32,000 nucleotides of DNA from an uncultured archaeon (GTDB taxonomy: Archaea; Iainarchaeota; Iainarchaeia; Iainarchaeales; CSSED10-239): positions 1 through 32,000 of the forward strand of contig CAZCAP010000004.1 in NCBI GenBank assembly GCA_964496765.1. Reading direction: 5' to 3'. The notes under the pieces are model-generated. The model ran no database searches and had not been told where the DNA came from. It worked only from the letters and a program-made list of their open reading frames with translations. Positions within the stretch are counted from its first letter, which is position 1; every line of letters begins with the position of its first letter. Positions 1 to 32,000 of this stretch are shown piece by piece. The position numbers and the translations under genes were made by a program.

Positions 1-54
1 TGCGACCGCTCGATTATCAGTCGAGTGCTCGAAACCAGACTAAGCTACACTCCC
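1..54 (-). tRNA. tRNA-Ile (anticodon GAU), 5' portion only; the 3' part lies beyond the window edge
   Basis: Reverse complement of 1-54 reads GGGAGTG-TA-GCTT-AGTCTGGTTTC-GAGC-A-CTCGA-CTGATAA-TCGAG-CGGTC-GCA. The D and anticodon stems pair. The 7-nt loop CT-GAT-AA gives anticodon GAT. Confidence 0.8.
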
Positions 55-146
55 ATATAATTACAAAACTAAACGAATAGAAATATACAATTATATTCTT
101 CTATTAAATAATCTATATTAAAAACATATAAAAAACCTTCTTTTGC

Positions 147-159
147 TTTAATTATATAT
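147..159 (+). promoter_or_regulatory. Candidate TATA box for tRNA-Gln
   Basis: TTTAATTATATAT is centred about 26 nt upstream of tRNA position 1 (nt 180), the usual archaeal TATA spacing. AT-rich background makes this weak. Confidence 0.3.
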
Positions 160-179
160 CCACCACAAGAATAAATAAT

Positions 180-252
180 AGCCCGATAGTGTAGAGGCCA
201 AGCATGCAGGGCTTTGAACCCTGCGACAGGAGTTCGAATCTCCTTCGGGCTA
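180..252 (+). tRNA. tRNA-Gln (anticodon UUG)
   Basis: Full cloverleaf: acceptor AGCCCGA/TCGGGCT (A1-U72), D stem GTGT/GCAT with wobble pairs, D loop AGAGGCCAA. Anticodon stem CAGGG/CCCTG, loop CT-TTG-AA (anticodon at 214-216). T stem AGGAG/CTCCT, T loop TTCGAAT, discriminator A. No encoded CCA. Confidence 0.85.
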
Positions 253-288
253 TTAATACTTTTAAAAAAGATTAAAATAGAGATTGAT

Positions 289-498
289 ATGGGAATTACA
301 AATTTATTCGGGTTTGGAAAGAAGAAAGACGACAAACCAAAAGAAAATATTGAAGAAATTGATTTAACCAACTCTAAATATAAAACCGAAACATGTGCTC
401 TTTGTTCAAAACCAGGATGTGATAAGAAATGGGGCGGACAATATTGGCATAAAAAATGTTTAAGATCAGCAAAGGGTATGGCAAAAGGAATGGTTTAA
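289..498 (+). CDS. Small Cys/His-containing protein (69 aa), possible zinc-binding; hypothetical
   Basis: Internal ATG of track ORF 214..498; the upstream part overlaps the tRNA. Sequence MGITNLFGFGKKKDDKPKEN...CALCSKPGCDKKWGGQYWHKKC has a CxxC...C...HxxC pattern. Its stop lies 1 nt before the next ATG. Confidence 0.5.
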   Translation: MGITNLFGFGKKKDDKPKENIEEIDLTNSKYKTETCALCSKPGCDKKWGGQYWHKKCLRSAKGMAKGMV

Positions 499-499
499 A

Positions 500-643
500 A
501 TGAGTAAATTCAGATCTATAGCTCAATTTAAAAAAACCGCTCCAAAAAGAAAAAAGAAAGACAGTAAAACAATTACGACAAATAAAATTCGCAGCGGAAA
601 AGCAAAAGATTTATTTTATAAGTTTTTGAAAGAAACTAAATAA
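500..643 (+). CDS. Lys-rich micro-protein, paralog 1 (47 aa), not in the ORF track
   Basis: ATG at 500, TAA at 641-643. MSKFRSIAQFKKTAPKRKKKDSKTITTNKIRSGKAKDLFYKFLKETK. About 50% identical to the next ORF. Confidence 0.45.
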   Translation: MSKFRSIAQFKKTAPKRKKKDSKTITTNKIRSGKAKDLFYKFLKETK

Positions 644-661
644 TAAAAGAGATGATATGAA

Positions 662-817
662 TTGGCGAGATTTAAAAGTGTGAATCAGTTTAAAGCTTTA
701 CTTCCAAAAAGTAAGAAAAGGGACTGTAAAACATTCATTACAGCAAAAATACGTAAAGGCAAAGCAAAAGATAAACTCTATAAATTTATTTCTTCAAGAA
801 CACCGAAAGAAAAATAA
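662..817 (+). CDS. Lys-rich micro-protein, paralog 2 (51 aa, TTG start), not in the ORF track
   Basis: TTG at 662 follows an in-frame TGA at 653 and an SD-like GAGATGA. (M)ARFKSVNQFKALLPKSKKRDCKTFITAKIRKGKAKDKLYKFISSRTPKEK. Shares F-x-S-x-x-QFK...PK-x-KK-x-D-x-KT...KIR-x-GKAKD...YKF with paralog 1. Confidence 0.4.
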   Translation: MARFKSVNQFKALLPKSKKRDCKTFITAKIRKGKAKDKLYKFISSRTPKEK

Positions 818-851
818 CTATTTTTAAAAAAATTAGAAAAGATGAAAGATT

Positions 852-1361
852 CTATCTTCCACCATGCACGTTAAATATATCATCTTTGATTTTGGATTTG
901 CAGCTGGTAATATTTTCTAAATAAATATTTAAGTTTCTTTCAATATCATTTAATTCAGTAACTAAATCCTTTTCCTTACCAGCAACAAGATATTCTTCCT
1001 CTCTTAAACCTCTTAATTGTCCTAGTTCTCTTTTTATTATTATTAATCTTTTAAGAGCATAATAGTAGGCAGTATAATTATCCATCATGTCATTAAATAA
1101 TGGTTTTGTAACATCATTCTTTAGAACTTTTCTTCCTTCAAACAAAAAATGACTTTGTTGTTTTGTTCCAAACTTAGTCCCAGACATTACTTCATCAATT
1201 ACTTTTAAATGGGCAATAAGCCAATCAACTGGTTTATCTGAATATTTTTTATAGTCAGTAAATGATCTAGTTTTAGAAAGTTTTGATTCTTTAATCATCC
1301 TTTCATCAATAACAACATTACCTGCTTTCTTATTTTTCTTGAAGATATCAAAAATAGCCAT
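852..1361 (-). CDS. Hypothetical protein (169 aa)
   Basis: ATG start preceded by GGGTGATT (SD-like) 4 nt upstream. I recognise no family motif. Confidence 0.6.
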   Translation of the reverse strand: MAIFDIFKKNKKAGNVVIDERMIKESKLSKTRSFTDYKKYSDKPVDWLIAHLKVIDEVMSGTKFGTKQQSHFLFEGRKVLKNDVTKPLFNDMMDNYTAYYYALKRLIIIKRELGQLRGLREEEYLVAGKEKDLVTELNDIERNLNIYLENITSCKSKIKDDIFNVHGGR

Positions 1362-1474
1362 TTCAAATCACCCTTGGTATATACCTGTTCACCTTAAATA
1401 TATTTTTAAGTTTCTTAATATATATGGGTGATTAAGTTTAAAAATCAATATTGTTGGACAAAATACAATAATAC

Positions 1475-1999
1475 CTAGGAAATATCGAATTTTTTTAAGA
1501 GTTTTTCCTTAATAATCACTTTTTTAAGCTGAATTGTAAGCTCCTTTGGAGAAATGGAACAAACCTTGAAATCAAGTGGTAGATCCCACCCAACATCCCC
1601 TGAAAATCTAGGGAGGATATGAAAATGGAGGTGAAGCATGCTTTCTCCAGCTACTTTACCTACAGAACAACCTATATTATATCCCTCTGGTTTCATAAAT
1701 ACCTTAAGCGCAAATATTGAAAGATCCATTAAATTAAATAACTCTATTCTTTCGTTTGTGGTTAATGAATTTATATCATTAACATGACGTTTGGGGATAA
1801 TTAAAAGATGACCCGTTGCATAGGGGAATTTATTTGCTTGAATAAAACAAGTCTTACCTTCAAGAACTAATAAGTTTGGATCTATTTTTTTAATATTACA
1901 AAAGGAACAGGTTTTTGTAGACTTACTTTTTTCTTCTAGATTGCTTGTAACATACTCCTGTCTCCAGGGAGCATAAAGTATTTTTTTTCTTTCAACCAT
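1475..1999 (-). CDS. HIT (histidine triad) family nucleotide hydrolase/transferase
   Basis: Histidine triad HLHFHILPR near the C-terminus and an N-terminal YAPWRQEYV block typical of HIT proteins. Confidence 0.85.
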   Translation of the reverse strand: MVERKKILYAPWRQEYVTSNLEEKSKSTKTCSFCNIKKIDPNLLVLEGKTCFIQANKFPYATGHLLIIPKRHVNDINSLTTNERIELFNLMDLSIFALKVFMKPEGYNIGCSVGKVAGESMLHLHFHILPRFSGDVGWDLPLDFKVCSISPKELTIQLKKVIIKEKLLKKFDIS

Positions 2000-2009
2000 A
2001 GATTATCAA

Positions 2010-3944
2010 TCATTTATTTTTTTCTAAGAATTCTTTTAAGTTCTTGTTTAAGCTTTTAGATAAAATTTGCCCATCAATTAGTCCTTTTGTTTTTGACATG
2101 AGACGACCCATGAGTAAACCAATTGCTCTTTCTCTTTGTTTTAAGACAGTTTCTTTATTTTCATTAATTACTTCAATAGCTAGTGAATCAACATCAATAT
2201 CTTTTTTGCTTGCACCAACTCCAAATTTTTCAAGTATAAGTTTAATTGATTTTTTTGTATCCAGGTATTCTACAAACACATCATTAAATTTTGTTTTTGG
2301 AATTTCAGTAACCTCTTTTTGAGAAAAGAAAGAATAAAGAGTATCATCCTCTAGGTAATCAAGATTGATCTTCTTTTCTCTCTGAAGTTTTGTTAAATCT
2401 TCTAAAAGGAAAACACACAAGGTTGTTGGGTTGATGTTATTAGTTGTTACAATTTGCTCAAACACAGGAGCAAAGTTTGAAAGAAGCATCTTATCTGCAA
2501 GCTGTGAATTTATTTTATAATTATTTAAATACAACTCTTTTCTTTTATCAAGAGATAATGGAGTTTCTTTATTCATTCTATCCACAAGCTCTGGAAGGAA
2601 ATCAATTGGAGAAATATCTGTTTCTGGATACATTCTTGCAGAACCTGAAAGAGGTCTTTGGTATTCTGTGTTTCCCTGGGGAGTTGCTATTCTTGTTTCT
2701 TCAGGGACACCAACTAGTAATTGATTTAATCTGTTCTCAATAATCTCTTTAACATAATTAATTTCAGATGGAGCAGAAATTATCAGAATAAAAGAATCCT
2801 CTTCTTTTAATTGTAATTTTGTTTTAATAGTAGTTACATCTATTTCTGTGATTCCATAGTTTGGAAGCTCATCTAAATGAAATAATCCTTTTAGAGTAGT
2901 CTTCATTTTTAAAATATTTGCAATCTCTGTTCCTACTCTTCTTTCTGGTTGAACCTCATAGCCAAGGATTCCTTTGAAATTTGGAAGAGGGAAACAAAAT
3001 ATTTTCCTTCCTTGGGCAAGCGATTCTTTAATCATTTTTGATTCGCTTGATTTAAAGATATCTGTTACATCTACTTCACTTAAAACAACATTTTTAATTT
3101 CCCTTAATTTTAATTCATCTCTCACTTGTAATAAAGATAATTGTCTTACTATTTCTCGTTTAACAATCTCTGGTATTAGATCAAGATCCTGGGCACCCTT
3201 TATCTCTGTTCTTGTTCCTCCTTTGATTGAGATGTTTATGTCTTGTCTAATTGAACCAAGACCTCTCTTGGTTTTTCCTGTGGATCTAAATAACTGTCCA
3301 AGAAACATAGCAGTCTTTTTAACATCCTCTGGTGTATATATATCATGCCAGGCAACCACTTCAATCAATGGAGTCCCTAGTCTATCTAGAGAATAAACAA
3401 CTTCCTTTTCTCCTCTTTCAATTACTCTTGCTGCATCCTCTTCTAATAATATCTTGTTTATTCTAACTCTCCCGAAATCCATATCAATATAGCCATTGGT
3501 TGAGATCATCATTGTTCTTTGGAATCCAGAAACATTTGAACCATCAATTACCTGCTTTCTCATAACATAGGTTCTATCAACAATTGTTGAATTAGTTAAT
3601 TTTGAAATAATCATAGAAATTACAAGTGCATCCCTATTTGGTTGAAGAGGTGGTTGACAATCAAGTTCAACTAAACAATTACAGGAATCATATCCCAGAT
3701 AGGTAAATGTTTTATCTCTCTTTTGCTCATGGCTTGCAGTTGCATCAACCTCTCCAGCTTCAGAAGTAACTGCATGAAGCTTTCTTGAAACAGAAAAATC
3801 AGGTATAGTATCATCTCTAATTAAAAAAGATTTACAATTACAAAATAATTTATTTGTGTTAAGCTGTTGGTGAAGTTCAAGCCCACACATTAAACCAAGT
3901 GATTTGTAATCTAAATTATTTATATCTATTTTTGTTAAAACCAT
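2010..3944 (-). CDS. gatE: Glutamyl-tRNA(Gln) amidotransferase subunit E (archaeal GatE)
   Basis: 644 aa with an N-terminal GLMCGLELHQQL GatB/E signature. Length and position next to gatD fit. Confidence 0.9.
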   Translation of the reverse strand: MVLTKIDINNLDYKSLGLMCGLELHQQLNTNKLFCNCKSFLIRDDTIPDFSVSRKLHAVTSEAGEVDATASHEQKRDKTFTYLGYDSCNCLVELDCQPPLQPNRDALVISMIISKLTNSTIVDRTYVMRKQVIDGSNVSGFQRTMMISTNGYIDMDFGRVRINKILLEEDAARVIERGEKEVVYSLDRLGTPLIEVVAWHDIYTPEDVKKTAMFLGQLFRSTGKTKRGLGSIRQDINISIKGGTRTEIKGAQDLDLIPEIVKREIVRQLSLLQVRDELKLREIKNVVLSEVDVTDIFKSSESKMIKESLAQGRKIFCFPLPNFKGILGYEVQPERRVGTEIANILKMKTTLKGLFHLDELPNYGITEIDVTTIKTKLQLKEEDSFILIISAPSEINYVKEIIENRLNQLLVGVPEETRIATPQGNTEYQRPLSGSARMYPETDISPIDFLPELVDRMNKETPLSLDKRKELYLNNYKINSQLADKMLLSNFAPVFEQIVTTNNINPTTLCVFLLEDLTKLQREKKINLDYLEDDTLYSFFSQKEVTEIPKTKFNDVFVEYLDTKKSIKLILEKFGVGASKKDIDVDSLAIEVINENKETVLKQRERAIGLLMGRLMSKTKGLIDGQILSKSLNKNLKEFLEKNK

Positions 3945-3953
3945 AATAATTTC

Positions 3954-5321
3954 TCATTCCATTGAATTTTCAAAGTATTCTGGGTCTTCTTTTTCAGTTA
4001 TTTCTCCAGAAATGTTTTTTTTCATATAATTAATTATATCTTCTCTTTTTTTAAATCTAGAAAGAGCACAACCTAATTTAATGTAGCCAACCTCTGGAAG
4101 CATATCATGAGACTCTAAATATTCTGCTCCCGCATCATTTGCATATCTTAGATTAGCATAAACCTTTCCATTAACTCTCCCAAATAAGCATTGGGATGTA
4201 ATTATAACTATTATTCCCTTCTTTGTTGCCTCTACAATAAAAGGAAGCCATTGTTTTTCTTCAGGTAAATTTTGAGTTGTTCCACCAATTCCTGTTGGAA
4301 CATGACCAAGCCCAGTTCCTTCAAGCACTAATCCTCTATAGCCTTTTTCAATATACCAATTAATAACAAATGGATCTGAATTAGGATAAACTTTAATTAA
4401 TGCAACCTTGTCCTCAAAGGAATTTTTTAATAGTGGTTGCTGATTGTCCAACATTTGTTGCAATTTAGTTTTATCAATCATGAATTCAATATTCCCATTA
4501 AAATAAACTTTTGCTATTGGAGAATCATTGACTGCTCTAAAAGCATCTCTTCTTGATGTGTGCATTTTTCTTGATTTTGTTGCTCTAATAACATAGCAAA
4601 AATCATCATTAATCGAACCATGCATAACAGTAAAAACACCAGCTATCTTTTCTTTAACAAAATGAGCAGCACATATTAAATTCATTCGTCCATCAAAGCT
4701 AGCTCTATCAGGTGATCTCTGTGCTCCAACCAAAAGAACAGGTTTGTTTATGTTCTCAATCATAAAAGAGATTGCTGTTCCTGTATAGGAAAGAGTATCT
4801 GTTCCATGGGTAATAATCACTCCATCAATATCCTTATTTATTATTGAATTAAATACCTTTTCTGATAATTCTTTCCAATCCCCTGCAAAGAAGTCTTCGG
4901 ATGGTTTAATAAAAGGAGATTTTATTTCTTTAATGTTTACAATTGATGCAAGTTCAGGAACTGTTCCAATTATTTCTTCTGGCGTTCTACACATAAACAC
5001 AGCACCAGTATTATAATCAACGTGGGTTCCAATGGTTCCACCAGTTCCAATATATGCTATTGATGGAAGATCTTTATTTATTGTTGGATTTATCTTTGGA
5101 ATGGAACCAAGATTCACTTTTTCTTTAAACTTTTCAATTTTTGTTTTAGCGTCAATGGAAACATCTATGTTATATCCATTATCCACAAGCTTGATTTTTA
5201 AAGCATCAGGAGATATATCTACCACATAACCCCTATATTCCATTTTTTTCCCATTAATCTCTTTTGAGATCAAAACCAGATATCCAATATCATCTTTTGA
5301 TAAATCAGTCATAACTATCAA
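3954..5321 (-). CDS. gatD: Glutamyl-tRNA(Gln) amidotransferase subunit D (GatD, asparaginase-like)
   Basis: Asparaginase motifs IGTGGTIG and HGTDT; about 450 aa; directly upstream of gatE. The track start is TTG; the ATG at 5312 (MTDLSKDD) is an equally plausible start. Confidence 0.9.
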   Translation of the reverse strand: MIVMTDLSKDDIGYLVLISKEINGKKMEYRGYVVDISPDALKIKLVDNGYNIDVSIDAKTKIEKFKEKVNLGSIPKINPTINKDLPSIAYIGTGGTIGTHVDYNTGAVFMCRTPEEIIGTVPELASIVNIKEIKSPFIKPSEDFFAGDWKELSEKVFNSIINKDIDGVIITHGTDTLSYTGTAISFMIENINKPVLLVGAQRSPDRASFDGRMNLICAAHFVKEKIAGVFTVMHGSINDDFCYVIRATKSRKMHTSRRDAFRAVNDSPIAKVYFNGNIEFMIDKTKLQQMLDNQQPLLKNSFEDKVALIKVYPNSDPFVINWYIEKGYRGLVLEGTGLGHVPTGIGGTTQNLPEEKQWLPFIVEATKKGIIVIITSQCLFGRVNGKVYANLRYANDAGAEYLESHDMLPEVGYIKLGCALSRFKKREDIINYMKKNISGEITEKEDPEYFENSME

Positions 5322-5365
5322 TAATATAGTATATATAAATAATTAAAAACATTGGTTTTATGTAT

Positions 5366-5899
5366 TTATTTTCTAAGTTTGAATATTTTTGGTGGAGCAA
5401 GAATATTTGAATGTCCCATGTAATTTAAAAAGAAAACAATAATGCTCGCAAAAAGCTTTGCAATAATAGAATATAACCCAAACAATTCAATAAAAAGACT
5501 AATTAGAATAAGAGTCGCAATCAACCCTGTTATTGAAACCATTGAATACTTGAAAAAAGAAGACAATAGCTTCCAAAAATTGTTAGTTGGATACTTGAAA
5601 GTAAAATGCTTATGTAAATTGAAATTAGTAAACATTCCTGCTAGATATGAAATTATTGCAGATATGATATAAAACACATCAAAAAGAGAAGTTAGAATAA
5701 AAAACAACGCAAAATCAACAATTTCTCCAAACAAACTCAAAGAAAGATACTTGAGATTTGTCTTATATCTATAAATTAGAGGAATAGACACTAACCAATA
5801 ATAAATTCTATGAAATATTGATCTTCTTTTATAAATGAGCAGAGACTTAGTGAACTTACAATTGTCTGGTATACAATCTTTTTCTTTCTTTTGTGTCAT
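5366..5899 (-). CDS. GtrA-like small membrane protein
   Basis: Four predicted TM helices with repeated ...NF-x-x-H/N-K/S-x-x-F motifs (MFTNFNLHKHFTF; FFLNYMGHSN), as in the GtrA family. Confidence 0.55.
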   Translation of the reverse strand: MTQKKEKDCIPDNCKFTKSLLIYKRRSIFHRIYYWLVSIPLIYRYKTNLKYLSLSLFGEIVDFALFFILTSLFDVFYIISAIISYLAGMFTNFNLHKHFTFKYPTNNFWKLLSSFFKYSMVSITGLIATLILISLFIELFGLYSIIAKLFASIIVFFLNYMGHSNILAPPKIFKLRK

Positions 5900-6000
5900 T
5901 GTTTCCTGTCCATATTGTTTGAATTAATAATTAGCTATAATCCTAAATGTTATATATATACTATATTTAGTTTAAAAAGATTTCTCAACATATATACTAT

Positions 6001-7413
6001 ATGAAACCAAAATATAATTTAAAAGAAACAGATGTTGAAGCATATCTGGAAAAAGTAAAAGGATATCTTGAAAAAAAGAACATAGATTATTATGACATTC
6101 GTCTTGAAAAAAGTAAGAAAACAGGAATAGTTATAGATAATGATAAAGCAAGAATTATTGGAGATAATGAGATTATAGGAATTGGAATTAGAATCTATAA
6201 AAACAAAAAACTAGGGTTTTGTTCAACAACCAATCTTGAAAATTACAAACCAATAATTGATGAATGTATTAGGACTACAGATAAATTAACTAAAAAAACA
6301 GATTTAATGAATTTTGCATCAAATAAAGCAACTATAAAATATAAACACAAAAGCTTTGAAGATGTTTCTCTTGAACAGAAAGTTAATGAACTTATTAAAA
6401 TTAATAAGGAAGTCATTAATACTGAAAACAAAGACTATAAATTATTAGAATCAGAAATCAGGTATAAGGAAGAATACACAGAAAACTATTTTGTTAATCC
6501 ATGGAGTTATATTTACCAAGACGAACCCTATACAATGATTTATTCTCTAATGACTGGAAAAAGAAATGGAATTATTGAAACAAATCTTCATAGAGCTTGT
6601 GAAAAAAGTGGACTTGAATCAGTTACCTTTGAAAAAAAAAATAATTTACTTATAGAGAACAAAAGAATATTGGGAGAACTATTATTTTCAAAACCCTGTC
6701 CAGCAATAAAAACAGATATACTATTAGATCAGGAGATTGTTGGACTTTTTGCTCACGAAGCAATAGGGCATCCCTGTGAAGCAGATGCTAAATTAGTAAA
6801 TGCAACTGTGCTTAAGAAAAAAGGAATAGTACTCACAAAAAACAAAGAGGTTACAATTGTTGATGATCCAACTATTAATGGATTTGGGCATTTCGTGTAT
6901 GATGATGAGGGAATAAAAGCTAAAAAAACAACTCTAATAAAAAACGGGATTGTAAATGAATATATGACAAACATTGAGACAGCAACATCGGAAAAGGAAA
7001 AATCAAATGGGTCAGCAAGGGCAGAAAATTTTTCAGCACCCCCAATTGTAAGAATGAGTAATACTTTCTTCTTACCGGGAAAGGATAAACACAAAGATAT
7101 GTTAACTAATTTTAGTGGTTTTTATCTTAAAGGTTTTGCTGGAGGTATGGTTGATCCTTCAATTGGCACCTTTATGTTTGGAATAAAACAAGCAATTAAA
7201 TATGATAGGGGAAAGATTGTTGGAAAATTTAAACAAGCATCAATTTCAGGGAACATTTTAACCTATTTAGATAACATTACAAAAATTGGGGATAACCAAA
7301 ATGTTGGAGGATCTGGTTTTTGTGGGAAGAATAACCAGACAGCATATGTTGGAGATGGAGGCCCAATCTTAAAAATAGATAACGTAATGGTTGGTGGAAC
7401 AAAACATGAATAA
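6001..7413 (+). CDS. tldD: TldD-family metalloprotease
   Basis: HEAIGHPCEAD (HExxxH) metal-binding motif; 470 aa; followed by its PmbA partner. Confidence 0.85.
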   Translation: MKPKYNLKETDVEAYLEKVKGYLEKKNIDYYDIRLEKSKKTGIVIDNDKARIIGDNEIIGIGIRIYKNKKLGFCSTTNLENYKPIIDECIRTTDKLTKKTDLMNFASNKATIKYKHKSFEDVSLEQKVNELIKINKEVINTENKDYKLLESEIRYKEEYTENYFVNPWSYIYQDEPYTMIYSLMTGKRNGIIETNLHRACEKSGLESVTFEKKNNLLIENKRILGELLFSKPCPAIKTDILLDQEIVGLFAHEAIGHPCEADAKLVNATVLKKKGIVLTKNKEVTIVDDPTINGFGHFVYDDEGIKAKKTTLIKNGIVNEYMTNIETATSEKEKSNGSARAENFSAPPIVRMSNTFFLPGKDKHKDMLTNFSGFYLKGFAGGMVDPSIGTFMFGIKQAIKYDRGKIVGKFKQASISGNILTYLDNITKIGDNQNVGGSGFCGKNNQTAYVGDGGPILKIDNVMVGGTKHE

Positions 7414-8698
7414 AGAAGAAATTTATAATTTTTGTGAAAAAATTTCAAAAAAAGAAAATATTGAGTTTATATACTATTCAGGAAAGAAAACAAATATTGA
7501 TTTTGAGAAATTCGATGTTACTAAGAGTACAAACATTGAAAGTACTGCTCTTTATATAAGGGTTATTGTAAATGGGCAAATAGGATTTTACACCATTACA
7601 GAAATAAATGAAAAGAATATAAGAAATGGTATTAATAAAGCAAAGAAAATTGCAAAATTAAAGAATGATATTAAAATAAAAGATTTTGGAAATGCAAAAC
7701 CAAAATCACATATTCATTTTGATAAACAAATAAAAAATATAGATTTCACAGGTCTAATCCCAGATATTAAAAAACAGTTAACTAAAGACAAATACATTAC
7801 TTCCTACGAGGGAAACCTAAACAAGATGGATAACTATGAGTTTTATATTAATCCCTACACACGCAAAGAAGAAGAAAAATCAAGTATTAATCTGGGAGTA
7901 TCTGTAATTACTAAGGACAAAACACAATCTAGTGCATCCTATTCAAACACATTCACAAAAGCAGAGGATATAGATATTAAAAGAACATTTAATCAAGCAA
8001 AACATGATGCTAATCTATTACTAAATCCAAAATCAGGAAAAGAAGGGGAGTACACACTAATTTTCACTCCTGATGTATTCAATAATCTACTTTCTGGACT
8101 AATAATACCAGCAACAGTAGGAGAAAATATTGAAAAAAAAGAATCATATTTACATTCGTTTATTGGGAAAAAAGTATTTTCAAACAAACTAACAATAAAT
8201 GAAGAACCACACATAGATGATTTTACAAGTTCCTGTTCAATGGATGATGAAGGATTTAAAACGGAAAGAAAAACAATATTTGATGCAGGTATTTTCCAAA
8301 CTCCAATCTATGATCAATACAATGCAACAAAATACAATAAAAAAACAACAGGAAATGGATTTAGAGTTGGAAGCACAATTTCTTGTAATCACACTAATTT
8401 AATTCAACTTCCTGGACATCATAGTATTGATGATATAATATCTAAAACAAAAAAAGGAATACTTGTTTATTCTCTTCTTGGGATGCACACAAATAAGATT
8501 ACAACAGGTGATTTTTCATTAATTATTGGAGCAGGAAAAGAAATAATTAATGGACAATTTAAAAACACAATTACAAACCTAAGATTTACTGGAAATATTA
8601 TAGACACACTAAAAGATATTTATTTTTCTAGAGAGCAAAAATTTAATGGAAATGGATTATTTTCATTTGGGATCATTCCAAAAATCAGAGTGATATAA
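7406..8698 (+). CDS. pmbA: PmbA/TldE-family protease partner
   Basis: About 430 aa paralog of TldD lacking the HExxxH motif. The ATG at 7406 overlaps the tldD stop (ATGAATAA); the track TTG start at 7391 is less likely. Confidence 0.8.
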   Translation: MNKEEIYNFCEKISKKENIEFIYYSGKKTNIDFEKFDVTKSTNIESTALYIRVIVNGQIGFYTITEINEKNIRNGINKAKKIAKLKNDIKIKDFGNAKPKSHIHFDKQIKNIDFTGLIPDIKKQLTKDKYITSYEGNLNKMDNYEFYINPYTRKEEEKSSINLGVSVITKDKTQSSASYSNTFTKAEDIDIKRTFNQAKHDANLLLNPKSGKEGEYTLIFTPDVFNNLLSGLIIPATVGENIEKKESYLHSFIGKKVFSNKLTINEEPHIDDFTSSCSMDDEGFKTERKTIFDAGIFQTPIYDQYNATKYNKKTTGNGFRVGSTISCNHTNLIQLPGHHSIDDIISKTKKGILVYSLLGMHTNKITTGDFSLIIGAGKEIINGQFKNTITNLRFTGNIIDTLKDIYFSREQKFNGNGLFSFGIIPKIRVI

Positions 8699-8699
8699 T

Positions 8700-9014
8700 A
8701 TGGGAATCACATTGAAAAACATTAAGCGAGAGCAGCTTATCAAATCAACAAGGCCAAAACAAAAGAAAAGACCAATGGGCAATAAACAAATTTTAGATGA
8801 AATTAAATACAGATTAAAACCACAAACAATTGGACTTAACCCAAAAGAGATCAGAAAATTACAAATATCAACTGTTGAGAATTTTTCAACTAATTTTCTT
8901 AAATTTAGAAGAAAGAATAAAAGAAATCCAAATAATTCAGAAATACAGCAGCTGATAACCAAAGCAATAGCAGAAACATATTTGGCATTGAGAAAAAAGA
9001 GAACACAAGAATGA
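8700..9014 (+). CDS. Hypothetical basic protein (104 aa)
   Basis: Starts 2 nt after the pmbA stop and overlaps the nth start by 4 nt (ATGA), so it appears translationally coupled. Lys/Arg-rich, no motif recognised. Confidence 0.5.
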   Translation: MGITLKNIKREQLIKSTRPKQKKRPMGNKQILDEIKYRLKPQTIGLNPKEIRKLQISTVENFSTNFLKFRRKNKRNPNNSEIQQLITKAIAETYLALRKKRTQE

Positions 9015-9658
9015 ATCCAAATAAAATTGAGACAATATATAGGATATTAAAAAAACAGCTTAAAGGGTACAGCATTCCAATTGCTGAACAGGTACATGTG
9101 AAGAATAAAGAGCCTTTCTTTGTTTTAATTGCAACCATTCTTTCCGCAAGAACAAAAGATACAACAACTTCTAAGGTTTGTAATAGATTATTTAACAAAA
9201 TTAAATCATTTTCAGATATTGAAAACAGTTCTCAAAAAGAGCTAGAAAAATTAATATATCCCGTTGGATTTTACAGAACCAAGGCAAAGAATCTTAAAAA
9301 GTTGCCAACAGAAATTAATGATATATTTCTTGGACAGATCCCATCAGAAATTGATGATCTAATTAAATTATCTGGAGTAGGAAGAAAAACTGCAAATCTG
9401 GTTAGATCAGTGGCATTTAATAAACCAGGGATCTGTGTTGATACTCACGTACACAGAATTACAAATCGTCTTGGATTTTTAAAAACCAAAAGCCCAAATG
9501 AAACAGAAATGGAACTTAGGAAAATCATACCCAAAAAATACTGGAAAGATACAAACTATTTATTTGTTATACTTGGACAGAATATTTGTTTCCCAAGAAA
9601 TCCAAATTGTAAAAACTGCCCAATCAATACTTATTGTCCAAAGATAAATGTGAAATAA
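9011..9658 (+). CDS. nth: Endonuclease III (DNA glycosylase/AP lyase)
   Basis: HhH-GPD motif LSGVGRKTANLV...DTHVHR and a C-terminal 4Fe-4S cluster C-x6-C-x2-C-x5-C (CFPRNPNCKNCPINTYC). Confidence 0.9.
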   Translation: MNPNKIETIYRILKKQLKGYSIPIAEQVHVKNKEPFFVLIATILSARTKDTTTSKVCNRLFNKIKSFSDIENSSQKELEKLIYPVGFYRTKAKNLKKLPTEINDIFLGQIPSEIDDLIKLSGVGRKTANLVRSVAFNKPGICVDTHVHRITNRLGFLKTKSPNETEMELRKIIPKKYWKDTNYLFVILGQNICFPRNPNCKNCPINTYCPKINVK

Positions 9659-9661
9659 ACT

Positions 9662-10438
9662 TTATCTTATATTAACTGGTTTTGATTTTTGCACGTTTTT
9701 CATAAACTCATGGAATTCATTCTGAGCAAGAGAGTACTTTCTTTTTAGATCACCAAGATATTTTTCTTTAAGATGATGACTAGGATAAATAAATGTTTTA
9801 ATTCTATAATCATAGGCTTTTAATGGAAAGTAGTAACACATCTTAAGTAGTAGATCTATAAAAAAATTCTTTTCTGGACGACTGTGAAGATATTTGTTAG
9901 TTAGCATATATCTAAACACAACATCATTGGCAAATTTATACATTATAAGTTTTGGAAAATACACATGTAGCTCATCCTTATATTTTTCATAGGCCTTTGG
10001 AAAGTCTCTCTTCAGAGTTCTTTTAAATAATGCTTTTGGATAACGTCTAATCTTCATGTTATTTCTTTCGCGAGCAACTTCTGCTTCCAGAAAGAATTCT
10101 AAAACAAGATGTTCAACCCTATTGAACATTCCAATCTTCATCAAATGACCATGAATGTGCTTATCAAGTATGAAATGAGAAACAAAACCAATAGCAAAAG
10201 ATCTTTCCTTGCTATTATGTGCTTCTAGAAATAATTTTTTTGCAACATCTAATCCAAAATCATTTGTGTGTAATGCAACACCAAAATTTGCTTTCTTCCT
10301 ACCAAATAACTTAACATAATATACATCAGCTAGGATAGATCCAAAATATGCATGAGGTAAATCTACTTTTTTAAATAAATTAGGATACCTATAATATTCT
10401 TCTTTAACAAAATGTATGTGTGTTGCCTGGGTTGCCAT
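9662..10438 (-). CDS. Hypothetical His-rich protein, possibly a zinc-dependent phospholipase C-like hydrolase
   Basis: N-terminal ATHIHF, HTNDFG and SHFILDKHIHGH resemble the metal-ligand pattern of the zinc PLC-like family. Weak, from memory only. Confidence 0.4.
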   Translation of the reverse strand: MATQATHIHFVKEEYYRYPNLFKKVDLPHAYFGSILADVYYVKLFGRKKANFGVALHTNDFGLDVAKKLFLEAHNSKERSFAIGFVSHFILDKHIHGHLMKIGMFNRVEHLVLEFFLEAEVARERNNMKIRRYPKALFKRTLKRDFPKAYEKYKDELHVYFPKLIMYKFANDVVFRYMLTNKYLHSRPEKNFFIDLLLKMCYYFPLKAYDYRIKTFIYPSHHLKEKYLGDLKRKYSLAQNEFHEFMKNVQKSKPVNIR

Positions 10439-10450
10439 AAGATCTCTCCA

Positions 10451-11125
10451 TTAGTTTACTTCACAATTAAAATCCTGTAGATCAGATACATTATAGTATA
10501 CATTATTATCCACAACGATTGCAGGGTAGTGTACAACATTATAATCCGAAATAATTTGATTTAATATTATTATATCTTTATTATAGGGGAGGACAAAAAC
10601 ATTTATATTATCGCACCTATCAGATAATGAATTTAGAGTATCTTCAAATAAACTATTTATGTGTTCATCCTTAATTTGATCTAACTTTCCTTGATTTATT
10701 GTTTCTGAATAAAAATATAAAATCAAGGTTTTATTTTTATCACAATCTATATTTAATTTTTTATGATACATCCACAGTTTAACATTAGTGAGTACATACA
10801 TATATTTTATATAATTACTTGTTGGTACAAGTGCGTTTTCGTTTATTTGTTTCAGTCTATCAAATAATTGTCTATTGAGATTATATTCAGCACTATATTG
10901 TTTCTCAAGAATGCTACATTTTTCCTGTACATTGTTTGTATCTTCTATATAAACCATAAATAAATCATCAAGAACCATTTGTTGATTTAATAGTTTGATG
11001 TCTTCCTCATAACCATTCTTTTTGTAATTATCATAGCCCATAACTCCAAAAAAGATAATTATTAACATAATTAATAATATTAGAAAGGCAGTCAAAAAAA
11101 CATTGAAACTTATGTATTTTACCAT
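10451..11125 (-). CDS. N-terminally membrane-anchored hypothetical protein (224 aa)
   Basis: One N-terminal TM helix (FNVFLTAFLILLIMLIIIFFGV) followed by a soluble domain. Its start overlaps the GT2 stop by 7 nt. Confidence 0.6.
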   Translation of the reverse strand: MVKYISFNVFLTAFLILLIMLIIIFFGVMGYDNYKKNGYEEDIKLLNQQMVLDDLFMVYIEDTNNVQEKCSILEKQYSAEYNLNRQLFDRLKQINENALVPTSNYIKYMYVLTNVKLWMYHKKLNIDCDKNKTLILYFYSETINQGKLDQIKDEHINSLFEDTLNSLSDRCDNINVFVLPYNKDIIILNQIISDYNVVHYPAIVVDNNVYYNVSDLQDFNCEVN

Positions 11126-12450
11126 TTATATTTCACTCCAAAAACACCATATATAATACTAATAATACTTATCAAAAGTAATATAAAACCATGTACAAAA
11201 ATCATATAAATTAATGGAATTATATATTTCCTTTCCATCTTAAAATTATTATATTCAAAAGAGATAATAATAAAATAAAGTGCAACAGTGACTGAAATTA
11301 AAACTAATAACAATAACGAATTCATAAATGGAGTAAAAGAAATGTGAAGATGAAATAGATCCGAAAAAGAAAACCCATAGTGTACGAAATTTAAGATATA
11401 ATAATATAAATTTAGAACTAAAGTGCTTACAAAATTATATATGGCCTTAGAAACAAATAACATTCCAAGAATTAAAGATAAATTAGTATATATGAAGAAA
11501 AATGAGAAAAAACCAATATTTTTTTTAAATAAAAAATGAATGTACTTACTGGTTACATCATAACCCCCTCTAAACCACCTGATTCTTTGAGTAAAAAATC
11601 CTTTCCAGGTATTTGGAACAACTGTTTTTGCCTTTGCATCAATAACAAACTCTGCTCTATAACCCTGTTCAATAAATTTATACACTATTTCCTTATCCTC
11701 TGTAATGTTTTTCACATCATATCCTCCAACCTGATTAAATATCTTTCTTTTATAGAGACAAAGTGCTCCTGTTCCAATATCCAATGAATTCATTGCAGTC
11801 ATAATCATTCTAGGGAAACCAAAACCAAAGTTATACTCAACCACCTGCATTCTTTCAATAAATGAATTTGTATTTGTTACTCCCACAGAACCAATTGCCA
11901 TCACAACATTATCCCTAAGAGTTCCTGTGAGTTTCATTAGGACATCCTTATTTGGAATGGTATCCCCATCCACCTGGAATATATTTTCTTCCTTTATATA
12001 TTTTAATCCTTTATTTAACACAACAGATTTAAGATTAATATCAGATTTCTGAAAATATTTTTTAGAAAGGATTATTTGCTTAACTCCAGAAACATTATCT
12101 AGAAACTTACAGGTGCCATCGGTTATAACATAGATGGTAAATGGGATTGGATATTTTAGTTTTTTTAATCTTTCAACAGTTAAAAGAATTGCTTGAAAAT
12201 TATTATAGGCATAGGTTACAACTGCAACCGTAGGAACTTTCTTTGGAAATGGTTTGGAGTTAGAGACTGTTGGGTGTACCTTTGCAATAATTATAGAAAG
12301 TATTAAAAAATAAAATAAAAAGCCAAAGGTTATTAAAATAAAGTAAATATTATAGCGTTTTACGAATAAACTAAATAAAATAACGACTATAAATACAAAT
12401 AAATAAAAAATTCTTTTTTTAATTAATAAATCTATTTTTTTAAAACACAT
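11119..12450 (-). CDS. Membrane-integrated processive family-2 glycosyltransferase (polysaccharide synthase-like)
   Basis: N-terminal TM pair, a cytoplasmic GT-A domain with VITDG, QVDGDT (DxD) and NITEDKE (TED), and QRIRWFRGG (QxxRW). Four to five C-terminal TM helices complete the NodC/PgaC/chitin-synthase architecture. Confidence 0.85.
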   Translation of the reverse strand: MCFKKIDLLIKKRIFYLFVFIVVILFSLFVKRYNIYFILITFGFLFYFLILSIIIAKVHPTVSNSKPFPKKVPTVAVVTYAYNNFQAILLTVERLKKLKYPIPFTIYVITDGTCKFLDNVSGVKQIILSKKYFQKSDINLKSVVLNKGLKYIKEENIFQVDGDTIPNKDVLMKLTGTLRDNVVMAIGSVGVTNTNSFIERMQVVEYNFGFGFPRMIMTAMNSLDIGTGALCLYKRKIFNQVGGYDVKNITEDKEIVYKFIEQGYRAEFVIDAKAKTVVPNTWKGFFTQRIRWFRGGYDVTSKYIHFLFKKNIGFFSFFFIYTNLSLILGMLFVSKAIYNFVSTLVLNLYYYILNFVHYGFSFSDLFHLHISFTPFMNSLLLLVLISVTVALYFIIISFEYNNFKMERKYIIPLIYMIFVHGFILLLISIISIIYGVFGVKYKW

Positions 12451-12521
12451 ATTAATTCTATTTTGTTATATATATCAGACATAATATCTATTTGAAACTA
12501 TTTAAAAACATACTACATATT

Positions 12522-14051
12522 TTATTTATTATTAAAAATATTATAATTAAGATAATTACAACACAGATTCATAAATTTATATTTATTAAATAAAACAGCA
12601 CAGGGTTCACTATATGGTTGAATGCCTTGATTACTAATTACTCCAAATTTAAAAATATCATAAAATTTCTCAGAGTAATCTGATTTTTCATTACAATCAG
12701 AACGATCACCTAAAACTAAAAAATATCTGTTCTTATAAATTACTGGAAAAGTACTTTCTAAAAGTAGTTGATTTTCTAAAGGGTATTGATATAAATATAA
12801 AATCATTATTTTGTGATTGTAAATAGATAGATCATTAAAATAAATTTCAATGGGGAGCAAAAGAATATTTTCATCTATATAACTAAAATATATCCAATTA
12901 TCAGAGTAGATTAAACAATCATTTAGATTGACATCAGTTATAAATTCAACAGCAGACACATATCTTTCTTTTAAGTGTTTATCAGAAGTATAGTTAATAT
13001 ACAATATACACAAAGAACTAATAATTAATAGAATAATTAATAGCCAATACAATTTTTTAAAACTAAATATATTTGTGAACTCAATGATTTTTTTGTTACA
13101 CCTAAATAAAGATAAAAACCAAACTAAACCAAAATATGTGAAGTAGGCCAGCGGTAATGCAATTACAAACAAATACCTAGCATCTTTAAAAGGAATTGAA
13201 AAATAAGAATAGATAGTATACAGCAGAATAATAAACATGATAATTGAAATCCTAAGGTTTATTAATTTATTAATTTTTGATTTATATTTAATAATTGCAT
13301 AACCAACAAAACACAAACCAACAATCATGAGTAGAAATAGGATTGACTGATTATAAATAAAGTGTATTAGCTGAGGTGCTTGTTCAAGGCCAACTCTAGA
13401 AGTGATGTTTTGAAAATATTGATCAGCTATACTTGTGAAAAAGTTTCCAAACTTAATACGATTATATATTAACCACGGACAAAAAGTAATTAAAAATAAT
13501 AAAATACTCTTAATTTTATTACCTACACCCCTATGAAACAATAATAATACTCCAAAAACAATTCCTGCGTATCTAGTAAGTGCTGATAACCCGAGGAATA
13601 AACCAGCAATCCAATTATTTTTTAAAATAAAATAAATTCCAAATATCAAGAAAGTAAGGGATAATAATTCTGTTCCGTTTAACAGTCCATAAAAAAGAAC
13701 CATTGGGGTTAGTAGCAATAAATAAAATAATTCTTTATTAAAATTCAAAGTTTTAGATAGAAGCACAACACCTATGCAAAAAGATATATTAACTAATATA
13801 ATATAAATTATTTCTGCAGTAGCATACCCACTAATTTGTGCAAATAAACCTATTAGGAAAGAAGTTAATGGAGGTCTAAAGGTCTCAAAATAAACCCCAT
13901 TATCAAACAAGTGTTTTGCATTTAAAACATATGCTATAAAATCCCAAGAAAAAACAAAAACGTGTTGAACTATAAAAAATAAAGTTGTAATTAAAAGAAT
14001 CAATAAGATATATTTATTTTTTTTAATAAAGTCAATAATTTTTCTATTCAC
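12522..14051 (-). CDS. Polytopic GT-C type glycosyltransferase (ArnT/PMT-like)
   Basis: 509 aa with more than 10 TM helices, an acidic/aromatic first loop (SWDFIAYV) and a C-terminal soluble domain. GTG start. Confidence 0.6.
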   Translation of the reverse strand: MNRKIIDFIKKNKYILLILLITTLFFIVQHVFVFSWDFIAYVLNAKHLFDNGVYFETFRPPLTSFLIGLFAQISGYATAEIIYIILVNISFCIGVVLLSKTLNFNKELFYLLLLTPMVLFYGLLNGTELLSLTFLIFGIYFILKNNWIAGLFLGLSALTRYAGIVFGVLLLFHRGVGNKIKSILLFLITFCPWLIYNRIKFGNFFTSIADQYFQNITSRVGLEQAPQLIHFIYNQSILFLLMIVGLCFVGYAIIKYKSKINKLINLRISIIMFIILLYTIYSYFSIPFKDARYLFVIALPLAYFTYFGLVWFLSLFRCNKKIIEFTNIFSFKKLYWLLIILLIISSLCILYINYTSDKHLKERYVSAVEFITDVNLNDCLIYSDNWIYFSYIDENILLLPIEIYFNDLSIYNHKIMILYLYQYPLENQLLLESTFPVIYKNRYFLVLGDRSDCNEKSDYSEKFYDIFKFGVISNQGIQPYSEPCAVLFNKYKFMNLCCNYLNYNIFNNK

Positions 14052-14066
14052 AATTATTCCTCAAAA

Positions 14067-14948
14067 TTAAATTAGGTGTAATTTGGACAGTCGTTTCTCA
14101 ATAGAAGGTAAAAGATATGCTTTTCTTGAAATCAACCAATTATGGGTTGTATTTTGAAAATGTTTTGAAAGCTCTCCAAAGTAATATATCCTGGTGATCT
14201 TTTGTTTTAGATCTATAAAAATTAATATTTCTAAGTCAAACTCATTTTTCAGGTATTTTCTTGCAACAGCTACGTCAAAAAATTCACCATAGGTTCTTAT
14301 GTTTACCATTAATATAGAAAAATCACCAACAGAAACTATCTTTCTATCCTCTAGCATTCTTTGTTTAATACTTTTTTTAGTATTTAATTCAAACACATCC
14401 AATAAAACTTTTTGTCCACTGGGCAATCCACTATATTTTTTTTTTAATTCAAAAATTGCTTTTTTATCAGCTATCCTTGTGGCATCACTTGAAAGATTAA
14501 ATGTATCTACAATAATAGCATAGTAAAATAATTGTGCTTCATTTCTAGTAATTAAAATCGTCTCTTTTTTATAGAGATAATAAATTATAGTTGCACAGGC
14601 ACCCCAATTATTACATTTTTTAAATACTTTTACTTTTTGTGATTTACATGTTCTATGATGATCAATTATTCCAAACAATTCATTTGAATATCCTTTTCTA
14701 CCTATTGATGATTCTGGAGAATTGTGGTCAACCAATACAAATTGATCTGTTTTATTTATTCTTTGATTTTTTGAAAACTCAAAACCAAGTTTATTTATTA
14801 TATTAATTAAATGTTTATTTTCTTTACCAAAATAGATTGCTTTTGATTCTAAATTAAACTTTTTTTTAATATATTTAGGAGTAAGAACAGACGAAGCAAT
14901 ACTATCTAAATCAGTTGTTGGATAGGTGTGACCAGTTATATATATCAT
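14067..14948 (-). CDS. ppaC: DHH-DHHA2 phosphoesterase, family II (Mn-dependent) inorganic pyrophosphatase-like
   Basis: Matches blocks I recall from Bacillus PpaC: ITGHTYPTTDLDSIASS (H-x3-D-x-D), LVDHN, IIDHHR, AIIVDT and a C-terminal ISRK. Confidence 0.75.
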   Translation of the reverse strand: MIYITGHTYPTTDLDSIASSVLTPKYIKKKFNLESKAIYFGKENKHLINIINKLGFEFSKNQRINKTDQFVLVDHNSPESSIGRKGYSNELFGIIDHHRTCKSQKVKVFKKCNNWGACATIIYYLYKKETILITRNEAQLFYYAIIVDTFNLSSDATRIADKKAIFELKKKYSGLPSGQKVLLDVFELNTKKSIKQRMLEDRKIVSVGDFSILMVNIRTYGEFFDVAVARKYLKNEFDLEILIFIDLKQKITRIYYFGELSKHFQNTTHNWLISRKAYLLPSIEKRLSKLHLI

Positions 14949-14959
14949 AATTTTCCTAT

Positions 14960-15073
14960 TTATTCATTAGTAATCAAATATATTAGATACATAATATATA
15001 GAATGTAAAGTATATAAAAACTATAGTTTGGATAACTAATTTGCTTGGACACGCACCCCCCTCCAATAGACAT
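14960..15073 (-). CDS. Candidate 37-aa micro-ORF (Gly3-Cys then a Tyr/Ile/Leu-rich hydrophobic tail)
   Basis: ATG at 15073 is preceded by ACTACAAGGGGGGG (G7), sharing a 12-nt leader with the Alba gene. The stop is 11 nt upstream of the ppaC-like ATG. It overlaps TATA-like sequence, so it may be fortuitous. Confidence 0.2.
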   Translation of the reverse strand: MSIGGGCVSKQISYPNYSFYILYILYIMYLIYLITNE

Positions 15074-15188
15074 ATACCCCCCCTTGTAGTACATATATAA
15101 TAGAAAATAGGAAAAGCGGAGGAGTATGAAGAAGAGGTGAAATTCCTCTTTTCTACTCTTTTGATTTAATTTTTTTAGAAACAATTAG

Positions 15189-15214
15189 GATGATCTGGTC
15201 TGCCCCAGATCATC
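15189..15214. promoter_or_regulatory. Perfect 10-bp inverted repeat (GATGATCTGG-N6-CCAGATCATC) in a divergent intergenic region
   Basis: Read directly. It is relatively GC-rich for this region and sits 55 nt upstream of the PolB-like ATG. Confidence 0.4.
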
Positions 15215-15268
15215 TCTCTCCCCTAGTAATTAAAAAACAGAATTGTGAAACAAAGAGGTAAATAGATT

Positions 15269-16735
15269 ATGAAAAAATTATATTTATTAAACTCTCTATA
15301 TGAGAATGAAAAAAACAGAATTGTGCTTTATTTCGCAGATAATATTCTTTCATCTAAATTTGATTTCACATATAAAGAAAAGTTTAATCCCTATTTTTAT
15401 GTTGATATCCCACTAGATCTTGGAAAAAAACTTCTTTATGAATTTAAAGGAGACATCAAAGTAGAATTAATTGAACCCAATATAATTAAAGTAAAAGCAA
15501 GAAATTATGAAATTTTACAAAAGAGCTCAAAAATCATCTCACTATCCACAGGTAAGAACATAATACTTCTAGAACCAGAAAGACAATATTTATTAAATAA
15601 TAACTGGAGTTATTATGACACATTCTGTATAACCCACGAAAATAAAATTAAAAAAATAAAAGATACAAATGATTTACACATTGCAATTAAAAATGTAATA
15701 GAAAATTTGGATAACACGGAAAAGATTAGGCTTAGCACAATACTTACAAAGAAACTAATAACCTGTAATCTATTATCCATAAAACCAAACACAGAACTCC
15801 CAAACGAACAAATATTAAATATGCTATTTGAAAATAATTTTTATAAAAAAGCACTAGTTATAAAAAACAAACCAATCATTTCAATCCCAAAAAGAAAAGA
15901 AATATTAAACAAAAGCTATTGCCTTGATTTTTCAGGAGTGATTCCACATCTTCTTCTAAAAGAAAATTACAATATTGGATTTGAAACTATTAACTGCACC
16001 TGTTGCAAGCCAAACCAAATATTTGAAGCAAATACATTATCAAATTCATTAGTTGAAGTAAGATTTGAAAAAAATGGATTTTATTTCATATCAACCAACA
16101 AACAATTTAGATACAAATACCACCAGGAGGATGAAAGAAAAGAAAATAGGCTTATTTATATGCACGAAAATAAGATTAGAGACCTTCCATCAGGTCCTTT
16201 TTTCTCTGGAGAAAAGCAATTAATTCCATTATCTGATGCAATCAGATTAACTGAAACTGGGGATGTTACCATAACCCATGAAAACAACAAACTTAGTTGG
16301 TATTGCCTAAAGAACGAGTCATTTATATCTGAAATAATTTCTAGATTAATAAAAAGATTAAAAATCATAGAAAAATCAATATCCATTAGTAATTATTTAA
16401 ATTATTCTAAAAAAATATCAAACGAACTTGATAATAATTTTTCATACACTCTATACATGACCGAATATGCTCTTCTATTAAATCTATTATCAGAAATACC
16501 AATATTTATGGCCCACACAAACACTAAGTTTTATACTCCTGAAGTCACAAGTGCAATTAAAACAATTAAAGAAGATCTGATAGTAAGAGCATCGCCATCA
16601 CCAGAGGATGTTCCAAGATTTACAGAGGTTACAGAAAAAGAAAATATATGTACAACTAACAAGAATTTTGTTTTAGATATAAATACATATTTCACAAAAA
16701 TAAATCTTCCAATTCCTAGATTAGTGGTTAGTTAA
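15269..16735 (+). CDS. Family-B DNA polymerase-derived protein lacking the exonuclease domain and catalytic motifs B/C (putatively inactive)
   Basis: ATG with AGGT SD. Blocks FNPYFYV, ILLEPERQYLLNNN, ILNMLFENNFYKKALVIKNKP and YCLDFSGVIPHLLL occur in the same order as Thermococcales PolB FxPYFYA, [37 protein letters not shown] and YLDFRSLYPSIII. Assignment is from memory of those motifs. Confidence 0.5.
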   Translation: MKKLYLLNSLYENEKNRIVLYFADNILSSKFDFTYKEKFNPYFYVDIPLDLGKKLLYEFKGDIKVELIEPNIIKVKARNYEILQKSSKIISLSTGKNIILLEPERQYLLNNNWSYYDTFCITHENKIKKIKDTNDLHIAIKNVIENLDNTEKIRLSTILTKKLITCNLLSIKPNTELPNEQILNMLFENNFYKKALVIKNKPIISIPKRKEILNKSYCLDFSGVIPHLLLKENYNIGFETINCTCCKPNQIFEANTLSNSLVEVRFEKNGFYFISTNKQFRYKYHQEDERKENRLIYMHENKIRDLPSGPFFSGEKQLIPLSDAIRLTETGDVTITHENNKLSWYCLKNESFISEIISRLIKRLKIIEKSISISNYLNYSKKISNELDNNFSYTLYMTEYALLLNLLSEIPIFMAHTNTKFYTPEVTSAIKTIKEDLIVRASPSPEDVPRFTEVTEKENICTTNKNFVLDINTYFTKINLPIPRLVVS

Positions 16736-16767
16736 GAATAATATTTCTGCACAGGGTAAATTTAACT

Positions 16768-17046
16768 TTATTTAAGTAAGGTTATTTCTATTGCTGACAC
16801 CTTCATGGGAGTATTATTTTCTGTGATTATCTCTTCAGTGGAAATATCTATACTCTTTATCTTTAGTGTGTTCACAAATTTATTTTTAACAATCTCTGCA
16901 ACATCAACAGCTTTTGATATTGTTTTTCCTCTTGCTTTGATAATTACTGAGTCAACACCCTGATTAAACTGTGTAATAACAGCTAAAACATAGGACATTG
17001 TATTCTTCTTTCCTATATAAATTATGTTATTTTCAGTCGTGTCCAT
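16768..17046 (-). CDS. albA: Alba DNA/RNA-binding chromatin protein
   Basis: 92 aa; [18 protein letters not shown]......[19 protein letters not shown] is a typical Alba pattern. Strong G5 SD. Confidence 0.9.
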
Positions 17047-17168
17047 ATTTTTCCCCCTTGTAGTTTTAGTTGTTGCTTTGTGAGAATTGTGTAATTAATT
17101 TATATATATATTAATAGAAAGTATTTAAAAACACTAATTTTAGAGGAAAAAAGCAGACACCATACAAT

Positions 17169-18359
17169 CTAACTTCTTAAATATTTAATTATTTCGGGAG
17201 CAAGAGTAATGAAATTAGGATTAGTTAATAATCGTGGCATAAAATAACTTGGAAAATCCATATCACCTTTTTTTTCTAAGAATTTTTCTATACCTATTTT
17301 TTTAAGTTTAATTAATAGATTTTCAAGTTCAATATTAGTTTTGGAATCTATATATTTTCTAATCTTATAATGTGTTTTAAGTTCACTAATGTATTTCGAG
17401 AGATGATGTTTGTAATTTGTTTCAAGATCTTTAAATTCCTTTATTCTTTCATTAATTGCTTTTGCGGCTGCTTCAGCGGATAACAATCCAAAATTAACTC
17501 CACCACCTGTTGTTGCCTTAACAAAACAAGCTGCATCTCCCACAACCAAACGATTATGGCGTGCATATACATCCAATGGTTTTGCAACAGGAATTAATCC
17601 AGAGGTTGTTGAAAGAATATTGTCAAATTTTATTTTATTTCTGTCTATAAATTTATCAAATTGCTCTTTTGGGTTTTTTGTTCCTATACTTGTACCTATT
17701 CCTATTTTTGCTCTATAGGGAGATTCAGGGATTACCCATCCAAACAAACCTTTTGCAAAATCACCAAGATATATTGAAACACCCTCTGTTCCAAACTCAC
17801 CCTCTACTAAAATCTGATAACTGTGTATGAATTCAGGTTCTAGTTTTTTAGTTAGTATACTATCCCTAACAATAGAATTTGGGCCATCCGCCCCAATTAA
17901 AAAATCAAATCTAAGATCAGAAACAATTTCTGTTCTTAGGTCTTTTACCTTAAGATAGGTATCTTCAATGGAAATAAGCTTTTGATGATATTGAATATCC
18001 ACTTCCTGTGATAGGGCCAGATCTCTTATTTTTTTATCAAATCTTTCTCTATCAATAACATAGGCCTTATAATCTCTAGATTCTACTTTTAAAGTAACCA
18101 GATGGGGTCCAAATATATCTGCGCCTCTTACTTTATTAATTATATAATCATTAATATTTATATAATTTTTAAGTTTTGTTTTATTAAATCCAGATATTGA
18201 AATAAGCCCAGAACAAGAAACAGGAATCCCTATCTCATCATGTTCTTCAAGAACAGTAACAAGTATATTTGGATTAAGCTTCTTAATTAGATAAGAAGTA
18301 TAAAGCCCTATTGGACCACCACCAACAATTACTATTCTTTTATCTATTCCTTCTATCAT
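17169..18359 (-). CDS. Geranylgeranyl reductase family flavoprotein (archaeal lipid saturation)
   Basis: N-terminal FAD-binding fold IVGGGPIGL, VVGDAACFVKATTGGG, about 396 aa. Confidence 0.85.
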   Translation of the reverse strand: MIEGIDKRIVIVGGGPIGLYTSYLIKKLNPNILVTVLEEHDEIGIPVSCSGLISISGFNKTKLKNYININDYIINKVRGADIFGPHLVTLKVESRDYKAYVIDRERFDKKIRDLALSQEVDIQYHQKLISIEDTYLKVKDLRTEIVSDLRFDFLIGADGPNSIVRDSILTKKLEPEFIHSYQILVEGEFGTEGVSIYLGDFAKGLFGWVIPESPYRAKIGIGTSIGTKNPKEQFDKFIDRNKIKFDNILSTTSGLIPVAKPLDVYARHNRLVVGDAACFVKATTGGGVNFGLLSAEAAAKAINERIKEFKDLETNYKHHLSKYISELKTHYKIRKYIDSKTNIELENLLIKLKKIGIEKFLEKKGDMDFPSYFMPRLLTNPNFITLAPEIIKYLRS

Positions 18360-18360
18360 G

Positions 18361-21300
18361 TTAATCTCTGTTTGATCGTTTTACAGCATCTAATATGAAA
18401 TCATAATTACTTTGGAACTTATCATCAGCACCAACCTTGTTTTCAGTTGGATCTCCCATTCCCTGATTAACATCCTTATTAACAAATTTATCAGCATCAA
18501 AATTCGATAATTTATCAAAACTCCCTTTTCCTAGTGAATTATAAATTTCATCTTTTGCTGTTGGTTTAGCTAATCCCTTATCTTTTCTCTTATTTGCAGA
18601 AACAACAACCCAAACAATAATCAACAGAATAATTAATGCAAGTACAAAAACAGTAATATAGGTTAATAATTTCTTTTTAATATTTGATGAATCAACTGTG
18701 ATATTCTCAGATGCTACCTCTCCAGATAAAATAACTGGAGATTTAAAATAAACTAATTCAAATTTGGTTACAACATCAAACTCAGTAACTGGACTTTTCT
18801 TATTATACTTAATCACAGTTGATCCTTTTGCAGGAATTGTTATAGCATACATTATTTTTGGATCACTAACTAGAACTTCAACAGGGTCAATAAATATTAA
18901 ATCTTTTATGGTTGTTGCAAATTCCTTTGGTATTTCTTCAATAAAAGTAATTGTTATTGGACTAGATGATGAATTTTTAAATTCTAATGACACAGAATAA
19001 TATTTTTGTGAATTTATTTCAATAACTATAAAATTACGATCAACTGTTATTACTCCTTGACCATACAATACATTTGTGTCTACTATAAGATTTGTATCAG
19101 ATGTTAGTAGATATAAGTCATTAGATAATTCGGTGGTATATTTACTAGAAAAGCTTTTTACTTTAATAATTGATTGATTTGGAAGTTCACCTATTATTTC
19201 TAGTATAAGATTATTTGCTTGATTATAAAGCTCATTTGCTGAAATTTCATTAATTCCAACTAATGCTTGTGCAGCTGCAATTCTTTCATAAACTGTATTT
19301 AGCTTTGTATTCACATCAAAGTTAATTGGAATTAATAGACCCTCATAAATCTCCAATTTTGAATCAAGTTCATCTAAATTTAATTTAATTGATGCTAGCA
19401 GTTCTTCTCTCTCCACCATAACTTCATTAACATTATTGAATTCGATAACAACTTCCTTGATACCCACATTTAATGCTTTATCATAGGCAAGAACCGAAAT
19501 TGTATGATTTCCGTCTTCATAGGCAAAACTATTAAAATCACAGGTGAAGTCAACTGAATTACTATCCTTCAAACAAAGTTCATCAATATCATCCATTAGA
19601 TATTGTACTTTAAACACATCATCTGATAAATCAACAGGTGTAAATGTATATACACCATTAACATCTGAATAGTTAACATCCAATGTGGGTATATTTGCGT
19701 CTGCAACAAAATCAAAGGTATCTGTTGCACTCTCATTGCTTGAATTTCGTCCAGTTATCTCAATAATACCAGTTCCACTGGTTGTAATATTATAATCTCC
19801 AGATATTTCGTTAGCTGTTGTTGCTGCTAAAATAGTTACATAACTACCTGTCCCAATTTTTATTTTAATTATTCCTGTTCCAGATAATTCTTCATCACCT
19901 ATTGCACTTATGTGAACTAAACCCTCTTTCACATAAGTTATATTATCATCCACATTCACTGGAGATACAGAAATTGTAAAACTTGGACCAAATCTTTCTG
20001 CAGTTCCAATAACTTCGGTACTTAATGCAGATTCATTGTTTGCATAGTCAACAGCAGATAATTTAAAATAATAATTCTTATCCTCGTTTGGAGAAAAGGT
20101 GTACTGTTCATAATCTGTTGTAACTTTAGTTGAAGAAATAGTAACTCCACTTCTATCAGAATAATATATATTATAATAATCAACACCACTATTGTTATCA
20201 GTTGATTGTGCCCAGGTTAATTTAATTGAACCATTAGTAAGGCTAGTTGCTTTTATGGTGGATGGAATTGATGGAGCCGTTGAATCATATTTAATTGTAT
20301 TTGATTTTCTTGTAATTGTATATGGAGAATCCTCTGATCGTGCTTCAATGTAGATTCTTTTGGTCTCGTTTGTTGTTGTACATCCATTTCCAGAAGTAAT
20401 GTTAAATTGAGTGTATTCAAAATCAGTATTATCAGAGATTTCTATCCAAGAAGTAAAGGTTGATGCATTACAACTAAATCTAAGTGCATTCACATCAGAT
20501 GAAGTGGATATCGTGAATTTTGGTGTAGAATCATTTGTATAGGTATTATCATCATCAATATCAAAAGACAAGCTTGGACCAGTGCTAATTGAATTTGCAT
20601 CTACTGCACTCTGATTCCCAGCCTTATCAACAGCAACAACACCATAATAATATCTTGTATCCATTGATTTATCAGTAGAATCCACACAACTTTTTGTTTC
20701 AGCTGCAAGAACAGTACAAATTAATGTTTCATCTTCATAACTTGTAAAATTAGAGGTTGATCTATAAACATTATATTCTAATAATCCACTTCCAGAATCT
20801 GTTGAAGTCCCCCAACTAGAAATTGTAATATTATCATCAACAGCTCTTGTTAGGCTTGGCTTAGTTGGAGTTGTAGGCCCAGTTGCATCGATCTGAACAT
20901 TAAAATCAAGAGATAAATTATTATCAACATTATCATTAACATCGAGTGCTACTTGGTAAATATTACCATCACCCCAGGTTCCTGTTTGTGAATGATAAAA
21001 TCCAAGATTTGTAAGATTATAATCCTTAGTTACTGTTGTTGAATCAGGAAGAGTTATCACCATTTTTGTTGCAACTGGAGAGCTGTCAATTCCAGAACCA
21101 GATTCAGAAATAACTACATTAATCAAAAATGTATTTGAATCAACATAATAAACAGTATTATTTGCTAATGTTCCTAAATTAAAGCTTGTAACAGTTGGTT
21201 TTGTATTATCAATATAAAGCACTTTATTAGTATCAATTACTGCTTGACTAGCACCCGCATTTCCTGCAGCATCCATAGCATCAAGAACAACATAATAATT

Positions 21301-21957
21301 ACCATCAACTAGTCCAGTTCCAATAGCAAGGTTAACTGGAGAAACATTAGAATCTTTTTGTACTTTTTTAGTGTATGCAGAACTATAACTTGAAATATTA
21401 CTTGAAGTTACAATGTATGCAAGATACTTGTTTATATAACTATCAGCATCCGTATACCCTGATGCATTTAAATTCACATCTCCTCTATAAAAGGTATTAT
21501 TGGTTGTTCCAAGAGAAGTTATTGTAAACGTTCCAATAGTTGGCTTTACATTTTCAACCTGTAGGGTATCAGATTTACCTTGCCCATTATTATCAGTAAC
21601 TGTAATGGTATCAACTTCTGCAGAAACCATGATTGGTCTTTTTGGGTATGTGGAATGATAGGTGGGAGTTAGGGCGTTAACATCAATATAAAAATTACCA
21701 GTAAAACTAGTCCCAGAAACATCCGCATTAAAATCAAAATTGCTTGCTTCCGATGAACTTATTCTTAATGGAATCAAAGAATTAGTAATTCCATTGGTGT
21801 CTGTTAAAACCCCTGTTATCGTATATGCTGTGTCGACACTTGCTGCGTTTGTTATTGACTCAACTATATTAAAAGTACTAATTGTATAAGCATGTATGTT
21901 CATTCCAAAAAATAAGGCCAATACAACTACAAAAACAAGATAATTCCTACAATTCAT
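18361..21957 (-). CDS. Large cell-surface protein (putative S-layer/adhesin) with repeated beta-sandwich domains and a C-terminal TM anchor
   Basis: N-terminal signal-like segment YLVFVVVLALFFGMNIHA. Thr/Ser/Asn-rich modules with FN3-like hallmarks (YNVYRS, YYNIYYSD) and linkers such as KPTV and APSIPS. A helical segment (EREELLASIKLNLDELDSKLEIY), the TM LLTYITVFVLALIILLIIVWVVV, then an ~80-aa tail. Confidence 0.8.
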   Translation of the reverse strand: MNCRNYLVFVVVLALFFGMNIHAYTISTFNIVESITNAASVDTAYTITGVLTDTNGITNSLIPLRISSSEASNFDFNADVSGTSFTGNFYIDVNALTPTYHSTYPKRPIMVSAEVDTITVTDNNGQGKSDTLQVENVKPTIGTFTITSLGTTNNTFYRGDVNLNASGYTDADSYINKYLAYIVTSSNISSYSSAYTKKVQKDSNVSPVNLAIGTGLVDGNYYVVLDAMDAAGNAGASQAVIDTNKVLYIDNTKPTVTSFNLGTLANNTVYYVDSNTFLINVVISESGSGIDSSPVATKMVITLPDSTTVTKDYNLTNLGFYHSQTGTWGDGNIYQVALDVNDNVDNNLSLDFNVQIDATGPTTPTKPSLTRAVDDNITISSWGTSTDSGSGLLEYNVYRSTSNFTSYEDETLICTVLAAETKSCVDSTDKSMDTRYYYGVVAVDKAGNQSAVDANSISTGPSLSFDIDDDNTYTNDSTPKFTISTSSDVNALRFSCNASTFTSWIEISDNTDFEYTQFNITSGNGCTTTNETKRIYIEARSEDSPYTITRKSNTIKYDSTAPSIPSTIKATSLTNGSIKLTWAQSTDNNSGVDYYNIYYSDRSGVTISSTKVTTDYEQYTFSPNEDKNYYFKLSAVDYANNESALSTEVIGTAERFGPSFTISVSPVNVDDNITYVKEGLVHISAIGDEELSGTGIIKIKIGTGSYVTILAATTANEISGDYNITTSGTGIIEITGRNSSNESATDTFDFVADANIPTLDVNYSDVNGVYTFTPVDLSDDVFKVQYLMDDIDELCLKDSNSVDFTCDFNSFAYEDGNHTISVLAYDKALNVGIKEVVIEFNNVNEVMVEREELLASIKLNLDELDSKLEIYEGLLIPINFDVNTKLNTVYERIAAAQALVGINEISANELYNQANNLILEIIGELPNQSIIKVKSFSSKYTTELSNDLYLLTSDTNLIVDTNVLYGQGVITVDRNFIVIEINSQKYYSVSLEFKNSSSSPITITFIEEIPKEFATTIKDLIFIDPVEVLVSDPKIMYAITIPAKGSTVIKYNKKSPVTEFDVVTKFELVYFKSPVILSGEVASENITVDSSNIKKKLLTYITVFVLALIILLIIVWVVVSANKRKDKGLAKPTAKDEIYNSLGKGSFDKLSNFDADKFVNKDVNQGMGDPTENKVGADDKFQSNYDFILDAVKRSNRD

Positions 21958-22089
21958 ATTTAATCAATTCAATTATTTTTTCTAGACTTTAGCTTTTAAT
22001 AAATTTAAAAGCATTTATTAAATAATTTATATATTATATTATATAGTTAATATTTAAATACATACTCTTTTACAAAAATGTGATTAAAA

Positions 22090-22827
22090 ATGATTAAAAC
22101 TATTGAAAAAAATGGAAAAAAAATAATTATTATTGGAACAGCACATATTTCTAGTAATAGTAGAGATCAGGTTAGAGAAATTATTGAGTTAGAAAAACCA
22201 GATATTGTTGGAATTGAACTGGATGCAGCTAGATTCTATGCTATGATGTCTGGGAAAAAAAGTAAAGCAAAATTTTCTGATATATTGAGAGCAAGAAAAC
22301 CCTTTCTTTTTCTTTTACAATATTTTCTTTCAAAATATCAAAAAAAAATTGCAGCTGATTTCAATATGGAACCTGGAGAAGAAATGAAGCAAGCAGCAAT
22401 CTCTGCAAAAAAGGTAGGGAGTAAAGTATTACTTGCAGACAGAGATGTAAATATTACTCTTGAAAAATTATATAAGGCGCTTACTTTCAAAGAAAAAATT
22501 AGACTATTAACTACTGGATTCAAAATGCAAAAAGAACTTGGATCAGATATATCTGTTAAGAAAATACTTAAGGAAGCAGAATCTGAGGATAGTGAATTTA
22601 TTAGAAAGATAATGGATCTTCTTGAAAAACGTCATAAAACACTAAAGACTGTATTGATTGATGAAAGAGACGAGTTTATTGCATACAATATCCAACAGGT
22701 TTTAAAAGATGAAAACGTGAACAAGATTGTTCTTGTTGTTGGTGCTGGACACCTAACAGGAATAATAAAGAACATGGATAAAGAAGATATAGATATTAAA
22801 AAAATATTAAGTATTAGAAACAAGTAA
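22090..22827 (+). CDS. TraB/PrgY family protein
   Basis: N-terminal IIIGTAHISSNSRDQVREIIELEKPDIVGIELD and C-terminal VVGAGHLTGI motifs of the TraB family. Confidence 0.8.
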   Translation: MIKTIEKNGKKIIIIGTAHISSNSRDQVREIIELEKPDIVGIELDAARFYAMMSGKKSKAKFSDILRARKPFLFLLQYFLSKYQKKIAADFNMEPGEEMKQAAISAKKVGSKVLLADRDVNITLEKLYKALTFKEKIRLLTTGFKMQKELGSDISVKKILKEAESEDSEFIRKIMDLLEKRHKTLKTVLIDERDEFIAYNIQQVLKDENVNKIVLVVGAGHLTGIIKNMDKEDIDIKKILSIRNK

Positions 22828-22835
22828 ATTCAAGA

Positions 22836-22892
22836 TGAGGGAACCACATACACATATATTTCCGGTCAAACCTGGTGAGTTTTGTTCCCTCA
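22836..22892. other. Stem-loop: 9-bp GC-rich outer stem (TGAGGGAAC/GTTCCCTCA) enclosing an inner CCGG-TCAAAC-CTGG hairpin
   Basis: Read directly. It starts 9 nt after the TraB stop, inside a 308-nt convergent non-coding spacer. Confidence 0.4.
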
Positions 22893-23120
22893 ACTGTCGG
22901 ATTTAGGTCGTATTGTCATCTATACTCCTATTTACAGTCTCCTAAGACCAACCACTTTTGGGTTAATCTTGAAATCTTACAATCCAAAATAAAATAAGTC
23001 TGAACCAATATATATAAATCACACTACTTATTATGTACCAAAAAACACACGCAACAACTTATTAGTGTACACCTAAACAATATTGAAACACACAGGCGCA
23101 AATCACTCACAATTAACTAG

Positions 23121-23130
23121 AAAAAGTAAA
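23121..23130 (-). terminator. Oligo-T tract downstream of the ThrRS-ABD-like gene
   Basis: The minus strand reads TTTACTTTTT 6-15 nt after the stop; archaeal termination typically uses oligo-T. Weak in an AT-rich genome. Confidence 0.25.
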
Positions 23131-23135
23131 TCTAA

Positions 23136-23750
23136 TCAACAAAGTTTACTTTTTGGTTTATTTAATAATTGTTCATCAAGTATATGAGAAAAAGCACCAA
23201 CCGATAAAAGTTTTTGATTACCATCAAGTGTTCTTACAATAAACTTGTGTATTGACTTTTCCTTTGGGCCAATAATAATTATATATGGAATTTTTTTTAA
23301 TTCAGCATTTCTTATTTTTTTTTTAATATCCCCTGATTGATTTTCAATTTCAATTCTTGCCCCTGTTTTTGAAAGACCAGTTTCTATTTCATTACAAAAA
23401 TTAAGCATATCATTTCCATTTGGGATTAGTTTAACATGAACTGGCAATAACCAAAAAGGAATTGAATTCATTTCCTTTTGCAATATTGCTTCTGGAATTT
23501 CATAAATATATGTTTTATCTTTATAACTAATAGAAAAATCATTCTTAATTTCAATTAACGAAGTGTTTTGAGACCCAGAAGTACTCTTATTGATGGGAAC
23601 ATCTGTGGTTTCTGAATTTTGCATAGTAGAATTAGAAACACAACTTGTATTCTTATTTGCATTTTTGAAATTATTACTTTGATAATGATTATTAAATTTG
23701 TTTTTCTTAAAAAAACTAAATCTCTGTTTTAAATTATTTGTTCGTTCCAT
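23136..23750 (-). CDS. Stand-alone threonyl-tRNA synthetase-type anticodon-binding domain protein with a low-complexity N-terminus
   Basis: The C-terminal ~115 aa run IPFWLLPVHVKLIP...GARIEIENQSGDIKKKIRNAELKKIPYIIIIGPKEKSIHKFIVRTLDG. This parallels the ThrRS FPxWLAPVQVxxxP...GxRxxxDxRxEKIxxKIRxAxxxxxPYxxxxGxKExxxxxVxVRxRxG. Start set at ATG 23750; the longer track ORF overlaps the CPBP gene. Confidence 0.7.
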   Translation of the reverse strand: MERTNNLKQRFSFFKKNKFNNHYQSNNFKNANKNTSCVSNSTMQNSETTDVPINKSTSGSQNTSLIEIKNDFSISYKDKTYIYEIPEAILQKEMNSIPFWLLPVHVKLIPNGNDMLNFCNEIETGLSKTGARIEIENQSGDIKKKIRNAELKKIPYIIIIGPKEKSIHKFIVRTLDGNQKLLSVGAFSHILDEQLLNKPKSKLC

Positions 23751-23766
23751 ATAAATATCATCCAAA

Positions 23767-24303
23767 TTAAATAAACATAAATGCAAGCGCAATAAAATTA
23801 TATATTAGATGTGCAGAGAAGGTAACCCATATATTTCCTGTCTTTTGATAAAATCTTGCTAGTACAACACCCAAAACAAAGGCACCAATTATTTCTGTCA
23901 CTGAGCCATAGAGTATATGCCCACAAGCAAATAGAGCTGAAGAAATAATTACGCCCACTCTCTTAACTAAAAAACCTCTAAAAAACCATTCCTCTAAAAA
24001 CACTCTAATAACAAACAAATATATTATATAGATTGCAGACAGGGAAGTTATTTTTTCTCCAACAACAGAAAGATCCTGCACTCCAAATAAGCTTGAAACA
24101 TAACTTATTGCAAAACTTATAATAAACATCAGAAAGAAAAGAATAACTACATTTCTAATAAATATTTTCCAATCAATTCTTTTCAAACCTTGAAGTTTAA
24201 TTAATTCTTTTAATGTTACTACTTTACCATAAAAATACAAAAAGTATAATGGGAAGAATAAAAGAATGAAATCCAAAAAAAAATCATTTATTATAAAACC
24301 CAT
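23767..24303 (-). CDS. CPBP family intramembrane glutamic endopeptidase (CAAX protease-like)
   Basis: Motifs EEWFFRGF (EExxxR), FACGHILYG (FxxxH) and SAHLIYNF (HxxxN) within a polytopic membrane protein. Confidence 0.85.
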   Translation of the reverse strand: MGFIINDFFLDFILLFFPLYFLYFYGKVVTLKELIKLQGLKRIDWKIFIRNVVILFFLMFIISFAISYVSSLFGVQDLSVVGEKITSLSAIYIIYLFVIRVFLEEWFFRGFLVKRVGVIISSALFACGHILYGSVTEIIGAFVLGVVLARFYQKTGNIWVTFSAHLIYNFIALAFMFI

Positions 24304-24328
24304 AATTTAAAATCTCGGAAAATTAAAT

Positions 24329-24538
24329 TCATTCCCAAATGGTCATCCCACAATTTCCGCAGGCAAACCTGGTTCTACTATCTTTTCCCTTATGTGCACC
24401 CATAAATGTTCCAGCACCACATTTAGGACAATCTTTACCTTTTCTTGTAACCTCATCACCAGTTACAGAATAAAATTTACTTTTCTTAACTTTTACACTT
24501 TCTTTATGTTTTGGTTTTCCTTTTTTTTCTTTACCCAT
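24329..24538 (-). CDS. rps27ae: Ribosomal protein S27ae (eS31)
   Basis: Zinc ribbon CPKCG...CGNCG preceded by a Lys-rich N-terminus; follows S24e as in other archaea. ATG at 24538 is preferred over the track GTG at 24547. Confidence 0.9.
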   Translation of the reverse strand: MGKEKKGKPKHKESVKVKKSKFYSVTGDEVTRKGKDCPKCGAGTFMGAHKGKDSRTRFACGNCGMTIWE

Positions 24539-24549
24539 AATTATCACTT

Positions 24550-24984
24550 TTATTCTTTATCTTCCTTTGGCTTTTCTTCCTTTGGTTTATCTTCCTTTGG
24601 TTTATCTTCCTTTGGCTTTTCTTCCTTTGGTTTATCTTCCTTTGGCTTATCTTCCTTTGGTTTATCTTCCTTTGGCTTATCTTCCTTTGGTTTATCTTCC
24701 TTTATTGGTTCATCATGTGTTCCTGTTCTCTTTAATCTATATTCAAGCTCAATTTCTCTTAAAGCTTTCATATTATCATAAACCTTAATATATGCCTTTG
24801 AGATTTTAGTACCATAATCCTGTGATATCTTATCAATAACAATAAGCTTATCATCAATACCAAGGAGTGCGGCAATCTTTTTTTGGACCTCCTGTCTTGA
24901 AGGAGTCTTGTCAGCTCTTATTTTTGCTAAGACAGATGTTCTATGTAACAATTCATTTTTTGATTTTTCCATTTCTATTTCCAT
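24550..24984 (-). CDS. rps24e: Ribosomal protein S24e with a 56-aa C-terminal KEDKP-repeat extension
   Basis: The core N-terminal region (NELLHRTSVLAKIRADKTPSRQEVQKKIAALLG...AYIKVYDNMKALREIE) is S24e-like. The C-terminus is (KE[D/E]KP)x10. AGGTGA SD upstream. Confidence 0.9.
   Translation of the reverse strand: MEIEMEKSKNELLHRTSVLAKIRADKTPSRQEVQKKIAALLGIDDKLIVIDKISQDYGTKISKAYIKVYDNMKALREIELEYRLKRTGTHDEPIKEDKPKEDKPKEDKPKEDKPKEDKPKEEKPKEDKPKEDKPKEEKPKEDKE
24553..24708. repeat. 15-nt tandem repeat, about 10 units (CTTTGG[CT]TT[AT]TCTTC on the + strand), in frame within the S24e 3' end
   Basis: Counted directly: units at 24565, 24580 ... 24685 plus partial units at both ends. Confidence 0.95.
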
Positions 24985-25083
24985 AATTTTTCACCTAATA
25001 GTTAATTTTCATTTTATCTTTTAGAGAGGAGATAAAAAACAAATCTACTTTCGTAAATTCATGTAACTGTTTTGAATAAATAT

Positions 25084-25308
25084 TTATCTGCTAAGTCTTA
25101 ATGCATACTTTCCTGGAGTTGTTACTTCCATTGCTTTTCCAATATCTGATTTGTCTGGATCAATGATCAGTGCGGTTCCCTTAAAGAATGTTGTGAAAAT
25201 ATTTGATCCACAAACAGGACAAACTTTAACAACTTCCTCTTTTCCTTCTTTTGTAATTTCTGTTTCTTCAACAATTTTTCTACATTTTCTACAAACTTTT
25301 TTACTCAT
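25084..25308 (-). CDS. spt4: Transcription elongation factor Spt4 (RpoE'')
   Basis: Zinc ribbon CRKC...CPVCGS followed by GTALIIDPDKSDIGKAM....GKYALRL. Its start overlaps the Rpo7 stop (ATGA). Confidence 0.85.
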   Translation of the reverse strand: MSKKVCRKCRKIVEETEITKEGKEEVVKVCPVCGSNIFTTFFKGTALIIDPDKSDIGKAMEVTTPGKYALRLSR

Positions 25309-25937
25309 TTCTTTTCACCTTTCTTTTTTTTTGGTGATTTTTTTGTATCTTTCTTTGATTCTTTCTCATTATCTTTTAATTTCTTTTTTTCTTTCTTAGT
25401 ATCATATAATTGCCACTCTGGTTTACCTAACCCAAACCCTCTCATGGTTAACCCAATCTTTGTATCAGCAATTGATTTTTTAAAACTAATATTTGCAACT
25501 CTTGCAAGAACCTTATCCCCAACTATCAATGTTCTTTTACTTTCTTTTGCAACAAAACCAGGTAATTCTGGATTATAGGAATTAAAATCTTGCATTACTT
25601 GTGAAACATGACACAAACCTTCAAAAGGCCCAATACTTATGAATGCACCAAAGTCAGTTGCCTGTGTAACGTTACCTTGAACCATTTCATGAAGCTTTGG
25701 CATATAGGTTACTACCTGAAATTTAACTTTGAAAAAAACATTAGAATCACCAGGAATAATCTCACCAATATTATTTTCAAGAACATCTGTTACAAGAACG
25801 ATTAATCCAACATCTTTATCAATTACTCCTTCATAGTCTTTGCATAATTGATCAAGAATAATATCTTTTAATTCTCCAGATAAGCTTAGAGGAGAAACCG
25901 CAACAATTCCTTCAACATTGTATTTTTTATAACTCAT
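25305..25937 (-). CDS. rpoE: RNA polymerase subunit Rpo7 (RpoE') with a Lys-rich C-terminal tail
   Basis: N-terminal Rpb7-like fold plus an S1 domain (GNVTQATDFGAFISIGPFEGLCHVSQ). The last ~30 aa are KKEKKKLKDNEKESKKDTKKSPKKKKGEKK. Confidence 0.85.
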   Translation of the reverse strand: MSYKKYNVEGIVAVSPLSLSGELKDIILDQLCKDYEGVIDKDVGLIVLVTDVLENNIGEIIPGDSNVFFKVKFQVVTYMPKLHEMVQGNVTQATDFGAFISIGPFEGLCHVSQVMQDFNSYNPELPGFVAKESKRTLIVGDKVLARVANISFKKSIADTKIGLTMRGFGLGKPEWQLYDTKKEKKKLKDNEKESKKDTKKSPKKKKGEKK

Positions 25938-25956
25938 ATTATTTTCACCATCATCT

Positions 25957-26400
25957 TTATTCTAATATCTTATTAATTTTATTTACTCTCGTCTCGTGCC
26001 TTCCACCTTCAAAAGGGGTTATTAAAAATAATTTAACAAACTCCAAAGCCTCTTCTTTTGTAATAAATCTCGCTGGTAATGCAATTATATTTGCATTATT
26101 ATGTTCTCGTGCAAATTTTGTAATATCTTTATTCCAACAAAGGGCAGCTCTAACATCAGGATATTTATTTGCAACCATGGAAACCCCATTTCCTGTTCCA
26201 CAAATTATTATTCCTTTTTCATATTCTCCAACATTAATTGATTTAGCAAGTGGGTGAACAAAATCAGGATAATCAACACTTTCCTGTGAAAAACAACCAA
26301 AATCCTTTAAATCATACCCTTCCTTAGATAATTGTTCTTTAATATATTCTTTCATTAAAAAACCAGCATGATCCGATCCTATTGGGATTAGGTTATCCAT
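25957..26400 (-). CDS. rpiB: Ribose-5-phosphate isomerase B (RpiB/LacAB family)
   Basis: IPIGSDHAGF, CGTGNGVSMVANK and RAALC motifs; 147 aa. Confidence 0.85.
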   Translation of the reverse strand: MDNLIPIGSDHAGFLMKEYIKEQLSKEGYDLKDFGCFSQESVDYPDFVHPLAKSINVGEYEKGIIICGTGNGVSMVANKYPDVRAALCWNKDITKFAREHNNANIIALPARFITKEEALEFVKLFLITPFEGGRHETRVNKINKILE

Positions 26401-26421
26401 TATCTATTATCTCCTATAATT

Positions 26422-26829
26422 TTATTCTAATATTGCACCCTGTGTTTTTAGAGTAATTATCTTTGCATGTTTAAATCTTAATTTTTCTTTTAATATTTTA
26501 TCGTTCGTGTATATAATATAATCTTTACTGTAATATATTAATAAATTATCTATTTTTTGATATCTTTCACTTTTGTCCACTAATTCATTGGGAACATCTA
26601 TTACTTTATATTTCTCTTTAGCTTCAACTTTTTTTAAATATCTTAGAAGCATTTCTTTTCTTCTGGGTTTGTCCTTAAATACTTTTTCAACCTCACTATA
26701 GGTTTTATTAAGAATATAAAACTCTGCACTTGGAATTAATAGGGTAACTGCATCAAATATATCTTTTTGATTTTCATACATATAAATCAATATATTCGTA
26801 TCAATTAAAATTTTATTTGATCTGCCCAT
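26422..26829 (-). CDS. PIN-domain protein of the conserved archaeal Fcf1/Utp24-like type
   Basis: N-terminal ILIDTNILIY PIN motif. It sits between aIF2-gamma and Rpo7 and overlaps the aIF2-gamma 3' end by 17 nt. Confidence 0.7.
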   Translation of the reverse strand: MGRSNKILIDTNILIYMYENQKDIFDAVTLLIPSAEFYILNKTYSEVEKVFKDKPRRKEMLLRYLKKVEAKEKYKVIDVPNELVDKSERYQKIDNLLIYYSKDYIIYTNDKILKEKLRFKHAKIITLKTQGAILE

Positions 26830-28018
26830 ATCCAGATAATCTCCATCTACTGTTTACGTTTCTACTAATTGCAACCGTATCATTCTTATAATAAACACAG
26901 TCCTTATCAAGAATTAATTGCAAATCACTACCCTTAATCTTAATAATTGTTGCAAGATATGCAGCTGAACCAATAATTAAAACGATTTTTTCAGAAACCT
27001 TTAGTGGGGTTTGATTTGGTTCAATCAACCTATCAATCTTACTATAATTTAAATTAATTTTGGATGAAATTTCTGGTTTATTTGTATCTGAACAAATTAA
27101 TTGTCCAACCATACGATCAGAAAAGCAATAGAATGAATCAATTTCTGTTCCAACAGCAATAAGCCCACCTGGCCTTACTGATTTATAATTAATACCATTT
27201 GAATTTAATGATTTAATTGTTATTTGGATTGGTTTTGTAATTCCTGGATATAACCAAACCTTATCCCCTACACTTAGGGTTCCTTCCAATATTGCCCCAC
27301 CAAGAACACCACCCACTAGCTTTTCAAGGTCTGTGCTTGGTTTATTAACATCAAATGACCTAACAACCTGCATTTTAAGTGGGAGTTGATCATTATATTC
27401 AGGTGTTGGTATTTTACTTACTAGTGCATAAACTAATGCATCTATATTTGTATCAAAATGAGCTGATGTTGGAATTATTGGTGCATCCTTATATCCCACT
27501 TCATCTAAGAATGCTCTTAATTTTTCGTAATTTTCAATAGCTTTTTCTTTTGGAACAAGATCAATCTTATTCTGTGAAATAACTATATTTTTTATGCCAT
27601 GCATTTTAAGTGCTAAGATATGTTCAACTGTTCTTGGTTGTGGGCACTCCTCGTTTGCTGCAACAACCACGATTGCTCCATTTAGGAGGGTTGCACCAGA
27701 CAACATAACAGCCATTAATGTTTCGTGACCAGGAGCATCAACAAATGAAACTCTTTTTATAAAATCAGTTTTACTTCCACAAAGTGCACAAACATTTTTT
27801 GTACCATAGGCAGAAATTCCAACACACTTTGGACAATGATAAAAATCAGCATCCGCATATCCTAGTCTTATGGATATCCCCTGTTTAATTTCATCAGAAT
27901 GTCTATCTGTCCATTTTCCAGTTAATCTTGAGGTCAAAGTGGTTTTACCATGATCAACATGACCAACAACCCCAATATTAACCTCTGATTGTATTTCTTT
28001 TACCATTTTCATTATCAC
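26813..28018 (-). CDS. eif2g: Translation initiation factor aIF2 gamma subunit
   Basis: GTPase motifs GHVDHGKTT, DAPGH, NKID; zinc knuckle CPKC...CALCG. The exact start is uncertain (GTG 28018, ATG 28012 or 28006). Confidence 0.9.
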   Translation of the reverse strand: MIMKMVKEIQSEVNIGVVGHVDHGKTTLTSRLTGKWTDRHSDEIKQGISIRLGYADADFYHCPKCVGISAYGTKNVCALCGSKTDFIKRVSFVDAPGHETLMAVMLSGATLLNGAIVVVAANEECPQPRTVEHILALKMHGIKNIVISQNKIDLVPKEKAIENYEKLRAFLDEVGYKDAPIIPTSAHFDTNIDALVYALVSKIPTPEYNDQLPLKMQVVRSFDVNKPSTDLEKLVGGVLGGAILEGTLSVGDKVWLYPGITKPIQITIKSLNSNGINYKSVRPGGLIAVGTEIDSFYCFSDRMVGQLICSDTNKPEISSKINLNYSKIDRLIEPNQTPLKVSEKIVLIIGSAAYLATIIKIKGSDLQLILDKDCVYYKNDTVAISRNVNSRWRLSGYGQIK

Positions 28019-28020
28019 AT

Positions 28021-28182
28021 CTATTTTATTTTTTTTATAGTAATTTTTCCTGCCATATATTTTTTTTTAATTCTTTTTGCTCTATTTTTATTTGAGGAAC
28101 CAGTTAGTTCGTATTCATTCCCTAATCTTAAAAGTTCTGGTTTTGGAATTCTTTTTCTAGGTAATCTTCCAGGTAGAGGCAT
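28021..28182 (-). CDS. Unlisted 53-aa basic ORF between S6e and aIF2-gamma
   Basis: ATG at 28182 (13 nt after the S6e stop) and TAG at 28021-28023 (2 nt before the aIF2-gamma GTG). MPLPGRLPRKRIPKPELLRLGNEYELTGSSNKNRAKRIKKKYMAGKITIKKIK. It exactly fills an otherwise empty 176-nt gap in a tight operon. Confidence 0.4.
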   Translation of the reverse strand: MPLPGRLPRKRIPKPELLRLGNEYELTGSSNKNRAKRIKKKYMAGKITIKKIK

Positions 28183-28194
28183 AAATTGTCACCA

Positions 28195-28617
28195 TCATTT
28201 CTTTTTACCCATTGGTTTTGGAATAGTGTCTTCTTTTACTTCTGCTTTTGATTTTTTATGTTTTTCTTCTAGAGTTTTTGTTGTACCTGCAATTATCCTC
28301 ATATTTACTTGTTGAATTGTATTATCAATTATTCTTCCAATAATTCTTTTCTTTCTTCTTTCTCCCTTTCTTGTGGGTCTAAAGCCAATTCCTCTTGTTA
28401 ACAACACTCTCTTACTTCCTGTTTGATCAAGTGTTGCAATCATAGGGAATCCTTGTTTATTTGATCCACCTGTAATAATTCCTTTAAGTCCTGCTTCAAT
28501 AAAAGATAAATCAACTTCATCTTTTATCTTCTTACCAAGAAGAGTAAGCATTGTTTTTTCGTCTGCCTCAACAGAATATGTTTGTGCTGATTTTGAATCA
28601 GATATGTTTAACTTCAT
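28195..28617 (-). CDS. rps6e: Ribosomal protein S6e
   Basis: MKLNISD...GFPM...RVLLTRGIGFRP..KGERRKK pattern. ATG at 28617 with a GGTG SD is preferred over the track GTG at 28629. Confidence 0.9.
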   Translation of the reverse strand: MKLNISDSKSAQTYSVEADEKTMLTLLGKKIKDEVDLSFIEAGLKGIITGGSNKQGFPMIATLDQTGSKRVLLTRGIGFRPTRKGERRKKRIIGRIIDNTIQQVNMRIIAGTTKTLEEKHKKSKAEVKEDTIPKPMGKKK

Positions 28618-28701
28618 ATTATAATACACCTCTTATTATTTCAAATCCTAATTTATATTTTTTATTCTAATTATTGGTTATTTATCCAAGAAATATAACA
28701 A

Positions 28702-30456
28702 CTATTTTTCATCTTGTACTTTGTATCTTCTTTTTTGTGCTTCCTGTATTAATTTTTCTTCATCACCAGTAAACTGGAGCCCAATCTCTTCAAGCTTTTT
28801 AATATCTTCAAGAGAAATATTAACTGTAAACACAGAATCTTCTGTGAAATCCTTTAGGTAAGTTACTCCCTTAACTGAAATTGCTGCTTCTTTATCGTAA
28901 TCTAAAGAAATAAGCTTGTTACCTTCTGTTTGAATTCCTTCAACAATACCAAACTCTTTTCCATCTTTATCAAGCAAAGTGGTTCCTGGAACTAATTTAC
29001 CAGCTAAAACTTTAACTCCAAAGATTGCGGGTTTACTTACTCTAAATATACAATTTTTTACAACCTTAATCTTACAAGGATATACAATTTCTTTTAATAA
29101 CTTATCTTTTTCTTGCCTGTTTAATTTAATAAGCCAAGCCTCATAGTCTTCTATTAATTTATATATAATATTGTTTTTAAATATAGGGATATTGCTCCCT
29201 ATTGCTTCTTCTTCAAGTTCCTTTGATATATTTGAATTAAATAAAAATAAAACACCTTTCTTTGGATCTCTCTCATTAATTATTTTTAATTCCATTATAT
29301 CTTTATTTGTAACATCTCCGATATCTGATCTTGCAATGCAGATGAAACTTTTCCCCATTAATTTAATTAATGCTTCTAAAGATCCTAATGTATCTGATTT
29401 AACAAACGCACCCTCTGCCTCTCCATTCGTGATTACACAAGATAATGGTTTTGTTTTTAATGTTTCTATTGCTTCCCTATCATCACAGGAAACAATTACA
29501 CTTCCTGGGATGCATTGATCTAGGCTTGGTGCAACAATCTTAACTCCAGATGCAGCAGATACAAAATCTACATTCTTATAATCTCTTTTTTTATTTACAG
29601 CAGACATTACATCTAATTTTAATAGAGCTTTTATTTTAGTTTCAATAACTCCAGATTTGGATATAAATGCAATTTTATCTTTAACTCTTAATATTCCTTG
29701 ATAAACTATAATATCTGCAGTTGAGCCTACGCCTTTAATTTCTCCAGATTCAAGTATTGTTCCCTGTGCATAATCTTTTTCATCTAACTCTAATTTAGTT
29801 CCTAAAAATTTTTGAGATAATGTTGCTAGGAAAAGAATAGATTCTGATAATCCATAACATTTTTCAGCAGATATTGGAATGATTGTAACTTGTTTTTTAA
29901 AGTCTGTAACCCTATCAAATCTTTCAGCAGCAAAACCATGATTATATAATTGTCCAACAATTTTATAGATTTGTTCATCAAGTCTTTCTGAAACTGATTT
30001 TGATTGTTTTTCAAGAACACTAGATATATCATTACCTTCCTGATACCAACCCTGTAGAAGATCAACCTTGTTTGCAACAACAATAAATGGTACCTTATAC
30101 ATTTTCAATATATTTAATGTTTCTATATCTTGTGCTTGAAGGCCTTTTATAATATCAACAACTAGGACAACAAGATCTGCTAAGCTCCCTCCTCTTTCAC
30201 GAAGATTATCAAATGCATTATGTCCAGGAGTATCAATAAACAATAATCCAGGGATTGTAACTTCAAATTTAAATTTTGTTAATAGGTGACCACAACTATG
30301 TATGATTGTATCATAGGTAATTTCTGTAGCCCCAATGTGTTGTGTTATTCTACCAGGCTCTTTATCTGTAATACAGGTTCCTTTTATCTTATCTAGAAAA
30401 GTTGTTTTTCCAGAATCGATGTGACCCATGATTGTAATTATTGGTTGTCTATACAA
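28702..30456 (-). CDS. infB: Translation initiation factor aIF5B (IF-2 homolog)
   Basis: GHIDSGKTT, DTPGH, NKVD GTPase motifs; 584 aa. TTG start with a GGTGA SD 7 nt upstream. Confidence 0.9.
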   Translation of the reverse strand: MYRQPIITIMGHIDSGKTTFLDKIKGTCITDKEPGRITQHIGATEITYDTIIHSCGHLLTKFKFEVTIPGLLFIDTPGHNAFDNLRERGGSLADLVVLVVDIIKGLQAQDIETLNILKMYKVPFIVVANKVDLLQGWYQEGNDISSVLEKQSKSVSERLDEQIYKIVGQLYNHGFAAERFDRVTDFKKQVTIIPISAEKCYGLSESILFLATLSQKFLGTKLELDEKDYAQGTILESGEIKGVGSTADIIVYQGILRVKDKIAFISKSGVIETKIKALLKLDVMSAVNKKRDYKNVDFVSAASGVKIVAPSLDQCIPGSVIVSCDDREAIETLKTKPLSCVITNGEAEGAFVKSDTLGSLEALIKLMGKSFICIARSDIGDVTNKDIMELKIINERDPKKGVLFLFNSNISKELEEEAIGSNIPIFKNNIIYKLIEDYEAWLIKLNRQEKDKLLKEIVYPCKIKVVKNCIFRVSKPAIFGVKVLAGKLVPGTTLLDKDGKEFGIVEGIQTEGNKLISLDYDKEAAISVKGVTYLKDFTEDSVFTVNISLEDIKKLEEIGLQFTGDEEKLIQEAQKRRYKVQDEK

Positions 30457-30540
30457 TAGTTTTCACCAGGTTTAAATTATTAAAATTAATTTCTAATTAC
30501 AAGAAAAAAAATTAAAAAAGAAAAAATGGAATTACTGTGT

Positions 30541-30747
30541 TCATTCATTTTTCTTTTGCCCTCTACCTTGTCTTTTCTTTTCAATATGATAGGTTTCAGT
30601 CCATCTTGTTTTATGAGACTTGTATTTTTTATCAAGTGTATTCTTTTTACACTTTGATGAGCAAAAGTTACTTACAGTTCCTTCTTTCTTTGCATACACA
30701 ATTCCTGTTCCTTTAGGAATTTCCTTTCCGCAGAATGTACATTTCAT
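30541..30747 (-). CDS. rpl24e: Ribosomal protein L24e
   Basis: MKCTFCGKEIPKGTGIVYAKKEG...FCSSKC zinc-ribbon signature. Confidence 0.9.
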   Translation of the reverse strand: MKCTFCGKEIPKGTGIVYAKKEGTVSNFCSSKCKKNTLDKKYKSHKTRWTETYHIEKKRQGRGQKKNE

Positions 30748-30763
30748 ATTTAGTTACCCCTTT

Positions 30764-30973
30764 TTAATGGACTCTTATGTCCTTTGCTTCTGTTTCTGGG
30801 TTCATTAAGATAAGGATATCTCCCTTACTTACTGTTCCACGTACATTTCTTTTTTTGATACGGCCTTTTTCATAACCATCAAGAATCTTACAAAGAACTT
30901 GTGTAGCTTCTCCACGTGAACCTGTTCTACCTACAATTTCTACGATTTCAGCAGGTATACCTTCTTCAGCCAT
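30764..30973 (-). CDS. rps28e: Ribosomal protein S28e
   Basis: PAEIVEIVGRTGSRGEATQVLCKIL...GRIKKRNVRGTVSKGDILILMNPETEA; 69 aa; AAGGAG SD. Confidence 0.9.
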   Translation of the reverse strand: MAEEGIPAEIVEIVGRTGSRGEATQVLCKILDGYEKGRIKKRNVRGTVSKGDILILMNPETEAKDIRVH

Positions 30974-30996
30974 ATAGATCTACTCCTTTATTTCTT

Positions 30997-31173
30997 TTAT
31001 TCAGCTTTTGGTTCTTCAGCTTTTGGTTCTTCAGCTTTTGGTTCTTCAACCTTTGGTTCTTCAACCTTTGGTTCTTCAACTTTTGTTTCTTCAACTTTTG
31101 TTTCTTCAACTTTTGGTTCTTCAACTTTTGGTTCTTCAACTTTTGTTTCTTCAACTTTTGTTTCTTCAGTCAT
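30997..31173 (-). CDS. Stand-alone repeat-only ORF (58 aa): MTE-(ETKVE)2-(EPKVE)2-(ETKVE)2-(EPKVE)2-(EPKAE)3
   Basis: ATG at 31173 is preceded by the same AAGGAG-containing leader as S28e. TAA at 30997-30999. Not in the ORF track (under 60 aa); the track instead lists a TTG-initiated alternative frame. Confidence 0.45.
   Translation of the reverse strand: MTEETKVEETKVEEPKVEEPKVEETKVEETKVEEPKVEEPKVEEPKAEEPKAEEPKAE
31000..31164. repeat. 15-nt tandem repeat, 11 units (TTC-A[GA]C-[CT]TT-TG[GT]-TTC on the + strand)
   Basis: Counted directly from 31000 in 15-nt steps, with a higher-order 60-nt (2+2 unit) pattern. Confidence 0.95.
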
Positions 31174-31197
31174 ATAAATCTAACTCCTTTATTTTTT

Positions 31198-31857
31198 TTA
31201 TTCAGCCTTTGGTTCTGCAACCTTATGCTCAACTTTTGGTGCTTCCTTGTGTTCAACCTTTGGTTCTACAACCTTATGCTCAACTTTTGGTGCTTCCTTA
31301 TGTTCAGCCTTTGGTTCTACAACCTTATGCTCAACTTTTGGAGCTTCCTTGTGTTCAGCCTTTGGTTCTACAACCTTATGCTCAACTTTTGGAGCTTCCT
31401 TGTGTTCAGCCTTTGGTTCTACAACCTTATGCTCAGCTTTTGGTGCTTCCTTGTGTACAGGTGCTTTATGTTCAGCCTTTGGTGCTTCCTTGTGTTCAGT
31501 TATTTCCTGAATCTTACCAATAAGTGATTGTAATTCTTTTGTTACAACTCCAGCATCCATTACAGCTATACAACTAGCTTTTGCAGAAATTCCAACTGCT
31601 TTTCCAAGATCATCCTTTGTTTTCACATAGGTGTATGGAATGTTTTTTTCTTTTGCAATTACAGGGATGTGCATTACGATTTCAACAGGTGTAACATCTT
31701 CAGCAATAACAACTAATTTAGCTGTATTTCTTTCAATTGCTTTAGTAACTTCATTTATACCTATCTTTATCTTACCTGATTTTGCAATTTTTTTAAGAGT
31801 CTCATCTTGAAGAGATCTTAAATCCTCTGATACAGAAAACTTTATGTAATCTGACAT
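31198..31857 (-). CDS. rpl7ae: Ribosomal protein L7Ae (K-turn binding) with an ~100-aa C-terminal repeat extension
   Basis: The core (KIGINEVTKAIERNTAKLVVIAEDVTPVEIVMHIPVIAKEKNIPYTYVKTKDDLGKAVG) is canonical L7Ae. Residues ~119-219 are 17-aa HKEAPKVEHKVVEPKAE repeats. GGAGGT SD. Confidence 0.9.
   Translation of the reverse strand: MSDYIKFSVSEDLRSLQDETLKKIAKSGKIKIGINEVTKAIERNTAKLVVIAEDVTPVEIVMHIPVIAKEKNIPYTYVKTKDDLGKAVGISAKASCIAVMDAGVVTKELQSLIGKIQEITEHKEAPKAEHKAPVHKEAPKAEHKVVEPKAEHKEAPKVEHKVVEPKAEHKEAPKVEHKVVEPKAEHKEAPKVEHKVVEPKVEHKEAPKVEHKVAEPKAE
31201..31455. repeat. 51-nt tandem repeat, 5 full units plus a degenerate partial unit up to ~31500, in frame within the L7Ae 3' end
   Basis: Units begin at 31201, 31252, 31303, 31354 and 31405, with only a few substitutions between them. 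Confidence 0.95.
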
Positions 31858-32000
31858 AATACTTCTACCTCCATGGTTTTGTCATCGGTTTTTTTGTTAA
31901 AAAATAGCTTTAACTATATATATTATATATAGGGAAAAGTATATAAATAGATAGATGAAAAAGAAAAAGAAAAAATTAAATTATTGAAAAAAGCAATTCT

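Follow-up and report, generated by a model that had tools for sequence, protein, structure and literature searches.

A gene of a small DPANN archaeon of the phylum Iainarchaeota encodes a lineage-specific derivative of the family-B DNA polymerases (PolB). The protein, referred to here as mini-PolB (also X or FAM), retains the N-terminal domain and the fingers of PolB along with a shortened palm. Its exonuclease domain and thumb have been lost, as have motif B and the two Asp residues of motif C. Judged from its sequence, mini-PolB appears to be catalytically dead as a PolB-type polymerase, and its palm carries an insertion that resembles the B-domain of GINS subunits in several signals, each weak, that agree with one another. 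This architecture is new among inactivated PolBs. In our estimation, there is about an even chance that the dead mini-PolB serves DNA-end processing or replication restart as a non-catalytic adaptor, equipped with a GINS-B-like docking module. The gene lies in a window of 32,000 nucleotides, i.e., the whole stretch of DNA that was analysed (contig CAZCAP010000004.1, assembly GCA_964496765.1), and the structural statements made below derive from predicted models.

The gene and its family

The open reading frame had initially been described as intact and preceded by its own AGGT Shine-Dalgarno sequence, and both points hold:

15255–15259, + strand: Shine-Dalgarno-like GAGGT, 9 nt 5′ of the mini-PolB ATG, as read from the sequence
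15269–16735, + strand: complete mini-PolB open reading frame with ATG start, 488 aa plus stop

The Shine-Dalgarno sequence is partly retained, as AAGGA, in the orthologous locus L002, and comparison with the 80%-identical ortholog encoded there gives a dN/dS of 0.10. Mini-PolB is under strong purifying selection, and its reading frame is unbroken in all homologs. A homolog search returned 28 close homologs of equal length, whereas an exhaustive profile search extended the family to approx. 170 representatives (clusters at 50% identity), confined almost wholly to Iainarchaeota MAGs; among the 150 matches listed, the longest does not exceed 546 aa. The gene also appears to be single-copy and core-like. 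Family members have so far been labelled merely "hypothetical protein", and the main text of the 2020 PolB survey mentions neither this family nor Iainarchaeota or Diapherotrites. Column conservation was counted over 71 mini-PolB sequences, some of which are as low as 21% identical.

Descent from family-B DNA polymerases

The preliminary description proposed derivation from PolB and looked to Pfam profiles and to structure comparison for confirmation. The profiles did not provide it: neither PF00136 (DNA_pol_B) nor PF03104 (DNA_pol_B_exo1) matched mini-PolB or any of the 71 members, even at E ≤ 10, and sequence and profile searches of Pfam, NCBIfam and the PDB, with the single protein as well as with family profiles, gave nothing usable (a WCOB match at E 0.013 is noise). 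Structure comparison, however, did. The AlphaFold2 model (pLDDT 85, pTM 0.85) obtained 128 Foldseek matches in the PDB at E ≤ 1e-3 (best E 2e-7, probability 1.00), and all 50 of those listed are family-B polymerases, namely Pol epsilon, Pol II, Sso PolB1 and Tgo/KOD, with the catalytic half of Pol epsilon among the best. The query-normalised TM-scores of these matches are 0.4–0.5, at a sequence identity to PolBs of 7–10%. In the BFVD library of viral structures, 24 matches were obtained at E ≤ 1e-3, and every named one is a DNA polymerase.

Profile alignments also support this derivation. Four blocks of mini-PolB are colinear with homologous PolB segments in four templates, with scores above those of all shuffles, although single hhalign probabilities are low (1–38%). 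Residues 24–55 pair with KOD 23–51, residues 163–269 with KOD 331–444 (E 0.0009–0.0018), residues 343–461 with KOD 439–545, and residues 397–462 with E. coli Pol II 486–551 and with the same segment of yeast Pol2N and Pol2C. The second of these pairings, which includes motif A, is exactly the one first described, and its score of 36.2 compares with a maximum of 21.9 in 60 shuffles. In the family member P0027, motif A is matched by the PHROG "DNA polymerase" profile (E 4e-4). A Thermococcales-only KOD profile, whose KOD matches are all at least 74% identical, gave no better mapping. The predicted model and the colinear alignments agree on an N-terminal domain, a palm and fingers in the canonical order.

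Domain organisation and loss of catalytic motifs

The following segments, all on the + strand, were distinguished within the protein:

15269–15604, +: PolB N-terminal domain, residues 1–112, with F39-x-P41 (FNPYFYV) and the PERQ[FY]L helix at residues 103–110; its secondary-structure order matches KOD
15605–15670, +: conserved W-S-Y-[FY]-D-x-F and beta-hairpin, residues 113–134 (predicted strands 118–123 and 126–130; conservation), all that replaces the 3′-5′ exonuclease domain
15671–15847, +: helical second half of the N-terminal domain, residues 135–193 (hhalign, KOD 331–368)
15923–15955, +: motif A equivalent LDFSGVIPHLL, residues 219–229 (hhalign to KOD LDFRSLYPSII; PHROG match in P0027)
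15995–16006, +: C243-x-C245-C246, three of the four invariant cysteines, 23–26 residues past the motif A Asp
16016–16297, +: inserted domain, residues 250–343, approx. 95 aa, between motif A and fingers, GINS B-domain-like (excised model pLDDT 86; Foldseek, Pfam, hhalign)
16298–16513, +: fingers, residues 344–415, two long antiparallel helices at 352–378 and 391–415 (predicted secondary structure; hhalign, Pol II 486–551, Pol2 and Pol2C)
16304–16306, +: C346, the fourth invariant cysteine, aligned with KOD C442 (E 0.014) and Pol2 C763 (E 0.17)
16469–16504, +: degenerate motif B equivalent, residues 401–412 (hhalign, Pol II)
16514–16732, +: C-terminal palm, residues 416–488, with helix 424–441, motif C hairpin, helix 465–477 and last strand (hhalign, Pol II YGDTDS and KOD YSDTDG)
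16613–16654, +: degenerate motif C hairpin, residues 449–462, aligned with YGDTDS of Pol II

Within the N-terminal half, the strand FNPYFYV (residues 39–45) aligns with FEPYFYA of KOD (hhalign E 0.093), as had been suggested, and P41 is invariant in the 71 sequences; Y11, F39, P103, R105, Q106, F107 and L108 are at least 90% conserved. A second block that had been likened to Thermococcales PolB, PERQYLLNNNW, is the most conserved stretch of this half and lies at the expected KOD helix by secondary-structure order, but no sequence alignment alone paired the two. The absence of the exonuclease domain was confirmed: approx. 50 residues (113–164) stand at its place, compared with roughly 195 (131–326) in KOD, no ExoI–III (DEDD) motif is conserved in the family, and PF03104 is not matched. 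In the helical half that follows, E188-N189 lies within LFENNFY, which is paired with LLRKAYERN of KOD.

Motif A remains recognisable as LDFS..[WI]P.LL, but its catalytic Asp is not strictly kept, D220 being Asp in 56 of the 71 sequences (79%), Asn in 11, Ser in two, and Glu and Arg in one each. At motif B (KxxxNSxYG), K493, N497 and Y500 of Pol II pair with L404, S408 and P411, so that Leu, Ser and Pro take the places of Lys, Asn and Tyr; I412 follows, and the family consensus reads L..Ll..iP..L. The motif C hairpin is unconserved, with neither the Asp pair in either subfamily nor any conserved acidic residue (far-subfamily consensus G.R.[VI]H-S....AF). At motif C positions, the window protein carries two Glu residues, E456 and E458, that even close homologs do not conserve. 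The loss of motifs B and C that had been read from the window protein is thus upheld by the ortholog columns and the subfamily consensus. The best candidate for motif C put forward at that time, LTETGD (residues 327–332), had to be abandoned, as it is located inside a helix of the inserted domain, and the hairpin at approx. 449–462 is the equivalent. After the aligned end, Pol II continues for 232 residues and KOD for 229; mini-PolB ends 26–27 residues past the motif C hairpin, with neither thumb nor KxY motif. Because catalytic motifs and domains have been lost and the motif A Asp is not strict, mini-PolB would be unable to polymerise DNA by the PolB mechanism.

Relative to KOD PolB (Thermococcus kodakarensis, PDB 1WNS), mini-PolB is predicted to have the fold of the N-terminal domain, palm and fingers in common. 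Both proteins share the F-x-P-Y-F-Y strand, the helix before motif A, the motif A context LDF.....LL..N....T.N...C, the C442-equivalent cysteine where the fingers begin, and the motif B-to-C helix and hairpin. The differences are, however, considerable: 488 aa stand against 774 aa, the exonuclease domain, thumb and KxY motif are missing, nothing is left of motifs B and C, only 79% of the sequences keep the motif A Asp, and approx. 95 aa have been inserted in the C428–C442 loop.

A GINS-B-like insertion and four invariant cysteines

This insertion, together with the four invariant cysteines, had been overlooked in the preliminary description. It occupies the palm loop between the equivalents of KOD C428 and C442, with three cysteines before it (C246 aligns with KOD C428) and one after. 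The 71 sequences all share C243, C245, C246, C346, R294, G309 and P310, and H285 and K291 are conserved as well. The core motif of the insertion, P307-x-G309-P310-F311...I319-P320-L321-x-D323-A324-x-x-L327, shares the pattern G-P-F-x(5-7)-[IV]-P-L-x-x-A-x-x-L with the GINS B-domain (PSF2_N PF25005, Gins51_C PF22090; PDB 2E9X, 5GHR), and the small beta-hairpin-plus-helix fold of that domain is predicted in the insertion as well.

Approx. 20 of the best 35 Foldseek matches of the excised insertion are GINS subunits, none of them significant (E 0.4–2, best 0.42); the match to 5GHR_B, likewise not significant by E-value, has a probability of 0.90 and a target-normalised TM-score of 0.69. The only recurrent Pfam families among 61 excised insertions are PSF2_N (seven matches, best E 3.7e-4) and Gins51_C (three matches, best E 3.7e-3), both weak and likely under the curated cut-offs. 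With hhalign, the insertion aligns with residues 32–61 of human PSF2 (E 3.3e-4, 38% probability over 30 residues), and the real score of 27.2 exceeds all of 300 shuffles (maximum 20.6). One profile HMM (A4) recovered no GINS chain from the PDB. The weak signals and the predicted model agree on the core motif and the fold of a GINS B-domain. Nonetheless, mini-PolB does not belong among the GINS subunits, as there is no GINS A-domain and the module is embedded in a polymerase palm, where two extra helices precede it and a Cys cluster closes it.

Pol epsilon also has an extra domain, the P-domain, inserted in this loop of the palm, directly ahead of the fingers; unlike mini-PolB, it is catalytically active, proofreads and exceeds 1100 aa. 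In yeast Pol2, the CysX Fe-S motif is formed by C665/C668/C677/C763 (PMC6582351), and the arrangement of three cysteines before the insertion and one after it recurs in mini-PolB. The first of these cysteines follows the motif A Asp by 23–26 residues in mini-PolB and by 25 in Pol2, and the last directly precedes the fingers helix in both (C-x-K-x-E-S-F and C-Q-R-E-N-P-F, respectively). An alternative, weak alignment pairs C243 with C665 and C246 with C668. The spacing is, however, different (CxCC vs. Cx2Cx8C), and identification of the insertion with the P-domain was rejected, since no Pol epsilon appears among the best 50 of its 100 Foldseek matches. The parallel with the P-domain and CysX is positional, and homology of the insertions is not implied.

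The C-terminal half of Pol epsilon, archaeal B2 and poxvirus F12 retain the thumb and are much larger than mini-PolB. As in mini-PolB, the PolB scaffold of these inactivated polymerases (in Pol epsilon, the DUF1744 half) has been kept after carboxylate loss, presumably for structural reasons (PMC2669801, PMC4104785, PMC4304020, PMC7544198). Unlike mini-PolB, the Pol epsilon C-half and archaeal B2 keep a degenerate exonuclease domain (PMC7544198), and no known inactivated PolB has been reported with a GINS-like insertion or a four-Cys palm site. Pol2C (Pol2 1320–2222) aligns with mini-PolB over the generic motif B-to-C segment only (hhalign E 0.03–0.04), no better than active PolBs do, and DUF1744 (PF08490) matches two of the 71 members at E 0.018, which is below threshold and at noise level.

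Genomic context

The genomic link of mini-PolB to herA, nurA and rad50 is a second point that had escaped earlier notice. The gene adjacent to mini-PolB in the window is the following:

16768–17046, − strand: Alba gene, convergent with mini-PolB (Pfam Alba, E 1e-21)

In the close subfamily, Alba is found within the listed neighbourhood of ±5 genes in 14 loci, directly downstream in most, and a homolog of the ligase-associated DNA-damage exonuclease is located nearby. Loci of the divergent half show the order nurA-HAD-herA-X, with rad50 oriented convergently. Within 10 kb of the mini-PolB gene, herA was found in 23 of 33 loci, nurA in 20 and rad50 in 14. In 13 loci, herA lies 83–690 nt upstream on the same strand; rad50 is convergent, 460–650 nt downstream, in 12 of the 14 loci that have it, and because of this orientation it is not co-transcribed with mini-PolB. 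The gene order was confirmed by independent gene calls and Pfam annotation. At the window locus and about 10 related loci, herA, nurA and rad50 are not within reach. In the syntenic block, rpoK and rps17e also follow mini-PolB, and the linkage may reflect a housekeeping gene order inherited within a single phylum and not a functional link.

No Mre11-like ORF was detected within 10 kb in the 33 loci by an approximate probe and a motif regex, which makes this a soft negative. No canonical PolB was found in 535 kb of Iainarchaeal DNA, which does not amount to whole genomes. In nine loci, a gene for a SufS-like cysteine desulfurase is found near mini-PolB, which is at most a hint with respect to Fe-S.

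Possible role and alternative explanations

Mini-PolB is probably an adaptor and not an enzyme, because the parts that serve proofreading and DNA gripping have been lost, a docking module has been gained, and break-repair genes are neighbours in many relatives. The core might still recognise single-stranded DNA or a junction via the N-terminal domain, palm and fingers, and the GINS-B-like module would dock a partner protein; with these two activities combined, mini-PolB would be a non-catalytic adaptor that brings its partner to DNA ends or stalled forks. The four cysteines would form a structural metal site, with Zn2+ or an Fe-S cluster, that staples the inserted module to the dead core. By gene order, the best partner candidates would be the HerA-NurA end-resection machine and the Rad50-like ATPase. 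However, the window locus and about 10 others do not have herA, nurA or rad50 within reach, the similarity to the GINS B-domain is weak (Foldseek best E 0.42; hhalign 38% over 30 residues), and DNA binding by a thumbless core is uncertain.

It is also conceivable, if unlikely, that mini-PolB is a replisome scaffold with no special role in break repair, i.e., a dead PolB comparable to the C-terminal half of Pol epsilon whose GINS-B-like module docks a GAN/RecJ-type protein, MCM or the DP1 subunit of PolD. The C-terminal B-domain of archaeal Gins51 (Gins51C) is a known docking site for GAN and for DP1 (DP1N) of PolD (PMC9023282), and the essential C-half of Pol epsilon, itself an inactivated PolB, binds CMG (PMC7544198). 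The mini-PolB gene, single-copy and constrained, resides among information-processing genes (Alba, rpoK, S17e, L44e and TFIB), and two members give the faint DUF1744 matches. These matches are, however, at noise (E 0.018, 2 of 71), the Pol2C alignment is no better than that to active PolBs, and none of the genes for MCM, GINS, GAN, PolD, PCNA or primase adjoins mini-PolB in the 33 loci. A DHH protein encoded next to mini-PolB, in the window and L002 only, was considered as a GAN/RecJ partner and rejected, since it is closest to Mn-dependent inorganic pyrophosphatase and not GAN-like.

A bolder form of the adaptor reading, which we regard as decidedly unlikely, combines all these elements. The dead, thumbless and exonuclease-less PolB, whose GINS-type docking domain would be held by a metal or Fe-S site in the palm loop that bears the P-domain and CysX cluster in Pol epsilon, would be the missing Rad50/HerA-NurA partner in the Mre11 operon slot, and would constitute an independent or ancestral parallel to the eukaryotic PolB-GINS wiring of polymerases to helicases.

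That mini-PolB has taken over not only the operon position but also the role of Mre11 in Iainarchaeota, as the partner of Rad50 and HerA, is very unlikely. Such a substitution would fit the canonical archaeal cluster, in which, according to PMC2288612, rad50-mre11 is linked with herA and nurA, and it would fit the order nurA-herA-X with convergent rad50 and the failure to find an Mre11-like ORF within 10 kb in the 33 loci. Mini-PolB nonetheless has no phosphoesterase motifs, no nuclease fold and no PolB exonuclease domain; moreover, rad50 is convergent and so not co-transcribed with mini-PolB, mre11 may simply be located elsewhere in these genomes, and the screen used an approximate probe and a motif regex.

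Residual enzymatic activity appears highly improbable. Here, the reduced palm, possibly with H285, K291, R294 and D323 of the insertion and the partly kept motif A Asp, would catalyse nucleotidyl transfer or another reaction. In primer-independent PolBs, the first motif C Asp is dispensable, and a substitute Asp may be used by the B2 group (PMC7544198); several polar residues of the insertion are invariant or nearly so, and E456 and E458 of the window protein fall at motif C positions. These two residues are, however, unconserved even in close homologs, D220 is replaced by Asn, Ser or Arg in 14 of the 71 sequences, none of Lys, Asn and Tyr is kept at motif B, thumb and KxY motif are absent, and D323 with G309-P310-F311 matches what is structurally typical of GINS B-domains, not an active site. 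Finally, it is scarcely credible that the PolB likeness is spurious (an AlphaFold/Foldseek artefact or chance motifs) or that the gene is a decaying mobile-element relic: empty Pfam, NCBIfam and PDB sequence searches, 7–10% identity and single hhalign probabilities of 1–38% would agree with an artefact, but listed Foldseek matches are polymerases only in two independent libraries, four colinear blocks beat all shuffles in four templates, the PHROG polymerase match supports the motif A region, and decay is contradicted by the intact ORF in all homologs, the dN/dS of 0.10 and a stable chromosomal context devoid of integrase and viral genes. A virus or defence origin was rejected as well, there being no PADLOC matches and no viral context.

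Implications

Inactivated PolB modules are central to ideas on the origin of the eukaryotic replisome. Within this context, mini-PolB shows how far the PolB scaffold can shrink while remaining under strong selection, namely to the N-terminal domain, half a palm and the fingers. The palm loop that holds the P-domain and Fe-S site in Pol epsilon hosts a different module in a DPANN archaeon, one that resembles a GINS docking domain. Read as the adaptor that we favour, mini-PolB, found beside HerA-NurA and Rad50 at loci where no mre11 was seen, is a testable candidate component of archaeal break repair or fork restart.

Distribution and conservation of the family

The gene discussed here, X, and its putative ribosome-binding signal are located as follows:

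15269-16735, forward strand: X ORF, 488 aa, ATG start
15255-15259, forward strand: Shine-Dalgarno-like GAGGT, 9 nt upstream of the X start

Homologs of equal length number 28 (26-100% identity), and dN/dS is 0.10 against an 80%-identical ortholog in L002, a relative's locus. Judged from these comparisons, X is a real gene under strong constraint. When 1.84 billion representatives were searched exhaustively by HMM, 170 matched the family at E<=1e-3; of these, the 150 listed do not exceed 546 aa. When one genome per species was scanned, 32 loci were recovered, nearly all from MAGs titled 'Candidatus Iainarchaeum', 'ainarchaeum' or 'archaeon'; X is restricted to Iainarchaeota (Diapherotrites), a DPANN phylum. 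Two X contigs are filed elsewhere, i.e., L015 (JAFCBY010000044.1; herA upstream) under 'Candidatus Falkowbacteria bacterium' and L030 (JAGVNS010000122.1; herA upstream, nurA and rad50 also present) under 'Thaumarchaeota archaeon', and both are probably mis-binned Iainarchaeota.

Neither the single protein nor the family profiles gained an annotation from sequence searches of Pfam, NCBIfam and PDB, and none of the 71 aligned members, each scanned singly, matched Pfam DNA_pol_B. The literature searched contained neither this family nor an exonuclease- and thumb-less PolB in DPANN, nor any description of a GINS-like domain within a polymerase.

A PolB fold without catalytic capacity

Built from the 28-sequence alignment, the AlphaFold2 model of X has high confidence (pLDDT 85, pTM 0.85). 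Foldseek found 128 PDB matches at E<=1e-3. Every one of the 50 listed is a family-B DNA polymerase, among them Pol epsilon of human and yeast, Pol II of E. coli, PolB1 of S. solfataricus and the Tgo, KOD, 9°N and Pfu enzymes; E falls to 2e-7 at probability 1.00, and query-normalised TM values are 0.4-0.5. Named matches in the BFVD viral structure library are DNA polymerases only. The PolB ancestry proposed in the preliminary description is therefore supported.

Motifs were mapped by profile alignment of the 71-sequence family alignment with reference polymerases: Thermococcus kodakarensis PolB (KOD; checked against PDB chain 1WNS_A), the N- and C-terminal halves of yeast Pol epsilon (Pol2N, residues 476-1220, checked against 4M8O_A; Pol2C, residues 1320-2222, checked against 6HV8_A) and E. 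coli Pol II from the K-12 genome. Human PSF2, used for the insertion, was checked against 2E9X_B.

Profile alignments of X with reference polymerases
X 24-55 with KOD 23-51: FNPYFYV with FEPYFYA, E 0.09
X 163-269 with KOD 331-444: N-terminal-domain helix and motif A 'LDFRSLYPSII', E 0.0009-0.0018
X 343-461 with KOD 439-545: colinear second alignment, E 0.34
X 397-462 with Pol II 486-551: motif B through motif C, E 0.003-0.007
X about 397-466 with the equivalent Pol2N/Pol2C segment: motif B through motif C, E 0.03-0.09

Scores exceeded every one of 60 composition-matched shuffles for both KOD (36.2 vs. a maximum of 21.9) and Pol II (29.6 vs. 20.8), and one member, P0027, matches a PHROG 'DNA polymerase' profile across motif A (E 4e-4). 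The first and third sequence blocks and motif A had therefore been read correctly. The second block holds in terms of positional consistency only: its location fits KOD, and it is the most conserved stretch of the N-terminal half.

The losses are extensive. The position of the KOD exonuclease domain, rightly noted earlier as missing, is occupied by ~50 residues (113-164) that lack Exo motifs and are modelled as a conserved WSY[FY]DxF strand plus one hairpin and one helix. Also absent, as had been overlooked, are the KxY strand and the entire thumb; the C-terminus lies 26-27 residues past the motif C hairpin, and Pol II/KOD run on for ~230 residues. The suspected loss of motif B is confirmed, with Pol II K493, N497 and Y500 replaced by L404, S408 and P411. 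Motif C corresponds to a hairpin (residues 449-462) of low pLDDT, unconserved and without the Asp pair; the divergent subfamily (25-30% identical to the window protein) reads G.R.[VI]H-S....AF there, again without the pair. LTETGD (327-332), formerly the best candidate for motif C, sits in another domain. Asp is found at D220 of motif A in 56/71 sequences. Given these losses and changes, the PolB catalytic mechanism is not available to X, whose core is PolB-derived, catalytically dead and devoid of exonuclease and thumb.

A cysteine-framed insertion resembling GINS

Between the equivalents of KOD C428 and C442, a disulfide pair in that enzyme, X carries ~95 residues (250-343) without a KOD counterpart. 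In all 71 sequences, C243, C245 and C246 before the insertion and C346 after it are invariant, as are R294, G309 and P310 within it; H285, P307, F311, D323 and L327 are conserved in at least 90%, and K291 is Lys in 59/71. C346 aligns with KOD C442 (E 0.014) and Pol2 C763 (E 0.17), and a weak alternative alignment places C243/C246 on Pol2 C665/C668. The CysX [4Fe-4S] site of Pol epsilon consists of C665, C668, C677 and C763 (PMC6582351), and CysX and the P-domain have been called unique to Pol epsilon orthologues (PMC6582351; PMC7544198). The aligned invariant cysteines thus indicate that X shares the Pol epsilon topology, i.e., the same 3+1 Cys 'staple' round an insertion in the same palm loop, although the modelled fold of the insertion is apparently other than that of the P-domain.

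Indeed, the excised insertion (modelled at pLDDT 86) matched no Pol epsilon chain among the best 50 of 100 Foldseek matches. The best matches, none significant, are mostly GINS subunits (PSF1/2/3/SLD5 in many CMG structures, T. kodakarensis 3ANW and S. solfataricus 9MOJ). Chains of 5GHR/5GHS ('DNA replication protein'), the Gins51 B-domain with GAN, match at probability 0.90 and target-normalised TM 0.69, likewise not significant. The only Pfam families recurrently, if weakly, matched by 61 excised insertions are PSF2_N (7/61, best E 3.7e-4) and Gins51_C (3/61, best E 3.7e-3), and hhalign pairs X 307-336 'PvGPF.......IPL.DA..L' with human PSF2 (E 3.3e-4; score 27.2 vs. a maximum of 20.6 in 300 shuffles). 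On the combined Foldseek, Pfam and hhalign results, the insertion is concluded with moderate confidence to be a module like the B-domain, the GINS docking domain; with similar confidence, its GPF and PL.DA..L residues form a structural signature, not a catalytic site.

Genomic context

ORFs were called and clustered in 33 X loci and annotated by Pfam and NCBIfam. The divergent subfamily shows the order nurA > (HAD hydrolase) > herA > X > rpoK > rps17e, beyond which lie a convergent Rad50-like ATPase (CxxC hook) and EF-1beta. The same-strand distance from herA end to X start is 83-690 nt in 13 loci, and X and rad50 converge in 14 loci, 12 of which have rad50 460-650 nt downstream. This order at divergent loci was confirmed by independent gene calls that carry precomputed Pfam annotation (herA-X gap there, 57 nt). 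The Rad50-like gene (~680 aa) lacks an adjoining mre11 in L016-L033, L034 and L035, where its upstream neighbour is EF-1beta.

In the close subfamily, convergent Alba and a SufS-like cysteine desulfurase follow X; herA, here containing an intein, lies ~3 kb downstream, nurA ~6 kb upstream and a ligase-associated DNA-damage exonuclease homolog two genes upstream. The intein, which carries a LAGLIDADG homing endonuclease, interrupts the ATPase domain (L011:14499-17003, L038:14508-17012), giving a HerA of 834 aa vs. ~510 aa without intein. A ParE-toxin/RHH-antitoxin pair directly adjoins nurA in the lineage of family member P0020 (L038:4126-4832, L039:4221-4845).

Overall, X is frequently linked to herA, nurA and rad50, with herA in 23/33 and nurA in 20/33 loci within 10 kb. 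A canonical linkage of herA, mre11, rad50 and nurA is described for thermophilic archaea (PMC2288612). The linkage was lost in the window's lineage (the window, L002, L004, L022 and others), where X has a divergent Mn-pyrophosphatase-like DHH gene on one side and Alba on the other.

The intergenic region upstream of X (14950-15268) is 86% identical to L002:7440-7781, a conservation no lower than that of the coding DNA on either side, and has G+C-rich patches although the genome is 28% GC. It contains a perfect 10-bp hairpin at 15191-15216, GATGATCTGG-tctgcc-CCAGATCATC, and a second at about 15117-15160; folding gives a z-score of about -2 for each strand, and Rfam returned sub-threshold noise only. 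The region may represent a small RNA or regulatory leader, and the overlapping 74-aa ORF (14960-15184, reverse strand) is probably spurious.

The remainder of the window

The window is an AT-rich archaeal chromosome segment (GC about 29%) encoding Alba, geranylgeranyl reductase, aIF2-gamma, aIF5B, S6e, S24e and L7Ae, as well as:

179-253, forward strand: tRNA-Gln(UUG), the window's one tRNA-Gln
2010-3944, reverse strand: GatE, 644 aa
3954-5321, reverse strand: GatD, 455 aa
6001-7413 and 7391-8698, forward strand: two tandem TldD/PmbA-family metallopeptidase paralogs, 23-nt overlap
14067-14948, reverse strand: DHH-family protein, 293 aa, divergent from X
18361-21957, reverse strand: Thr/Ser/Asn-rich protein, 1198 aa
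23136-23792, reverse strand: 218-aa ORF with a C-terminal HGTP_anticodon domain only (residues 120-204)

The GatE/GatD genes lie ~1.8 kb from tRNA-Gln(UUG), substrate of the archaeal Glu-tRNA(Gln) amidotransferase that they encode. The closest match of the DHH protein, in which no DHHA2 domain was detected, is Mn-dependent inorganic pyrophosphatase (87 bits, far under the curated cut-off of 283). The 1198-aa protein has a signal-like segment at its N-terminus, a transmembrane helix at its C-terminus, and fn3 and Big_13 domains; it is probably an S-layer or adhesin-like protein of the DPANN cell surface. The 218-aa ORF contains no catalytic aaRS domain; it may represent a fragment, either stand-alone or split, of an aminoacyl-tRNA synthetase.

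Possible role

Inactivated PolBs are already known, e.g., the C-half of Pol epsilon, the B2 group of archaea and F12 of poxviruses (PMC2669801, PMC4104785, PMC4304020, PMC7544198). A replisome scaffold resembling the Pol epsilon C-half is rather unlikely. It is less probable still that X substitutes for Mre11; in favour of that reading, rad50 is a neighbour of X in 14 loci, and an approximate probe sequence and motif regex revealed no Mre11-like ORF in the 33 loci. Residual or novel enzymatic activity in this dead core is hardly to be expected. The preferred reading is that of an adaptor. The cysteines would bind Zn or an Fe-S cluster, and the insertion would serve as a docking module; GAN and PolD DP1N are binding partners of Gins51C (PMC9023282). 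X may thereby join its dead polymerase core, which would recognise DNA, to a partner, which would most plausibly be the end-resection or Rad50 machinery.

Follow-up and report, generated by a model that had tools for sequence, protein, structure and literature searches.

The L7Ae-S28e junction of an archaeal ribosomal-protein operon is tandemly duplicated in a single lineage, and the open reading frame between the two copies, ORF58, is in all likelihood a young, near-neutral by-product of this real, species-specific event, which would be translated from an inherited Shine-Dalgarno (SD) sequence and ATG without having a selected function. The locus lies in the 32,000-nucleotide stretch of DNA that we analyzed (the window), which belongs to an Iainarchaeota (DPANN) genome of 737,780 bp, and its genes follow one another on the minus strand in the order L7Ae, ORF58, S28e and L24e.

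31198..31857, minus strand: L7Ae gene, 219 aa (ORF list; Pfam PF01248, E 2.8e-26)
30997..31173, minus strand: ORF58, 58 aa (ORF list)
30764..30973, minus strand: S28e gene, 69 aa (Pfam PF01200, E 2e-22)
30541..30747, minus strand: L24e gene, 68 aa, the downstream operon partner (Pfam PF01246, E 7.7e-17)
31201..31460, minus strand: in-frame array of 5.1 copies of a 51-nt unit, the EHKEAPKVEHKVVEPKA units of the L7Ae tail (TRF score 471, 95% matches)
31000..31168, minus strand: in-frame array of 11.3 copies of a 15-nt unit in ORF58 (TRF score 275, 96% matches)
31162..31216, minus strand: junction copy 1 (pairwise alignment and blastn)
30962..31015, minus strand: junction copy 2 (pairwise alignment and blastn)
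31184..31189, minus strand: SD-like AAGGAG of ORF58, with GGAG 10 nt from the ATG (sequence reading)
30983..30988, minus strand: SD-like AAGGAG of S28e (sequence reading)

The locus and its two junction copies

The gene upstream of ORF58 belongs to the L7Ae/L30e/S12e/Gadd45 profile (Pfam, 91.5 bits against a gathering cutoff of 22.1, residues 19-103), and its product combines a core of ~118 aa with a ~100-aa tail of His/Lys/Glu/Pro/Ala/Val repeats that has a net charge of 0 and contains 12 His. The 51-nt array within this gene is the strongest tandem repeat of the genome. The ORF58 protein consists of MTEE followed by 11 (T/P)K(V/A)EE units, whose 15-nt array shows a doublet and 60-nt higher-order pattern (T T P P T T P P P P P). 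It has the hybrid ends that a first-pass annotation, made from the sequence alone, had claimed for it, starting with MTEE (MAEE in S28e) and finishing with EPKAE-stop like the L7Ae tail. Its body had likewise been described as 11 units of a sub-motif of the 51-nt unit, in agreement with the TRF copy number and with the 13/15 matches of the 15-nt unit GAACCAAAAGTTGAA to each of two sub-motifs, GCACCAAAAGTTGAG and GAACCAAAGGCTGAA, of the 51-nt TRF consensus. The product had further been called a polyampholyte; it is a 58-aa charged repeat peptide, but its charge is not balanced, being more acidic at a net value of -12. The three strongest tandem repeats of the genome all encode such K/E/P peptides on or beside ribosomal proteins.

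Two plus-strand ORFs, 30916-31527 (203 aa) and 31008-31523 (171 aa), were set aside as periodicity artefacts because they read the repeats in antisense, giving Phe/Trp/Leu-rich products, and overlap L7Ae, a gene confirmed by Pfam. The sole Rfam match in 30400-32000 was a sub-threshold SAM-II hit within the L7Ae coding region, which we took as chance (21 bits against a gathering score of 44, E 0.42), and reading of the coding strand found no terminator-like T-run between L7Ae and ORF58.

In junction copy 1, the L7Ae tail end EPKAE is followed by TAA, an in-frame AAA AAA TAA, AAGGAG, a 10-nt spacer and ATG ACT GAA GAA, which is the start of ORF58. In junction copy 2, the ORF58 end EPKAE is followed by TAA, an in-frame AAG AAA TAA, AAGGAG, a 9-nt spacer and ATG GCT GAA GAA, which is the start of S28e, the form ATG-xCT-GAA-GAA being common to both. 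Copy 1 (31216..31162) and copy 2 (31015..30962) differ by 4 substitutions and 1 indel in an alignment of 55 nt, and the measured identity of 90.9% bears out the ~90% first put forward for the two segments. When copy 1 was used as a blastn query against the whole genome, copy 2 alone stood above noise (E 7.6e-12), the next-best matches being 16 nt long (E 0.007). The self dot-plot that had been proposed as a check was run on 30900-31560, counting 20-nt windows with at least 18 matches, and it returned offset classes of 51 nt and its multiples (31460-31252) and of 15 nt and its multiples (31170-31011), together with a 201/200-nt offset confined to 31219-31162.

Common translational constraints and low-complexity composition could in principle make two junctions alike by convergence or chance, with no duplication at all, given an A-rich, low-complexity region and many genes that share AAAGGAGT-like SD motifs, which occur 49 times genome-wide. 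However, other gene starts match over at most 16 nt whereas the two copies match over 55 nt, and the derived TAA AAR AAA TAA that they share, along with their orthology to the sister-species junction (see below), points to common descent, which leaves convergence scarcely credible.

At least six separate JGI/ENA assemblies have contigs on which ORF58 and the two junctions are unchanged. The samples behind the ORF58-bearing contigs are JGI 3300028298, 3300028619, 3300029674 and 3300028168, ENA ERZ27248937/ERZ27248895, and SRR8437247. The exact ORF58 product is a called gene on nine contigs, and three further contigs (JGI, ENA and one Logan run) with 100% identical flanks carry the ORF58 sequence directly upstream of S28e. 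The unique joins of the duplicated region within 30900-31560 read …GCTGAATAAAAAAAATAAAGGAGTTAGATTTATATGACTGAAGAAACAAAAG… and …GCTGAATAAAAGAAATAAAGGAGTAGATCTATATGGCTGAAGAAGG…, and the unique joins ATGACTGAAGAAACAAAAG and GCTGAATAAAAAAAATAAAGGAGTTAG are identical in at least six assemblies produced by different pipelines (JGI and ENA MEGAHIT k141). Repeats of 15 and 51 nt are poorly resolved by short reads, several contigs break within the L7Ae array, and other assemblies of the same population show 3 rather than 5 copies of the 51-nt unit, all of which would suit a mis-join or a chimera of strain variants inside the short-period repeats. However, the 8-9-nt microhomology is far too short to supply the shared k-mer that such a mis-join requires, and the five positions at which the junction copies differ argue against a collapsed or duplicated identical segment. 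Since the arrangement recurs in at least six assemblies, it is not a one-off artefact, and we consider an origin in assembly highly improbable. All ORF58-bearing contigs are 100% identical and represent one clonal population; thus, they reproduce the assembly but do not put constraint on ORF58 to an evolutionary test.

The ancestral junction and the proposed course of the duplication

Comparison with related genomes, as the first-pass annotation had suggested, found the junction in single copy throughout. In the same-genus genome G001 and in a third species, which are 92% and 88% identical to this genome at the nucleotide level downstream, L7Ae is directly followed by S28e with a gap of 14 nt, and at ~45 other family loci the two genes are adjacent with gaps of 10-33 nt and an extra ORF at none. 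The stop codon abuts or overlaps the S28e SD sequence in G001 and other relatives, just as the ancestral L7Ae stop TAA (30988-30990) overlaps it here. The last ~60 nt of ORF58 and the spacer align almost perfectly to the end of the G001 L7Ae tail and its spacer: the ORF58 3' end, CCAAAGGTTGAAGAACCAAAAGCTGAAGAA[C/G]CAAAAGCTGAAGAA, and spacer are the counterpart of the G001 tail end, the last four 15-nt units have their orthologous counterpart in PKVEE-PKAEE-AKAEE-AK at the end of the G001 tail, and junction copy 2 is identical to G001 over TAAAGGAGTAGATCTATATGGCTGAAGAAGG. The 3' end of ORF58 is therefore orthologous to the ancestral L7Ae tail. Both copies in this genome carry the derived GAA TAA AAR AAA TAA where G001 has GAA GAC AAG GAA TAA, and since the derived stop is common to both, the premature stop is older than the duplication.

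The microhomology at the breakpoints also predates the event. In the L7Ae tails of near relatives, the motif (G)CTGAAGAA lies 31-87 nt upstream of its identical counterpart at S28e codons 2-4, at -58 and -43 relative to the S28e motif in G001, at -31 in the third species and at -87, -69 and -48 in L041. As a direct repeat, CTGAAGAA(G) is present in G001, L107 and L041 and absent in L042. A K/E/P-rich L7Ae tail is kept in every family member examined, with turnover of the tail sequence.

A tandem duplication with breakpoints in the L7Ae tail and after S28e codon 4, as originally proposed, fits all of these comparative data. Its supposed length of ~200 nt holds for the present spacing of the copies (200-201 nt) but probably not for the original segment, which we estimate at about 35-100 nt. 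The left boundary falls within repeats, and the present spacing includes the 15-nt array, whose growth probably came after the duplication. Because repeats lie on both sides, the left breakpoint is not exactly placeable, and because L7Ae now ends in a 51-nt-type unit, additional deletion or remodelling has to be assumed.

The ancestral L7Ae would have ended in a disordered C-terminal tail, with HKEAPKAE-type units in its proximal part and (P/A)K(V/A)EE units in its distal part. Its stop codon would have abutted the S28e SD sequence, and (G)CTGAAGAA would have been present at two places, in distal tail units (AEE) and at S28e codons 2-4 (AEE). These direct repeats then probably slipped during replication or underwent unequal exchange, and distal tail units, stop, SD sequence and ATG were copied. 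The distal tail would thereby have acquired a translation-initiation region duplicated from S28e and become a new cistron, ORF58, while a truncated tail stayed on L7Ae. Later in-frame slippage would have brought the 15-nt unit to 11 copies in ORF58 and the 51-nt unit to ~5 copies in L7Ae. ORF58 is thus probably a young, near-neutral cistron, in effect the product of gene fission of a low-complexity tail.

Predicted translation and possible function of ORF58

The 16S rRNA of the organism ends in GGATCACCTCC at its 3' end, and a 5-mer SD core is present at 18% of gene starts in this genome against a background of 3%. SD spacers genome-wide are mostly 5-11 nt, a range that includes those of ORF58 (10 nt) and S28e (9 nt). 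ORF58 therefore has a ribosome-binding site of the organism's own type and an ATG start, and local folding around this start is weak (-3.4 kcal/mol). From these signals, the inherited SD sequence and ATG appear usable, and they are the basis on which ORF58 is predicted to be independently translatable. We infer that ORF58 is translated from them, in a presumably highly expressed operon, as an acidic, unstructured 58-aa peptide. A fusion of L7Ae and ORF58 by read-through or frameshifting was rejected: the two share a frame, but three in-frame stops (TAA, TAA, TAG) intervene. In Haloferax and E. coli experiments, a stop-start distance of ~20 nt nearly abolished termination-reinitiation coupling (PMC10666635), and since the stop-to-start distances here are 23-24 nt, we also rejected such coupling as a reason for ORF58 to stay translated.

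The distance of 24 nt between the L7Ae stop and the ORF58 ATG also speaks for a rival reading, in which ORF58 is not meaningfully translated and the 200 nt are just an enlarged transcribed L7Ae-S28e spacer, open because its period is a multiple of three. Two of the three forward frames of the array and its reverse frames are open as well, and as the 15-nt period holds the frame open whether or not it is translated, openness is uninformative. In addition, the lengthening of the SD-ATG spacing to 10 nt and the change of Ala2 to Thr2 are found in the ORF58 copy only. However, the AAGGAG, 10-nt spacer, ATG and unstructured start of ORF58 are the very features that serve S28e 200 nt downstream, and gene callers predict ORF58 in every assembly, so we regard an untranslated spacer as distinctly improbable. 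The intact SD sequence and ATG of copy 1 do not bear on selection, since with five changes over 54 nt they would by our calculation be spared by chance ~39% of the time.

The ORF58 product has no Pfam match at E ≤ 0.01. It is not a member of the S28e family (PF01200), as only its first four codons (M-x-E-E) derive from S28e, and it comes from the non-domain tail of L7Ae and lacks the L7Ae domain. A search of a 5.8-billion-protein collection gave three word-sharing candidates, none of them significant, and a PDB sequence search gave a chance match only (E 0.082). The AF2 single-sequence model has a pTM of 0.15 and no DSSP secondary-structure elements.

We also considered whether ORF58 is a selected, functional micro-protein in which the distal acidic L7Ae tail acts in trans, with its growth to 58 aa favoured by selection. 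It could serve the Lys-rich tails of ribosomal or sRNP proteins as their acidic partner or chaperone, or it could be a free acidic peptide associated with the ribosome. The SD sequence, ATG and reading frame are intact, with the ORF present in all sampled contigs of the population, and the retention of K/E/P-rich tails on L7Ae across the family suggests that the tail material matters, as might the association of the three strongest tandem repeats with ribosomal proteins. The L7Ae tail moreover still measures ~100 aa, perhaps as a result of compensatory expansion. However, ORF58 is confined to a single clonal population with an orthologue in neither of two sister species, slippage-driven repeat growth requires no selection, and homologue, domain and fold were all not found. 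Changes also accumulate in its initiation-region copy: all three junction differences that can be polarised with G001 fall on copy 1, and at a dS of 0.14-0.40 between this genome and G001 this fits neutral drift of that copy. Cross-species conservation of ORF58 gives no signature of purifying selection, the ORF being absent from the two sister species. A selected function is therefore improbable.

A further reading, unlikely though worth stating, is the birth of a cistron in a universally conserved ribosomal-protein operon, grown by slippage, translated at ribosomal-protein level and acting in trans on Lys/His-rich tails. The initial mini-ORF, of perhaps 8-25 codons, would have borrowed its initiation site from S28e before growing to 58 codons, and the targets of the free acidic disordered peptide would be the tails of L7Ae, S24e and further proteins of the translation machinery in this lineage. 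Should the peptide be made, a genome-reduced DPANN archaeon would be producing it at ribosomal-protein level, and it would provide a natural experiment on the L7Ae K/E/P tail working in cis versus in trans. As a near-neutral by-product, ORF58 is a clean example of cistron origin, with the ancestral state visible in sisters and a breakpoint microhomology that predates the event, in an otherwise invariant L7Ae-S28e-L24e cluster; it is probably a neutral, single-lineage event whose value is illustrative and whose mechanism is not new.

Comparison with known systems

Gene fission, or the creation of a new cistron, by microhomology-mediated tandem duplication is a general and known class of prokaryotic gene-structure change. 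As in such fissions, the segment that was duplicated is bounded precisely, in sister species, by direct repeats of 8-10 nt, two adjacent co-oriented ORFs together cover the former C-terminal region of one protein, and ORF58 reuses the start region of a neighbour. Unlike in the usual fission, ORF58 is a split-off low-complexity tail with no folded domain, its start region comes from the downstream gene S28e, first four codons included, and it afterwards grew several-fold by microsatellite-like expansion.

Archaeal L7Ae is a shared component of the box C/D and H/ACA RNP machinery, and the eukaryotic proteins Nop56, Nop58 and dyskerin/Cbf5, partners of the L7Ae homologues Snu13/Nhp2, carry KKE/D repeat tails. 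The L7Ae tail resembles these as a charged, Lys/Glu-rich, disordered C-terminal repeat on a core RNP protein. However, the tail bearer here is L7Ae itself, there is no sequence homology and archaea have no nucleolus, and the L7Ae repeat has regular Pro and, in this genus, His.

In TonB, a proline-rich (Glu-Pro)n/(Lys-Pro)n spacer joins two functional domains of a membrane protein. ORF58 is similarly an E/K/P repeat of short period in which Pro recurs every few residues, and it is predicted to be extended and non-globular, but it has no flanking domains, signal or membrane segment. The archaeal stalk protein P1 (aP1/L12), which is universal in archaea, contains two conserved elements, a dimerisation domain and a factor-binding motif at the C-terminus. 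Like aP1/L12, ORF58 is small, acidic, disordered (aP1 partly so) and located among ribosomal-protein genes; unlike it, ORF58 has neither dimerisation domain nor factor-binding motif, belongs to no Pfam family and occurs in one species only.

Archaeal S24e, L10 and L12 are among the ribosomal proteins richest in low-complexity regions, in which A, E and K are dominant (Ntountoumi et al. 2019, PMC6821194), and TonB is among the LCR-rich proteins of the same study (PMC6821194). The L7Ae and S24e tails of this archaeon are likewise low-complexity regions at the ends of ribosomal proteins and are rich in Lys/Glu(/Pro/Ala). However, L7Ae is not on that paper's list, the L7Ae tail here is encoded by near-perfect DNA repeats, and in this species part of the tail has become a free-standing ORF.

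Repeat-coded peptides and the repeated junction

ORF58 is a 58-aa, repeat-only reading frame on the minus strand, between the ribosomal-protein genes L7Ae and S28e.

Features of the L7Ae-S28e region, and S24e
31857..31198, minus: L7Ae, 219 aa, with a Pfam match at residues 19-103 only
31201-31460: tandem repeat, 51 nt x 5.1, coding the L7Ae tail (about 100 aa)
31189-31200 and 30988-30999, minus: TAA AAR AAA TAA, one in each junction copy
31173..30997, minus: ORF58, 58 aa, from the ORF list
31000-31168: tandem repeat, 15 nt x 11.3, making up nearly all of ORF58
30973..30764, minus: S28e (Pfam match)
30747..30541, minus: L24e (Pfam match)
30456..28702, minus: aIF5B (Pfam IF2/aIF5B domains)
24550-24984, minus: S24e, with a repeat at 24557-24703 (15 nt x 9.8, KEDKP units)

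The ORF58 product begins MTEE, continues in TKVEE, PKVEE and PKAEE units, and ends PKAE-stop. Its net charge is -12 (Glu 23, Lys 11); that of the L7Ae tail is 0 (Glu 23, Lys 23, His 12). Comparison of the repeat consensus sequences showed that the 15-nt unit agrees with the 51-nt unit in two places, each time at 13/15 positions; the 15-nt array itself consists of identical doublets with a 60-nt higher-order pattern. Two Phe/Trp/Leu-rich antisense ORFs on the plus strand (30916-31527, 203 aa; 31008-31523, 171 aa) cross both arrays; we rejected these as genes: they result from the repeat period and run over the L7Ae gene that Pfam confirms.

The first-pass annotation had described two ~90% identical segments, each spanning a tail end, a leader and a start codon, and an ORF between them that starts like S28e, ends like the L7Ae tail and has a body of 11 15-nt units, a sub-motif of the 51-nt unit. 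When the L7Ae/ORF58 junction (copy 1, 31216..31162) was aligned with the ORF58/S28e junction (copy 2, 31015..30962), 55 nt matched at 90.9% identity, with four substitutions and one single-base indel. Both copies contain, in order, GAACCAAARGCTGAA (EPKAE), TAA, an in-frame AAR AAA TAA, AAGGAG, a 9- or 10-nt spacer, and ATG-[A/G]CT-GAA-GAA. Searching copy 1 against the 737,780-bp assembly returned copy 2 as the sole match above noise (E 7.6e-12), the next-best matches being 16-mers. Self-comparison, a check proposed in that annotation, was run on 30900-31560 and gave three classes of offset: 51 nt or multiples of it within the L7Ae tail, 15 nt or multiples of it within ORF58, and 201/200 nt at 31219-31162 and nowhere else. 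The alignment, its uniqueness in the genome, the self-comparison and the 13/15 unit match therefore confirm the observation as it was written.

The junction in relatives and in other assemblies

The comparison with related genomes that had also been proposed was made using L7Ae-S28e junctions from 27 loci of relatives in the genome set, 22 metagenome loci and 23 species-representative loci. The genome holding the window (26 contigs, 0.74 Mb, 29% GC, 86% completeness) belongs to an Iainarchaeota (DPANN) archaeon, as judged from relatives titled Candidatus Iainarchaeum, Candidatus Forterrea multitransposorum and Diapherotrites. S28e directly follows L7Ae in all family loci that hold both genes, with gaps of 10-33 nt, and no ORF lies between the two genes in the family loci of the three sets. 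A 105-nt gap in loci L004 and L076 was rejected as an exception, since it reflects a frame break from a run of N, either masked or gapped sequence, in the L7Ae repeat tail; a metagenome contig apparently from the same organism has an unbroken 256-aa L7Ae and an 11-nt gap. In most relatives the L7Ae stop directly adjoins the Shine-Dalgarno of S28e or overlaps with it (TGAGGTG, TAGGTGA, TAAAGGAG). In all family members (L002-L022, L038-L059, L075-L086) the L7Ae tail is rich in Lys, Glu and Pro and 24-140 aa long; its sequence changes quickly, as do its repeat units, which are specific to each lineage. L7Ae proteins from outside the family measure ~120 aa, the single exception being L025 (173 aa), an order-level relative. 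In order-level relatives (L023-L030) a nucleoside diphosphate kinase gene comes after L24e and separates it from aIF5B, and a dUTPase/dCTP-deaminase-like gene often accompanies it; within the family, aIF5B directly follows L24e (30457-30540 in the window), so the kinase gene is absent from that position.

G001 is a same-genus sister species with 92.4% DNA identity to the window's genome downstream and dS of 0.14-0.40. A third species of the genus (L107-L113) has one junction only and an L7Ae tail that differs completely from the window's (…EHKENPKTEEKE). Its S28e protein is identical to the window's despite ~88-89% DNA identity, indicating that S28e is under very strong purifying selection.

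Since tandem repeats could have misled the assembler, the arrangement might be an artefact, but three lines of evidence argue against this. Gene calls on nine contigs give exactly the 58-aa product, and these contigs represent at least six different JGI and ENA assemblies; in 6/6 contigs examined, one per assembly, ORF58 and the two junctions match the window's DNA throughout, and three more contigs, 100% identical over S28e-aIF5B, likewise carry ORF58 sequence immediately upstream. In addition, copies 1 and 2 differ at five positions, and the unique joins could not have come from 8-9-nt microhomology in a k-mer graph. Copy number of the 51-nt array is another matter: within a single 100%-identical population there are five copies in the window and L031 and three in L032 and L035 (L7Ae of 185 aa), and three short contigs end inside the array. 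This number is thus uncertain or polymorphic, reflecting either real copy-number polymorphism or assembler collapse.

Derivation of ORF58 from the L7Ae tail

The 187-aa L7Ae of the sister species ends ...HKEAPKAEHKEAPKAEHKPKPKVEEPKAEEAKAEEAKEDKE-stop, followed by TAAAGGAGTAGATCTATATGGCTGAAGAAGG, and the last four units of ORF58 plus the downstream spacer align with this tail end and the sequence after it at nearly every base. The ORF58 3' end and the sister tail share a linkage of synonymous and non-synonymous variants, CCAAAGGTT then CCAAAAGCT, while the 51-nt units of the window's own L7Ae tail have the opposite linkage. By these sequence criteria, ORF58 is the orthologue of the distal ancestral L7Ae tail. 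Where the sister species has GAA GAC AAG GAA TAA (EDKE-stop), both copies in the window have GAA TAA AAR AAA TAA. Of the two TAA codons, the second is the original L7Ae stop, which overlaps the S28e Shine-Dalgarno in sister species. The first (GAC to TAA) is derived and premature; with it the ancestral ...DKE end was lost, and stop and start came to lie 23-24 nt apart in place of 14. Because both copies carry it, the premature stop must have come first, to be duplicated later along with the junction.

Candidate breakpoints are present in relatives. The sister species has GCTGAAGAAG at S28e codons 2-4 and at two places in the distal tail (AEE of PKAEE/AKAEE, at -58 and -43), and CTGAAGAA occurs at -31 in the third species and at -87, -69 and -48 in locus L041. 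Slippage or unequal exchange between these direct repeats would duplicate exactly the distal tail units, stop, Shine-Dalgarno and ATG, yielding a new reading frame that opens with ATG-GCT-GAA-GAA and runs on into tail units, the structure found in the window. Judging from distances in relatives, the original duplication probably spanned some 35-100 nt and the first ORF perhaps 8-25 codons. Subsequent growth of the 15-nt array is the best explanation for the present 200-nt spacing. Identical doublets and a 60-nt pattern are typical of recent slippage. The left breakpoint has no exact placement, and since a 51-nt-type unit (...HKVAEPKAE) now forms the end of L7Ae, we assume some loss or remodelling of its own copy of the distal units. 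The proposed tandem duplication between the L7Ae tail and the S28e start is thus supported by orthology and by microhomology in relatives; its proposed size of ~200 nt is not, and we refine the reading to a probably shorter duplication at pre-existing microhomology, preceded by a premature stop.

Translation, function and wider context

The 16S 3' end of the organism is GGATCACCTCC, and a 5-mer Shine-Dalgarno core precedes 18% of crude gene starts compared with 3% in the background, mostly with 5-11-nt spacers. ORF58 has AAGGAG with a 10-nt spacer (9 nt for S28e) and an essentially unstructured start region, and the sequence between L7Ae and ORF58 contains no T-run. Having inherited a working start site within a ribosomal-protein operon, ORF58 is probably translated.

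Several observations argue against a selected function. ORF58 is restricted to one clonal population; searches found no Pfam family, homologue or fold, and its AF2 model has a pTM of 0.15 and zero secondary structure. The open frame means little at a 15-nt period, since a second forward frame and antisense frames are also open, and termination-reinitiation coupling is unlikely at 23-24 nt (PMC10666635). Moreover, all three copy differences that the sister species can polarise (a T insertion in the spacer, C to T, and GCT to ACT) fall in the ORF58 copy, and 31 nt of the S28e copy show no change, consistent with relaxed constraint at the new start region. We regard ORF58 as young and near-neutral, arising by fission of a low-complexity tail. 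Taken together, the data support the first-pass interpretation, with refinements to the size of the duplication and the premature stop; translation we infer.

The L7Ae tail, ORF58 and the S24e tail (PI-(KE[D/E]KP)x10-KEDKE) hold the three top-scoring tandem repeats of the 0.74-Mb genome, all encoding K/E/P peptides on or beside ribosomal proteins. This lineage is thus characterised by slippage-prone, K/E/P-coding arrays in its translation proteins. A/E/K-rich regions of low complexity have been documented on ribosomal proteins of bacteria and archaea, archaeal S24e among them; L7Ae is not one of the proteins highlighted (PMC6821194).

Gene fission, or cistron birth, by tandem duplication and repeat expansion is an event type already known; the particular form is a variant in which a disordered tail was detached by borrowing the initiation region of the downstream gene, inside an otherwise invariant ribosomal operon. 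Eukaryotic Nop56, Nop58 and dyskerin bear KKE/D tails and TonB has an E-P/K-P spacer, and the tails of this lineage may be likened to both by composition.
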